A stretch of 64,000 bases of DNA, taken from the sequence record MT446416.1; one strand, written 5' to 3'. Made by a program: the position numbers and the translations under genes. Within the stretch, counting starts at the first letter, position 1. Each line of letters opens with the position of its first letter. The notes below the pieces were generated by a model that was not told the DNA's origin, searched no databases, and saw only the letters and a program-made list of their open reading frames with translations. Positions 1 to 64,000 of the stretch are shown here, one piece after another.

Positions 1-56
1 TGAAGCGTCACATGCAGTGAGTAAAAATGCAACGAGTACTGCTACGATATATTTCA

Positions 57-365
57 TTAACGAACCTCCACTTCTTGAGAAAGAGCATGAGTCAGTGCAT
101 TTGAATTCGAACCATTCATTTCATGCTGACATACAAACATAATGGCATCTTGTACTGAACCTGCGATTTCATACTCACGACCTTCAGGATCAGTTACCAG
201 GTGTTCAACGATGCAACCACCACTAAGTACAGAAGCACCAGTACTTACACTAATTCTGTAACCTAAAAAATCAAACTGCATACATGCGTCAGTAGGTTTC
301 ATCCAATAACCGCTGTTTTGATTCAAATCGATGATTACAAAACCTTGAGTGTTAGTTTGAAACAT
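57..365 (-). CDS. hypothetical protein
   Basis: ORF track; SD GAGGA upstream; downstream of promoter 459-486. Confidence 0.7.
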   Translation of the reverse strand: MFQTNTQGFVIIDLNQNSGYWMKPTDACMQFDFLGYRISVSTGASVLSGGCIVEHLVTDPEGREYEIAGSVQDAIMFVCQHEMNGSNSNALTHALSQEVEVR

Positions 366-458
366 AGTTAATTCCTCATTTAATTTAAAAGGGCGGGAAC
401 GCAGTGACGAGTACGATTATGCTGTCTTTCCTTTCACTGCATTCCCTTTGATATAAAC

Positions 459-486
459 ATTATACAGTACTGATATCTTATGTCAA
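459..486 (-). promoter_or_regulatory. sigma-70-like promoter
   Basis: TTGACA-N16-TATAAT on minus strand; spacer contains AGTACT. Confidence 0.7.
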
Positions 487-582
487 GTATTAATCACCAA
501 AAATCATCAGATACCCAAACCAACCCACACAGACGACTAAGCTAACAATACCAAAGACAATCTCTAAAGTCATGTTGCATCC

Positions 583-783
583 TTAATCAAGGATTTTATA
601 TTCAATATGACCAAAGTATCCAGCCTCAAGGATGCGATTACCATCAGCATCTTCCAAATCCCACCCACGGGATGTTTCGGCAATAATAGTCATGATGTGA
701 CCTTTAGTGAAGGTTCCACTCATAGTGGATACATCCTCAAGTAATTGAACCTTCTTACCAACATTTGTATTTGATTTAAACAT
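583..783 (-). CDS. hypothetical protein
   Basis: ORF track; co-oriented, tightly packed; no motif recognised. Confidence 0.65.
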   Translation of the reverse strand: MFKSNTNVGKKVQLLEDVSTMSGTFTKGHIMTIIAETSRGWDLEDADGNRILEAGYFGHIEYKILD

Positions 784-792
784 ACTTTACCC

Positions 793-975
793 TTATTCGT
801 TGATTACGTCAAGTACTTTGTCCAGTTTCTTACCAATACTATCCTTTGGTTTCTCACCATTCTGGAATACATTAGTACTGCAATACTCAGGACGGGTATT
901 AGGGAACTTCTCGTTCATCCAGGAGTGACCATATACACCAAGAATGATACCTACGATAAGAATGATGATTTGCAT
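793..975 (-). CDS. small membrane-anchored protein
   Basis: Hydrophobic N-terminus IIILIVGIILGVYG; SD GAGGA. Confidence 0.6.
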   Translation of the reverse strand: MQIIILIVGIILGVYGHSWMNEKFPNTRPEYCSTNVFQNGEKPKDSIGKKLDKVLDVINE

Positions 976-989
976 GATATATCCTCTAA

Positions 990-1784
990 TTAAATTACAT
1001 ACGGTTTATAGTAATGAATCTCGTTTGCGATTGCAGTGAAGACTTTATTATTAAATCTTTCACCATAATCACGAAGTGATTCACCTTCTTCGCTTTCAAT
1101 GAAGTAATTATATACTGGTAGACGTGCGTTGTCAACACCTATAAATGATTTCATGTAAATTTGTACTAAACGATTCATTCCTTCATTTAAGCATTGCACC
1201 TCAAAGTGCTTGATACCTTTGTCTAAATGTTTGAATGCATTAATGATACCACGTTTAAAATCACGCTGCATAGTACTGAATAAATTCTCAGGGAACACGG
1301 TAATAGGTGACATTGATTTAAGAATGTATGTATCTTTGGCATTCTTAATGTACTCAATAAAGCAGTAGTTAACGTCCGGCTCAATTGAACGATCCGCGTT
1401 ATGATACCAGTGTTTAAACTCACTGTACTCAGCAAACTTATGCTGGCGTAATGCGTTACAATCCTCACACAGTGCAGTTATGTTCTCTTTATCATTACCG
1501 CCCTGGAGACAGTCCAGTACATTATGGTCTAACGTCATGCGTACAAGGCGTTTACCTTTAAGTACATAAGGTCTGAATTTATAACGGTCTTTAGTACTGT
1601 GCTTATGTAAAGTGAATACCACATTGGATTCACCACAACAATCACATTTAAAGCCATCACGTGACATTACATGAATGAGTTTTCGAGTATTTGGGCCGAA
1701 CTCAGATTTAGTAATGTTGCCGACAATTTCTGATGGGTCGTAGTATTTTGAATTCCGGCGAATCAATTCATCTATAGTGCTCAT
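990..1784 (-). CDS. HNH-family nuclease domain protein
   Basis: RDGFKCDCC...TLDH...GGNDKENITALCEDCN: Zn-binding McrA-type HNH pattern. Confidence 0.6.
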   Translation of the reverse strand: MSTIDELIRRNSKYYDPSEIVGNITKSEFGPNTRKLIHVMSRDGFKCDCCGESNVVFTLHKHSTKDRYKFRPYVLKGKRLVRMTLDHNVLDCLQGGNDKENITALCEDCNALRQHKFAEYSEFKHWYHNADRSIEPDVNYCFIEYIKNAKDTYILKSMSPITVFPENLFSTMQRDFKRGIINAFKHLDKGIKHFEVQCLNEGMNRLVQIYMKSFIGVDNARLPVYNYFIESEEGESLRDYGERFNNKVFTAIANEIHYYKPYVI

Positions 1785-1785
1785 T

Positions 1786-2016
1786 TTACATTAATCCTTC
1801 TATGCTACAACCAATAAGTACTTTTTTCACTTCAATAACTCGTACCAAATAGAATCCATTTGAAAAGTTAAAACTATACATTTGTACTAAGGCATCTGCT
1901 TCAGATTTCGCACGGATACATGATAGATATAGTTCTCGTATATCGCCATCCAACGATGCTTGTTTCTCGTCATTGATAACAATAGAACGAATCTCAAAAC
2001 GAACACCATAACTCAT
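1786..2016 (-). CDS. hypothetical protein
   Basis: ORF track; ATGA-type overlap with neighbour. Confidence 0.6.
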   Translation of the reverse strand: MSYGVRFEIRSIVINDEKQASLDGDIRELYLSCIRAKSEADALVQMYSFNFSNGFYLVRVIEVKKVLIGCSIEGLM

Positions 2017-2222
2017 TCTGTTTGTCCAACAATTAGTTTTTCTTTAGTATTACTATTGTAACACCACATTAATTCTTCACCAACTGTTCTAAGTGAAACG
2101 CTGTTTACTTGTTCATACGTACTGTCACGTACTGCAATGCATTGATTCATTGAATTCATTGGGGTGATTTGTACACCAGATTGTGGTGAAAGAGCAATAA
2201 TTAAAAAGATTACTGAATTCAT
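2013..2222 (-). CDS. small secreted or membrane protein
   Basis: Hydrophobic N-terminus; SD GAGGA; downstream of promoter 2287-2315. Confidence 0.6.
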   Translation of the reverse strand: MNSVIFLIIALSPQSGVQITPMNSMNQCIAVRDSTYEQVNSVSLRTVGEELMWCYNSNTKEKLIVGQTE

Positions 2223-2286
2223 TAGATATTCCTCAATGGTTAATCATCCATCTCTTCGAGATGTCTGTTCGCTTCTAATACTACGT

Positions 2287-2315
2287 ATTCTACGCGAATG
2301 AATCATAACTGTCAA
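2287..2315 (-). promoter_or_regulatory. sigma-70-like promoter
   Basis: TTGACA-N17-TAGAAT. Confidence 0.65.
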
Positions 2316-2378
2316 GGACTTTTAATATTGACGGGATTTGTTGAGGACTTTTTCATCCCCCGCAGGGGAATGATGGTA

Positions 2379-2404
2379 AGAAAAAAGAGACAATTAAGTC
2401 TCTT
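2379..2404 (-). terminator. intrinsic terminator ending the candidate large ncRNA
   Basis: AAGAGAC-ttaatt-GTCTCTT hairpin followed by U tract on minus strand. Confidence 0.6.
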
Positions 2405-2815
2405 CTTGACGCTGATGGCATCGGATTTTATTGTATCGTGAATTTAGGACGGATCTATATTGTAATAAATCAATCGCAAACGGAAGCGGGTTGCTCTGTT
2501 TCTCCCTATCACGGTCATATGCAACGGTCACTGGTCTTTTCATCCCAGCACTCACTTAAAACTCCATACAATCGAAGTTCAAGCTGTCTTATAATAAGAC
2601 TCCCTTAGCAAATCTGGTAAGGTGCGATCCTTATATGTCTATCGAGGAACTCTCGGTATGCTTATCGGAGTTCTTTATACAGCCGCATTGCCGTGAGGGG
2701 TTCAAACTATGCCCACATCTAACGGGTTTCTTTTGCTGTTCGTTCTGTAGCACAACTCATCTGCCCTCTACATTTTCGAGTGGTTCAGGATTATTTTATT
2801 CTAAATGAGCTACAG
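2385..2815 (-). ncRNA. candidate large structured non-coding RNA (~430 nt), class unknown
   Basis: No ORF >=60 aa in any frame; visibly more GC-rich than flanks; stems GAACTC/GAGTTC, CCTTA/TAAGG, GTCTTA-TTA-TAAGAC; ends in terminator. Confidence 0.55.
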
Positions 2816-2827
2816 GTTTTTTTTATT

Positions 2828-3472
2828 CTAAATTTTACTTAATGACAAAGTAATACGTCCATTAAGTAAATCATCGTTTAAAACATCAATTCTACGTTGT
2901 AAACCTTTTATTACACCATCTGACACACTATTATTATATTTTTTAATAATATCAGAAAGATGTTCTTTTTTGGCTAATTGCCATTTTGCATGAGCTTCTT
3001 CAGGTGTGGGAAATGCACCCAAATGATATTTTTTCTTATTTTTGTAAATTTGTGCATAATATGGATTTTTGTATTCAAAACTCATATTTTTTTTAGGTAT
3101 ATGATAACAAACACCAAGTGGTTGATTTTTATTATTTTTGTCAATGATACACATGTTTATTTCATTTGGTACAAATGAACACGTTTCAGGAGAATACATT
3201 TTTTTATTACCGTCGATTAAATCTTTATCTAATTCATAACCATCTTTGTAATTTGATATATACCATTCTTTAAATTTAGAGTATGTTTTCCATTCATCAC
3301 ATATAATAACTCCTATATATGTTTTATGAGTTTCTTGATACTTTTCAGAATAACATCGTTTTATCATATCTTTCCATGTATAATAAACTTTACTATAAAC
3401 ACTTTTTTTTGTGGAATCACCTTTAACATCATTGATTCCAAAACCATATACCAATTTCATATTAAATTCCAA
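2828..3472 (-). CDS. HNH homing endonuclease with AP2-like DNA-binding domain
   Basis: YYTWKDMIKRCY...ICDEWKTYSKFKEW...ELDKD...YSPETC core; YYAQI..KKYHLGAFPTPEEAH AP2-like tail. Confidence 0.75.
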   Translation of the reverse strand: MEFNMKLVYGFGINDVKGDSTKKSVYSKVYYTWKDMIKRCYSEKYQETHKTYIGVIICDEWKTYSKFKEWYISNYKDGYELDKDLIDGNKKMYSPETCSFVPNEINMCIIDKNNKNQPLGVCYHIPKKNMSFEYKNPYYAQIYKNKKKYHLGAFPTPEEAHAKWQLAKKEHLSDIIKKYNNSVSDGVIKGLQRRIDVLNDDLLNGRITLSLSKI

Positions 3473-3491
3473 TTATGGTTATCATACTAAC

Positions 3492-3520
3492 ATTGTATCA
3501 CACTTTCTAAATTTGTCCCA
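3492..3520 (-). promoter_or_regulatory. variant promoter TGGGACA-N13-TGA-TACAAT
   Basis: One of five copies with identical geometry (see findings). Confidence 0.6.
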
Positions 3521-3521
3521 T

Positions 3522-3551
3522 AAAAAAAGGGCTGACAGAAGTCAACCCTTT
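3522..3551 (-). terminator. intrinsic terminator after sigma factor gene
   Basis: AAGGGTTGAC-TTCT-GTCAGCCCTT then T7. Confidence 0.7.
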
Positions 3552-3555
3552 AATC

Positions 3556-4521
3556 TTAAAAATCTTCGAACTCATAACCTTTTGTCTTAACCATCTTACG
3601 CAGTCGTTCCATTGCTTCAGAGTACTTACGGTGCAATGAAGAACGAGCAGTCATGACCTTACCCTTCTCATCTTCAAAACCACTCTCAATGATTTCTCGT
3701 AGCGTTTCTGGTTCAGAATAAGAACCAATACCATGTACACGTTCAATCAATTCACGGTCTTTGGCAGATAGGTTACTCATCATTTCTGCAATACTTTGTA
3801 CCAGTGGGGTACTGACAGTTTCTACGCCTAAGTTGTAATCAGGTTCAACTGAAGTAACAATGTCAGATAATGTACTTTCTGAATCATTACTCATTTTCAT
3901 ATTCAATGCTACATAAGTGTTATTGTAAGTTAGACAATTCTTAACGTGTTGAATCTCAATACCAGTCTCTTTTGACACCATCTCAGGAGTTGGGTATTTA
4001 CCATGTTTCCTTTGATACTCTTCAACACAACGTTTCACATAAATGTTATTAACACTCATATAACGTGGGAAATGCACTAGATAATTAGCATCTGCACTTT
4101 CGTTATAGATTGTCATGTACACAGTTGTTGTTGCATATGTAATGAACTTAACATTTTTGGTAGTGTCGAACGTATGAATTGCTCGCATTAAACCTTCAAC
4201 ACCATAAGAAATCTTATCTTCAAATGGGATAAAACATGTACATTTACGTGCAACACTTACTACCATTGGATAGTTGTAGCGAACCAAAAGGTCAATGTTC
4301 TTTTCAACGTCAATACCATCACGCACTGCTTGGATGAGCATTTCATTCGTTATACCTTTAGGGCGAGTTAAACTGATACCTGTTTTTGGTTTCTCAAACT
4401 TGTGACCGTCATGTTCTTCTTCATCAACCGAATCTAGAGCCTCTAAGACGTTGACTTCTTCACTAGCAAAACACTCATCCAGTACTTCTTCAAAAATTGC
4501 ATTTAAATCAAGCTTTTTCAC
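3556..4521 (-). CDS. RNA polymerase sigma-70-family sigma factor
   Basis: Region 2: LVRYNYPMVVSVARK..FEDKISYGVEGLMRAIHTFD..KFITYAT; region 3 and degenerate region 4 (PETLREI). Confidence 0.85.
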   Translation of the reverse strand: MKKLDLNAIFEEVLDECFASEEVNVLEALDSVDEEEHDGHKFEKPKTGISLTRPKGITNEMLIQAVRDGIDVEKNIDLLVRYNYPMVVSVARKCTCFIPFEDKISYGVEGLMRAIHTFDTTKNVKFITYATTTVYMTIYNESADANYLVHFPRYMSVNNIYVKRCVEEYQRKHGKYPTPEMVSKETGIEIQHVKNCLTYNNTYVALNMKMSNDSESTLSDIVTSVEPDYNLGVETVSTPLVQSIAEMMSNLSAKDRELIERVHGIGSYSEPETLREIIESGFEDEKGKVMTARSSLHRKYSEAMERLRKMVKTKGYEFEDF

Positions 4522-4543
4522 TTACTTCTCCTAATGAATGAAA

Positions 4544-5041
4544 TCAAAAACGGTATACATTAATATTATCATCGGTATAGATATCATGGTTATGAACATC
4601 CATGAAGGTATCAAATACCTTATCAAGAAGAGTATTATACTCTTCATGTAATGCTGCATCAAGCATGTATTCACCACCACTACCCATAAAGAATGTATAA
4701 TCATTATGGAGATAATCAATCTTCTTGGTAAACTTACCCTTATTAATGATTAAGTGAATGATGTAATCTTTTGACACAAGAACACAGTGACAACTCGCCT
4801 TGCGGTCTGGTATCACAGTCTCTTGTGAAATCAAGTATCTCAGTACTTTGTTAATTTCACTAACCTCACCGCAAGCACTAAACAGTCGGTCGTGTACATA
4901 CAATGTTTTTTGTGAAACTACACCATAACTAAGTTTTGGCTTCAACGGGAATAGGTTCAAAAATGAACGCTGCTCAGTTGATGTCACTTTTGAATCAGTA
5001 AGTAATACTCCCAAGCGTTTATCAATATAAACAGTTGTCAT
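4544..5041 (-). CDS. putative Ntn-hydrolase (HslV/proteasome-beta-like) protein
   Basis: N-terminal Thr-Thr after Met, LTDSKVT, later MGSGG; pattern match by eye only. Confidence 0.45.
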   Translation of the reverse strand: MTTVYIDKRLGVLLTDSKVTSTEQRSFLNLFPLKPKLSYGVVSQKTLYVHDRLFSACGEVSEINKVLRYLISQETVIPDRKASCHCVLVSKDYIIHLIINKGKFTKKIDYLHNDYTFFMGSGGEYMLDAALHEEYNTLLDKVFDTFMDVHNHDIYTDDNINVYRF

Positions 5042-5042
5042 A

Positions 5043-5462
5043 TTAAACCTTATCTAAAAATTTAGCATAGATATAAAATTCTTTATCGTTGAATACATTA
5101 ATTCTAATATCGAAGCGTTGAAGTGTATTCATGTATAATGAACTTTTTAAATAAAAATACAATGCAACAAATTCAGATATATGCATATTCTTTTTATTAT
5201 TACATAAATTCTTTAGCATTTTAATGCTATCAAAATCATCTTTATCATATCTGTACTGGAAAAAATTGTATCTATTTGAACGGCACTCATAGATGAGAAG
5301 GGCCATTATATCAATACATGCTTGAGATTTACAGTACTTATTCAATACAGGGTAATCACCAGTACATAATGCTACGAAGATTTTATGTGCAAGTGTTGCT
5401 TTGCCTTCAATCGTATAATAGCCAAAAAATTTAATGATTAAGTAATGTATAAATCTAAGCAT
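5043..5462 (-). CDS. hypothetical protein
   Basis: ORF track; packed, co-oriented. Confidence 0.6.
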   Translation of the reverse strand: MLRFIHYLIIKFFGYYTIEGKATLAHKIFVALCTGDYPVLNKYCKSQACIDIMALLIYECRSNRYNFFQYRYDKDDFDSIKMLKNLCNNKKNMHISEFVALYFYLKSSLYMNTLQRFDIRINVFNDKEFYIYAKFLDKV

Positions 5463-5467
5463 TGGAT

Positions 5468-5728
5468 TTAGAATTTCTCCGAAATTACAAGTGTATCATC
5501 ATAGTCATCAGCAACGGAGTTCAGTACTTCCAAATTACTTTCACCAGAAATACTTTGTACTTCGTTCAAAAGATAGTTTAGATCAACAGTTGTTACTTTT
5601 TCTGAATCAAACACACAGAAAGTCAATTCAGCGTTTGGACAGATCTTCTTCAGATTATCAGCAACAACTTGTTTGAAGTTAAAAGATGGGGAAGCAACCA
5701 GGTTAACTGCAACGAGAATAGATTTCAT
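5468..5728 (-). CDS. hypothetical protein
   Basis: ORF track; SD AAGGA. Confidence 0.65.
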   Translation of the reverse strand: MKSILVAVNLVASPSFNFKQVVADNLKKICPNAELTFCVFDSEKVTTVDLNYLLNEVQSISGESNLEVLNSVADDYDDTLVISEKF

Positions 5729-5802
5729 AATGTTTTCCTTTTTAGCTGATAATTAAATTAGGAGCACATTGTACTCCATGTTATTGGTTAAGTCAAATAC
5801 TT

Positions 5803-6054
5803 TTAGATACCGAGTACTGAATTCAATTCTTTACGCTTGTTATATGAATCAGATTCAAACTTGCTTTTCTTATTGAAAAGGGATTCGATATCCTTATAGA
5901 TAGCTTCGATGGATTTAGTTACAACCCATTCGGATTCCTGAAGCATAGCTTGAAGACGTGCGTACTCAACTTTGATAGTACTGCGAAGTTCTTCACAAGC
6001 TTCTTCGTTCTTAATTAGTGCTTCACTAAGTTCTTTGACCTTATCGATGTTCAT
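5803..6054 (-). CDS. hypothetical coiled-coil protein
   Basis: ORF track; heptad-rich; SD AAGGA. Confidence 0.65.
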   Translation of the reverse strand: MNIDKVKELSEALIKNEEACEELRSTIKVEYARLQAMLQESEWVVTKSIEAIYKDIESLFNKKSKFESDSYNKRKELNSVLGI

Positions 6055-6113
6055 AAGTTCCTTACCATTTCCTAGTTTTGATGTAATAATTATATATCTC
6101 TCAATAACTCACG

Positions 6114-6545
6114 TCAACTGTTTTCCGTACCTTTCTCTGCCATTTTGGTGATGTGCCATTTGAGTACTGATTTGTGTACCATAAAAAATGTGAATGCAAA
6201 GACTGTAATGGCTGCTGAAGTAACACTATTAGATAAAGACCCAAGTTGGATGTTAGTACCTAAAATAACAATAAATGGATACAACACAATAAATCTACTG
6301 TAAGGTTCGTCTCCAGTATCACGGATAAATACAAGCCTTTCATGATCAGTATCCATTGTGACAATTACAATTGGAAAGAACATAAGTGCAGACATAAGAG
6401 CAATACCAATTTGTGCTACATTGGAAATTGTAAACCACAAAGGATTTAAACCATATGAAATGTTATTTTCAGTACAGTAATATCCGAATGTATTGAATGT
6501 ACAAACTAAAAATACAAAAATGCAAATCTTATTGTATGCCCTCAT
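6114..6545 (-). CDS. multi-pass membrane protein
   Basis: About four hydrophobic segments. Confidence 0.65.
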   Translation of the reverse strand: MRAYNKICIFVFLVCTFNTFGYYCTENNISYGLNPLWFTISNVAQIGIALMSALMFFPIVIVTMDTDHERLVFIRDTGDEPYSRFIVLYPFIVILGTNIQLGSLSNSVTSAAITVFAFTFFMVHKSVLKWHITKMAEKGTENS

Positions 6546-6979
6546 TTGTTTAGCTCCGTTAATTTTCGTTTAACTTCAAGATCATAATACTCATCAGCAT
6601 ATGAGTTTTGAACAGTTCTTGTATATTCCAACATTACAAACATAGAACCACACACCCACAGATAAGTATAGTAATCAAATACAAAAGCATAGATAATACA
6701 TGGTATTAAAATAAATGTAAACACAAAACTATATCTCTTAGTACCGAATACTTTAACAAAAAGCAGACGGCGGTAATCACGTGCAAATGTATGAATACAT
6801 ATAGAAAATATAATCAATGAATACCATGAAATGCCCTGGATTACACCTGAAACATTTACAAGTTTATGTCCGTCTGGAAACCCCAGTGCATTAAGCACTG
6901 GAGCCATAACCCAACCAATAATAGCAATAAGAAATAGATACTTTGCATTGCTAAGTGTGAACATTATTTCAGTCCCCAT
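6542..6979 (-). CDS. multi-pass membrane protein
   Basis: About four hydrophobic segments; layout similar to neighbour (RLLFVK vs RLVFIR). Confidence 0.65.
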   Translation of the reverse strand: MGTEIMFTLSNAKYLFLIAIIGWVMAPVLNALGFPDGHKLVNVSGVIQGISWYSLIIFSICIHTFARDYRRLLFVKVFGTKRYSFVFTFILIPCIIYAFVFDYYTYLWVCGSMFVMLEYTRTVQNSYADEYYDLEVKRKLTELNK

Positions 6980-7422
6980 GCCTTTTTAATAGCATCCACT
7001 GCGTTCTGGTCTACGACTTCCTGTTTAGTAGCACTGGCTTGTAGTTTATCAACTACATAGTTCTTAGCATCTTTTTCAATCATAAACTTACCATCAACTA
7101 AACACCCAAATACTTTAGAGTTACGTGCTGGGTATGTCCCGATTTCATCAAGAGTACGAACTTTCTTATCAACTACAATTGCTTTGATGTAACCAGTTTC
7201 CAGTACTGTAGTAATGACAGTCATTTCGATTGCAATTGGTGACTCTTCCCAGAATGCAATCCACTTTGTGAAGCTGCGATCCGGTGAATCTTTTGTTGGC
7301 TTCAGTTTAATTGCACTGTTGAAAATGTACTGCTTGAATCCATCTTCAACCACTTCACTGATACTTAGGTAACCTTCACGTTCTTCTGCGTTGCGTTTGA
7401 ATTGAGTAGCTAATACGTCCAT
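6964..7422 (-). CDS. hypothetical protein
   Basis: ORF track; SD GAGGA. Confidence 0.7.
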   Translation of the reverse strand: MDVLATQFKRNAEEREGYLSISEVVEDGFKQYIFNSAIKLKPTKDSPDRSFTKWIAFWEESPIAIEMTVITTVLETGYIKAIVVDKKVRTLDEIGTYPARNSKVFGCLVDGKFMIEKDAKNYVVDKLQASATKQEVVDQNAVDAIKKAWGLK

Positions 7423-7475
7423 CGTTAAATCCTCTTGTCAGTTATTGCGGTACGAAGCTATTATACTACCATTTA

Positions 7476-7919
7476 CTATTTGGAGTCAACACATTTCAAC
7501 AAGTATTTTTCTATGTATCTTATATGTGATGGTGGTAACAGTAAGTTTTCGTATCTAACCCTGTACACACTACAATCTCCTAGATGAAAATGACTGGTAG
7601 GATACAAGTCAGTTCTAATACTAACACGTTTACGATTATCAGTAAAGTTAATTAATGATTTTGGATTGTTATTAGCATGAGTTCTTACAAAGTATTCAAT
7701 TTCATTGAGTGCTTTTTCGTCGTATACATACTTGTCAAACACACCTAGTGTAAAGTACCTTGGATGGTACATATATGAGAATAACAATGCAGGAATATAC
7801 TTCTTTATCCCTTCGTGTTTTGCAATAGCTGAAGCATATGCAAAATGTGATGCATCAGAGAAGATGTTAAGAAAAATGAAATATGACACTAATAAACCTA
7901 GAATCAGCAAAAGTGTCAT
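7476..7919 (-). CDS. membrane-anchored hypothetical protein
   Basis: Hydrophobic N-terminus. Confidence 0.6.
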   Translation of the reverse strand: MTLLLILGLLVSYFIFLNIFSDASHFAYASAIAKHEGIKKYIPALLFSYMYHPRYFTLGVFDKYVYDEKALNEIEYFVRTHANNNPKSLINFTDNRKRVSIRTDLYPTSHFHLGDCSVYRVRYENLLLPPSHIRYIEKYLLKCVDSK

Positions 7920-8380
7920 TCAAAACCTCTGTATTTTTCATATACTTCAACACATTCCATGATCTTGTCATCATCAGTCATGTCATAACCCTGAAGAAAT
8001 TCTTCTTTATCAACATTAGCAGCCATCATGTCATCATCCGAAATCCTTGAATCATAGAATGTGTACATATCTTTATAGTACTGCTTGTTGTGCTGTTCAT
8101 CCTTAACCTTAGCATACCCAGCACAAAACGATGGTGATTTAACTACATTCCATTTATGCTTTTTGATAGGCTTATCATTAGCATGTTTTTCACGGTATTG
8201 CTGGCGGTAACGTTCACGCATCTCAGGCATGTATTCTTCCGCAGTACGTTTTGGTTGGGCTTTCCCTGTTCCAATCGTCTTGATTGTTTGACGCTGGTCT
8301 TCCGCATGTACTGGTGCAACAAAGCAGGAAGTACTGAATACAACAGCAGTGATTACTAGAAAGTGTTTAAACATAATCAA
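7916..8380 (-). CDS. exported protein with signal peptide
   Basis: MFKHFLVITAVVFSTSCFVAPVHA-ED signal peptide pattern. Confidence 0.65.
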   Translation of the reverse strand: MIMFKHFLVITAVVFSTSCFVAPVHAEDQRQTIKTIGTGKAQPKRTAEEYMPEMRERYRQQYREKHANDKPIKKHKWNVVKSPSFCAGYAKVKDEQHNKQYYKDMYTFYDSRISDDDMMAANVDKEEFLQGYDMTDDDKIMECVEVYEKYRGFE

Positions 8381-8604
8381 ACCTCTTTTACAATAATGTC
8401 GATTTGCACAGGAATAGCAATCTCACTATTGCATGAATAAACATCTGCACAGTACTCAATATCTAGTACTTCATAGTATTTTTCAAAGCCACAGATTGTA
8501 AGATTCAACGTAGCACCAATAGCTGGCAATACGGGAAAGGATAAAAATGCAATTTTAGAATTAAATTCTTCATTAATATCTTGATATACAGTGGCAGTAA
8601 TCAT
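8377..8604 (-). CDS. hypothetical protein
   Basis: ORF track; overlapping start/stop. Confidence 0.6.
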   Translation of the reverse strand: MITATVYQDINEEFNSKIAFLSFPVLPAIGATLNLTICGFEKYYEVLDIEYCADVYSCNSEIAIPVQIDIIVKEV

Positions 8605-9185
8605 AATGGTAACTCCTGAAGTGGTTTAATAATACTCAGTACTGGGTGATTTTCAATCATCGGTCGCCCTGGTACACCTGTTAGCACAACTGGAATCGAA
8701 CTAATGTCTTTTACATAGTTGAATCCCTCAAATGTGAATTCTTGCTTTTTCTCATTATACAATACCCACAGAATAACGTCAGCTTTTTTCTGTATATTTT
8801 TTAACTGTCGAGTACTAACACATGGTCCAAAGTCTGTCCACGATTTGTACTTGATACCTTTCACTTCAATTCTTAAGTTGTTTACTTTGATATCACATTC
8901 ACCATCACGACCATCACTTTGGAACGCTGGATCAATGTTAAGTGCAATACCTGAATAGTTTTCAATTTCATTAAAAAGTACAAATGATGCATGTTCACAT
9001 ACCATCCCTACAAAATGACTGTGAGCGTGATTAAATCCATACGGCGATTTACTTGCAGGTGCAAGAATCTTATATCGTTCAGATTTCTCAATTGCTTTAG
9101 CCATAAAAGAATCAGCTTCATCTTTGTATAGCTTAACAGTCATTTTGCCATTTTTCAGTACTAAACGTTTTTCTACAACACTCAT
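8601..9185 (-). CDS. putative PD-(D/E)xK nuclease-fold protein
   Basis: GMVCE...CDIKVNNLRIEVKG fits D-x(n)-E-x-K. Confidence 0.45.
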   Translation of the reverse strand: MSVVEKRLVLKNGKMTVKLYKDEADSFMAKAIEKSERYKILAPASKSPYGFNHAHSHFVGMVCEHASFVLFNEIENYSGIALNIDPAFQSDGRDGECDIKVNNLRIEVKGIKYKSWTDFGPCVSTRQLKNIQKKADVILWVLYNEKKQEFTFEGFNYVKDISSIPVVLTGVPGRPMIENHPVLSIIKPLQELPL

Positions 9186-9301
9186 AAAATCCCCTTATTG
9201 ATATTCCATTTAAGTATACGTCAAAAACACAACTCAGTCAAGGTGCTTTTTTACCTATCCAGAATAAATACGTTATAATAATTATACCAATGGAGGGATG
9301 A

Positions 9302-10459
9302 ATGTCAAGATCGATTGCTGCTGCTGGACGATATAAGTTCGGTGAATGTGGATATGTAGTCGATGGTGCAATTCTCAACGATGGGACTAAACTCAAAAAT
9401 GTTCGAATCTATCGTCATAGAAGCCATAGATTATATGATTTACTTGATCCTGTAAGTAATGTAATTTATCGTAAAGTACAAATTACAACAAAGGATATAC
9501 AAGGATATCAATTAAACTACAACAAAACTAATGATCAAATCCTAAGTGAAATAAGAAAGAACTCTTTTTTCGTAAGAGGATACTCAGATGCTAAACTTGA
9601 ATCAGATCCTACTGGGTTTGTTTATAAGTTTCTTTTGCACAAAACAATTCTAGGTAGTTCACAAACACTATATAATATGTACACCCCTGAATGCGGGATT
9701 ATAGATAGAGATATAGACAACATCCTTATGTTCCCAACGTTCGTAGGTGATGATTTGGTAGGTGGTCGCCTATTCAACGCAGGTTCAGCCATTGATACAA
9801 CTGGAATGCGTATTACCGTTATACTTCCTGACGGAACCGAGTACTTCACAACTGAAATAATTGATGATGTTTTTAGTATTCCAGTTGATCCAATTACTCA
9901 ATCCGGTAAAGGAACCATCATACTCACTTCTGACATATATAATACCAAAACTATTGAATTTGATATACTAGAAAGCGGCGAAGATATTGACTTCGTTACT
10001 TCAGTACTTCTATCTCAGTTTGAGTACACGTCCGATGGTATGTACATGGCAACTGTACCAGCTACTGTGCATGAGCGTGGTGAGTATCTTGCTCTACAAG
10101 CATACAGTGGTGATTTATTCCAAATTGGAGTAGACCTCATTGTAGATCCTAGCGGTAATATTACTGTGTACCAAACTGATGATGCTCCAATCTCATTGAG
10201 TATTATTGGTAAAACCTTACACACCACTCCATATCACAACACGTATACTGATAGTGATTGGGTAGTTGATGGTGATTCTATGTACACACTGTCCATTCCT
10301 GCCAGTGAACATGGTAAAATCCTCCCACAAGTTCAAGTCTATGCTGAAGACAATCACGTTGTACTAAGTGAAGTTGAACTAGATGCCGATGATAATGTTG
10401 TATTAAAAGTTGTTGAACCATTTGGCTGTACTGTAGTCATTGTTGGTTATAACGCATAA
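9302..10459 (+). CDS. probable virion structural protein (only long plus-strand gene)
   Basis: 385 aa, acidic and beta-rich, two similar C-terminal repeats; SD GGAGG; AATAAATA upstream. Confidence 0.7.
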   Translation: MSRSIAAAGRYKFGECGYVVDGAILNDGTKLKNVRIYRHRSHRLYDLLDPVSNVIYRKVQITTKDIQGYQLNYNKTNDQILSEIRKNSFFVRGYSDAKLESDPTGFVYKFLLHKTILGSSQTLYNMYTPECGIIDRDIDNILMFPTFVGDDLVGGRLFNAGSAIDTTGMRITVILPDGTEYFTTEIIDDVFSIPVDPITQSGKGTIILTSDIYNTKTIEFDILESGEDIDFVTSVLLSQFEYTSDGMYMATVPATVHERGEYLALQAYSGDLFQIGVDLIVDPSGNITVYQTDDAPISLSIIGKTLHTTPYHNTYTDSDWVVDGDSMYTLSIPASEHGKILPQVQVYAEDNHVVLSEVELDADDNVVLKVVEPFGCTVVIVGYNA

Positions 10460-10460
10460 C

Positions 10461-10494
10461 AAAAAAGCCACTACAATGTAGTGGCTTTTCTTTT
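10461..10494. terminator. bidirectional intrinsic terminator
   Basis: AAAAAAGCCACTAC-AAT-GTAGTGGCTTTT between convergent genes. Confidence 0.8.
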
Positions 10495-10503
10495 ATCTAT
10501 ATC

Positions 10504-11328
10504 TTATTTGAAGTTTTTACGTAGAACTTCTTCCAGTGTTTGTTCTGGATTAGCAATTGCAACAGTGTAAATCAAATCTTTGAATGCCTGTACTGCTTGC
10601 TCAGTTGCTTCTTTACCGAAGTTAGCTGAAATACTGCTAAACATATTTTCAGCACGTTCAGAACTAATTAGTTCATTAACAAAGGTATCAATCTCTTTTT
10701 TGAGTTGTCCAGTTGTCATGTCACCAATTAGCATTTCATCAACTTCTGGCTTTTCATCAGTACTAACACGTACATTTGTAAAGCCAAATACATCATCCAG
10801 TGAACCAAAACTATGTTTAACTTTAGAAACAATAGATGGCTTGGTGCGTTCTACTGGTTCTACTGGTTCTTCTTGTTTCTCTTCAGAATCAGTACTTGAT
10901 TCGTATGGCTTGGTGAACATATGAGTGAGAACGTCATCAATGTTTTTAATCATACCTTCAACACGTTCTTCAGTTTTCTTAGTAACTTCTTTGAATGCTT
11001 GCTCAAGTAGACGATCTTGAACTGTAGTACGTACATCACCAACAACACCACGTAATTTTTCATTACACTGGTCTAGAATTGATAATAGTTCACCACTTTT
11101 AATTTTGTCAACCAATAAATCAAGGTCAGATTTAACTTCAGGTTTCTTCTCAATACCATTTAGTAAGCTGTTAAGCTCTTGAGCACCCTCAATCGCTTCT
11201 TGATGACTGGTAAATTGAACAGGCACATCAACACCATCTAGAACGATATTGAGTACTTTACCATCTACATAAGCGTAAGAGTAATATTCTTTTTTGAAGG
11301 AAATGGTTTTGAAGAAAATGTTGCTCAT
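10504..11328 (-). CDS. hypothetical protein
   Basis: ORF track, 274 aa; SD GGAG. Confidence 0.75.
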   Translation of the reverse strand: MSNIFFKTISFKKEYYSYAYVDGKVLNIVLDGVDVPVQFTSHQEAIEGAQELNSLLNGIEKKPEVKSDLDLLVDKIKSGELLSILDQCNEKLRGVVGDVRTTVQDRLLEQAFKEVTKKTEERVEGMIKNIDDVLTHMFTKPYESSTDSEEKQEEPVEPVERTKPSIVSKVKHSFGSLDDVFGFTNVRVSTDEKPEVDEMLIGDMTTGQLKKEIDTFVNELISSERAENMFSSISANFGKEATEQAVQAFKDLIYTVAIANPEQTLEEVLRKNFK

Positions 11329-11339
11329 ATTGTTACTCC

Positions 11340-11681
11340 TTATTTCCCAGATGCTGGGTATGTTTTAAACATATAGTGACATTGTACTAAATCATTGAAT
11401 TTCAATCCAAAATCTTTAGTACCCATCAGTGTGTGATAAAAATAATGTGAAATCTCATTGGTTTCTGCATCTTTAATATAGATACCGAACTCGGTACAGC
11501 AGAACTGAACGACTTCATTATAACCTACTAATTTCGAAACAACAAGTACTTGATCATAAGAATTTGCATCAAAACGAATGATATACATATCTTCAGTTTC
11601 AGGATGCACAATCATACCACCACGTGAAATGATTTTGACAAAATTCTCGCTCAAGTACTGAATTGTTGAACTCATGTCCAT
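11340..11681 (-). CDS. hypothetical protein
   Basis: ORF track. Confidence 0.65.
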   Translation of the reverse strand: MDMSSTIQYLSENFVKIISRGGMIVHPETEDMYIIRFDANSYDQVLVVSKLVGYNEVVQFCCTEFGIYIKDAETNEISHYFYHTLMGTKDFGLKFNDLVQCHYMFKTYPASGK

Positions 11682-11891
11682 CTACGACTCCTTGCGTATA
11701 ACACGTCCTGTTAAGTGCTCATCTGCACAGAACTTCATTATAAATGCCTTAAGATAGAAGTTGTCTAAGATGCGGTATGCTTGCTTCTTCATAACAACTT
11801 CCTTCTTTTCTACATCTACAATTATATCATGTTCTTCATGAAGTTCCTGGATCATTTTGTAAGTTTGGAAATTTAGTACGCTCATAACCAC
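11682..11891 (-). CDS. hypothetical protein
   Basis: ORF track. Confidence 0.55.
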   Translation of the reverse strand: MVMSVLNFQTYKMIQELHEEHDIIVDVEKKEVVMKKQAYRILDNFYLKAFIMKFCADEHLTGRVIRKES

Positions 11892-12201
11892 CTATATCCT
11901 CCATTTCCCATAAAATTCCAATCGCAACTGAAAGATCATGGTGAATTTGAAAATAGCCATGTGCAGCAGTGTAGATATAACCATGCTTGGTTATTGCATA
12001 ACCCCACTTCTTACTCTCCGAATGCATCGCACGCTTCAATGCATATGGTGATCGGGGTAGCTTCTCTGGCTCTGGCTCACGGTTTTCGTTGTAAATCTCT
12101 TGTTCGATTCTCAACGCTTTATGATATGAGTATACATGAATTAGACGACAAAGTACAATAGTAATGCAACAAATAATTGTAAAATATATCAGATTAATCA
12201 T
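11836..12201 (-). CDS. membrane-anchored hypothetical protein
   Basis: N-terminal TM segment. Confidence 0.6.
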   Translation of the reverse strand: MINLIYFTIICCITIVLCRLIHVYSYHKALRIEQEIYNENREPEPEKLPRSPYALKRAMHSESKKWGYAITKHGYIYTAAHGYFQIHHDLSVAIGILWEMEDIGGYERTKFPNLQNDPGTS

Positions 12202-12617
12202 TTCAACCTCTGCATAGAAACGTACTCGTTGATTGCATCAACTAAATCATATCCAGACATCACCGTATCATTGATGGTCACATTGTACTTTTTACGAACT
12301 TGTGTACCATCTGTTTTACTGTATAGTGATCCATCTGGTTGAATTGTTAAAGTATTGTTTAGAATAAAATCAAACATTTCTTCTTTTGATAGATTTACAG
12401 TACGTGTGTCAATATGATCAGTACTTACCAATTCACGAGTATGTTTGACACCGTACTCGGTGTGTTCACCTACACTACGATGCAATACCTTTAACTGCTC
12501 GGCTGCTGTCTCTTCATCATAGACATGAATAGTTTCAGTACTGTATACAATATCTTGAATATTACCAGTACTTACTTCTGTCCATGTATCTTTGAAATGT
12601 GTTTTGATTGTTTTCAT
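12198..12617 (-). CDS. hypothetical protein
   Basis: ORF track. Confidence 0.65.
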   Translation of the reverse strand: MKTIKTHFKDTWTEVSTGNIQDIVYSTETIHVYDEETAAEQLKVLHRSVGEHTEYGVKHTRELVSTDHIDTRTVNLSKEEMFDFILNNTLTIQPDGSLYSKTDGTQVRKKYNVTINDTVMSGYDLVDAINEYVSMQRLK

Positions 12618-12628
12618 AGTAGTTCGTA

Positions 12629-13078
12629 TTAGTTATATGAAGTGAATAAATCAATATTTGCATCATCTACACTGATTAATTTACCAGTTGAACTAACAAA
12701 CACAATATTACCACCAGGGGTGAGTTGAACACGCTGGTTTACTGAATATTGATCACTAAGGTTATAATTAGCCCATTCAACTACATAACGCTGTTCAACA
12801 CCATTAGTATCATAAAGATAAACGTGTGTAACATCACGCATTTTTAAACGTTCTAGTAGTGTTGAGTTATCCATGAAATCAGATGGTGTGTCACTACGTA
12901 ATGCGATACCGAACTCACCAATACCAGTACGAATAGTTAGACCGTTGGAAAAACGACTACAAAGAGTTTTCTCGTCAGCAATATGCATCCATAAAACATT
13001 CTTTACTTCAATCTCAATGAACTCACAATTTTCAAAAACTAAACCTACTTTAGAAACCTTACCATTAAATTGCATCAT
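12629..13078 (-). CDS. hypothetical protein
   Basis: ORF track; SD AGGAG. Confidence 0.7.
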   Translation of the reverse strand: MMQFNGKVSKVGLVFENCEFIEIEVKNVLWMHIADEKTLCSRFSNGLTIRTGIGEFGIALRSDTPSDFMDNSTLLERLKMRDVTHVYLYDTNGVEQRYVVEWANYNLSDQYSVNQRVQLTPGGNIVFVSSTGKLISVDDANIDLFTSYN

Positions 13079-13535
13079 AAACTCCTGTTTTTTTGTATTT
13101 TAAAATAAAATCTCTTGCTGCTTTCATAAGTTTAAATGGAATAGCTAATTCTTTAACAGTACTATCCATGAAATGTTCTTCTTCTGTATCATAGAATGTT
13201 GACATGTAATGGTCACAATCGTCAATTCTATCCCAGAAATCGGATGTACTTGGCTTGTTAGCGATGACAGTTATTTGTTTATCAGTTTTAGTATAGGAGG
13301 CATGTATCGTTAATCCAACATCACCCTTTTCAACACGAATTATAAACGAATTATTAGATGTATAACTCAGCCAACAATCTTCACCGAAGTATACAGTACT
13401 GTGTTTCTTCTCAAATGTATTACTGTTTTCAAGTACATCAATGACAATATCAACCGCATTGTCACTTAAAATTTTGACCATATCATCTTCCTCGTAGGTT
13501 TCTGGCAATTTCAAAGATACCATTAATGTTGTCAA
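13065..13535 (-). CDS. FQxST-motif paralogue
   Basis: C-terminal TEEEHFMDSTVKE. Confidence 0.7.
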   Translation of the reverse strand: MTTLMVSLKLPETYEEDDMVKILSDNAVDIVIDVLENSNTFEKKHSTVYFGEDCWLSYTSNNSFIIRVEKGDVGLTIHASYTKTDKQITVIANKPSTSDFWDRIDDCDHYMSTFYDTEEEHFMDSTVKELAIPFKLMKAARDFILKYKKTGVYDAI

Positions 13536-13887
13536 CTGTCAATCCACACATATCGTATACAGTAGATAGCTGAAAGAACATATCTTCATCTATAGTAACA
13601 TGTTCAATCTGCATTTGCAAGAGCACTTCACCAAGAAAATGATCGTATGTTTGTATCTTAAAAGAATCATAATATATATCAATGAAGAATTTTGGCACAC
13701 CATAGAACGAAACGACAAGTACAATGTTGTCAGAAGCTTCACATGGAACACTCAATGTATTTTTAAATGAACGGTATTCAAATGTGTACGGGTCCACGTC
13801 ACATGTATAGAATGAACTACACCCTTCAGAAAATATTACACCATTTTCAATTAGCATAGATAGTGCATGTGGTGGAATTTTCAACAT
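13483..13887 (-). CDS. FQxST-motif paralogue
   Basis: C-terminal DEDMFFQLSTVYD. Confidence 0.7.
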   Translation of the reverse strand: MLKIPPHALSMLIENGVIFSEGCSSFYTCDVDPYTFEYRSFKNTLSVPCEASDNIVLVVSFYGVPKFFIDIYYDSFKIQTYDHFLGEVLLQMQIEHVTIDEDMFFQLSTVYDMCGLTVDNINGIFEIARNLRGR

Positions 13888-13895
13888 TTCAATGT

Positions 13896-14372
13896 TTATC
13901 CTTTATTTTGTTGTACGTTATTATGTAGTACACCACAAATATAAAATAATTTACTTAGATTAGAATAACTTATGTTAGTTAGATCGTATACGAAATTTAG
14001 TTGCATATACATATCTTCAGTTAAATCATACAATGATTCGTCCACATCAATTACAATTTTCTTTGTAGTGTCAATCTCTACTTTATTAGGCCATACATCA
14101 ATAACATAATCATCACCATGTTTTTCAGATATGGAAATGAAAACATTATCGCTTTGTTCTAAAAACTCCATGTATCCGTTAAGAAATGATCCAGTTATTA
14201 TCTCATATTCACCAGAATGATACGTTGTTCTGGACTCAAATTCATTTAAAAATATCAAACGATATGTTTGGTTGATATACTCATCAATTAAACTAATAAC
14301 TTCTTTATTCATTACATTAATCCCCACAAGAAAAAAGGCCGATTCATAATGAATCAGCCTTAAGTATAACAC
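13896..14372 (-). CDS. FQxST-motif paralogue (divergent; true start probably MNKEV)
   Basis: C-terminal TEDMYMQLNFVYD. Confidence 0.65.
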   Translation of the reverse strand: MLYLRLIHYESAFFLVGINVMNKEVISLIDEYINQTYRLIFLNEFESRTTYHSGEYEIITGSFLNGYMEFLEQSDNVFISISEKHGDDYVIDVWPNKVEIDTTKKIVIDVDESLYDLTEDMYMQLNFVYDLTNISYSNLSKLFYICGVLHNNVQQNKG

Positions 14373-14552
14373 AGTAGAAGTAAAAATGTCAACTTCTAAA
14401 ATACAGTATCAAAGAGGAATAAAAAAGATACTGTTAGAGGGTAACGAATATAATGAACCATGAGGGTGATATCATTATACTTTAAAAGAGTGATAGCTTC
14501 TAGACAAAAGGAGGAATTCAGTACCGACTAGAAGCTATCCGGTTAAACGATT

Positions 14553-14837
14553 TCAGTACTGAATGTTTAGTTTAGGATGAGTATGTCCATCTTCGATTTG
14601 CTTTAGAATCGAGTCGCGGATCTCCACTGCACCCTGATAACTGTATTTATCGTTCGGAACTACCCATGTATATTCACCATCAGTGGTTTTAAAATCAATA
14701 CATGGATTGTCTCTGTATTCAGATGCAATGATTGATATAACATGCAATGAATTCAATGAATGATTTGTATAAGGATAATTGTTATTGTCTCGGAACGTGA
14801 ATGTTTTTAGTTCATCAGGTGCAACAATAAATTCCAT
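14553..14837 (-). CDS. hypothetical protein
   Basis: ORF track. Confidence 0.6.
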   Translation of the reverse strand: MEFIVAPDELKTFTFRDNNNYPYTNHSLNSLHVISIIASEYRDNPCIDFKTTDGEYTWVVPNDKYSYQGAVEIRDSILKQIEDGHTHPKLNIQY

Positions 14838-15028
14838 TATTCATCCTCGTACTTCTTGAATGGTGGAACATCTACCTTGAAGTCTTTGCACATCTTAGTT
14901 GCACGAACTTCAGTATTGTTGTGGTAATTTTTATTAAATTCATAAGAAACATAATTACGAATACCAGGTGTATGAATAATAGCAAGAACCAATGTACGAC
15001 CAAATAAGCATAACAAATTCAAAAACAT
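14837..15028 (-). CDS. hypothetical protein
   Basis: ORF track; SD GGAG. Confidence 0.55.
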   Translation of the reverse strand: MFLNLLCLFGRTLVLAIIHTPGIRNYVSYEFNKNYHNNTEVRATKMCKDFKVDVPPFKKYEDE

Positions 15029-15041
15029 ATTAAGCTCCGAG

Positions 15042-15401
15042 TTATGGATTAATCAAACGACACATACCAACTATAACATTTATCTCTTCTAATGTCAAGT
15101 CACCAATGTCATTTATCATTGAGTACTGGAATAATGACTCTTCTGTGTACTCAAAATCACGTACTGCTATAAAAATTGGCTCCTTAGAAACATCTAATGT
15201 TATCTTAGCCATTGTACTATATAAATCAAATTGATACAAAATATTAGGAGAAGTATATGCTATGTATATATTATTACATTCTGATGGATGTACCAGTGTG
15301 AATCCATCATAACATAATATTTTTATGTTAGGATCATCAAAATTACCAGTATAAAGATTCTTACGAACATCTTGCATTATACAAGTTATTAAACTAGTCA
15401 T
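15042..15401 (-). CDS. FQxST-motif paralogue
   Basis: C-terminal TEESLFQYSMIND. Confidence 0.7.
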   Translation of the reverse strand: MTSLITCIMQDVRKNLYTGNFDDPNIKILCYDGFTLVHPSECNNIYIAYTSPNILYQFDLYSTMAKITLDVSKEPIFIAVRDFEYTEESLFQYSMINDIGDLTLEEINVIVGMCRLINP

Positions 15402-15810
15402 TAAACGGATTTAGAACCTCTTCTGGAATTAATCTTTGAACTTTAAGTATAGCATTAATGTCCTCAAATGTCAATCCATTTAGATCGTTTACGAGACAGT
15501 ACTGAAAGAATTTTTCTTCAGTATCTATATCGTCAAAATTCAATTCAATTCTAGTGTCAATATAATCACTATTTACATTAGCAATTCTGATTTTAACTCG
15601 TTCAAAATACACATCAAATGAATAAAAATGATCATTGATTTCATAACCAAGAAAAATATTAAAACATTTACTCAAATCAGTGGTTTCGTTCAAATCGCCA
15701 TCATAGCAAAAAACTCTAACTTCACCAATATCTTCTAATTGTACATCATGCAGTGACCATGCGTTGTTTTTTAATACGTAGTTCACCATTTTAACAATGT
15801 TGTATTTCAT
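15394..15810 (-). CDS. FQxST-motif paralogue
   Basis: C-terminal TEEKFFQYCLVND; visibly similar to 15042-15401 throughout. Confidence 0.7.
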   Translation of the reverse strand: MKYNIVKMVNYVLKNNAWSLHDVQLEDIGEVRVFCYDGDLNETTDLSKCFNIFLGYEINDHFYSFDVYFERVKIRIANVNSDYIDTRIELNFDDIDTEEKFFQYCLVNDLNGLTFEDINAILKVQRLIPEEVLNPFND

Positions 15811-15827
15811 AGTGTACCTTAAAAAAT

Positions 15828-16223
15828 TTATTTACGATTCCTTGCGGAGTTCTTGTTCCTCGCTCTGAATGTTGGTGTCATCGAATGACAATTAGGGCAA
15901 AGGATTTTTAAATTCGGTAGGTCATTATTTGTAGCATCACCATCAATGTGCTCAACTTCTGTCAGTACTGCACCATCAACTGGGTGACGTTTATCCCATC
16001 CACATTCTTCACATGCAGTTCCGCGTGTTTCATGTAGATATCTTCTCACAAATGGGCATAACTGTATGGTAATACCTTTATATCCAGGATGTTCACCGTT
16101 AAGCCATTTATCAACTTTCTGTTGATATTGTAGCTCTTGTTGACATGCAACACTACAATATTTTGTTTGGCCCTTTCGAACCAATTCAATTTTACAACAT
16201 GTACAATAACGTTTTTCTTTCAT
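15828..16223 (-). CDS. HNH endonuclease
   Basis: YCSVACQ Zn finger; CEECGW...EVEHIDGDATNNDLPNLKILCPNCH; start moved to MKEKR (16223) by SD GGAG spacing. Confidence 0.85.
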   Translation of the reverse strand: MKEKRYCTCCKIELVRKGQTKYCSVACQQELQYQQKVDKWLNGEHPGYKGITIQLCPFVRRYLHETRGTACEECGWDKRHPVDGAVLTEVEHIDGDATNNDLPNLKILCPNCHSMTPTFRARNKNSARNRK

Positions 16224-16229
16224 ATAGTT

Positions 16230-16254
16230 CTCCATATATTATGGAGTATTTATA
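16230..16254 (-). promoter_or_regulatory. T4-late-type promoter plus RBS-sequestering hairpin
   Basis: TATAAATA (16247-16254) directly followed by CTCCATA-ATA-TATGGAG hairpin that contains the SD. Confidence 0.6.
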
Positions 16255-16276
16255 TGTAAGAAAAATATCATTTTTG

Positions 16277-16348
16277 AGGTCAATATCAGAATTGCACTGA
16301 TTATTCAGACTTACAAGGTCCGTGTTATACTCTTTTAACTAATCGACC
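16277..16348 (-). tRNA. trnT: tRNA-Thr(TGT)
   Basis: GGTCGAT/ATTGACC acceptor, CGGAC-CT-TGT-AA-GTCTG, ATCAG-TGCAATT-CTGAT; no encoded CCA. Confidence 0.8.
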
Positions 16349-16351
16349 TGA

Positions 16352-16444
<93 letters not shown>

Positions 16445-16445
16445 T

Positions 16446-16484
<39 letters not shown>

Positions 16485-16489
16485 AGCAC

Positions 16490-16605
<116 letters not shown>

Positions 16606-16608
16606 ACA

Positions 16609-16733
<125 letters not shown>

Positions 16734-16752
16734 GCATACTCGAAGTACCTCT

Positions 16753-16858
<106 letters not shown>

Positions 16859-16902
16859 AATTGCTTTATAAGCTACTGAATCGGGAATCACAACCTCCCC
16901 AT

Positions 16903-17420
<518 letters not shown>

Positions 17421-17429
17421 ATTTGTTTC

Positions 17430-17615
17430 CTATGAAATGAATGTAGCGTTAATTCCCATTATAAATGCAAATATACCAAACAATATCAGACCGATTGGTA
17501 CAAAGATCATAGATCTATTTCCATGTTTCGATAAAAATCGTTCAAGTATAATTAAACGTATTGATATAGGAACCATTATAATAATATACAATATTGAAAG
17601 AATTAAAAGTTGCAT
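17430..17615 (-). CDS. small two-TM membrane protein
   Basis: Two hydrophobic segments. Confidence 0.6.
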   Translation of the reverse strand: MQLLILSILYIIIMVPISIRLIILERFLSKHGNRSMIFVPIGLILFGIFAFIMGINATFIS

Positions 17616-17643
17616 TTTAATTTCCTATTATCATTTCGTTTTG

Positions 17644-17716
17644 CGACTCTGGAGGAACTCGAATCCCCAACCAATTAATTAACAGTTAATCGCACCACCA
17701 ATTGTGCTACAGAGTC
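17644..17716 (-). tRNA. trnN: tRNA-Asn(GTT)
   Basis: GACTCTG/CAGAGTC acceptor, ATTAA-CT-GTT-AA-TTAAT, GGGGA-TTCGAGT-TCCTC; no encoded CCA. Confidence 0.9.
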
Positions 17717-17724
17717 ATAATTAT

Positions 17725-18429
17725 TTACAAGCCATGTCTTTTCAAAAATCTAGCAAACACATTTTTGGAAGCACCATAGCTTTCATATATACTAACTTTT
17801 TTCTCACCATTAGTCAAACGTTTTTTTATATCTTCTATGTTATCTTCTAAACGTTTTACGTTTGCAAATTTCTTAGATGGTATGTTATTTTTGGTTCTAT
17901 AATTCAGTACTGAACCTGAACTGATATTCATTATTTTAGCAATTTCAGTATCTAACAAACCTTGGTTAATATATTCTTTTACCTTTTCATAATCAACTGA
18001 TGTTTCACCACCCTTTGTATTTGACGGAGGCTTGACCATTTTTTGTGAACACTCAACACTACAATATTTTGTATATGATTTCACTTTAGTATGTCTACGG
18101 GAAAATTCCGTATTACAACAAGCACATACAAATGAATCATATCGTGCTTGTACTCCATTCTTATGTGTTTTATAACGATGTTCATCAACATGAAGTATTT
18201 GTAAATTAGACAAATCATCATTTGTGAAATCATTATCAATGTGGTCTGCTTCTTCAGACTCAGTTAAATATCTACCTTCTTGTACTGCTAATAGATATCT
18301 GGCATATTGAGTACTGCTTCTATCAGTTGGAGAATTATAAAGTATTACAGTTCTTCTACCTTCAGGGTTTATCTGTATATACCCATTCTTCCAATCATTA
18401 CTATATGGATATTCTAATTTTATTTTCAT
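17725..18429 (-). CDS. free-standing HNH homing endonuclease
   Basis: YARYLLAV..GRYLTESEEADHIDNDFTNDDLSNLQIL; CACC..YCSVEC Zn finger; C-terminal HTH-like region. Confidence 0.85.
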   Translation of the reverse strand: MKIKLEYPYSNDWKNGYIQINPEGRRTVILYNSPTDRSSTQYARYLLAVQEGRYLTESEEADHIDNDFTNDDLSNLQILHVDEHRYKTHKNGVQARYDSFVCACCNTEFSRRHTKVKSYTKYCSVECSQKMVKPPSNTKGGETSVDYEKVKEYINQGLLDTEIAKIMNISSGSVLNYRTKNNIPSKKFANVKRLEDNIEDIKKRLTNGEKKVSIYESYGASKNVFARFLKRHGL

Positions 18430-18448
18430 TATTTTATTTCAAAGTTTG

Positions 18449-18753
18449 TGAGCCATCTGTGAGTCGAACACAGTACCTAACGATTCGTATAATCTATAGT
18501 TTTCACTATAGTACGGACTATATCATCATCCCATAGGGATGCCGGACGCTAATGATGTATTACACAGTAAGATCGTACTGTACCATCTAGTCTCTGCACC
18601 TTCCCAATACGCTTATTGGGCTTGGCTCAGGATTGTCATCACCATTACGTGTTAAGATTTCCCTGAATTCATCCAGTTTTTCAATCACCATTACTGATGA
18701 AAGTCACCATTGTCGATGAGTCGTTTGCTCTAACCACCGTGAGCTAATGGCCC
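18449..18753 (-). tRNA. intron-containing tRNA(CAU), probably Ile2 (exons 18716-18753 and 18449-18485)
   Basis: Spliced GGGCCATTAGCTCACGGTGGTTAGAGCAAACGACTCAT|AATCGTTAGGTACTGTGTTCGACTCACAGATGGCTCA folds as a cloverleaf; CGACTCATAATCG arm resembles enterobacterial Ile2; elongator Met not excluded. Confidence 0.85.
18486..18715 (-). mobile_element. group I self-splicing intron, 230 nt, no internal ORF
   Basis: P GAAUUCAGGGAAA 18658-18670, Q AAUCCUGAGCC 18624-18634, R GCAGAGACUAGA 18586-18597, S GAUAUAGUCC 18515-18524; P7 GACUA/UAGUC; P1 with U.G at 5' splice site; P9 with GAAA loop; terminal G. Confidence 0.92.
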
Positions 18754-18782
18754 GATTTGGGTGTTCCTAGTGTTTCATTATT

Positions 18783-18996
<214 letters not shown>

Positions 18997-19008
18997 AAAT
19001 TAATTATA

Positions 19009-19401
<393 letters not shown>

Positions 19402-19417
19402 ATCACCAACTTTAATT

Positions 19418-19757
19418 AAAAAAATGGATGGTTACGCTTTTAAACGCCGCTGTTAATTCAGCTTTATAACCACCCGTTTTAACTTGCCTTTCGGCTACCT
19501 TGACGTGGGGGCGTACAGGCTACTAAAAGCAACTTCTGTAAACATATTTCCACACCTTACCCTTTTAAATAAAAGTCCATCCGGTTTTCCAGTTTGGTGA
19601 AGGACTGTCACCTCTAGTTTAAACCTGCTAGTCAAGTAATAATTGCCTATCGTCCAATTATCAAACCCGTCTAGGTTAACATTCACCACTTCCTAGAGTG
19701 CCAGAGATCTTGTTCTGGATTTCATCGACGTAACTTACACCATATACGTCTGATTGT
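19418..19757 (-). ncRNA. candidate structured ncRNA (~340 nt) with its own promoter
   Basis: Promoter 19765-19793 directly upstream; stems GACGTA/TACGTC, CCAGA/TCTGG, CTAGG/CCTAG, GGTGA/TCACC, GCC-GAAA-GGC; 3' stem GGGTGGTTA/TAACCATCC then U tract. Confidence 0.6.
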
Positions 19758-19764
19758 GGAATTC

Positions 19765-19789
19765 ATTATATCAGTACTGAACTATTTAG

Positions 19790-19794
<5 letters not shown>
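19765..19794 (-). promoter_or_regulatory. sigma-70-like promoter
   Basis: TTGACT-N17-TATAAT; 23 nt identical to 20184-20206. Confidence 0.7.
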
Positions 19795-20168
<374 letters not shown>

Positions 20169-20173
20169 TATAC

Positions 20174-20376
<203 letters not shown>

Positions 20377-20380
<4 letters not shown>

Positions 20381-20541
20381 ATTCGTACCAGTAGTTCAAT
20401 TAAGTACATTTCATATGCTGGATCGTTGATAAGTTTATCATACAGATGTGACTCTGAAATGAATTCCCAATGATATTTTCGCCATTTACCAAAACCTGCA
20501 TATCTAAAATTAATGTCATTCATCCATTCTTCATGTGTCAT
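20377..20541 (-). CDS. 54-aa MTHEEW microprotein 2
   Basis: MTHEEWMNDINFRYAGFGKWRKYHWEFISESHLYDKLINDPAYEMYLIELLVRI. Confidence 0.75.
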
Positions 20542-20702
20542 AATCGTACCATTATTTCAATAAAGAACCACGGATATACTTCATGGTTTATAAGTTTATC
20601 GTATTCTGCTGGGTCTGATATAATTTCCCAATGATATTTTCGCCAACTACCTATACCCGAATATCTAACATTAATGTCATCCATCCATTCTTCATGTGTC
20701 AT
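20538..20702 (-). CDS. 54-aa MTHEEW microprotein 1
   Basis: MTHEEWMDDINVRYSGIGSWRKYHWEIISDPAEYDKLINHEVYPWFFIEIMVRL; SD AAGG. Confidence 0.75.
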   Translation of the reverse strand: MTHEEWMDDINVRYSGIGSWRKYHWEIISDPAEYDKLINHEVYPWFFIEIMVRL

Positions 20703-20740
20703 GGTTTTTAACCTTTAATTAAAATTGTCAAAAATGTATT

Positions 20741-21279
<539 letters not shown>

Positions 21280-21299
21280 ATCCTTAATATTATATTTTA

Positions 21300-21371
21300 T
21301 AAAGGGCCGGAGAATCGAACTCCGATTGGATTCTTAGAAGGAATCTGTTTTATCCATTAAACTAGCCCCTC
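21300..21371 (-). tRNA. trnR: tRNA-Arg(TCT)
   Basis: GATTC-CT-TCT-AA-GAATC, CGGAG-TTCGATT-CTCCG; acceptor with G.U pairs; no encoded CCA. Confidence 0.8.
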
Positions 21372-21381
21372 AGTACTAATA

Positions 21382-21410
21382 ATTATATCACATCTTTGTG
21401 GTCTGTCCCA
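21382..21410 (-). promoter_or_regulatory. variant promoter TGGGACA-N13-TGA-TATAAT
   Basis: Directly upstream of tRNA-Arg and the HNH gene. Confidence 0.6.
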
Positions 21411-21431
21411 GAAATTGTGATATAAAAGTTG

Positions 21432-21650
21432 TTATTCTTGTGGTTTAGTTACACCAACACCAATAATGCTTTTAATATCAATATGGATATTAGCAAGTTC
21501 ATTACTGTCAAACGGGTTAGTTTCAGTTACAACAACAGTGGCATCATTAACTAAAACTACTGAACCTTTTACGCGGTATCCCTGAAGGAGTACTTGAACA
21601 TTGTCACCAGCGTTTAATGAGTTAATAACTTCTAATAGGGTAGATTCCAT
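21432..21650 (-). CDS. hypothetical protein
   Basis: ORF track; SD AAGGA. Confidence 0.65.
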   Translation of the reverse strand: MESTLLEVINSLNAGDNVQVLLQGYRVKGSVVLVNDATVVVTETNPFDSNELANIHIDIKSIIGVGVTKPQE

Positions 21651-21666
21651 TTTATATTCCTTACGG

Positions 21667-21858
21667 TTAACTATTTTTACGTTTTTCTGATTCTGGTACA
21701 GTTTTCATTTCACCAATACATAGTTCCATGATGAGTACACCTTTATCATTATAACGTACTACATCTTCAATGTCAAAATGTCTCGCACTATGAACAACTT
21801 CAATACATGCATCATCGGGATATGATTCCAATAATGCTACAAGTTCTGCTTTTGTCAT
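21667..21858 (-). CDS. hypothetical protein
   Basis: ORF track; MTKAELVALLESYPDDA; downstream of TTGACA-N16-TATAAT at 21889-21916. Confidence 0.65.
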   Translation of the reverse strand: MTKAELVALLESYPDDACIEVVHSARHFDIEDVVRYNDKGVLIMELCIGEMKTVPESEKRKNS

Positions 21859-21987
21859 TTGCCATCTCTCTGTTATTTATCTTTAGTAATTATAGCATAA
21901 AAACACATCATGTCAAATGTTTTATCTTTATTTTAAGTGATACACAGTACTGAAAATATAATAAAGAAAAATTTCCAGTACTGAGTT

Positions 21988-22962
21988 TTATTTAACGTGT
22001 TTCCATGATACACCTCTAATAGCTCTACTTATTTGCATTCTATGAACGCCAAACTTTTTTGCTAATGCGTCATAACCAAATTCTTTATGTTTTGGTACAA
22101 ATACTTTTCTACAGTATCTAACTATATCTTCAGTTAATTTGGAATTTGGTTGTTCATCACCTTTAAGATGATAATCAGGGTTATTTATTTCTTTATATTC
22201 TGTACTTTCTTTTGCAGTCGCCCACATAAGATTGTCTAAATCATTATGTTCTTTATTACCATCTTTATGTATTACGTATGGTTTGTTTTCGGGATTTGGT
22301 ATAAAAGCCATTGCCATTACACGACTTATTTTAAATCCTATATGTTTGAATTCATCACCAACTTTTATTTTTGTTGCATGATATGGATTTCCATTACTTA
22401 GAGTCTGCTTTAATATTTTTCCAGTGCGTTTGCTGAATAAATTTCCATTATCACTAATAGAAAAATCATCCTCAAATCCAATTACATCTTTAAATATTTC
22501 AGTTTCATTTTCTGGTGGTTCAAATGGTATTCGGTTTTTATAGTAATATGTATTTTTACAAGAAGTTCCGCAAAATCCTTTTGACCTACTATCAGAAATT
22601 ATTATTCTATTAGTACAGTTGATACATTTTGTTTCATATGGTACAAAGGGTTTATAATTTTCGTATTTTATATTACTTCTTTCTAACATATGAATTCTAG
22701 CATGTTCAGATGCTGACAATATTTCAAGATTTTCTGGGGAATTATTTAATATATTTTCATCTATATGATGTACATGTTCATCGGATGATAACCATCTACC
22801 TGCTGCAACTGCTGCAACATGTCTGTGATAATATACTCTCCCAGTTTTATGACACATGGGGTGTTCTTTATCCATAAAATAAAGATAACCCTTATTAGTG
22901 CCGTGTAATTTTAATTGGTTTATTATACATACCAAAGTTCTCCGTAAGTTGTTGTTTCGCAT
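21988..22962 (-). CDS. homing endonuclease with two HNH-type domains
   Basis: N-half YYHRHVAA..GRWLSSDEHVHHIDENILNNSPENLEIL; C-half NUMOD4-like IFKDVIGFED..SISDNG and AFIPNPENKPYVIHKDGNKEHNDLDNLMWAT; start codon uncertain. Confidence 0.85.
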   Translation of the reverse strand: MRNNNLRRTLVCIINQLKLHGTNKGYLYFMDKEHPMCHKTGRVYYHRHVAAVAAGRWLSSDEHVHHIDENILNNSPENLEILSASEHARIHMLERSNIKYENYKPFVPYETKCINCTNRIIISDSRSKGFCGTSCKNTYYYKNRIPFEPPENETEIFKDVIGFEDDFSISDNGNLFSKRTGKILKQTLSNGNPYHATKIKVGDEFKHIGFKISRVMAMAFIPNPENKPYVIHKDGNKEHNDLDNLMWATAKESTEYKEINNPDYHLKGDEQPNSKLTEDIVRYCRKVFVPKHKEFGYDALAKKFGVHRMQISRAIRGVSWKHVK

Positions 22963-23030
22963 AGAGATATCGGGGAGTCGAACCCCGCCTTAGAAAATCG
23001 GAAGTCTCCAGGAAAACCACTATATACCTC
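22963..23030 (-). tRNA. degenerate tRNA-Gly(TCC)-like element (short D arm)
   Basis: GAGGTAT/ATATCTC acceptor, perfect CGGGG-TTCGACT-CCCCG T arm, CT-TCC-GA loop on weak stem, D region 14 nt. Confidence 0.5.
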
Positions 23031-23060
23031 AATATGTGCATTTCATCTTTCAATAACTGC

Positions 23061-23089
23061 ATTATATCACAGTTTTTTGATTTGTCTCA
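23061..23089 (-). promoter_or_regulatory. variant promoter TGAGACA-N13-TGA-TATAAT
   Basis: Upstream of tRNA-Gly-like element and double HNH. Confidence 0.6.
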
Positions 23090-23104
23090 GGTTTATTTAT
23101 CTTG

Positions 23105-23281
23105 TTATTTTTTATCTCTAATAGCAAGCTCGTAGATGAACCAGTGGTTAGAATCTTCGTCCAAAACCAATGATTCGAACGTTTTTTTATCGTTCAAAAC
23201 ATCATAATGGCCTTGGCGTATACCAAAACCAAAAGGATTATGTTTGAATTTTAGTTCATCTAACCATTCTTTGTGTGTCAT
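23105..23281 (-). CDS. 58-aa MTHKEW microprotein
   Basis: Hand translation MTHKEWLDELKFKHNPFGFGIRQGHYDVLNDKKTFESLVLDEDSNHWFIYELAIRDKK; ATGA overlap with upstream ORF. Confidence 0.7.
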   Translation of the reverse strand: MTHKEWLDELKFKHNPFGFGIRQGHYDVLNDKKTFESLVLDEDSNHWFIYELAIRDKK

Positions 23282-23463
23282 CTTATTTTATCCATAACTG
23301 CTATACTAAAATATTTACCAAAATCATCACAATTGATAATGTTGTTATAGTACTCAATTGGGTTACGCAATGATATATACAATTCAAGCTTAAAATAGTA
23401 TATATCTGCTGCATTTATATTATAGTGTAGATTAAACCACTCATCAAATGTCTTAGGCTGCAT
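23278..23463 (-). CDS. small protein, possibly related to MTHEEW family
   Basis: MQPKTFDEWF N-terminus. Confidence 0.6.
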   Translation of the reverse strand: MQPKTFDEWFNLHYNINAADIYYFKLELYISLRNPIEYYNNIINCDDFGKYFSIAVMDKIR

Positions 23464-23857
23464 TATATTTATCTTTATAAAAATCCATGATTTTAGTCAA
23501 CAGTACTGCAATCGTATAATCTAAATCAGGATAAAGTAAATTGTACTGAAATTCTTCCTCTACACTATAGTTTGTGGTGCAGTACTGATAGTCTTTATAA
23601 CCAATGGAAAAATGGTTAGGATACAATGTACAACGAAATCGATATGCTTCATCTGTCATATAATCATTGTATTCAACACAGAAGTATAGTGATTTGGCAT
23701 TTAATTCAATAAGCTCGACAAAACCATCAGGTAATGAATGGTTATAAATGACTGAATCTTCATTAAACCATTCATAGTATTTTTCCAAAAAATCACTAAT
23801 AGATACATCCAGACTTTGTATAGGTGGAGTAATGATAATTTGAACTTCGTTATTCAT
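23453..23857 (-). CDS. FQxST-motif paralogue (divergent)
   Basis: VEEEFQYNLLY. Confidence 0.65.
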   Translation of the reverse strand: MNNEVQIIITPPIQSLDVSISDFLEKYYEWFNEDSVIYNHSLPDGFVELIELNAKSLYFCVEYNDYMTDEAYRFRCTLYPNHFSIGYKDYQYCTTNYSVEEEFQYNLLYPDLDYTIAVLLTKIMDFYKDKYNAA

Positions 23858-24402
23858 TTCGACCCCTTACTATATTTCACGTATGGGCTATCATACAGAT
23901 CATAACTTTTTTGTGCACGTTCTTTTCTACGTTCATACATGATTCTATCATACTCCTTGGCTTTCGCATTTGCTTCATTATACAATTTTAAAATTAGCAA
24001 AAATGTATCAAGGTCAGGATAGTTTGCTGGATTGATAGTACTCAGCATAAATCGTTCTTCTTCAGTTCTAGCTAAGTCAAACTCGTACTTAATAGTTTTA
24101 TACCCACTCCATTTATATGTATGTGTTACTTTATTAGTAAGTACATTGTATCCAACGAAGTCAGTACTACCATCAAGTACACGAGTAATCATAATAGATG
24201 TACCAATGACAATCTGCACAGAACTCATTTCTGTAGTTTTAAAGTAATATATATTACCACGTCGCAGATTAACTTCTCGTGTCCCAACATGAACATGCTT
24301 AAGAACTTCACTTAATGGTTCTGGTACACCACGAATAGGCATATTAATGCTCCTTTTTAATTCTATACATTTTAACAGCACTGGTTTCCCAAAAGTCACC
24401 AT
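23854..24402 (-). CDS. FQxST-motif paralogue
   Basis: TEEERFMLSTIN; true start probably internal. Confidence 0.65.
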   Translation of the reverse strand: MVTFGKPVLLKCIELKRSINMPIRGVPEPLSEVLKHVHVGTREVNLRRGNIYYFKTTEMSSVQIVIGTSIMITRVLDGSTDFVGYNVLTNKVTHTYKWSGYKTIKYEFDLARTEEERFMLSTINPANYPDLDTFLLILKLYNEANAKAKEYDRIMYERRKERAQKSYDLYDSPYVKYSKGSK

Positions 24403-24580
24403 CTAAGTTGCTGAATTTATATATAGTTTCGAGATTTTCACCATCAAACGAAAACAATACAACATCTTCTTGTACAGTACCGTTATGTAACATGATATCA
24501 TAAACTTCATTTCTTACAAATAATTCTTTGGCCTTAGAAATATCAAAATTAATAAATTTCATATATCCTCCTATTATCAT
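24344..24580 (-). CDS. hypothetical protein
   Basis: ORF track; SD GGAGG before MKFINF. Confidence 0.6.
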   Translation of the reverse strand: MIIGGYMKFINFDISKAKELFVRNEVYDIMLHNGTVQEDVVLFSFDGENLETIYKFSNLDGDFWETSAVKMYRIKKEH

Positions 24581-24610
24581 TATTTGTATTATATCAGAGT
24601 TTCATTGCAC

Positions 24611-25003
24611 TTACCAGCATGTTTTCATAACTTCTGTGATGTAAATCATTTTATCTTTTAGTTCATAAGGGATGCAAATTTCACCTGGGCTTAACGTTGT
24701 GTTCTTTTGAAACTCATCCTCTTCGGAATCAGCCAGGTAAAATGGGTGCGTCACAAAGTTATCATCAACTGGACGATTATGTGGTTTCATTAATGCATCA
24801 TGATTGACAAAATAATAAGCATCAATATCAGGACGGAAATACAAACAATCAACCTTAATGCACGGGTGTAACCATAAGGACAAAGAATATGTTATTTGGT
24901 TACCAATTTGTCTTGGACCAGATGCAATTGTATTGATGTTATTTTTATCTTGTACCATTTCATAAATGAAATCTATCATTTCACGTAGTTCAGATTCAGT
25001 CAT
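24611..25003 (-). CDS. FQxST-motif paralogue
   Basis: SEEDEFQKNTTL. Confidence 0.65.
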   Translation of the reverse strand: MTESELREMIDFIYEMVQDKNNINTIASGPRQIGNQITYSLSLWLHPCIKVDCLYFRPDIDAYYFVNHDALMKPHNRPVDDNFVTHPFYLADSEEDEFQKNTTLSPGEICIPYELKDKMIYITEVMKTCW

Positions 25004-25014
25004 TTTATTTCCTT

Positions 25015-25043
25015 AAAAAAAATACCCAGTACTAGACTGGGTA
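25015..25043 (-). terminator. intrinsic terminator
   Basis: TACCCAGT-CTAGT-ACTGGGTA then T8. Confidence 0.7.
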
Positions 25044-25226
25044 TAAAGTAATGTTCAATCAGATTTCTTTTCGTAATCTGCAAAAACAGTCAGGATTGTT
25101 GCACCCAGTGAATCAACTGCTGCTGCACGTTTTTCATCAAGGGATTTCGCTAGTTCTTGAATCTCTTGAAGTTTTACTACTAAGTCAATTTTTTGATTAC
25201 TCATTACTTCTCCTATTGAATGTATT

Positions 25227-25532
25227 TTAGATGTTAATTTTGATACCAGATAGATCCAGTACTTTACGTATAGTAGGTTCTGGTTCAGGCTGAACAACCT
25301 CTTCAGGCTCTTGTACTGGAATCTTTGTGTTAATATTTAGACCATCTTGAAGAATTTCAGGGATAATTCCATGCTGCACATCATTGTACATAGACACAAC
25401 AGTTTCTGCACAAGATAACATTTCACGAACTTTAAACTGATATCCTTGTGGTAAATCTTTGATGATTTCCATAACATCTAATAACTTCGTTTGTACATCA
25501 ATAAGAATACTGTTTGATTTATCTGCGTCCAT
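25227..25532 (-). CDS. hypothetical protein
   Basis: ORF track. Confidence 0.65.
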   Translation of the reverse strand: MDADKSNSILIDVQTKLLDVMEIIKDLPQGYQFKVREMLSCAETVVSMYNDVQHGIIPEILQDGLNINTKIPVQEPEEVVQPEPEPTIRKVLDLSGIKINI

Positions 25533-26038
25533 TAATCCAACTCCACTACGTTATTTTTTTTCTTTGTATTTACTACAGTGGGTGAATCATTTTTTGTCAC
25601 ATCACCTCGTAATTTCTTTTCTAGTGCGATGATACGCTTTAATGTCTTAATTGACGGTCGTTTCTTTGTTAGCTCGGCTTTTGCTTCAGTATAATACTTT
25701 CGGATATATCCATATGCATAATACTTAGAACCAATAAAAATTTCAGCAACGGCTGGCTGGTAACTCATTTCGGCCCCATCAAGATCCACTGGTGATGCAT
25801 AAAATACAATATTTGTATTACACGAAGAAATTTTAGCAACCAGTAAGTTAGCTTCAAGTTTATTCAAAATCAACGTAGTGGTTTCTTCTGCCTCGTCACT
25901 GTACTGCATTGCTGACATTAGAAGTTGAAATGACTTGAAGTAATTACTACCACTGATTACCGTATTGAAGATTAAGCCCAATGTAATCAGTACTAGTGTA
26001 CCAAGACATATAAACAAAAACCAATATTCAACACTCAT
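25532..26038 (-). CDS. membrane-anchored hypothetical protein
   Basis: N-terminal TM segment; SD GAGGA. Confidence 0.65.
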   Translation of the reverse strand: MSVEYWFLFICLGTLVLITLGLIFNTVISGSNYFKSFQLLMSAMQYSDEAEETTTLILNKLEANLLVAKISSCNTNIVFYASPVDLDGAEMSYQPAVAEIFIGSKYYAYGYIRKYYTEAKAELTKKRPSIKTLKRIIALEKKLRGDVTKNDSPTVVNTKKKNNVVELD

Positions 26039-26103
26039 TAATATATCCTCAGTTTGTATTTTATTAAAAAAGCCCCATCAACATTGATGAGGCGGGAAAT
26101 CAA

Positions 26104-26313
26104 TTACTTACGGTTTGCTTTACGCAGTTCAGAAAGTTCTTCTTGTAGACTTTTCTTCCATGCAATTAGATGAGCAAAACGGATTGGCCTTGCACCAGTA
26201 CCGTGGAATACTGCGAGAGCTTCTTCAGCTTGATGAATCTGGAACTGAATGTAGTTCACAGTGCGGTCGAAGTCGGTGATATCTAGTACTTGTGCCTTAG
26301 TTTCTTTAGCCAT
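26104..26313 (-). CDS. hypothetical protein
   Basis: ORF track; downstream of variant promoter 26397-26425. Confidence 0.65.
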   Translation of the reverse strand: MAKETKAQVLDITDFDRTVNYIQFQIHQAEEALAVFHGTGARPIRFAHLIAWKKSLQEELSELRKANRK

Positions 26314-26396
26314 TTTAATACCCTTTTATTTCTTTTTTATGAAAAACCCTCATCATTGAGGAATGGTTTGCATTTTTACATCTGCCGATAATATAC

Positions 26397-26425
26397 ATTA
26401 TATCATGCTTTTCAGCGTTGTCCCA
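26397..26425 (-). promoter_or_regulatory. variant promoter TGGGACA-N13-TGA-TATAAT
   Basis: Same geometry as four other copies. Confidence 0.6.
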
Positions 26426-26430
26426 AAAAA

Positions 26431-26790
26431 TTAATTATTTTTTAGAACAAATTTCACAACTGGTAACTCTGTTTCGTTTGATTCGGATTCATTATATCCG
26501 TTCTTCGTGAGAACGTCAATAACTTTTTTAGAATCGATTGTAAATTTATCAAGTTCAGTATAACGATAATAATCAATGGTCTGACTGAACTCATACTCAC
26601 CTGGACGCTGACGGCAACATGTTTGTGTTTCTGACATAATTGCATTGATTAGATAATAAGATTCAGTACTATCATTGTTTGGTACATAAATCTTACCATC
26701 AAAATGAATCACTTCATGCTTATTCATACAGTGAGTTAATCTCCGATTGAAGAATTGAAATAATTTCCTTTTGAAGACCTGTAATTTCAC
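26431..26790 (-). CDS. hypothetical protein
   Basis: ORF track; true start probably MNKHE. Confidence 0.6.
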   Translation of the reverse strand: MKLQVFKRKLFQFFNRRLTHCMNKHEVIHFDGKIYVPNNDSTESYYLINAIMSETQTCCRQRPGEYEFSQTIDYYRYTELDKFTIDSKKVIDVLTKNGYNESESNETELPVVKFVLKNN

Positions 26791-26989
26791 TGTTCAGTGA
26801 GGATAAACGTTTGGTCAATGCCATAAACTGTTTAGCGTCTTCTTTGGAACGGTCGTTACGAACTTTATCGGAACTCCAGTTAGCATATGATTGCTCATCT
26901 TTTTTGTTAAGAATGTCCCAGTCCAAACGGACTAGTTTTCGTTCTTTCTTAAGTTCGCTTAGGCGAGATTTCATTTCTTCTTTAGTCAT
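26720..26989 (-). CDS. hypothetical coiled-coil protein
   Basis: ORF track. Confidence 0.65.
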   Translation of the reverse strand: MTKEEMKSRLSELKKERKLVRLDWDILNKKDEQSYANWSSDKVRNDRSKEDAKQFMALTKRLSSLNSEITGLQKEIISILQSEINSLYE

Positions 26990-27279
26990 TACAAGGTTCC
27001 TTTCATAAAGTCAGGGATAACGATTACGATAGAAGGATTATACTCCACATATCCATTCTTTGTCAATAGACTTTTGATATCAGAAATAACATTATCATGT
27101 TGTTCCATATCTTTATCGCAGTGAATTTCCAATTCTTTTAGGAAAGGTTGTTTAACTGAAATTGATTGGGTCAGTGTTTGAATACGCTGCATCATATCAA
27201 TTGGATCAGGACTGAACTCATTACCAACATAAAGAGTGCCAGATGCATCCTTTTCAAGTAAGACTTCTAAAATTTTCAT
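26989..27279 (-). CDS. hypothetical protein
   Basis: ORF track. Confidence 0.65.
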   Translation of the reverse strand: MKILEVLLEKDASGTLYVGNEFSPDPIDMMQRIQTLTQSISVKQPFLKELEIHCDKDMEQHDNVISDIKSLLTKNGYVEYNPSIVIVIPDFMKGTL

Positions 27280-28106
27280 TTTGTACCCTTTAATGTACCA
27301 AAATTACGTAGTGTAAATCCAGGAACTGGAAAATATACATCACAGTCAATGTCAGGATTCATTGTCACTACCTCATTACACATTATATCACGAATTCCAC
27401 TTCCGTCTACGATTTTTTGCATTAAATCGTTCCATTCTTTTCGTTCAATAACATATGTGTTAATCAAACACAAGTCATGACCACGTTTCGAAATATAACC
27501 AAGTACTACATCATTGTGGACAACACGCATAGTAACTTTTCCAATTCGAATTCCTCGTACTGCATTAGTACTAGTATCGTCGTAAATCAGTTCTATTCTA
27601 AGTGAACCATTAGATATAAGAGTTGTGGTATATTTTGAAACCATATTCTCAATTTCTTGAGTTAAATCGTCTCGGTTAAGGTACTCAAACACCGAATATG
27701 TCAACTCATTTGCATCCAAACATTGGACTGTTGGAAGCTGGGCAACCATATCCAAAGATACAGGTTCTATGTATATTTTTTCAATATCAGATGTTTTGAC
27801 GAATAGATACCCTTCTAGCGTCATTGAACTAACAATTTCTGCATAATAAGAGTACAGATAAAAAACATTCGTCTCATTCGAATCAGTTTCTACCCAAACC
27901 TCTGCCTGTTTCATCTCATATTGTTGTAGAATTCGTTGTGTAAACCCAATGTAAAATCCAAGATTAACATCGGATTGAGTTTCAAACGGTTTAAACATCA
28001 AATATGGATATTTGTCAAGATACTCATTGAACTTACGCTGGGTATCTCTATCACAATCAATGATGTACTTTCGGAATTCAGAAATGATTACTTTTTCCAA
28101 TGACAT
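27276..28106 (-). CDS. hypothetical protein
   Basis: ORF track, 276 aa. Confidence 0.7.
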   Translation of the reverse strand: MSLEKVIISEFRKYIIDCDRDTQRKFNEYLDKYPYLMFKPFETQSDVNLGFYIGFTQRILQQYEMKQAEVWVETDSNETNVFYLYSYYAEIVSSMTLEGYLFVKTSDIEKIYIEPVSLDMVAQLPTVQCLDANELTYSVFEYLNRDDLTQEIENMVSKYTTTLISNGSLRIELIYDDTSTNAVRGIRIGKVTMRVVHNDVVLGYISKRGHDLCLINTYVIERKEWNDLMQKIVDGSGIRDIMCNEVVTMNPDIDCDVYFPVPGFTLRNFGTLKGTK

Positions 28107-28108
28107 AA

Positions 28109-28306
28109 TTATTCCTCACGATGCATAAAGTACATAAACATCGCCAACCATATACAGAATCCAACGCAACGAAGAAACATATCAACTGTTGGATCAGTGC
28201 CACCAGTAACTTGGTAAACGATTACTGGAATTAAAGCAATAGCAATAGACACTGTACATAAGATGAATGCAACAAACACCTCAAACATAAACTTAATCGT
28301 TTCCAT
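28109..28306 (-). CDS. small two-TM membrane protein
   Basis: Two hydrophobic segments. Confidence 0.6.
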   Translation of the reverse strand: METIKFMFEVFVAFILCTVSIAIALIPVIVYQVTGGTDPTVDMFLRCVGFCIWLAMFMYFMHREE

Positions 28307-28880
28307 TATTATCCTTCAATGTGTAGTGTAGTACATCTAAAAAGTTATACATTGATTCATTACGCATAACCTTGATTGTTAAATTACCACAACCCAACAT
28401 ACGTTTGAGGCGACGCTTCACCGCAGTTAAATCATGAGAACTATTTGTGTACAGACCATTAACCTGACCCGGAACAGTAGGAACATGAAGAATGTAATCA
28501 TAATTCATTAGTAAGCGTTGATTATATTTCTTTAATGCTTGCTTGTATTCTGAAATATTTTCAAAGAATGTACAATAACGGTCGTAACGATTCATTTTAT
28601 TCAAAATTGAAATACGAAAAGCGTTACCACTATTCCAATCATCTTCAGTTGGGTTTGGGTTGATATGTGCCATGTTAGCTGTACTGTACCCACCACTTGT
28701 GAAAACTTCAGAATATCCATTCTCAAAAACATACAATGTTGCTTTGTGGCCTCGGAATTCTTTACGGTACTTTGACAGTACTTGAATGTGATTACGCTTG
28801 GACTTGTACATCTCGTAACCTTCATAATCGCCACTGAATTCACAAATTTTATCAACACCAGCCATTTCGTATATCCTCAT
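28293..28880 (-). CDS. hypothetical protein
   Basis: ORF track; downstream of promoter 28898-28926. Confidence 0.7.
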   Translation of the reverse strand: MRIYEMAGVDKICEFSGDYEGYEMYKSKRNHIQVLSKYRKEFRGHKATLYVFENGYSEVFTSGGYSTANMAHINPNPTEDDWNSGNAFRISILNKMNRYDRYCTFFENISEYKQALKKYNQRLLMNYDYILHVPTVPGQVNGLYTNSSHDLTAVKRRLKRMLGCGNLTIKVMRNESMYNFLDVLHYTLKDNNGND

Positions 28881-28897
28881 TTGATTAATATAGGAGT

Positions 28898-28926
28898 ATT
28901 ATACATACTCCATTTTCATGTGTCAA
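28898..28926 (-). promoter_or_regulatory. consensus sigma-70 promoter
   Basis: TTGACA-N17-TATAAT. Confidence 0.8.
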
Positions 28927-29397
28927 GCTTTATAATACGGAAGACTTTTCACTAAAGATTCGGACGTATTATTTTTAACCCATGTACTACCGTTGTCATT
29001 GGATACATATCCAGTACCATTAACAAACTTACGCATAATACCAGTAAAAATGTTCGTATACACCATTATTCAGTATCCTTCGGTTTAGAATGTAAACCAT
29101 ACTTTTCATCATAACGGTCATAAGTAGTACCATTCGTACTAGCTTTGATGCTTTCGGTACGATTGATTTGTTCAATCTTCACACCACGATAACCAATCTC
29201 TTCTTTAAATTGTTCCCATGATTCACGTAGACTCATTTTAGTCCCCTTTTGTTATTTCATACACTCACGTAGAACAATCTTTTCAACTGAACCACCGAGT
29301 ACTAGATAGTGAAAATTAGAATCTTTGTTTGCCATATTCAAAAGATCTGCTTTCTGTTGAAGCGTAAAGCGTGAAGTACTGTTACGTACTGGCATAG

Positions 29398-29841
29398 TTA
29401 CTCCTTAAAGTAGATATCACGAATTTGCTTAATCATCTCTAACTCTTGAAGTCCTATCATACCGAAGTTTTCTTGCACTGTCAACTGTTGGAAGTACATT
29501 TCCTCTAAATTATTATAAGGAATATCCACTAATGATAAAGGAACACTTTCACCACGGTATAGCAGATCTTCAACGAAAAGTTTTAAAATCATGATAGAAA
29601 ATGAATCTTTTTGGATATGAAATTTGTAAAATGTTTGGTTAGTGCTGAGCATTGTATTTGATGGATTGAACCCCATTTCAACAAATACTGTATCTTTATC
29701 ATTATGTTTGAAATATGTACATCTTGAATTCGCAAGAACTTTAGATTTTGGGAAATAAAAATCACCCATCATCTTCTGTCGTTTCCAGTCCTCATATACA
29801 ACTGGATGCTTTACCTTCTTCAATTGGTGCAGTACTGTCAT
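29398..29841 (-). CDS. FQxST-motif paralogue
   Basis: LEEMYFQQLTVQE. Confidence 0.7.
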   Translation of the reverse strand: MTVLHQLKKVKHPVVYEDWKRQKMMGDFYFPKSKVLANSRCTYFKHNDKDTVFVEMGFNPSNTMLSTNQTFYKFHIQKDSFSIMILKLFVEDLLYRGESVPLSLVDIPYNNLEEMYFQQLTVQENFGMIGLQELEMIKQIRDIYFKE

Positions 29842-30221
29842 AGTTTTTTCCAGTCCAATGAATCGAAATCGATTTGTTCAGGATTATCAACAGCGACAAC
29901 TCGTGCATTATGAAGAGTTTCAAAGTAGCCGTTCCACGGTGTTCGTAATGGAACAGTCACATCGCCAACTTTAACCAAGAATGAATATTCTGGTGATATT
30001 GGGTCAAACCACTCTTTTTGTTTAGCATTTTCTATGATAGTTTCGTGTTCATTTGTATAGCAATTAGATTGCTTCATATAAAACACCCAATGCTCTTTTA
30101 AGCACTGTAAAGCAGCCACTGCTTCCTCTTTAGAAGACCATTGAATATCAATTGTATTAAGAACGTCATAATAATTTTCAGTATCACCTGTAGTGTAATG
30201 TACTTCAATGCAGTATTTCAT
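29838..30221 (-). CDS. hypothetical protein
   Basis: ORF track. Confidence 0.7.
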   Translation of the reverse strand: MKYCIEVHYTTGDTENYYDVLNTIDIQWSSKEEAVAALQCLKEHWVFYMKQSNCYTNEHETIIENAKQKEWFDPISPEYSFLVKVGDVTVPLRTPWNGYFETLHNARVVAVDNPEQIDFDSLDWKKL

Positions 30222-30676
30222 TATTCATCACCTTTTAGTAATTTACAAATTTCAATCATATGATAATAACATGTATTCCAAAATTGCCCATTAGTACTAC
30301 CAACATCATGCACAGTACTTTGTTGGAAAACATATTCATCATTGAACAACTTTTTAATATCATCAATGTAAAATTCTGGTTTTGAATCATTATTGTATTC
30401 AATACTCGTTTCACCATCTGGATCAAGTGAAATTGATGATATATCGTGAATGCCTATCGGATTTGTTGGATAAATTCTCAACGTAAGAGGATAGAAGTCT
30501 GGATCGGTTTCATATGTATATTCGATTATGTAATTACCATCTCCAGTAATTGATTGATATTTAAATGTAGTTTCAATTGAATTTGAGATGTTAAATCCCA
30601 GTCTCTTTATCTCATGTAGATGTAATAATATTTTATGTAAAGTTCCTAAAACATGAATCAAATTATCAATTTTCAT
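30221..30676 (-). CDS. FQxST-motif paralogue
   Basis: NDEYVFQQSTVHD. Confidence 0.7.
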   Translation of the reverse strand: MKIDNLIHVLGTLHKILLHLHEIKRLGFNISNSIETTFKYQSITGDGNYIIEYTYETDPDFYPLTLRIYPTNPIGIHDISSISLDPDGETSIEYNNDSKPEFYIDDIKKLFNDEYVFQQSTVHDVGSTNGQFWNTCYYHMIEICKLLKGDE

Positions 30677-31215
30677 TTACGGTCCTTTGAAAAGTTCAGT
30701 TTAAAAGTTTTACCAAATTCCATTGTAGCTTTACCCAGATTGTTAATATTTTCTTTCAACATTTCTTGCATCTTCCTAATACTTTCATTCCAGGCTTCTT
30801 CTTCTTTGCGGAGGATTGGTCGCAATCGTTCCTGAATATCGTTAAAACGTGTATTGAGTTCAACCAATGATTCATATGTGAAATCTTTCATATCGATGAT
30901 AGTACTACGTTGAAAGAATTCTTCTTCGGATAAATTACTCAAAATGATTTTATCACTACCAATAGATAATGTCAATTCATCATCTTGATTTTTTTTAATT
31001 ACAATACGTACAGGTGATTTTATAGTAATGTGAACATCATGATTATTAAAAGTTTCAGTTTTGTTTGACGTTCTGAATTGTAGTCTTCCGGTTAGTGCGT
31101 GTACTGGCATTGGTTTCTTTTTACCAGTAATAACATCTTCCCACGAATCAAGGATATTATTAATAATTTTAACATAAGGAACTGTCATATATGCACCTAT
31201 GAAAAATCCACGCAT
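30673..31215 (-). CDS. FQxST-motif paralogue
   Basis: SEEEFFQRSTIID. Confidence 0.7.
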   Translation of the reverse strand: MRGFFIGAYMTVPYVKIINNILDSWEDVITGKKKPMPVHALTGRLQFRTSNKTETFNNHDVHITIKSPVRIVIKKNQDDELTLSIGSDKIILSNLSEEEFFQRSTIIDMKDFTYESLVELNTRFNDIQERLRPILRKEEEAWNESIRKMQEMLKENINNLGKATMEFGKTFKLNFSKDRK

Positions 31216-31230
31216 AGCGTGGATCTGTAA

Positions 31231-31761
31231 TTAATCGAGTATAGTAACTTCAATCAAACGAATTTCGATGAATTCGTTTTCAGTTTCCCATGATGAACCT
31301 AATTTCTTATTAAGTTCAGTTTTAACATCACTTTTAAATTTTCCCATAGTATTAGGAATAATTTGTTTGGTTAGTTTGTCATAACCACAATAAAACATAG
31401 GTTTCTCCCTTCGAGATATTAGAACAACAAAATCCTTTGGATATGCAGGTATATTATGCATCACTTCATGAATGCACTCAGTACTTGAATCTTGTACTTT
31501 GTACATTACATTAAGTTTACCTTTGAAAGTGCTAATCATATCAACAATAATACCTTTACCAGATTTAAGTAAAGTTCCATTCTTTGTATGAGAACAATAG
31601 AATACCTCATCACCAATATTAGGATAGTACAAATTAAATTCTAATTCTTCCTTTGATGACTGACGTTGAAATTTCATTACACGTTCAGTATAGGTGGGGT
31701 AGTTCTTCATGTTCAAAAGAATATCTCTCGTAGTAAGTGTGATATAACTGGCATAGTCCAT
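31231..31761 (-). CDS. hypothetical protein
   Basis: ORF track; true start probably MKNYP. Confidence 0.6.
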   Translation of the reverse strand: MDYASYITLTTRDILLNMKNYPTYTERVMKFQRQSSKEELEFNLYYPNIGDEVFYCSHTKNGTLLKSGKGIIVDMISTFKGKLNVMYKVQDSSTECIHEVMHNIPAYPKDFVVLISRREKPMFYCGYDKLTKQIIPNTMGKFKSDVKTELNKKLGSSWETENEFIEIRLIEVTILD

Positions 31762-33602
31762 CCATTCCCAAGCATTTTATATGCTTGTGTCTTACTAGAC
31801 ACTTTAAAGAAATCTTCAGGAACGCCCTGTAATTTACAACATTCTACTACACTTAAGTGTCTATAGTCAATATTTCTTTTACCATTCTCTAATAGATATT
31901 GACGATTAATCATTGGGTCACGAAACACCAATTGTCGTCTTGATTTATTAAAGTACTGGTTGCAATCACCACCCTTAAAATAGTTAGCATCTATACAGTA
32001 CGAAGCGGTCCTGTCAGTGTACCAACCATCTTCAATGATATCTTGAAGTTTAGGGGCATTTGATAATGCAGGTGGTATAAAAAGCTTATCAGTACTGCAC
32101 CAGTAGTATCTCTGCCTGAAGTGAGGCGTATAATGCTGGGAATTTATCAGTACTGGTGTCATCTCAAGAACACTATTAATATATTGCTTGAAATCTTCTT
32201 TCATTTTAACATTCTCGAACAGTACTTTCAAGTCTGGATTGAGACTTTTTATGTGCTCATAAATGTCAACCATTGTATGAAACAACATTCCACGCGGATC
32301 ATTTATTCCACCCTGTTTACCTGCAACAGACCAAGATTGACAATTGTGCACAACTATGTTATTTGCGGTATATGTATTGTCAACGGCAACTTCAAAATTA
32401 TATACGGTTTTCCATTCACCTGTCGAAATACTTGTTTTTATACCTTTAACCCATGAATAATTTTCGTCATAAAAAGCTTCCTCTTTTTTGGGTTTGTCTT
32501 TTTTATATGATAAAACATAATACGGTTTTTGGTTTACAATTCGTCCCTCAATAACTTTAGTTTTTTCTGGTTCGGTAAGGCTTATGTTGGAATGTCTTCC
32601 GTAAACGTTCATTATTAATTGTTGGACACCTAATACACAGTCTATTGATGTTGTAGTGAATTTATAACAATTACTATCAATATGACCATCTGCATCAAAA
32701 TATCCATCAAGGAATGCTTTTTGGTTCTGTACACATTCATTGAATAAATCGGGATGAACTTTCTTATTAGATGCACCTTTACCCATTTGTTCACAGAATT
32801 CAACGAGTTCTTTTGAACATATATAAAATTTATATGATGTTCTTTCTTTGACATAATTATATTTCATGTTCATACCTTCAAAACACGAAATCAATTCATC
32901 AAATTCATCATGTGCACAACAGATGAAAACTCTATACTGGTAACTATTCTTTCTATTATTACGCTTTACTTTATAAGTCCATCCGTCACCCATAAAGCGT
33001 CCCATAAAATACCAGAATTTTTCATCTTTTGATGATTTACTAGATTCAATTGATTTAACATTACAAAGAAAATGTTCAGATGTTAATTCGTGTGCCTCAA
33101 CCCATTCAGGTTCAGTGAAGGATCGTTCAGATTGTCTAATTCTGTTATTCCAGCTAGACGACATTTTTCTAGCATAAAATGGATGATTATCAGTGCATTC
33201 AATTGGGATATGACCTTGACCAGTTATAATACGGGTTGGTGCTTTTTTAACACCTGTACTCAATACTGGATGATATTGTCCAGTATGTGTTAGTACCATG
33301 TCACCAACTTGAATGTCTTTAATGTCTTTATGACCTTTATCGGTCATTATCATTGTTCCTTCCGTGAAGCACGGGAACCCTCCCATGAGAAGGTCAATTT
33401 TATCCCACTCAATATCCCATTCTCTCCATTTAGTTACATCACCCAATTGGGTGATATCAGGAAAGTTAGCTTGAGATTCAGCTATTGCGTACTTGTCAAT
33501 TTCGGATGAATAATATTTTTCAACAGGGATACCAGCATCTTTTAATGCCATGTATCCCACACTCATCCCATTAAAAAGAGATAGTACTCGGATAGGTTTC
33601 AT
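31713..33602 (-). CDS. C5 DNA cytosine methyltransferase containing an intein
   Basis: Motif I VLSLFNGM, EID, motif IV GGFP-[intein]-CQSWSVAG, motif VI FENV, motif VIII RQRYYW, motif X LGNGW. Confidence 0.9.
   Translation of the reverse strand: MKPIRVLSLFNGMSVGYMALKDAGIPVEKYYSSEIDKYAIAESQANFPDITQLGDVTKWREWDIEWDKIDLLMGGFPCFTEGTMIMTDKGHKDIKDIQVGDMVLTHTGQYHPVLSTGVKKAPTRIITGQGHIPIECTDNHPFYARKMSSSWNNRIRQSERSFTEPEWVEAHELTSEHFLCNVKSIESSKSSKDEKFWYFMGRFMGDGWTYKVKRNNRKNSYQYRVFICCAHDEFDELISCFEGMNMKYNYVKERTSYKFYICSKELVEFCEQMGKGASNKKVHPDLFNECVQNQKAFLDGYFDADGHIDSNCYKFTTTSIDCVLGVQQLIMNVYGRHSNISLTEPEKTKVIEGRIVNQKPYYVLSYKKDKPKKEEAFYDENYSWVKGIKTSISTGEWKTVYNFEVAVDNTYTANNIVVHNCQSWSVAGKQGGINDPRGMLFHTMVDIYEHIKSLNPDLKVLFENVKMKEDFKQYINSVLEMTPVLINSQHYTPHFRQRYYWCSTDKLFIPPALSNAPKLQDIIEDGWYTDRTASYCIDANYFKGGDCNQYFNKSRRQLVFRDPMINRQYLLENGKRNIDYRHLSVVECCKLQGVPEDFFKVSSKTQAYKMLGNGWTMPVISHLLREIFF
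32343..33371 (-). mobile_element. intein (343 aa) with LAGLIDADG homing endonuclease
   Basis: Starts CFTEGTMIMT, block B ECTDNHPF, YFMGRFMGDG and FLDGYFDADG motifs, ends VYNFEVAVDNTYTANNIVVHN|C. Confidence 0.93.
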
Positions 33603-33654
33603 ATAAAATCCTTTTTATATTGTTAAGGTACTATAATATATTATAGCATCTTAT

Positions 33655-33945
33655 TTAGAAATCTCCCAAACTTTTTTCATCACACCATCGTGATGTGCAG
33701 ATGATTGCAGATGCCAAAATTGAAGCACTTGCTCGGCCTCCACCGAGTAAGTACTGGCTAATGACACCAATCATATTGAAGACTTTATCATACTCAGCAA
33801 GGAGTTCGAAATCCTTCTTCCAACATTGATATTCTTCTTCAGTAACATTAAACTCATCACCAAGTTCATTTAAAATCTTTTTTAGTACTGCACGATGTTC
33901 ACTCATCGGATTCCCCATATCGTTCGTCGTAAAAATCATCATCAC
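33655..33945 (-). CDS. hypothetical protein
   Basis: ORF track; start uncertain. Confidence 0.55.
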   Translation of the reverse strand: MMMIFTTNDMGNPMSEHRAVLKKILNELGDEFNVTEEEYQCWKKDFELLAEYDKVFNMIGVISQYLLGGGRASASILASAIICTSRWCDEKSLGDF

Positions 33946-33984
33946 GGTCCAACGGTTCTTTTGGTTTTTCTGTCATATATTTCC

Positions 33985-34245
33985 TCACATGGTAAATGTA
34001 TTATCACCATCCATATCTTCATCTGTAGCTTCAGCTAAGGTCTTAATCGTCAATAATTCACGCTTCACGTACAACATGAAGACCTTTTCATAATTACCAA
34101 ACATCATCTCAGGTGACATGTAATTCTCCGTTACAATGACGATTGGGCGGCCCTGTGACAGCATACGAAACATAGTACGGTATTTGTCAAAGGTGCGAAA
34201 TTCATCCATGTTCATCATGTGGCGTTTACGAACTACTTTAGTCAT
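33985..34245 (-). CDS. hypothetical protein
   Basis: ORF track. Confidence 0.65.
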   Translation of the reverse strand: MTKVVRKRHMMNMDEFRTFDKYRTMFRMLSQGRPIVIVTENYMSPEMMFGNYEKVFMLYVKRELLTIKTLAEATDEDMDGDNTFTM

Positions 34246-34259
34246 TTTGATACCTTTAG

Positions 34260-34715
34260 TTAATTGAACTCGATTTCTGGATAATGATTATAGAACATCT
34301 CACGTACTGCGTCAAGCTGTTCTTTAAATTTCTCAATGTCATCAAGAGTTAGTACAGTATCACTAACAGTACTCAACTGAAAAAGTGTCTCTTCAGTACT
34401 GTTTTCTGATAAATCAAATGTACATGATGAATCATCTGATATAATATTATCACATATTTCAAATGTGTCAATATGAACATCATTGAGTAGATCACCACTA
34501 TAATCATTATATATGAACACAAAAATGTATGATGGTTTTTTTATCTCAGTTTCTGACTCATAGGCTACCAAATCATATGTAACGTAACATTTAAAGTCAG
34601 GTGAATCGTATTCCATAGATACAATTCCTATATCACGATATTGATTCGTTTCACTGATTAAATCCGGTATAGGTGTAATACCAAGTAAATGAAAAAACTG
34701 TCCTGGATTTAGCAT
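34260..34715 (-). CDS. FQxST-motif paralogue
   Basis: TEETLFQLSTVSD. Confidence 0.7.
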   Translation of the reverse strand: MLNPGQFFHLLGITPIPDLISETNQYRDIGIVSMEYDSPDFKCYVTYDLVAYESETEIKKPSYIFVFIYNDYSGDLLNDVHIDTFEICDNIISDDSSCTFDLSENSTEETLFQLSTVSDTVLTLDDIEKFKEQLDAVREMFYNHYPEIEFN

Positions 34716-35164
34716 TTGATTACCTTCGGGTTTTGCTCTGTGATATCAAACATAGATAGAACGAAATCATTTAGCTTTTCAACACAATTGATTATAGTGC
34801 TTAAATCAGAATAACTAACTGTTAAATTTTTAACAAGAGATTCCTGAAAGTATCCTTCTTCAGTTGAGCAATAACTCACATTTGAGATAGTCTCATAATG
34901 TATATCTTTGCTTGTTTTACATGTTATAATTTCTATTATATCCGATGTTGTGTTATATAATAATATAAATGTTGTTGTTCGTGAATTCTTATTGTAAAAT
35001 GCGAGTTCTGTGCTGTCATATGTTTTCTCAATAAGAACATTGTACTCTTCCGAAAATGATGTGGAAATTCTAATTATCTCTTCTGGATCAGGAACATAAG
35101 AGCCATCAAATTTACAAGACAATGCAATTTCAAAATGATTTTTTATTTCATCAATTTTCATCAT
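34709..35164 (-). CDS. FQxST-motif paralogue
   Basis: TEEGYFQESLVKN. Confidence 0.7.
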   Translation of the reverse strand: MMKIDEIKNHFEIALSCKFDGSYVPDPEEIIRISTSFSEEYNVLIEKTYDSTELAFYNKNSRTTTFILLYNTTSDIIEIITCKTSKDIHYETISNVSYCSTEEGYFQESLVKNLTVSYSDLSTIINCVEKLNDFVLSMFDITEQNPKVIKC

Positions 35165-35556
35165 AGCTCACCATTTAATTTGCTATTTACATATTCTAAT
35201 GCTTTTTTAGCAATGCCAATTTCGGTAACTCCTATTACATTTTTCTCGATTAACGACAATTGAAATAGTTCATCTTCATCAATATCAATACTATGGGTTC
35301 TTGACCAATAATAATTGAAGTCATATGCATATCGTATTGTATTTTCTTTAATATCAAGTACCAATATGACCATACCATCGTGTAGGTATGTCAGTGTTTT
35401 TCCGTATATATTAAAAATTAACCTATCTGGTGTACCCAATGGAAGATGAATTATATTTTGTGTAGTTCCAACAATAACAAAATCATTATCTATATTTTTA
35501 TTCAAGTCACCTAGAATGTCATATATAGTAGTCATGTTAATCTTGACCCTCAGCAT
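35161..35556 (-). CDS. FQxST-motif paralogue
   Basis: DEDELFQLSLIEK. Confidence 0.7.
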   Translation of the reverse strand: MLRVKINMTTIYDILGDLNKNIDNDFVIVGTTQNIIHLPLGTPDRLIFNIYGKTLTYLHDGMVILVLDIKENTIRYAYDFNYYWSRTHSIDIDEDELFQLSLIEKNVIGVTEIGIAKKALEYVNSKLNGEL

Positions 35557-35941
35557 TTCTGATGATTCGCATTACTTCTCTGGATAGGTCGAATACTTTT
35601 TTATAGTACTCAAATGTAACTGAACCAAAATCATTAACAGTACTATCCATGAAGAACGATTCTTCGGTGCAATACACACCTGTAATTGAAACATGCTCTT
35701 GATGGAATTTAGCATCTTTCCAGTAACGGAATTCGAAAATAAATTGCCCGTCATGACCAACCCTACAACACTCGGCACGGTCACTGTCTACACAGCTAAT
35801 CACAATATCCCTCTCGGAGTCATACCAGATATTTCCAATATTTGTTTCAATAACTGCATAATCAATTTTTGTAGAATTGGGAATTAAACCTTTTTTTACC
35901 AGTACTAGACTGGTATTATCAATATCCAGAAAACTTACCAT
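35537..35941 (-). CDS. FQxST-motif paralogue
   Basis: TEESFFMDSTVND. Confidence 0.7.
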   Translation of the reverse strand: MVSFLDIDNTSLVLVKKGLIPNSTKIDYAVIETNIGNIWYDSERDIVISCVDSDRAECCRVGHDGQFIFEFRYWKDAKFHQEHVSITGVYCTEESFFMDSTVNDFGSVTFEYYKKVFDLSREVMRIIRNAEGQD

Positions 35942-35942
35942 A

Positions 35943-36353
35943 TCAACTCCCCACTATTACTGTGTTTTTAATTTCTAACAATTCACTATACATCTTCTTC
36001 AATTGTACAATATCTTCATATAAAATACCACCCATATCATCAATCAAAGAACGTTGAAATAGTGATTCATCTGACTGTATTGTGTCCAAATCAGAAATTT
36101 TCAAAACTGTATCTGGGTTTAGTGTGTTTACAATAAGTTTGTTTGTGTATGGTACGTATGTGATCTTGATATTCATTTCTGAATCAAGGGCATACAACCT
36201 CAAAACTGACAAATCACCACAAAGTTGGATTTTTGGTTCATCAAACTCATCAGACCACCACATAGTACTAGTCATATAATTGACGTGTTGGTTCAAATGT
36301 GATATATCCAAATCGAAATAATATTTTAGTTCATTGTGTAAATCTAAACTCAT
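35943..36353 (-). CDS. FQxST-motif paralogue
   Basis: SDESLFQRSLIDD. Confidence 0.7.
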   Translation of the reverse strand: MSLDLHNELKYYFDLDISHLNQHVNYMTSTMWWSDEFDEPKIQLCGDLSVLRLYALDSEMNIKITYVPYTNKLIVNTLNPDTVLKISDLDTIQSDESLFQRSLIDDMGGILYEDIVQLKKMYSELLEIKNTVIVGS

Positions 36354-36383
36354 AAATTTATCCTCTATGCATCATTATCTTAC

Positions 36384-36412
36384 ATTGTAGGATAAACCCA
36401 CGATAATGTCAA
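36384..36412 (-). promoter_or_regulatory. sigma-70-like promoter
   Basis: TTGACA-N17-TACAAT. Confidence 0.65.
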
Positions 36413-36804
36413 GATGTGAATTGCTTATACCAGTGATACAATTCTTTTAATTCTTCAGTACTGAATAGAACATCTTCAATCGTTGTTTGTTGGAAGTGGT
36501 AATCTTCGTTTAAGTACATTGAAATATTTTTATATACTTTTCGATTACATTTTCCAAGAAACGATGTTCTTTTGGATGTGTATTCAATAAATGTTAACTT
36601 ATCTAATTCTATATCCAATGACAATTTAGTACAGTATTCAGTATCATCTACGTACATAAGTTTATTTGAATAACAATCAACTGTGATATATTCTTTATGT
36701 GAGAATTGATATATACCATTAAATTTTTTACCATTTGTACTTCTGAATTTTTCAAGGTAATAAGATAGTGGTTTAGATATTGTACTACCAATAGTATTAT
36801 TCAT
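36409..36804 (-). CDS. FQxST-motif paralogue
   Basis: NEDYHFQQTTIED. Confidence 0.7.
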   Translation of the reverse strand: MNNTIGSTISKPLSYYLEKFRSTNGKKFNGIYQFSHKEYITVDCYSNKLMYVDDTEYCTKLSLDIELDKLTFIEYTSKRTSFLGKCNRKVYKNISMYLNEDYHFQQTTIEDVLFSTEELKELYHWYKQFTS

Positions 36805-36826
36805 AGAACCTCAAAATTTAGACAAG

Positions 36827-36850
36827 AAAAATGCCCCGAAGATCGGGGCA
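36827..36850 (-). terminator. intrinsic terminator
   Basis: TGCCCCGA-TCT-TCGGGGCA then T5. Confidence 0.75.
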
Positions 36851-36966
36851 GTACGAAAAAGATTTTGTACAAAAAAGGGGAATAATACAATCAAATAAAA
36901 TGATAACGTATCATTATTATGTAAGGGAGGAAAGTAACATGATAATGTTAACCATTGCTGGTATAA

Positions 36967-37518
36967 TTATTTATCATTTAATTCTTTTAATTGAGCTTGT
37001 ATATCACCAGAAAGTTTGCGGATTTTCTTGAAACAGTACACGCTATCATCAAGTTCAAGTTCTAGACCGTGAGTGATTGCATAAAGCATTTCAGCAAGCA
37101 CTAGATCCTGACGCATCCAGTTACCATTCTTATAGGTTGTCATTACACAATACGGACAGTGGCTGTTTCCGGTTTGTTTACCCAGGAATACAGATTGGAT
37201 TGTATCATGCTTGAAACCTACAAAAGATTGGTTGATCTTATTGATTTCAGCTACAACGTCCATTTGTGCACCAGTGTTAATTGCAAACACTTCATCACCG
37301 TTCTCGGTTTTGTTGATGTTTAGTTCAATATCACTACCAAGTTTACGAACAGCCAATGTATAAAGTAGGATTTCATACATATCATAATTAGTTGTTTCGC
37401 CATTTGGTGCAGTTACATCGAGACTAACACCATGCATTTTTACTTCAGTACTGAATCCATCTTTATCTGCTAGAAAATCAGTGATTTGTTCAGTTAGGAT
37501 TTTAATTTGGTCAATCAT
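36967..37518 (-). CDS. hypothetical protein
   Basis: ORF track; SD AAGGA. Confidence 0.75.
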   Translation of the reverse strand: MIDQIKILTEQITDFLADKDGFSTEVKMHGVSLDVTAPNGETTNYDMYEILLYTLAVRKLGSDIELNINKTENGDEVFAINTGAQMDVVAEINKINQSFVGFKHDTIQSVFLGKQTGNSHCPYCVMTTYKNGNWMRQDLVLAEMLYAITHGLELELDDSVYCFKKIRKLSGDIQAQLKELNDK

Positions 37519-37571
37519 TATTCATATCCTTATGTTGGAAAAGCCCCCATTACGGAGGCTTTTTAATCTAA

Positions 37572-38000
37572 TTATAGGGAAGCTTCGTATTCAGCTACAA
37601 TGTCAACCATCTCATTGACAAAGTTGATGTGGTCATGAGTTACTGTGCGGAAATCATAAACCAGTGATTGTTGGAAGAATACGTCTTCAGCCAGATTACC
37701 TTCAAAGTTCAGGTCGATGTTTTCTTCATCGTTGGTCGGAGCAACTTTGATATTTAGTTGATTTTCATCAACAACCAATTTCACAACACAACCCAATGCA
37801 ATCGCCAGTACATAAGCAGGTTTCTTCGCCGCTTCAGAACGGAATGGAGCACGTAGAGCACAAATGGTGCTGCTAATCTCATCATTCTGTTCTTTATATT
37901 TAACGTTAATCATCAGTTCTTCAATTTTGACGCTCTCGATTACACGACCAGTTTCAGCAGCGAAGAAAGAGTGGTTACGGATAGTTTGTTCGATATTCAT
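37572..38000 (-). CDS. FQxST-motif paralogue
   Basis: AEDVFFQQSLVYD. Confidence 0.7.
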   Translation of the reverse strand: MNIEQTIRNHSFFAAETGRVIESVKIEELMINVKYKEQNDEISSTICALRAPFRSEAAKKPAYVLAIALGCVVKLVVDENQLNIKVAPTNDEENIDLNFEGNLAEDVFFQQSLVYDFRTVTHDHINFVNEMVDIVAEYEASL

Positions 38001-38003
38001 GTG

Positions 38004-38198
38004 TTATTCCTTATATAGATTGCTAAAGTTACGAAGATTACGGTTTGCTTTAAACTGTTTTAAATCACCAAATCTATCATCAACGATAAAAGTGGCAGCC
38101 TGTTTTGATTGGCATATTGTACAAATCAACATACCCTGTATTGTATACTCGGTTGAACAATTTGTACAGTACTTTTTTTCATAAAGTTCAGTACTCAT
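38004..38198 (-). CDS. small Zn-finger protein
   Basis: CTNC..ICTIC. Confidence 0.6.
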   Translation of the reverse strand: MSTELYEKKYCTNCSTEYTIQGMLICTICQSKQAATFIVDDRFGDLKQFKANRNLRNFSNLYKE

Positions 38199-38530
38199 AA
38201 AACCTTCACATCACTACGTTTATCTCTTTCTTCTTTCTTTACCTCATCGGAGCGGGTATCTTCTAATTGTAACACAACTTCTTTCAGAATGTCAACATCA
38301 ATCATTGCTTCTTTGTATTGAAAGTCGTTTACGCCGAAAATATACTTCAATGCAACCCATACACGTTTGTACCATTTTAAGAAAGGATTCAAACGCATAC
38401 TCACCAGACATTGACCAAGTTTATCATCTCCATGTTCTTGTGTCAAGTCAAATTGTGAAATGTGAACACAATGTTCCGTATTATCGCCACAACTACAACG
38501 TACTATAAATTCTTTGCTGTCTTTGCTCAT
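38195..38530 (-). CDS. hypothetical protein
   Basis: ORF track; CSC..EHC. Confidence 0.65.
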   Translation of the reverse strand: MSKDSKEFIVRCSCGDNTEHCVHISQFDLTQEHGDDKLGQCLVSMRLNPFLKWYKRVWVALKYIFGVNDFQYKEAMIDVDILKEVVLQLEDTRSDEVKKEERDKRSDVKVL

Positions 38531-38949
38531 ACTGGATAAGCCTTCATAAATTGTTTTAGAACTCCAAACTTAGAAGCACTGTAATCATACTGATAACTTA
38601 GCTCACGTTTATCATTCATTCGATAAACCATATGATTGTTTGGATAACCAATTCTAACAGGTTTGATAGGATTTGCAAGCAAAATTGCCCATTCTTTTAC
38701 AGGAAAAACGTTTTCAGATAACATCTTCACATCTTTACTGTAATACTTCATTGCTTGGGTACAGTGCTTGTAATCTTCTGCACTCAGTTCTTCACACACA
38801 ACACTGTGCGTTTCAGTACTGGATACCCATGTCTCTTCTTCATAATATAAGTCAATTACATCTTCTACGGTATAGCTATCAGGTAGATCATAATATACCC
38901 AATTACTAAAACCAGAGCTTACACCAACTCGAATTCGATAGTACTTCAT
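38527..38949 (-). CDS. hypothetical protein
   Basis: ORF track. Confidence 0.65.
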   Translation of the reverse strand: MKYYRIRVGVSSGFSNWVYYDLPDSYTVEDVIDLYYEEETWVSSTETHSVVCEELSAEDYKHCTQAMKYYSKDVKMLSENVFPVKEWAILLANPIKPVRIGYPNNHMVYRMNDKRELSYQYDYSASKFGVLKQFMKAYPV

Positions 38950-39109
38950 ATTTTTTTATCATCCGATTTTACGTAATAGTAACATACAATGCAGTGAATT
39001 ACAAGAAGAATAATTTCTAATACATTCAGTGCCACGACATGCCCTTGTGGGACCGTAAGTGCCAATAACAACATTATAGTAGGTATTACGAATATTGTCC
39101 ATGTTTTTT

Positions 39110-39346
39110 TCATTTTATTTCCTTAATGTAGGCAAATGGTAAAAATACAACCTCTACACCAGGGAATGTTGTTGCAAGTGCATCAACTATAGACTTGTTT
39201 TTGTTACATTGCCAAACTTTTGTAACTTTGTGCTGAAATACTTTACCATCTTTTACTAGCCAATACATTTGCATCTTAACAGTACAGTTATCAGATGGTA
39301 TTAGTAAATCCTCTATATCATATGAATTAAAGATTCTCTCGTTCAT
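39110..39346 (-). CDS. hypothetical protein
   Basis: ORF track. Confidence 0.6.
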   Translation of the reverse strand: MNERIFNSYDIEDLLIPSDNCTVKMQMYWLVKDGKVFQHKVTKVWQCNKNKSIVDALATTFPGVEVVFLPFAYIKEIK

Positions 39347-39605
39347 ACAATCTCCTAGTGAAAAAAGCCAGATTCTTTCTTATATACTCGGCGACACAAT
39401 CAGTAGTCTGTGTATTTGTGAATGCAACAACTTCATTCGATACACCATTCCCATTACACAATGGACAAATCCCCATATACTTAGGTGTTGGAACTGTATC
39501 TAGTTTATATTTCCCTGAAGATATCATGTATTGTTGTGGTAATACATCCAAAGAAATAATATAATCATCATCGAATTGCTTACAACATACCCAACATTTA
39601 CTCAT
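39327..39605 (-). CDS. small Zn-finger protein
   Basis: CWVC..ICPLCNG. Confidence 0.6.
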   Translation of the reverse strand: MSKCWVCCKQFDDDYIISLDVLPQQYMISSGKYKLDTVPTPKYMGICPLCNGNGVSNEVVAFTNTQTTDCVAEYIRKNLAFFTRRLYERENL

Positions 39606-40089
39606 TGTGGTTCTCCTTCAAAACAATTCTTATATCTTCGAATGTTTGAACAAACCAGTCATGCTCATCAGATACATCAACCACCTTCCCACCATAAACA
39701 TAGTAATGATAGAAGGGTAACTTACTTTTCCTCAATCGTTCAGCAAGTTCTGGGTTTTGAAATATCTTAGCACATATTGCATCCTGGATACAAGAAATGC
39801 ATTCGGGTGTCATTTCAATACGGTCGTGCATATACTTGTTCGCCGCTGCTTTTGCAGCAGCACCCGACACTTTTCTAAGATCATCATGTTTCTGGCCTGT
39901 TAAAAACCAAAAATAAAAAGTTTCTACCGATGGGAACCAACCGTATGGTTCTAAGGTAAAACTATGTGACGAAAAGTTAGATAGATCCCTACCTAACTTA
40001 GTTTTAGCTTTACTATAGATATTAATGTGTCTGTATCCGTCATCAGTAGGGTCAATATAGTTAAATGACTCTTCAGGAAATTCAAACAT
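39598..40089 (-). CDS. NADAR-superfamily protein (T4 gp30.3-like)
   Basis: HINIYSKAKTKLGRDLSNF..FPSVETFY..AICAKIFQNPELAERL. Confidence 0.7.
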   Translation of the reverse strand: MFEFPEESFNYIDPTDDGYRHINIYSKAKTKLGRDLSNFSSHSFTLEPYGWFPSVETFYFWFLTGQKHDDLRKVSGAAAKAAANKYMHDRIEMTPECISCIQDAICAKIFQNPELAERLRKSKLPFYHYYVYGGKVVDVSDEHDWFVQTFEDIRIVLKENHNE

Positions 40090-40091
40090 AA

Positions 40092-40445
40092 TTACTCTTC
40101 TTCACCAGATGGTGTACCACGCAGTTTATCAAAATCAACCCAAATACCATGCTGGTTTTTGAAGCGACATTTCTCATAGTACCAGCTATAGTCGGTTTCA
40201 ACACCCTGAGAAATTGAACGAACACTACAGTCATACATATTGTATAAATGTGTACGTACAATGAATGTTCCTATAAGAAGAACAAACACAACAATCCCAG
40301 TACAGATCTTTGGATGATCCATAATTAGGTCCAACACAGAACTGGTTTCAGTACTATCAATTTTACTACGACCGATAGCAACAACTTTCAGTACTGCTAA
40401 TGATACCAGTAATGAAATAACAAGAACACTCAAATAAATTAGCAT
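40092..40445 (-). CDS. two-TM membrane protein
   Basis: Two hydrophobic segments. Confidence 0.65.
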   Translation of the reverse strand: MLIYLSVLVISLLVSLAVLKVVAIGRSKIDSTETSSVLDLIMDHPKICTGIVVFVLLIGTFIVRTHLYNMYDCSVRSISQGVETDYSWYYEKCRFKNQHGIWVDFDKLRGTPSGEEE

Positions 40446-40447
40446 AT

Positions 40448-41032
40448 TTAGACTCCTACCCCAAAACGTAAAAGGATGTTATTAACAAACACAAAATCAA
40501 ATGGAGACTTTGGTTCAGATACCGAGTACTGAAAAGTTTCAGTGGCAAAATTTTCCCTATTATGCCATGTTGATGAATCGATTAGTAATTGTTTATCACC
40601 AATTGACGTTGAATGTAATGGGACGTGTGCTGATGAATTTATAGAATACGCATTTAGTTTTCCTTGTTCATCAAATGTAACACAAAGGTAATATCTCTTC
40701 TTAACATCAGGATAACGCTCTTTAATATACGAATATATTGATTCATTCAAATCATCATCATCCCTTGTCTTAGCACCGAGAACTTGAGCAAAAGACAAAC
40801 TACGTTTCGGTTGGATCGTTCCTGGTCTTTTTAGAATGAATTCTTTTGTTAAGTAAAAGTTATTGTGTTTTACCTCAATATTAACAGTTTTAAAGTTTGT
40901 GATTTTATCATATACGTTCCTAAAAACTGTTATATCCCATGAACTAATTTCTTGCATCGTTACCGTAACTAGTTCTTCTAGTTCTTGGATAAATGGCAAA
41001 TCGTCTTGATCAAATCTAATCACAGTTTTCAT
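40448..41032 (-). CDS. hypothetical protein
   Basis: ORF track. Confidence 0.7.
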   Translation of the reverse strand: MKTVIRFDQDDLPFIQELEELVTVTMQEISSWDITVFRNVYDKITNFKTVNIEVKHNNFYLTKEFILKRPGTIQPKRSLSFAQVLGAKTRDDDDLNESIYSYIKERYPDVKKRYYLCVTFDEQGKLNAYSINSSAHVPLHSTSIGDKQLLIDSSTWHNRENFATETFQYSVSEPKSPFDFVFVNNILLRFGVGV

Positions 41033-41603
41033 ATACCTTTTTTAAATTCATAATTTCAAGAAGACTATATTCTTTTTCACTAATCAAATCTTCAGTGAGT
41101 GCTTCTGGTTCGGTGTTACAATACAACTTCCCATTAATGATAACATAACCATTGCTAAGATACAACGCACTCATTATCTGTTGTCCTTCTTTTGCATTGA
41201 CTGCTATACCAGCATTTGTTACAACAAGCCCATTGTTTGCAAATGCTGATGTTAGTTCTGACCATTCAACTGATATTAAATCACGATAGTCTTTTGATAC
41301 TTTTATATTAACAATACAAGCAACTCTTGTAATAGATGGAGTACTAATCGTATACATCTGTGGGTGTTGGTAGTTTGAGTTATATGTTTGTGGTGTATTA
41401 ACAGCAGTTCCTGAATTCGGAGTTGTTGGCATAATTACTTGATCCATATTTGGAACAGCCGTTCTTAGTGATGCAATACGCCCAGTTTCATCCAATTTCA
41501 AAACTAAACGATGAGTTTTATCCTCAGAGTGATACGGGAATAGACCACCGGAATTCATATTTTGAAGCATTTTAATTAATTCATAAGTATTTTTTAAAAA
41601 CAT
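41016..41603 (-). CDS. hypothetical protein
   Basis: ORF track. Confidence 0.7.
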   Translation of the reverse strand: MFLKNTYELIKMLQNMNSGGLFPYHSEDKTHRLVLKLDETGRIASLRTAVPNMDQVIMPTTPNSGTAVNTPQTYNSNYQHPQMYTISTPSITRVACIVNIKVSKDYRDLISVEWSELTSAFANNGLVVTNAGIAVNAKEGQQIMSALYLSNGYVIINGKLYCNTEPEALTEDLISEKEYSLLEIMNLKKVYENCD

Positions 41604-41650
41604 AATAAATCCTATAGAAAATGAGAGTACAATGTACTCCCAGATTTAGA

Positions 41651-42205
41651 TTATAGTTTAATTACTTCTTGGATACCAGTATCCATTGCTTTCTTAGTGC
41701 GTGTATCAGAAACTACTGTACATAAATGTTCAATATTTTCACTTGGGAATGTGTTAGTATCAAGAATTTTGGAGTTCCAGAAACCTTTACGGAACTTAGC
41801 ATAATCAGTACACTGGTCAATTTTCATTTTCTGAAGATTGTTGAACTGTGTACGTCCTGACTCGATAGTTACCATAAGTTCTTGATAAATCTTAGGATCG
41901 AGATTAGGAACCTGTTGTTGAATCTGTGACATCACAAACTTCTGGTCAACACCTTCACGACCTTTAAAGTATGTTTCGATGGTTTCTTTCAATGCATCCT
42001 TATACTTATCAGAAACTTGTACTTTTTCTTGAATGACAAGAGTGTATTTACTTAGTTGGCTTTCTGATGCATCATAGTACTTTTTAATATTACCTTCAAA
42101 TTCAACAGCACGGTCATGTGCATCTACATACATACTAACTGAACCAATTGCCATAAGACCGAATACAACAACAACACCAATCAATGCAATAATTTTACCA
42201 TTCAT
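41651..42205 (-). CDS. single-TM coiled-coil membrane protein (LemA-like architecture)
   Basis: N-terminal TM then long helical periplasmic region. Confidence 0.55.
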   Translation of the reverse strand: MNGKIIALIGVVVVFGLMAIGSVSMYVDAHDRAVEFEGNIKKYYDASESQLSKYTLVIQEKVQVSDKYKDALKETIETYFKGREGVDQKFVMSQIQQQVPNLDPKIYQELMVTIESGRTQFNNLQKMKIDQCTDYAKFRKGFWNSKILDTNTFPSENIEHLCTVVSDTRTKKAMDTGIQEVIKL

Positions 42206-43296
42206 AACTTGTTATCCCTCATATAAAGGCCAATGAAAATAGATACAATCAGTAACAAAATAGAAGCACCGATGAGAACATCTTTACGTGGTTCCATTTT
42301 TACAGACAAGTACTCGAACTCTTTGTTAGAGAGTCTTTCAAACTTTGTGTCAATATTATGCACTTCTTTGGTCAGTAAGTCAAGAGTTAATTTTTCATTT
42401 AATGCATCCATTCGCATCTTAGCATGTAGTTCTTCATTCTTCATACCTTGTGCAAATGATGTGCTATCAAATTTAACGATCTTCCCATCAGCATCAATAC
42501 CAAAGAACATGATAACATCATTCTTCTTACCACCACGCCACGATGCGAGTGTTGCTTCCACAAAATCTACGTTTTTATAATCATAAACCAAAACTTGGAT
42601 GTTTACTTGTTTACGTGCACCCATAGTTTTTAGTTCTTCACGCAGATACTCATCATAACCATCTACATTATAATTAGTAGTGTTGATTACATGGTGTGTT
42701 TTATAATAGTCTACCACACTTGGGTATTCTGGTAAAGTACTAAGATATTTCTCATCATACATTTCATGTAATTCACCAGGACTAAACAATGAGTTTTTAT
42801 CAGCGAACAGATAGTTAATATAAGAACTTTCTGCGGCGGCATAATCCCCAATGTTAACCTGTTGCCAGCGGGGAGGGGTCATTGTACCCTGGCGGTTTAC
42901 TCGCTCAATCTCAAACTTCCCTACAGTACTTTTTACATACCAGTCAACTTCGTATGAATAATCAAATACCTTATAGGACTCACATTCACGATGGGATTTC
43001 CCCTTACTATCATAACGAGTTCTGCATTTCTCGTGCCACGTGTAATGCTTACATGAGCTTGATTGTGTACAAAACTCCTTGTGATTATATTTGGATGTTA
43101 CCTGCCCATTTAGAATCTCTACATCGTACAATTGGCTGTAGTTGATTGCATATGAGATACCAAGCACAAGAGCAGCACCAACTATACAACAACCAATATG
43201 AATCAACAGTTCTTTAGTACTGATATGCTTATCATACATGTATTTCATAACAAATACAACGATAAGTGAAGGAATCAACAGAATAATAAAATTCAT
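42202..43296 (-). CDS. three-TM membrane protein with large periplasmic domain
   Basis: Two N-terminal and one C-terminal TM; Cys-rich insert; coupled to 41651-42205 by ATGA overlap. Confidence 0.7.
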   Translation of the reverse strand: MNFIILLIPSLIVVFVMKYMYDKHISTKELLIHIGCCIVGAALVLGISYAINYSQLYDVEILNGQVTSKYNHKEFCTQSSSCKHYTWHEKCRTRYDSKGKSHRECESYKVFDYSYEVDWYVKSTVGKFEIERVNRQGTMTPPRWQQVNIGDYAAAESSYINYLFADKNSLFSPGELHEMYDEKYLSTLPEYPSVVDYYKTHHVINTTNYNVDGYDEYLREELKTMGARKQVNIQVLVYDYKNVDFVEATLASWRGGKKNDVIMFFGIDADGKIVKFDSTSFAQGMKNEELHAKMRMDALNEKLTLDLLTKEVHNIDTKFERLSNKEFEYLSVKMEPRKDVLIGASILLLIVSIFIGLYMRDNKL

Positions 43297-43299
43297 GTA

Positions 43300-43989
43300 T
43301 TAGTCCAGTTTAAGTTTATTGAGACAATAGGAGATTTGGATAGCTTCACGTGCTGCATCATACAGAGGGTGATGTAATTCCAAACCATTAATACCACATT
43401 TTTCTACATACTTCACGAATTTAGCTAACTGCACTGACACAATCTCATCCATTTCGGTGCGAGCTTCTTCATTCAATAAACGCTTCAGGGTTCGTGCGTT
43501 TTCAGGAGCATCATATTTCCACAAATCACCAACATTCAATAGTTTTAAGTGATTAGCTTGTAAAATACTACAGTCGAAGTTGCAGCCATTTCCCCAAATT
43601 GAATGTTCAACCTCTTTACCATAACAATCAAAACGGATATCTTTCCAGAAATCGACAATAGCATTAGAAGTAAAGATTTGTTTGGATTTACCATTAGGAC
43701 CGTACAATTCTGGTGCAACAAGTGCCATAGTACTGGCAACTTCAGCATATGCATTAGGATATTCCTTCTGACATGTATTCATCCAGAAATCCATTGCACC
43801 TGCATCTGATTTCAGCCCAGCGTTGACTTGTGCTTGGTATGGTAACTTAACATATACAAATTGTCTGATATCATGTTCAGGTTTACTTGGAACAACTACT
43901 GCTGCATAATTTGGAATAATAATATCATAACCAGAGTTTTCAGGAGTACCGAGAGCTTCGATATCAACACTAACATGACGGCGTTTCAT
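43300..43989 (-). CDS. DEDD 3'-5' exonuclease (DexA-like)
   Basis: SVDIEALG, WGNGCNFDCSIL, HHPLYDA. Confidence 0.75.
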   Translation of the reverse strand: MKRRHVSVDIEALGTPENSGYDIIIPNYAAVVVPSKPEHDIRQFVYVKLPYQAQVNAGLKSDAGAMDFWMNTCQKEYPNAYAEVASTMALVAPELYGPNGKSKQIFTSNAIVDFWKDIRFDCYGKEVEHSIWGNGCNFDCSILQANHLKLLNVGDLWKYDAPENARTLKRLLNEEARTEMDEIVSVQLAKFVKYVEKCGINGLELHHPLYDAAREAIQISYCLNKLKLD

Positions 43990-44012
43990 ATTTCGTTCCT
44001 TATCTGTATATT

Positions 44013-44060
44013 AAAAAAGAGTGCGTTTCAATAAGAACATTATATTGAAAACGCACTCTT
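44013..44060. terminator. long hairpin terminator
   Basis: AAGAGTGCGTTTCAATA...TATTGAAAACGCACTCTT. Confidence 0.7.
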
Positions 44061-44070
44061 GTGTCAACTA

Positions 44071-45213
44071 TTACTTGTTAGCTTTTTCAGCAATTTCACG
44101 AAGAGTATCTTCGAGTTCATGAGAGAGTTTTGCGATTTCAATCTTAGCACGCTCACGCTCTTCTTTACCTTTCTTCTCTTCAATCAGTACTGCTTCGATA
44201 CTATCGATCATTGTTTTATGTACATTACGCAATGTTTTAATATCCACGATACCACGATTATTTGCTTTAGCAGCATCCAACATGTTAGTTGCTACCATTT
44301 TAGAGTTTACTTCGAGTAAACGGTTAGTTTCATTGTCAATCAGATTACCCAACTCATTGTCTTTACGTTGACGTTCGGAAATCAACTGTTCAGCCAATTG
44401 TGATTTCCATGCTGGAATAACAACTGATTTCAAATCCTCAAACTTAGAAACAGTGTTGAGGTTTACTTTCTTCATACTCATCAGGCGAGGACCACTCAGT
44501 TCACACATCATGATAAGACGACGAATCTTATCTTCCTGCTTAGAAAGAGCTTCACAAATCATCTTTTGCTCCTGGATTGCAAAAGAATCAACGTCAGGGT
44601 TCGCTTGCATTGCTACCAATTCAGCATCTTGTGCTTTGGTAACTTCTTCCAACTCAACTAACGTATCACGCAGTTCAAAGAGATAGTTTTTGTTTTCGTT
44701 GTAAGCAGTGTCTAGCCATGCACATTCCCCATGCTGGCGGTTAATACCAACCTGAAGAGTGTTCATGATTTCATCAATTTGTTCTTTACTGTTTTTGTAC
44801 TGATCGCCAACTTTCTGTTTAGCATTAACAAAGAGTTTTTTGACCCAGCCTACGATTGATTTATCATCCTGTAGACTATCAATATCAACTGCACGTGTCA
44901 ATGTCAAGATAGTAGTAATAGACTTACCGAATTCGGTATTATCATCAGTGACGTTAACTTTTGACATGATTTCATCAGCCAAACGTCCTACACCTGCCCC
45001 AGCAGTGGTTCCGATGGTATTAATATTCTGCACAGTTAAAGCCATACTGTTACCTTTGGTATCTTTCAGTACTGGAAGTGACTTGGACTGTTGTTCGAAG
45101 ATATCAGTTGCGTCAATTGTGTGTGCTGCTGTTTTGGTAGTACGTTTGGCAGTTTTGGTTGCTTTGGCTTGTTTAACTGTTGCTTTTTTCGGATTGATTT
45201 CTTTCTCGGACAT
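44071..45213 (-). CDS. telA: TelA-family toxic anion resistance protein
   Basis: Helical protein with IDEIMNTL, KFEDLKSVVIPAWKSQL, TNRLLEVNSKMV, RGIVDIKTL motifs; start moved to MSEKE by SD GAGGA. Confidence 0.8.
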   Translation of the reverse strand: MSEKEINPKKATVKQAKATKTAKRTTKTAAHTIDATDIFEQQSKSLPVLKDTKGNSMALTVQNINTIGTTAGAGVGRLADEIMSKVNVTDDNTEFGKSITTILTLTRAVDIDSLQDDKSIVGWVKKLFVNAKQKVGDQYKNSKEQIDEIMNTLQVGINRQHGECAWLDTAYNENKNYLFELRDTLVELEEVTKAQDAELVAMQANPDVDSFAIQEQKMICEALSKQEDKIRRLIMMCELSGPRLMSMKKVNLNTVSKFEDLKSVVIPAWKSQLAEQLISERQRKDNELGNLIDNETNRLLEVNSKMVATNMLDAAKANNRGIVDIKTLRNVHKTMIDSIEAVLIEEKKGKEERERAKIEIAKLSHELEDTLREIAEKANK

Positions 45214-45295
45214 TGTGTATTCCTCAGTTAATTTAAGATAGTGTTGCTCAGTGATAAACATTCTACAGGCAACACTCAGTACTGTCAACTACTTT

Positions 45296-46423
45296 TTACT
45301 CTTTATTTCCATACGCCAGGTTACGAATGATATTGGCAGTATCTTCATCAACTGCTTTACCAGTTTGAGCTTGCAAACGGCCTATGATCAATGGGATAGT
45401 GATAGTTTGAATATCAATCATTCGGCTCATATCAATCTGATACTGCTTACTAACACCAACAATACTAGTTTCAGTCATTGCTGTTGAAATCCCCATTTTC
45501 ATAATACGTTCAAGCGTCAGTTCATATTCAAATGGATCTTCCAAACGACGAATTGCATATTCACACCCAATCTTACCATACTCAAGTTCATTTTTGATTT
45601 CACGAACTTCATCACGAATTTCAGTGAATAAAGTCGTAATACCACTAAACTTATTCGTATCGTACTTCACTGCTTCATTCAATGCTTTCATTACTTTTGG
45701 TAAATCAGTTGGCTGTACTTTGATATCAGCTTTCCCAAACAACTTCTGTGTAAATGTAGGCTTCAAAGGGAATAACTTTTCCAGTGCTGTTGTAAGGTTA
45801 CCCATTAATAAACGGATATAATCACTATGCTGCTGTAATGCTGCGTTTAAATCCAACTGACGCTCGGAGATCTTCTGAATCTTCACACCAACTTCTTGTG
45901 CACATACTGGTAGGTTTACATACCAATCCAGAACCTTCACCGGATCTTTTTTAATTGTATCTGGAAAATCCATCCAACGTTCAATGTCAGCAACCATATC
46001 ACATTCAGGGTCGATAGGTTTCTTCTTAAGAACAATCGGAGCCGGAACTTCTGGTGAAGTAGCTACTGCTGCCATGTTTGGACGAAGTTTACCTTCCTTC
46101 CAGTCTCGGTACTCCTTCTCTAACGGAGGAATTGGGAGATCTGGAACGATTCTCACATTTGAGAAATGAATTTTATCTTTCATTAAATCCATTACCTTCA
46201 AACGGCGATTATCAAAATAGATCTCGTCAAGTGAAAGTGAACGTGTGTCGAAATGTGGATTTCCCAGTGAATCGTATGTTCTGTCCACAACAATGGTATA
46301 CATATATTTTCGATTCGATGAACGGTCATACTGTTTTAACAGTGAGTTAAGAACGTAGTTGAAGTTAAATTCTTTGATTTCGACTTCTTTACCGTTGTCA
46401 ATGAAAAAATATTTTCCTTTCAT
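45296..46423 (-). CDS. helical protein adjacent to telA (possible TelA-like partner)
   Basis: Pro-rich linker, helical C-half ending IQTITIPL reminiscent of TelA; by eye only. Confidence 0.5.
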   Translation of the reverse strand: MKGKYFFIDNGKEVEIKEFNFNYVLNSLLKQYDRSSNRKYMYTIVVDRTYDSLGNPHFDTRSLSLDEIYFDNRRLKVMDLMKDKIHFSNVRIVPDLPIPPLEKEYRDWKEGKLRPNMAAVATSPEVPAPIVLKKKPIDPECDMVADIERWMDFPDTIKKDPVKVLDWYVNLPVCAQEVGVKIQKISERQLDLNAALQQHSDYIRLLMGNLTTALEKLFPLKPTFTQKLFGKADIKVQPTDLPKVMKALNEAVKYDTNKFSGITTLFTEIRDEVREIKNELEYGKIGCEYAIRRLEDPFEYELTLERIMKMGISTAMTETSIVGVSKQYQIDMSRMIDIQTITIPLIIGRLQAQTGKAVDEDTANIIRNLAYGNKE

Positions 46424-46522
46424 TACTGACCTCTTAATTAATTAAAATTGATACGATACGTACATTCTACATACACACGATGTATTTGTCAAACCATTTT
46501 TTAAAAGAAAAAAGGACGCACC

Positions 46523-47341
46523 TTAGTGCATCCTTTTGTTACTCTTGTCCTTGTACCACACAAATGTTTTTACTGGTGGGTACTTTTCATTCTTCGGTGG
46601 CTCCGGCATATCATACACAGTTGCATTTCTGAATTTCAAAATGTATGAATCCATTAAACGAATTATACAATAGTTCATGCACTTTTGTGCACGTTCTTTC
46701 CAAAAATGTTTATATGGTTCTGGACACCCAAGATAATCCAATTTGTACATACCCATAGCAGCTTGCATAAAGCGTTGGGCAGAGAACTTACGCTTGTCTA
46801 CCTTACTAGCTCGATGCTGGTCACATGTCCAACTAGAGATACCAGGGAGATGACAGAATAAATCAAAACTCACCATACTATCAAAGTACTTGTTATGACC
46901 GTTCAACTCTCCATAAAATACCGCTTCGGAAACAGTTTCATATAGTGAGTAATTTGTATGTATATGTTCATTGTCAAATATAGCTTTTAGATCTTTGTAA
47001 GTTTCTGGTACTGGTGGCTCTGGTAAAACTTCACCGAACGTCTCTAAGCACCAAATCTTCCACAAGCCTTTCGTAAATTTTACTTCAAGTTCTTTATCGC
47101 TGTCAATATAAAAAGTTTTCTCATTGATAAAAACTTTTCGTGCCATGTATGCTTTGAATACCGCATCAGGGTCGATATCTTCACGTTTGATATCGTCCCA
47201 TCCTTTACCGATTCGAGAAATTTCGAATCGTCTCATATACATCCTACATGCCAAATCTTTAGTTGTACTACGATGATACTTGTCGTCTTGATGAAGTTTG
47301 GTAGTCTCATGGAGAGATTTAAGCATGTTTAAAATTCTCAT
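46523..47341 (-). CDS. hypothetical protein
   Basis: ORF track, 272 aa. Confidence 0.75.
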   Translation of the reverse strand: MRILNMLKSLHETTKLHQDDKYHRSTTKDLACRMYMRRFEISRIGKGWDDIKREDIDPDAVFKAYMARKVFINEKTFYIDSDKELEVKFTKGLWKIWCLETFGEVLPEPPVPETYKDLKAIFDNEHIHTNYSLYETVSEAVFYGELNGHNKYFDSMVSFDLFCHLPGISSWTCDQHRASKVDKRKFSAQRFMQAAMGMYKLDYLGCPEPYKHFWKERAQKCMNYCIIRLMDSYILKFRNATVYDMPEPPKNEKYPPVKTFVWYKDKSNKRMH

Positions 47342-48018
47342 CGTAACACCAAATACTTCCCATCTTTACCTACTACATACTGATTACCGCTACGTAGGAC
47401 GCTATAACTTTCACCTAGTACCGAACTTAAGCGAGATGTATCTACCTGCGTATCGTTCGATAGAAGCTGTTTTACGTATGCTTCTGACACAAATCCACTA
47501 CCAGTACTGTAATGTAGTTTACCATATGCAGTGTTTAGTGCAAGCATGTGACCTTCTTTAACAACAGATACACCAGCAAAGTCTAAAAATTCACTGATGG
47601 ATTTAGGAATACCCAAATCGATACGTTGTTGAATTTCATCAAAATCAACATCAATCGGATCATTCACACCATAAAGCTGAATCTTCCAGCCAGGATTTGG
47701 GCAAATGTTTTCAATAGTTTTGATAAGACGAAGTAGGTTTTCTGGAAATTCCGCATCACGTTCCATTTCAACGAATACCTGATAACGACCATCCAGGTTA
47801 GGTGTTTCAGCAGCTTCAGTATCAACTGCATCAATTGGAGACTTCTCAATAAAAGATGACAGGTCATATGCAGCATCAAAGTTGTTTAGTACTTGAAACA
47901 TAACAACGATATTACTATCTTCAATCTTAGGAGTATATTCATCTACACTAATAATAGGATGAATCAAATCCTTTAGTACTTGTGGACGTAAACCTTGTTC
48001 ATTTAGTTTCTTTTTCAT
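47338..48018 (-). CDS. hypothetical protein
   Basis: ORF track. Confidence 0.75.
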   Translation of the reverse strand: MKKKLNEQGLRPQVLKDLIHPIISVDEYTPKIEDSNIVVMFQVLNNFDAAYDLSSFIEKSPIDAVDTEAAETPNLDGRYQVFVEMERDAEFPENLLRLIKTIENICPNPGWKIQLYGVNDPIDVDFDEIQQRIDLGIPKSISEFLDFAGVSVVKEGHMLALNTAYGKLHYSTGSGFVSEAYVKQLLSNDTQVDTSRLSSVLGESYSVLRSGNQYVVGKDGKYLVLR

Positions 48019-48581
48019 TGCATACCACCTTGTTGTACATCATCAGATACTTCTACATCTAAATCAACATCTTCACCAGTAATTGGATCATCTGATGGTT
48101 CTTGTGCATTCATAGGATTACTATTGAATTCTGAAGCCATTAGTTTGTATTCATCAAAACTTTCAGGGTTAATTAAGTTTCTGGGAATTTGTACACGAAC
48201 CAATAGAACTGGAATTCGTTCATTTTTTGGAATGCGAACAGAACCAGATTGCGTAGCCACACTCTTCATATCAGCTTGGCGGTTAGGTTCTTGAATAGGT
48301 GTAATTTCATAATCTGCTTTCACATACACCTTAGTTCCGTGCTTCTCAAGAATTGAGAATGCTGTAGGATCAGGAAAATTCTCACGATAGTATTTGAACG
48401 TCACAGTACACCAGTACTTACTAACAATCGGACCTTCTACAAGTTCACCTTCGATGATACCATGATATGCATACAAATCATTATCATCAAAATATTTTTC
48501 AACAGCCAGAAGTATATCTAGCATACCGCTGTTATCATACAACTGCTGGACTGCATTATCTGTATAATCTAAATCATCCAT
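48015..48581 (-). CDS. hypothetical protein
   Basis: ORF track; SD AAGGA. Confidence 0.75.
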   Translation of the reverse strand: MDDLDYTDNAVQQLYDNSGMLDILLAVEKYFDDNDLYAYHGIIEGELVEGPIVSKYWCTVTFKYYRENFPDPTAFSILEKHGTKVYVKADYEITPIQEPNRQADMKSVATQSGSVRIPKNERIPVLLVRVQIPRNLINPESFDEYKLMASEFNSNPMNAQEPSDDPITGEDVDLDVEVSDDVQQGGMQ

Positions 48582-48680
48582 GTTTTATATTATCCTTAAA
48601 AAACTAGCACATATAATACTATTTACTACTTTTAAAAAACAATAAAAGGGGATTAAATAATCCCCATTGTTTTTACTATA

Positions 48681-49307
48681 TTATTGGTAATATTTCGACA
48701 GTACTGAATAGATTTTTAAACGTAGTTCATCCCAGTTGTTAACATAGTCATACCCATAACCATTTTTATACATATGATTGTGGGACGCTCGCATCATAAC
48801 TGATGGGATACCCAATTCCATTGATGTTTCAATATTATTGATATAATCATCAATCATCAGTTTTACGTCATATCGTTCTTTTAATTCTACTAGTGCTTCA
48901 TGCTTAGATTCATTCATTTCAACAATGATGATTTCATCAAAACATGTCTCACCAAATACATGCATAAGATTAGTATTGCGAAGTACCTCGCTATAACCTT
49001 TCTTACCACACTTAGTCAGTACTATGAATTTTTCCTTGTAAAAACGATCACGCAGTTCATGCATAATACTTACAGTGTTAGTTTCTACAGGTTTTAGTAA
49101 TCCAAACATATACGAACGTTGATTGAATTCAGTAATGATCTCTTGAACTTTTTCTCGTGAAACACCAAACCATTCAGATAAATCGTATGCGAGTGGGTAT
49201 GGTGTTGTTGGGTTGATATCATATTGGAGTTTTGCGTATTCTCCTAATGAACCAATGTGATCTAGTAGTACTTCATCACAGTCGAATACAATACAACGGT
49301 CTTTCAT
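48681..49307 (-). CDS. HAD-family 5'(3')-deoxyribonucleotidase-like phosphatase
   Basis: IVFDCDEVLLD motif I, VLTKC, K, MIDDYINN motif IV. Confidence 0.75.
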   Translation of the reverse strand: MKDRCIVFDCDEVLLDHIGSLGEYAKLQYDINPTTPYPLAYDLSEWFGVSREKVQEIITEFNQRSYMFGLLKPVETNTVSIMHELRDRFYKEKFIVLTKCGKKGYSEVLRNTNLMHVFGETCFDEIIIVEMNESKHEALVELKERYDVKLMIDDYINNIETSMELGIPSVMMRASHNHMYKNGYGYDYVNNWDELRLKIYSVLSKYYQ

Positions 49308-50260
49308 TACATGTTCCCCGAACAGATTAGGTCAATCTCACACAGTAATGCACTGAGATTCATTTCACGGTCAGACACAGTAGCTTGTTTAACAACAGCG
49401 TCACGAATCTTAACCTTAATTTTCATTAGAGTAATTTCATCAGTACTGAACATTTCTGCATTACGATACAAATAAGAGAAGAATGCATCCATCTCATCAT
49501 CAGGAATGTTTTGTACAATCTGCTCACGCATTTGACGAATGTTACCAGCTTTTAGTGCATCAATGATGGCAGTACGATACCCAGCAGAGTTTTCAATACT
49601 GTCTTCTAGTTTTACAAGTTTACCATCTACTACTGAACTCTGCAATACGTTTAGCGTTTTGCGGAAATCAGGATATGAAGCATTGATGTATTTTTGTACT
49701 TGTTCAATACTTTCATCAGTACTTAGATCTACTCCTTCTGCCAATAGTACGTTGTAGATGCGTGACATGAATTGTTCCATATCATGCTTCTCAATGGTGA
49801 TGACCTGGACACGAGAGATAATAGGTTTCTGAATCTTATGTGGTTCATTACTGGTGAGAATGAAACGAGCATTTTCATGGTAATCTTCCATGACACGTTT
49901 CAAGCTACCCTGTGCTTTGTGGTTCATTTGTTCCATTTCTTCCAGAACAAATACACGATAACGACCAAAACATGATAGTTTTGCTGCTGCATCAATTTTG
50001 TCACGAACAGCATCGATACCTTCATCTGACATATTCAGTGTTGTTACATCACTAGGGTCAAGGTGTCCGTTAGCTTCCAGACCATTCAGTAGTACTTTGA
50101 TTGCTGAAGTTTTGCCTGTCCCTGCTGGTCCAAAAAATCCAATATGTGGGATATCACCAGTACGAATCCATTCTTCCATCTTCTGACGTAGGGCTTCGTT
50201 CTTAGATACATAATCTTCCATAGTTTGTGGGCGGTATTTTTCAGTCCATAATGTAGTCAT
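49307..50260 (-). CDS. sliding-clamp loader small subunit (RFC/T4 gp44-like AAA+)
   Basis: LWTEKYRPQT, GPAGTGKTS, LEEMEQM, RFILTSN, PIISRV, YPDFRKTLNVLQ. Confidence 0.92.
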   Translation of the reverse strand: MTTLWTEKYRPQTMEDYVSKNEALRQKMEEWIRTGDIPHIGFFGPAGTGKTSAIKVLLNGLEANGHLDPSDVTTLNMSDEGIDAVRDKIDAAAKLSCFGRYRVFVLEEMEQMNHKAQGSLKRVMEDYHENARFILTSNEPHKIQKPIISRVQVITIEKHDMEQFMSRIYNVLLAEGVDLSTDESIEQVQKYINASYPDFRKTLNVLQSSVVDGKLVKLEDSIENSAGYRTAIIDALKAGNIRQMREQIVQNIPDDEMDAFFSYLYRNAEMFSTDEITLMKIKVKIRDAVVKQATVSDREMNLSALLCEIDLICSGNM

Positions 50261-50286
50261 GTTTTATTTCCTTGTATATTAGGTGT

Positions 50287-50556
50287 TTATGAAATCCAAT
50301 CTGCATAATCATACAACAATGCAGTGAATAAGTCTTCTGTCATTTCAAGTTGATTAAACAAAAAATTAAATGAGTTTGCTTTGTTCTTCACTCCCATTGC
50401 TTCGGCCTGGGCTGATACGATAAGTAAGTACTTAAACATATCATGAGAAACTTCATATACGTACTTCGTGTTAGTTCTATCTTCAAACATAAATCGTCCA
50501 TTTTTAGAAACTAACGTAACGTCAGAAAAACTATATTTTCCATCATCAGTTATCAT
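50287..50556 (-). CDS. hypothetical protein
   Basis: ORF track. Confidence 0.6.
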   Translation of the reverse strand: MITDDGKYSFSDVTLVSKNGRFMFEDRTNTKYVYEVSHDMFKYLLIVSAQAEAMGVKNKANSFNFLFNQLEMTEDLFTALLYDYADWIS

Positions 50557-50612
50557 GTATTTTCATCCAAATAAAAAGCCCAGATAATATATCCGAGCTT
50601 TAGATTTATGTT

Positions 50613-50939
50613 TTAACGACCAAATGTTTGAGCAGAGATGCGTGGATCAGTGTCAGACACCAAACTTACTGCTGCTGGATAATCCACGAGATTCATTTTA
50701 ATACCATCAATCTCAATAGTTCTCGACCAACGACCGTGGTCAATTAGAATCCATTGTCCTTCTTTGATATCGGTAATGTCTTCACCAACAGAATATACTT
50801 TAGCCCAACGGCAACGAATACCACGTATCTTACCATCATCACTTGTCAGTACAATACCACCTGCGGTTTTACGCTCACCATGTTCTAGTTCAGTTACAAT
50901 AACTTTACCTTTACAAGCTGTCATTACTTTATTGGTCAT
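50613..50939 (-). CDS. groES: co-chaperonin GroES/Cpn10
   Basis: KVIV..ERKTAGGIVL mobile loop, KVYSVGE, IKEGQWIL. Confidence 0.85.
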   Translation of the reverse strand: MTNKVMTACKGKVIVTELEHGERKTAGGIVLTSDDGKIRGIRCRWAKVYSVGEDITDIKEGQWILIDHGRWSRTIEIDGIKMNLVDYPAAVSLVSDTDPRISAQTFGR

Positions 50940-50942
50940 GAA

Positions 50943-51287
50943 TTACTCCTGATCTTTAGTTTTTGCTCGGCGTGGAGCTTTCTTCTCTTCAGATACTTCA
51001 ACTTCTGGTTCTTGTGGTTGAACTTCAAAGCTTTCATCATCCCATACTTCTTCAGTACTATATTCAGTACTGTGATGTTGGTGTTCAGGAATGAAATCAG
51101 GAATTTGCATTTCACGTTCTTTTTCTTGGATTAGTTCTTCACGGGTTTTAATGACCGTACCACCTGAACCAATCTTATCACCACGAGCATTTAGGTTTGC
51201 ATTACCTAGTGCTACTTGGTGCTGGTTTTGATACTTTAGCATATCCATATCAATGGTGGTTCCACGATAAGTTGTGTGTTTTGACAT
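50943..51287 (-). CDS. hypothetical protein
   Basis: ORF track; TYRGTTIDMDML..LGNANLNARGD; acidic tail. Confidence 0.7.
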   Translation of the reverse strand: MSKHTTYRGTTIDMDMLKYQNQHQVALGNANLNARGDKIGSGGTVIKTREELIQEKEREMQIPDFIPEHQHHSTEYSTEEVWDDESFEVQPQEPEVEVSEEKKAPRRAKTKDQE

Positions 51288-51350
51288 ATAAAAATCCTTT
51301 TTCTATGTGAGTGATATAATGCCTCAAACAACATTATATCACATGTTTTT

Positions 51351-51869
51351 CTACCATTTCAAAAATTCATTTACATCTAGTTTATACTTCAAAGAATCAA
51401 CCATATGCAAATCAATCAGGAACAAACAATACGAAGCCACTGAACTGCCACGTCCAAGACCCCAAAAAATATTGTGCTCTTCCATATAATCAACTAACCA
51501 GATCATACATCTTAAAAGCTTAGTCATGTTGTAATGTTCAAACAAATCAATCTCATACATTACACGTTCACGGGCTTCATCCGATGTACATTTCTGTAAA
51601 AAGTACTCACGCAAGTTGATATTATCGTACACTGGATCATAACGCCATAGCTCATGGTTTTTATCATGTTCTATTGTATAATCCAGCATACGCTGTTCTA
51701 AACCAAATTTTTTACAATTATCGTTAAATTTCAATCGTTCCGGTTCATCAATCTCCTGTAGCTGTAAGTACTGAATATCTGCACCACAGTTGATTGCATA
51801 CACGACTGCATTAAGGTTACATTTTACATCACCATTGGGACTTATAAATCTGTTTCCTTGTACTTTCAT
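51351..51869 (-). CDS. short DNA polymerase III alpha (DnaE)-like fragment
   Basis: RVMYEIDL..WLVDYMEEHNIFWGLGRGSSVASYCLFLIDLHMVDSLKYKL; stops before catalytic DxD. Confidence 0.8.
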   Translation of the reverse strand: MKVQGNRFISPNGDVKCNLNAVVYAINCGADIQYLQLQEIDEPERLKFNDNCKKFGLEQRMLDYTIEHDKNHELWRYDPVYDNINLREYFLQKCTSDEARERVMYEIDLFEHYNMTKLLRCMIWLVDYMEEHNIFWGLGRGSSVASYCLFLIDLHMVDSLKYKLDVNEFLKW

Positions 51870-52140
51870 TTTTCTTCTTCTGATCCTCTTCGTTATCAGT
51901 TAAGTAAGAGTTCATGTCAAATACACATGGGTCTTGCTCGTCATAGGAGGTTTTTTCTTTTTGTCCCTGACGAATCTCTAATTCAGCATAGCACTGATTC
52001 AGAACGGTTTGCATGTTACCAACAATCATATCACTCATACCTGCTGCACGAGCAGACGTAATACGCATCGATTGTTCGTTAATTTTCAATTGTAACTCTT
52101 TCTCGGTCATGGTTGATGGATCAAAAAATGGATTGAACAT
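51829..52140 (-). CDS. hypothetical protein
   Basis: ORF track. Confidence 0.7.
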   Translation of the reverse strand: MFNPFFDPSTMTEKELQLKINEQSMRITSARAAGMSDMIVGNMQTVLNQCYAELEIRQGQKEKTSYDEQDPCVFDMNSYLTDNEEDQKKKNESTRKQIYKSQW

Positions 52141-52141
52141 A

Positions 52142-54538
52142 TCATCCTCCTAAATTGCTGTTTTGTAATGAAATCAAAAATGTATCATGAACGTAGTTTT
52201 CGAATTCATGTGCAAAGAATCCAAATTCAACTCCTGTGATTTCAAACTCAACACCAACCATCTTACCATGTTCATTGTTCTGAAGTAAAGTGTTAAAGAA
52301 TGCTTCACCCTTCCCTGGTGCACAGTATGCAACTGGAATGATTGGCATGAATTTCTTTTCAACACCATTTTCTTCGTATGGGTGATTCATGAAGCGAGGA
52401 ACAGTGTCAAGCATCTCAACAGAAATTCCAGGTATAGCATCTACATACAAACCACGGTTTTGTAAATCAGTTGGGTCTTTCACAAGGTTAGTTGTGTCTT
52501 CGCCAATTGCTGCAAAAATATTTTGACGCAAGCCAAATATTTCACCGAGTGTCCCGTTATCAATTTGCGTGTAACTTCTTGGATTCTTAGAAACCGACAC
52601 CAATGAACCTGCGGGTAAAACTTCACGGTATAATATATCATACTGCAAGTTACCTTGGTTGTCAAGTGCTGACATTACTTTATAGTTGCCCATTACCATT
52701 CTAAATTTTCCATCAGGAATAGTTGCACCAGTTTGGTTTATGATATTTTCCCTAAGTACTTTTTTAATATCACTCAACGTAGTGTAAGTATAGTTCTGAC
52801 TCAAAAAGTTTTCTTTTAATAGAATACGTGGTACTTTTTGTAATCCGTATCTATCATCTGATTGTCGATGGAAAGCTTGTTTTGTAAATGATGGTGTACT
52901 AATACACTTAAACCATTCACGTTCAAAATAAACAGAAGGTACAATATGTGCACTTAAGTAGTTTTGACCAAAACCACGTACAATTTTCAGTTTAAATAAC
53001 TTGGACGCAACACCACCTTCAGTGTCATATGCTTTGATGTTGAATTCTAATTTTATATCATCATTTGCACTGAAATCTAAACTTTTTGCATATGCAGTTC
53101 CAACCAAGAACCCATCTGCTGTGAGGTCCAAACCATATTTGCGAATATCATCAGGTCCACCATCTAATACATAAGATACCTGATTAGTACTGGTAGTTTG
53201 TATTTGTGGATAAGTACTGTGACCGAAATATTCACCCACATGAATACTACCTAAATCACTATCAGTTGTGAAGTCTATTGAGTTTTCTTCTTCTGCGTTC
53301 ACTAGAACACGGAACATCTTCTCTACACCTATAATATTCTCACCTAAGCTTGAATCATAATATCCTAAATCAATCCAATCTGAACTTTTAAACACTGGCT
53401 TTGTTTCACCTAGATCATATTCACCAGCGATTACATATGGATATACAACGTTATCTTTCAACTGATACAAATGATTAGGTAAAGGTTTATCGCCATCAGC
53501 GTATATACCATCTACATTGTCTGGACATACCCACATTTGATATGCTTTAAAACGTTGGTTTATAGCGAAGCGATCAGTATCATAACTATATGTACTCAAA
53601 ATATCAACAATTTCAACTTTAAAATATGCATCACATGCATCAGAGTCATATAGGAATGTTTGCAGAAATTGTCCATTTGGGTTGAAAACCAATCCTGAAT
53701 CAAGTAACTCACCAGAGCTAGTTTGAATATTAACCTTAATTTCTTTATTAATACCAAATACAGGCCATATATTATCAATAGGACGTAGGATTGCATAATC
53801 ATCCGTGATGTGGCGAGTGGGGACTTCTGCTGGGGTCATATCTAGTAGACGATACGCAGGATAAAATACTCTAGGAGATAGATCAGTTGATGTATCAGTT
53901 CCTAAAATAAATGGGCGGCGACGTCCAAATCCCTGTACAAATAAAGTACTATTAGAACCATATTCAATATCACCAATACAATATAATTTATCATCATCAC
54001 CGATTTCGATTCCAGGAGTAACCCATACTTCCTGACTATCATATTCAATTGTTACTTCATCTGAACCAATTTCACCACTAGGAGAAATGTTACCATAGTA
54101 CATAACATTTACTGCTTGAAGATAGAAGTTAATCTGTTCAGAGTTGTTAAATGTACCATCATCTTTACAATACAATTTAATAAAATAAACATCTTCGGTA
54201 TTAGTGCTTGCCGATAGATCAAATTGAGTTTTATCAATTTTACATTTGTGCTTACCATTAATCAACTTGTTACCAGTAATACCTGATGATATAGGTATTA
54301 GATTAGATTCATCATTACCAACATACACTGCGTAGTGATCTTCTGGTTGAAATACTGCACCGGAACTGTCCAAACCCTGAATAGTTAGAATCATCTCTAA
54401 GTATTCGTTTTCATTAAGTATGTAACTATCATCCGTTGTGGTTTCTTTATTGATACTCAAACGCACAAGAATGTCTTGTCCTTCTTGTATATATCGAGCA
54501 TCGGCTTTTATATCCCATCTAGGGGTAAAAGTTGTCAT
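52142..54538 (-). CDS. large virion structural protein, possibly baseplate
   Basis: ~800 aa, acidic and beta-rich; TATAAATA at 54577-54584 and SD GGAG upstream of MTTF. Confidence 0.55.
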   Translation of the reverse strand: MTTFTPRWDIKADARYIQEGQDILVRLSINKETTTDDSYILNENEYLEMILTIQGLDSSGAVFQPEDHYAVYVGNDESNLIPISSGITGNKLINGKHKCKIDKTQFDLSASTNTEDVYFIKLYCKDDGTFNNSEQINFYLQAVNVMYYGNISPSGEIGSDEVTIEYDSQEVWVTPGIEIGDDDKLYCIGDIEYGSNSTLFVQGFGRRRPFILGTDTSTDLSPRVFYPAYRLLDMTPAEVPTRHITDDYAILRPIDNIWPVFGINKEIKVNIQTSSGELLDSGLVFNPNGQFLQTFLYDSDACDAYFKVEIVDILSTYSYDTDRFAINQRFKAYQMWVCPDNVDGIYADGDKPLPNHLYQLKDNVVYPYVIAGEYDLGETKPVFKSSDWIDLGYYDSSLGENIIGVEKMFRVLVNAEEENSIDFTTDSDLGSIHVGEYFGHSTYPQIQTTSTNQVSYVLDGGPDDIRKYGLDLTADGFLVGTAYAKSLDFSANDDIKLEFNIKAYDTEGGVASKLFKLKIVRGFGQNYLSAHIVPSVYFEREWFKCISTPSFTKQAFHRQSDDRYGLQKVPRILLKENFLSQNYTYTTLSDIKKVLRENIINQTGATIPDGKFRMVMGNYKVMSALDNQGNLQYDILYREVLPAGSLVSVSKNPRSYTQIDNGTLGEIFGLRQNIFAAIGEDTTNLVKDPTDLQNRGLYVDAIPGISVEMLDTVPRFMNHPYEENGVEKKFMPIIPVAYCAPGKGEAFFNTLLQNNEHGKMVGVEFEITGVEFGFFAHEFENYVHDTFLISLQNSNLGG

Positions 54539-54576
54539 TATAATTCTCCATAGCCAAGCTACCATTATCTATAGAT

Positions 54577-54584
54577 TATTTATA
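54577..54584 (-). promoter_or_regulatory. T4-late-type promoter
   Basis: TATAAATA about 40 nt upstream of a structural-looking gene. Confidence 0.55.
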
Positions 54585-54626
54585 TAAAGGACAAGGAAGA
54601 CCCATAAAGGTCTTCCCTGTTTATAA

Positions 54627-56039
54627 TCAATCTTCAGTTTTTGGCGTGAAGTCAATCTTACGTAGTTCTTTCAACTCATCTTTATAGATGTTCCAAATCA
54701 AATCATGATTCGACAGGAGATTGTTATATTCATCCATTAAATCCAAGTTATGTTGAATATCAGCTAGTACTGATTGATAATTGTCTTGTGTCCAACGATA
54801 TGATGGGAAGTTTACGATGCTTTGGATATTCTCATCGGTTGCTTCGATTTCAGTGTTTAATGATTTAACAAACTCAACCATTTCTGAACGGTTAGCAAAA
54901 CCCTTAACCTTAGCAATCATATCATTATCAAAACATTCTTTGATTAGAATCTTATAACGTACTTCAGCAGCACAATCATCAAGTTTCTTCTCATAGCGTT
55001 TCACATAGTATTTGAAACGGAATTCAACAAAGTCCTTAATCAAATCCATAGTGTTGTCGTAGACTTTAACCTTACCATTCTCACCTAGAACAGTTAGGAT
55101 TTGTGTCATTTTCTTATGAATACCAAAGTATTCAATTACGTCTTTCTCCACCCATTTAGCAGATGTTCCGCGTGGTAATTTGATTGTAATATCAATAACA
55201 TCAGTACTATCATTATCATAATCACGAATATCACCATCATCGGTCATCTTAATGAGTTTCTCGATGAATTTCTCAATACTGTAGTTGGGTGGTAGACCTG
55301 TTACTTTAACAGTACTTGCATCAATTACTTGTGCTTTACCATAGAACTCATATTTGTTTTCATCAAGCTTAGTTACAATATCACTTGCACCACATGAAAC
55401 ATAGTATGGAGTCATTTCTTTTAATGGTTTTTTATCAATAGCACGAATACAGTTATCAATAATATCTTCAATCTTATGTGGCAGAATTGTACTCTTATAA
55501 CCTACTGACATACTATCATTACCAAACAAAGATAGTGGGATGATAGGTAAAAAGAAACTTGGTTCCATTGTAGTACCATCATAGTTCTCTTTCATTGGAA
55601 TAATGTCAGCGTCACGTAGTACTAACATTTCAGTACTTTTATTCTTTTTGACATAAGTATAACGAGCAGAAGCTGGAGTACTGTTTACTTGTGTACCAAA
55701 ACCACCACGTTTACCAATGAGTGGGTAGTTGTTTACCACTGGTGATGCTAGGTTCTGGAGAGTACCAGATGCAGATGTATCACCGTGTAGATAGATACCA
55801 TCACTAATCATTTTACCAGCACATGATACAGTTTTGATTTCACCATTAACTTTTGAGAGGGTGAAGATTGCTTTACGCTGTGAACTCTTAAGGCCATCAA
55901 TCCCAGGGATTGCACGGTCTAATGTGTACATTGAATATTCTAGTGATGTGGTATTCACATAATCAGAACTGTTATAATCTAGTAGAGTTAGTGTTTGGTT
56001 ATCGATGCTTTGATTTTCGGTTTTTTTACTTTTAGCCAT
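54627..56039 (-). CDS. type II DNA topoisomerase, breakage-reunion subunit (GyrA/T4 gp52-like)
   Basis: RAIPGIDGLKSSQRK, YLHGD, GGFG, catalytic SARYT, EPSFFLPIIP. Confidence 0.93.
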   Translation of the reverse strand: MAKSKKTENQSIDNQTLTLLDYNSSDYVNTTSLEYSMYTLDRAIPGIDGLKSSQRKAIFTLSKVNGEIKTVSCAGKMISDGIYLHGDTSASGTLQNLASPVVNNYPLIGKRGGFGTQVNSTPASARYTYVKKNKSTEMLVLRDADIIPMKENYDGTTMEPSFFLPIIPLSLFGNDSMSVGYKSTILPHKIEDIIDNCIRAIDKKPLKEMTPYYVSCGASDIVTKLDENKYEFYGKAQVIDASTVKVTGLPPNYSIEKFIEKLIKMTDDGDIRDYDNDSTDVIDITIKLPRGTSAKWVEKDVIEYFGIHKKMTQILTVLGENGKVKVYDNTMDLIKDFVEFRFKYYVKRYEKKLDDCAAEVRYKILIKECFDNDMIAKVKGFANRSEMVEFVKSLNTEIEATDENIQSIVNFPSYRWTQDNYQSVLADIQHNLDLMDEYNNLLSNHDLIWNIYKDELKELRKIDFTPKTED

Positions 56040-56089
56040 TCCATTGTCTCTTTGTAAAAGGGGAACACCATGTTCCCCATTAATCTATA

Positions 56090-58054
56090 TTATTCCATCC
56101 AGTTCTTACGATCATCAGCACGTTTCTTGTTGAAAATCAAATCAAGAGTTTCACCAAGGCGACCATCATCAGTAATCGCTACTGCAACACTGTTAGTGAA
56201 TGCATCACGGAAGTTTGCTTTTTCTAAAGTACCCAACCCTTTCGCACGGGTTGCTTTCCAACCTTTCCAATCATCTGGATTGTATTCATGCACGTCATGA
56301 CCATAATAGTATTTGGATTCTTTACCTTTCTCTAAAATGATGAATGGTGTTTTGAATACATATACAAATGGATTCTCAGGGTCTTGGAACAGTTCAGGCC
56401 AGAATTTGTATAGGAAGTTACACACTAGAGCACCAATGTTCTTTCCATCCTCATCTTCGTCTGCACAGATATAAAGCTTACCATAGTTAAGGTCTGCTCG
56501 TTCCGCTTTTACACCAGGAATCAGGTTGATACTTGCCATTATATCATGCAATGCCATTGAATCCATTAATTCTTTGGTTTTCTCATTACCACTGACGTTC
56601 ATAATCTTACCACGCAATGGTAGGATTCCATGAACTTTAGGGTCACGAGCACTTGCCATGTTTGAAATAGCAGAATCACCCTCAGCAATTAGTAGGATGC
56701 AGGTGGAACGATCTGTACCAGTACTGTCAAGTAGTTTTGCAACTTTACCTTTCAGTAGTTTCTTGGCTAGGCGACGATCTTCTTCTGCATCTTTCTTGTT
56801 GGTACGAGCAGCACAGCGTTCAAAAATCTCATCAATCCACTCTTTGTTCTTCTTGACTAATTCATCAAACCACTCGGAATTCATCGCTTGTTGAATTGGA
56901 CGAATAACGTTTTCGTTGGTTAGTTTTGATTTAATCTGTGAGTTGAATGATGGTGCTTTCATCGTTGTTACGTTATAAATCAACAGACCTTCTTCAATAT
57001 CAGAACGGTTAGGTTTCATCTTACGTTTCTTTGATTCTTTCTCTAGTGCAGTTCCTACTCCTAATGAGAAGAATTTCTTGAATGTATCAAGATGTGTACC
57101 ACCATCAAATGCTGGGGCATTGTTAACCAAACCATGCATATGGAAGTTATTGTTCATACCCGATACTGCATTAGGAACAATGTAGAAAGTACTGTTAAAG
57201 TTGAATGATTCATCTTTAACGTTCAATTGCATCAGTTTAGATGCGTTGAATAGTGCTTTTTCGGTAGTTCCTTTAATTGCAATACGCTTACCGTTAAGGA
57301 AAATCTTATAGGTAGGGTTAGCAGCAGACATTTCTTTCAAAATACTGTATAGCAATTCGGTTGGTAGTTTACGGTTCGGAAATACCTCTGAACTCAAAGT
57401 GAAGCGAATTGTTGTTCCAGTCTTATCTGCTTGAACCTTACGAATAGTTGGTTCATGTACATGAAGTTCAGGAAACATAATAGTTCCTTCTTCGAACTTC
57501 TGATTGAACTTATAAAAACCGTCATATCCGTCATTGCTACTTTGTGTTTTATACGGGCGACCTTGGCGATGGATTTCAAGTTCAGCTTTAGAACTTACAA
57601 TCATTGCAACTGAACCACCCAAACCATTCTGACCGATTGTTTCATCACGCTTCGAATCATCAAAGTTACGACCAGTTTTAGTTTCAGTCATTACCATTGT
57701 ACATAGGTTTTTCTGATACTCAGGAACATAGTCAATTGGAATACCACGACCATTATCACTGATCTCAAAGGATAACTCTTCTTCATTGAAATCAACTTTT
57801 AGTACTGGCTCTTTTGTACCAGCTTTTTTAAATTCATCTAAGCTGTTATCGATAATTTCACGAGTAGCAGTTAGAATTGCAGGAACCCACTCAACGTTTT
57901 TAACTTCATATCCAGACTCACCAAAGATCAGTACTTGACTTTCGTGAACAGAACGTGAACCCAGATACATCTCAGTACGCAAGCGAGCATGTTGATAATC
58001 GTTTAGACGTTGTACATCATGTTCCTGAAGAACAGCACTTTCTTTCTTAGCCAT
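56090..58054 (-). CDS. type II DNA topoisomerase, ATPase subunit (GyrB/T4 gp39+60-like)
   Basis: EIIDNS, DNGRGIP, GQNGLGG, EGDSA, PLRGK, DEDEDG, RAKGLG; uninterrupted single ORF. Confidence 0.95.
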   Translation of the reverse strand: MAKKESAVLQEHDVQRLNDYQHARLRTEMYLGSRSVHESQVLIFGESGYEVKNVEWVPAILTATREIIDNSLDEFKKAGTKEPVLKVDFNEEELSFEISDNGRGIPIDYVPEYQKNLCTMVMTETKTGRNFDDSKRDETIGQNGLGGSVAMIVSSKAELEIHRQGRPYKTQSSNDGYDGFYKFNQKFEEGTIMFPELHVHEPTIRKVQADKTGTTIRFTLSSEVFPNRKLPTELLYSILKEMSAANPTYKIFLNGKRIAIKGTTEKALFNASKLMQLNVKDESFNFNSTFYIVPNAVSGMNNNFHMHGLVNNAPAFDGGTHLDTFKKFFSLGVGTALEKESKKRKMKPNRSDIEEGLLIYNVTTMKAPSFNSQIKSKLTNENVIRPIQQAMNSEWFDELVKKNKEWIDEIFERCAARTNKKDAEEDRRLAKKLLKGKVAKLLDSTGTDRSTCILLIAEGDSAISNMASARDPKVHGILPLRGKIMNVSGNEKTKELMDSMALHDIMASINLIPGVKAERADLNYGKLYICADEDEDGKNIGALVCNFLYKFWPELFQDPENPFVYVFKTPFIILEKGKESKYYYGHDVHEYNPDDWKGWKATRAKGLGTLEKANFRDAFTNSVAVAITDDGRLGETLDLIFNKKRADDRKNWME

Positions 58055-58089
58055 TTGAATTCCTTTTTAATGTCTCTTTGTCATGTAAC

Positions 58090-58118
58090 ATTGTATCATC
58101 AATGCTTTGTTTGTCTCA
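58090..58118 (-). promoter_or_regulatory. variant promoter TGAGACA-N13-TGA-TACAAT
   Basis: Upstream of topoisomerase operon. Confidence 0.6.
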
Positions 58119-58153
58119 AAAAAATATCGGGACATTAAATGTCCCGACAATTA

Positions 58154-58947
58154 TTATTTTACCAGAAGTAATTGTAATTCAGCACTAGGACTAAATTCAT
58201 CATCACTCCAGTACTTGTGAACCTTCTCTGGACTAGCCTTAGCCAGTACTTCACCACCACCAACAATGTAGACTTGGTGTGAACCAATCAAACGGGTCCA
58301 GAATTTAATTGCATCATCAGTGTGAAGACTGTCGCTTAGTACTTTAATACCATGAGCAACCATATCCATAAAGATATTATAGATGATACCTTTAGTGCCA
58401 GTTTTGGAGGCCGTAGCAGCAATCTCAAACACTTGTGGTACACCTACTACCGCATCATTAGACAAATGTCCACTAACGATAGCAAGCTGTTTACCAGCCT
58501 TATCATAGGCAATAAACCCAGTACCATTCTTATTCATAAACACATCATAATCTTTGTGTTCTGCGAACTTGACCATGTTGTGCTTACCTGTCATCTCGGC
58601 AGTTTTGTCAACGAACTCGTCACGGTCTTGGCCTTGGAAACTATCGAAACGTTGTGGCATTTCTTCCAATTTCTCTTTATGTTCTTCTTCACATGAATCC
58701 ATTATATCACTAGTTCTGTCTTCTGTATCAGCTAATTCTGCATCTTGTACAATATCAACCAAACCACGCATACTAGATTCTTTTACCTTATTAGGGAGTT
58801 TTGAACCTTTCTTAAGATTTCCCTCTTTTTCGTCAGCGGCATTCCACTCTTTAGCTGCACTTTGTGAAATCCCTGCTTTTTTGGCGAATTCAGGATTATG
58901 GGCAGCCGCAGCGAAGAATTTCGCTTGGCTTTTACTTTTACTTGGCA

Positions 58948-58948
<1 letters not shown>
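58154..58948 (-). CDS. hypothetical protein with basic N-terminal MPSKSKSQAKFF module
   Basis: ORF track; SD GGGAG. Confidence 0.75.
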
Positions 58949-61093
<2,145 letters not shown>

Positions 61094-61130
61094 AGATATC
61101 TAATCTTGGAGTTTTTTAGGTTATATACTG

Positions 61131-62193
<1,063 letters not shown>

Positions 62194-62262
62194 GTAATAA
62201 AAGCTCCGATATGGTTTTAATGTTCAATTCGATAGTAATTATAGCTAAGAACTAATGTTCTG

Positions 62263-62457
62263 TCAAGCACTATCATTATGTTTTTTAATTGCTTCACAGA
62301 TTGCTTGAACTTGCACTAGATAAGTTTTAGCAAACTCTGCTTGAGTACGCACACGTGGATTTGGTGCGTCTTTGATCATAAGTTCTAAGTCATAAACTAC
62401 TTTATCGAAAACACCCTTGTCTTCAATAATACGATCATAAAAGGTTTTGTCAGTCAT
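62263..62457 (-). CDS. hypothetical protein
   Basis: ORF track; SD GGAG. Confidence 0.6.
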   Translation of the reverse strand: MTDKTFYDRIIEDKGVFDKVVYDLELMIKDAPNPRVRTQAEFAKTYLVQVQAICEAIKKHNDSA

Positions 62458-62480
62458 GTCAAGAACTCCATGTGGTTAAA

Positions 62481-63071
62481 TTATAATTTTACGTAAGAAA
62501 CTACAGCAGCATCAGTTACAGAAGGTACGTTTAAGTACACATTCTCGTACTCAATGAAATCAACAGTGGTAGTAGATAGTGCATCTTTAACACGTTGGAT
62601 TGTTTTCTGTACAGAAATTTCTTCATTCTCAATTGCGTTAGTACCATTACCTTTAAGTGATTCGTTTAACAATTCTTGAATAACTTCTGCTGCTTTAGCA
62701 GTTTTAAGATCAACAGTGGTTAGTGCAGCTTGTTCTTCAACACTTAGAGTGCTTAGGAATGGCTCGTAGCTGATATAACCCACATTGATGGTTGCACCAG
62801 TTGGAATAGTTGCTGCTGTGCCTGGGGTAGCAAATTCAACAGTACAATACACTGGGACAGAATAAGTTGATAGTAGACGTGTAACTTGTAGGTAACGTAG
62901 TAGTGCTACAGACTTGTCAATTGTTTGTTGGTCGGTTGGTGCAGTTGTTGGGGAAGATGAATCATAATCTTCATACATATAATAAGGAATATTATCTAGA
63001 TTTGTCCCTGCAACTTCAATTTTGAATACTTGTAGTAAATTGTTCATTGTATATTCTTCTCCATAATACAA
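62481..63071 (-). CDS. hypothetical (possibly virion) protein
   Basis: ORF track; AATAAATA upstream; SD GGAG before MNNLL. Confidence 0.65.
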   Translation of the reverse strand: MYYGEEYTMNNLLQVFKIEVAGTNLDNIPYYMYEDYDSSSPTTAPTDQQTIDKSVALLRYLQVTRLLSTYSVPVYCTVEFATPGTAATIPTGATINVGYISYEPFLSTLSVEEQAALTTVDLKTAKAAEVIQELLNESLKGNGTNAIENEEISVQKTIQRVKDALSTTTVDFIEYENVYLNVPSVTDAAVVSYVKL

Positions 63072-63130
63072 AACACTTTTGATTATTTATTGTTAAGAAT
63101 CAAAATTATTTGTGTATATCATATAGTCTA

Positions 63131-63997
63131 TTAGAATCGTGCATTCTGACGCAACATAACATTGTAACGCGGTCGTGTCATAGCAGTGTATAGGATTCTG
63201 CATTTTGTATCGTTAGTTCCGATACGCTCAATAAAATCAGTATCAAACCAGATGTTATCGAATGTACTTCCTTGTGATTTGTGAACAGTTGTTGCATAAG
63301 GATAGTTGATAATATGTAATTTGTTTTTAATCACATAGTAATCTTGCCACATATATGGTTTCTTTGTCAATGGATTGATTTCTTTTTTCTCAATATTTTT
63401 AACTAGTTCATCGAGTTTAGCTTCCATTGCAATTCTCGTTTCTGGTCCTACACCTAAGATGTAGCTACCATTTGGTAAACGGAATTGCCAACAATCAATA
63501 CCCATGAAACTTTCGGTTTTCACATCAGGACATTGGATGATTTGCTGAACCACATATGGACTGTTCTCAGTGATGCTTTCAAAGACAATCGGTTCACCTT
63601 TTGTGAATTCCTCTGGTACTTCAAACAATTGGCTACGAATGTAGATGTTAGCCAAGTTCACACGGTAGTTGGTGTATGCCAAGATTTTATTTTCATTAAC
63701 AAAATCAAATATCTTCTTAGCTGAACCTTTGTTCTCCATAATGAATTCACGGTAAACTTCCAAGAAAAGATCTTCATCTTCAATTGGTGTAATAGTACTC
63801 AGACCATGTGTCTGGTGCATAATATCAAACGGGTTCTTGGAAGTACCTATACACTCGCGGATTGCAGTTGCAATTGCAAGTATAGGGTTATCCAACGCTT
63901 GACGTAAAACTTCTGTTAATTCATATTGTACTGGAACATCAAAAGCAGGGGAAAGCTTAGTTTCTCCTATTGTGCCTTCTGATTCAACTGGAGGCAA
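63131..63997 (-). CDS. SF1B Dda/RecD-like DNA helicase, 5' part outside window
   Basis: LTEVLRQ..NPI, LAYTNYRVN, YATTVHKSQGSTFD, LYTAMTRP. Confidence 0.85.
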   Translation of the reverse strand: MPPVESEGTIGETKLSPAFDVPVQYELTEVLRQALDNPILAIATAIRECIGTSKNPFDIMHQTHGLSTITPIEDEDLFLEVYREFIMENKGSAKKIFDFVNENKILAYTNYRVNLANIYIRSQLFEVPEEFTKGEPIVFESITENSPYVVQQIIQCPDVKTESFMGIDCWQFRLPNGSYILGVGPETRIAMEAKLDELVKNIEKKEINPLTKKPYMWQDYYVIKNKLHIINYPYATTVHKSQGSTFDNIWFDTDFIERIGTNDTKCRILYTAMTRPRYNVMLRQNARF

Positions 63998-64000
63998 CTG

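Follow-up and report, generated by a model that had tools for sequence, protein, structure and literature searches.

The flagged stretch of about 340 bases in this jumbo Escherichia coli phage contains two adjacent non-coding RNA modules rather than one RNA. The first, module A, is a predicted RNA of approximately 190 nt with three pseudoknots supported by comparison among relatives. It belongs to a family with no known function that we found in no database, and it lies among tRNA genes in at least seven groups of large phages. The second, module B, is an sRNA-like unit of approximately 145 nt that ends in a repeated terminator-like element. The flagged stretch is 100% identical to Escherichia virus TH47 and 97-98% identical to other Asteriusvirus jumbo phages such as 121Q, PBECO4 and SP27. 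Throughout, the window is the whole stretch of DNA that was analysed, 64,000 nucleotides from record MT446416.1.

Two modules in a phage tRNA cluster

The region lies on the minus strand inside a tRNA cluster, in which ARAGORN calls tRNA-Thr, Asn, Ser and Arg, with tRNA-Ser (18907-18996) and tRNA-Arg (21299-21372) flanking the region and HNH/NUMOD4 homing-endonuclease genes interspersed. A sequence-only reading had described here a promoter, a series of small hairpins, a closing terminator-like stem and a single GTG-started ORF, and every one of these features was confirmed. The hairpins are GACGTA/TACGTC, CCAGA/TCTGG, CTAGG/CCTAG, GGTGA/TCACC and GCC-GAAA-GGC; the terminator-like stem is GGGTGGTTA/TAACCATCC, followed by seven U and ending at 19418; and the ORF is the only one of 30 aa or more on that strand. 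The features of the region, as defined by the present analysis, are as follows.

19765-19793, minus strand: sigma-70-type promoter, with -35 TTGACT at 19788-19793, a 17-nt spacer with TG, and -10 TATAAT at 19765-19770.
19574-19763, minus strand: module A, a structured RNA of ~190 nt, in which RNA position n corresponds to window coordinate 19764-n. PK1 pairs 19756-19759 with 19686-19689; H1 is 19724-19754, H2 19701-19718, H3 19671-19696 and H4 19638-19662 (loop GGACGAUA); the H-type pseudoknot S1/PK2 is 19614-19637; H6 is 19596-19612 and H7 19581-19592; PK3 pairs the H6 loop (19602-19606) with the 3' tail (19574-19578).
19565-19573, minus strand: U-rich tract (UUUUAUUUA) directly after the 3' strand of PK3, by inference only a possible weak terminator or RNase E site.
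19502-19560, minus strand: module B, long irregular hairpin, in which P1 pairs 19550-19556 with 19502-19508, P2 pairs 19536-19540 with 19514-19518, and P3 pairs 19529-19533 with 19519-19523.
19486-19495, minus strand: module B, GCC-GAAA-GGC GNRA hairpin.
19418-19475, minus strand: module B, terminator-like repeated element (T-element), with an outer stem pairing 19467-19475 with 19426-19434, the conserved internal loop UAAAGCUGAAUUAACAG at 19450-19466, a variable inner hairpin at 19435-19449 and a U7 tract at 19418-19424.
19495-19689, minus strand: 64-aa GTG ORF spanning the 3' part of module A and the 5' part of module B, not a gene.
19009-19401, minus strand: downstream 130-aa ORF of unknown function, without a Pfam hit, given for context.

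The promoter matches 11 of 12 consensus positions and has a TG extended -10, and it is conserved in 121Q and Sharanji. Promoter-like sites as such are not enriched in this AT-rich DNA (39 found, 40 expected). However, this particular type, TTGAC-N8-TCAGTACTG-N-TATAAT, occurs only twice in the 64 kb against 0.01 expected, and the other copy (19003-19031) is directly upstream of tRNA-Ser. Near-identical promoters precede RNA units in related phages. Folding of the single sequence is not convincing, with z-scores of -1.84 for the whole region, -1.18 for module A and -2.26 for module B, so that any claim of structure has to rest on comparison with relatives.

BLAST against 50,697 phage records revealed two patterns. 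T4-like Proteus phages such as PM2 match only query positions 68-254 (window 19577-19763) at about 92% identity, and Morganella and Shigella phages match essentially the same stretch. The Klebsiella phages RaK2 and K64-1 match from 19762 to 19408, but with a 42-nt insert after position ~19565 that is a complete promoter, TTGAAC-N17-TATAAT. When the two halves were searched separately, module A was found in 56 records of Asteriusvirus, Alcyoneusvirus, Bragavirus, Novosibvirus, a Stephanstirmvirinae phage and Aeromonas phages, whereas module B was found only in Asteriusvirus and Alcyoneusvirus, apart from a piece of about 54 nt (window 19508-19561) in Kuravirus podophages. A full promoter stands in front of module B in K64-1, RaK2 and two metagenome contigs, mgL013 and mgL012. 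In mgL012, module A lies behind a promoter that places +1 at AAUUCCACA, and is followed by another promoter and unrelated sequence, with module B further on behind its own promoter.

The interpretation offered by the sequence-only reading is therefore only partly supported. It proposed one stand-alone RNA of ~340 nt, of unknown class, running from the promoter at 19793 to the U tract at 19418. The region is indeed non-coding and structured, has a sigma-70-type promoter, lies in the tRNA cluster and matches no known RNA class. In favour of a single unit, no promoter separates A from B in TH47, 121Q and ELP-22, and the two are also neighbours in Alcyoneusvirus; in TH47, where module B has no promoter of its own, A and B may be one primary transcript. 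Nevertheless, we consider a single functional unit unlikely, since module A occurs without B in Bragavirus, Novosibvirus, KP13-16 and Aeromonas phages, part of B occurs without A in Kuravirus, B has its own promoter in the four genomes named above, and the long-range A-B pairing of the minimum-free-energy fold is impossible where B is absent. The suggested roles (protein sponge, RNA polymerase decoy or defence decoy) remain guesses, and nothing here speaks for RNA polymerase in particular.

Distribution and predicted fold of module A

Module A is 85-96% identical in Alcyoneusvirus, Bragavirus, Novosibvirus and Morganella phages, with more distant copies in the Stephanstirmvirinae phage and in Aeromonas T4-like phages, and homology stops at its borders. 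In every lineage it lies in the tRNA cluster, in the orientation of the tRNA genes, often starting 0-5 nt after the CCA of an upstream tRNA.

PM2: fills the gap between tRNA-Gly (ends 2500) and tRNA-Asp (starts 2699).
Shigella phage SdyM_006: between tRNA-Gly and tRNA-Asp.
Proteus phage 1 (T5-like): between tRNA-Leu and tRNA-Ser.
KP13-16 and metagenome contig mgL014: follows tRNA-Leu.
Aeromonas avDM6, ZPAH1, Asswx_1 and CC2: starts 0-5 nt after the CCA of tRNA-Pro.
Morganella Mm5: ends a few nt before tRNA-Glu.
Aeromonas phage 65: about 290 nt from the upstream tRNA, an exception.

A covariance model (R1), built from 11 close sequences with a hand-specified nested structure, recovered exactly one copy in each of 19 phage or metagenome loci, with scores of 62-238 bits, and no second copy in the window. 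A later search found the single copy in the RaK2 IMG/VR contig. The 3' half aligns almost without gaps, and on 18 distinct sequences a structure of 31 pairs gives 94.7% standard pairs, against 22-45% when partners are slid by 1-3 columns. Thirteen pairs show changes on both sides, and 0 of 500 shuffles reach the observed pairing, compensatory cells or covariation score. This half contains H4, whose loop carries the invariant GGACGAUA; S1 (NNUUG/CANNN), whose 5-nt loop pairs with a downstream CUAG (PK2) to form a classic H-type pseudoknot with an A-rich third loop; H6, which varies as GGUGA/UCACC, GGUAA/UUACC and GGUUA/UAACC; H7, a weak helix not kept in Ceceduovirus; and PK3. PK2 varies as CUAG/CUAG, CUGG/CCAG and CAAG/CUUG, and PK3 as GUCC/GGAC, ACCC/GGGU, AUCC/GGAU, GCCC/GGGC and UCCC/GGGA. 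A U-tract follows PK3 in all jumbo-phage copies, but not where a tRNA follows.

The 5' half had to be aligned by hand because helix lengths differ, and it is thus more exposed to selection bias than the half counted by program. In all 19 sequences the chosen pairs of PK1, H1, H2 and H3 are canonical, with compensatory changes, including at two PK1 positions (CCAC/GUGG, CCUC/GAGG and GCAC/GUGC). In total, covariation supports six local helices and three pseudoknots, of which PK1 (5' end with the H3 loop) and PK3 (H6 loop with the 3' tail) tie down the two ends. As only 19 distinct sequences in about eight lineages were available, many compensatory changes are inherited by whole clades. In TH47 the standard +1 of the promoter falls near 19757-19758, on or inside the 5' strand of PK1, so that the primary transcript may lack part of PK1 here; mgL012, with 4 more nt, does not have this problem. 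A 5'-3' closing helix (UCCA/UGGA), predicted by the minimum-free-energy fold and RNAalifold, was rejected because it is impossible in Aeromonas copies and competes with the better-supported PK1 and PK3.

The conservation could alternatively reflect a DNA-level element, such as a homing-endonuclease target, a recombination site or a replication signal, since the tRNA cluster is full of HNH homing-endonuclease genes and of insertions and deletions, and the module has clearly moved between unrelated phages. This is very unlikely, because compensatory changes maintain pairing and include conserved G-U pairs (for instance U-G in 17 of 18 sequences at S1) that would be A-C mismatches on the other strand, and because the orientation always matches the tRNA genes.

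No known RNA family was identified. Against the 4,227 models of Rfam 15 (including riboswitches, ribozymes, 6S, RNase P, Y RNA, ROOL, GOLLD and HEARO), the whole window at gathering thresholds gave only a group I intron and tRNAs elsewhere. Positions 19000-20200 at E up to 10 gave three chance-level hits (E 6-10), all between 19118 and 19372 and outside both modules, and five loci with divergent homologs (L006, L007, L008, L020 and L022) gave nothing on the module. ARAGORN made no tRNA or tmRNA call inside 19418-19794 or on the homologous stretches. The Kuravirus XT18 non-coding region shares GGACGAUA and AGAUGGA strings with module A, but the covariance model with filters off gave only noise there. 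Two further ideas were rejected. A CsrA sponge is not favoured, since by our own count there are about four GGA motifs per copy against about three expected from rough base composition, and the conserved GG(A/G) at the 3' end covaries with the H6 loop. A T-box-like UGGN pairing of the H1 loop with a tRNA NCCA end is not conserved in Aeromonas copies. Literature searches found no description of this RNA.

Module A was not found in the cellular genomes searched. There is no match in 5,426 complete E. coli genomes, and a first pattern scan of 185,579 species genomes found nothing. A second, looser pattern gave two hits, which fail the covariance model and lie in stretches where ARAGORN finds no tRNA genes. 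Altogether, five pattern scans of IMG/VR, one of metagenomes and two of species genomes returned only isolates already known, three metagenome contigs and these two chance hits; as these were exact-pattern scans, more distant relatives may have been missed.

Both modules are accessory. Phage Sharanji (Asteriusvirus, host E. coli K-12 MG1655) keeps the promoter and the first 36 nt of module A and then continues straight into the start region of the downstream ORF, so that about 330 nt, comprising the rest of A and all of B, are missing. Four other isolates show the same 35-nt remnant.

Module B, the T-element and the 64-aa frame

The long hairpin P1-P2-P3 of module B is 96.6% paired in seven sequences, with three compensatory pairs, against 27-44% in slid controls. 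The minimum-free-energy helix UUGCUUUU/AAAGGCAA was rejected, since it is broken in K64-1 and mgL012, whereas P1-P3 covary. The GNRA hairpin is conserved in all B copies and in the paralog of phage EJP2. The terminator-like stem of the sequence-only reading is one copy of a repeated element of fixed length, reading ACGG-stem-UAUAAAKCUGAAUURACAG-variable hairpin-stem-U-rich. Nine distinct copies of identical length pair 100% in the outer stem, with two compensatory pairs. Copies stand at the end of module B, after a tRNA in mgL013, between tRNA-Ser and tRNA-Arg in EJP2, and immediately upstream of module A in Klebsiella phages, where, as inferred from reading the sequence, its TTGACA and TATTAT could double as a promoter. 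The element behaves like an end-of-unit signal, probably a terminator, perhaps with an internal loop recognised by a protein or polymerase.

Alternatively, module B together with the T-element could be a cis-acting leader or attenuator controlling read-through into the downstream ORF (19009-19401). Module B always ends in the T-element just before an ORF start in the seven genome types seen, and in Sharanji the deletion fuses the promoter almost directly to that ORF. However, this reading is unlikely: the ORFs downstream of B in TH47 and K64-1 are not homologous, T-element copies also stand where no ORF follows (after tRNAs, between two tRNAs in EJP2 and before module A), and no riboswitch family matches. 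Module A, for its part, is usually followed by a tRNA, and no constant association with a homologous downstream gene was found.

Conservation of the 64-aa frame was also examined. The frame is open in TH47 and nearly so in 121Q and ELP-22, but it carries stops or frameshifts in 7 of 11 relatives compared. In-frame stops fall at codon 3 in PM2 and SdyM_006, 6 in mgL012, 10 in Aeromonas phage 65, 11 in Mm5, and 17 in K64-1 and RaK2, and in 121Q the C-terminus is frameshifted, although nucleotide identity is 85-96% in the enterobacterial phages among them. Substitutions follow base pairing rather than codons, the start is GTG, and no obvious Shine-Dalgarno sequence was seen upstream. It is thus very improbable that the ORF encodes a small protein and that the hairpins are incidental.

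Interpretation and related systems

With moderate confidence, we favour the view that the region encodes two separate non-coding RNA modules that would be transcribed in the same direction as the surrounding tRNA genes. The non-coding nature, module borders, covarying fold, tRNA-cluster context and dispensability are demonstrated by the comparisons above, whereas expression, processing, stability and action in trans are inferred from sequence alone. In most phages module A would be co-transcribed with tRNAs and freed by the tRNA-processing enzymes of the host, with cleavage and trimming after the CCA of the upstream tRNA making its 5' end and RNase P at the next tRNA making its 3' side. In Asteriusvirus it would start from its own early-type promoter and end at PK3 plus the U tract. 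We hold this route, and a high stability and nuclease resistance of an RNA with both ends buried in the fold, with moderate confidence. Only tentatively do we suggest that it acts in trans by binding a protein or RNA partner, most plausibly one connected with tRNA metabolism or with host defences that target tRNAs; as nothing identifies a partner, this step is a guess.

A catalytic role, for example as a self-processing element that helps to cut tRNA-cluster transcripts, would be consistent with the three pseudoknots, the many invariant unpaired nucleotides (GACGAUA, CGGG, AGAGGU, CCUU and GAUGG) and a 5' border that abuts tRNA 3' ends. It is nevertheless doubtful, since no ribozyme model in Rfam matches, the spacer after CCA varies (roughly 0-5 nt) and differs in sequence, and phages lacking the module still carry and presumably process the neighbouring tRNAs. 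A broader possibility, unlikely but not excluded, is that module A is a compact RNA-only machine working on or with the phage's own tRNAs, be it a new ribozyme, a tRNA- or ligand-binding RNA or a self-assembling particle. This would make it a small counterpart, in gamma-proteobacterial phages, of ROOL and GOLLD, and one or more of the covarying pseudoknots (PK1 or PK3) may then actually be an intermolecular contact.

Large phages carry tRNA islands whose role in countering host shut-off and tRNA-targeting defences is under active study, and the non-tRNA RNAs inside such islands have stayed unexplained for decades. Module A is small, heavily constrained and horizontally transferred between unrelated phage families; it occurs in cultivable E. 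coli, Klebsiella, Proteus and Aeromonas phages, and natural deletion variants already exist, which makes it an unusually tractable model for asking what these RNAs do. All 56 GenBank records that contain it leave it unannotated or overlay it with spurious hypothetical protein calls, which the covariance model would correct.

Among known systems, the T-element resembles canonical intrinsic terminators in having a G+C-containing stem (9 bp) followed directly by a U tract (U7) at the end of RNA units. It differs in that the stem encloses about 32 nt, made up of a 17-nt invariant asymmetric loop and a second hairpin, in that a scan for ordinary terminators does not list it, and in that it recurs as a conserved repeat at three places per Klebsiella phage genome. 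tmRNA also has tandem H-type pseudoknots and is matured by tRNA-processing enzymes, but module A has no tRNA-like domain, no tag reading frame and no ARAGORN or Rfam tmRNA hit. Pseudo-ToxI of phage PhiTE sets a precedent for a non-coding, pseudoknot-forming phage RNA acting as a counter-defence decoy (PMC3475682). ToxI-type RNAs, however, are short tandem repeats that mimic a host antitoxin, whereas module A is single-copy and non-repetitive and has no host counterpart in the E. coli genomes searched.

By setting, the closest analogues include the small stable RNAs rnaC (species 1) and rnaD (species 2) of phage T4, non-tRNA RNAs of 119-139 nt that, like module A, are encoded inside a phage tRNA cluster on the tRNA strand, and whose function is still unknown (PMC9697503). 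No homology to them was detected, as model R1 has no hit in the T4 tRNA region at E up to 1 and BLAST has no T4 hit; module A is also larger and has three pseudoknots. ROOL and GOLLD are likewise phage- and prophage-encoded, highly pseudoknotted RNAs of unknown function, "often near tRNA islands" (bioRxiv 10.1101/2024.12.08.627333), and module A shares with them the phage origin, the proximity to tRNA islands and the multiple pseudoknots. According to that preprint, many GOLLD RNAs exceed 800 nt and both RNAs form homo-oligomeric cages. ROOL is about 580 nt. Their Rfam models do not match here, and module A is 190 nt and is found in phages of Enterobacterales and Aeromonas.

Group I intron and homing endonuclease genes in the tRNA cluster

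On the minus strand of the window, the following features were identified among or beside the tRNA genes:

18449-18753, minus strand: tRNA with anticodon CAU, interrupted by a group I intron
17725-18429, minus strand: 234-aa ORF just downstream of the intron-containing tRNA
20216-20702, minus strand: three tandem, overlapping 54-aa ORFs
20741-21265 and 21988-22962, minus strand: free-standing HNH_3 plus NUMOD4 homing endonuclease genes

The group I intron (RF00028, 100.5 bits, Rfam hit at 18494-18807) interrupts the anticodon loop of the tRNA. The 5' exon is GGGCCAUUAGCUC...CUCAU, at about 18753-18716, and the 3' exon, ...UCGUUAGGUACUGUGUUCGACUCACAGAUGGCUCA, ends at about 18449. ARAGORN does not call this tRNA; in 121Q, ELP-22 and Sharanji the tRNA-Met(CAU) at the same place is called as an ordinary tRNA of 75-90 nt. 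The 234-aa ORF has, by eye, an HNH-like motif (DHIDND...NLQILHVDEH) but no Pfam hit at E up to 0.01, and it may be the endonuclease associated with the intron. The three 54-aa ORFs all start with MTHEEWM and appear to be paralogs; they have no Pfam hit, and the same triplet is annotated in 121Q and Sharanji.

The free-standing homing endonuclease genes lie between tRNA genes, and the cluster is a hotspot for insertions and deletions. For instance, 121Q carries a 69-nt promoter duplication, and ELP-22 carries a ~380-nt insert with tRNA-Gly upstream of module A. In phage Sharanji (locus L029, positions 1501-1560), a natural ~330-nt deletion removes most of module A and all of module B, leaving the RNA promoter about 50 nt upstream of the downstream ORF.

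Module B hairpin and terminator-like element in other phages

A copy of the module B hairpin was found in Escherichia phage vB-EcoP-XT18, a Kuravirus (locus L022), within a ~790-nt gap without annotated genes (positions 714-1502). Further on there is what looks like a tRNA-like 3' end, composed of a T-arm GUAGG-UCCGAAC-CCUAC, an acceptor strand and ACCA; neither ARAGORN nor Rfam calls anything there.

The terminator-like element, with its invariant 17-nt internal loop UAUAAAKCUGAAUURACAG, is a dispersed repeat of these jumbo phages, and BLAST finds three places per Klebsiella phage genome. Copies were located as follows:

L023 (phage EJP2), 993-1105: terminator-like element
L013 (metagenome contig), 1772-1830: terminator-like element
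L004 and L024 (K64-1 and RaK2), upstream of module A: terminator-like element

In the Klebsiella phages, the copy before module A reads TTGACA-N17-TATTAT and may double as a promoter.
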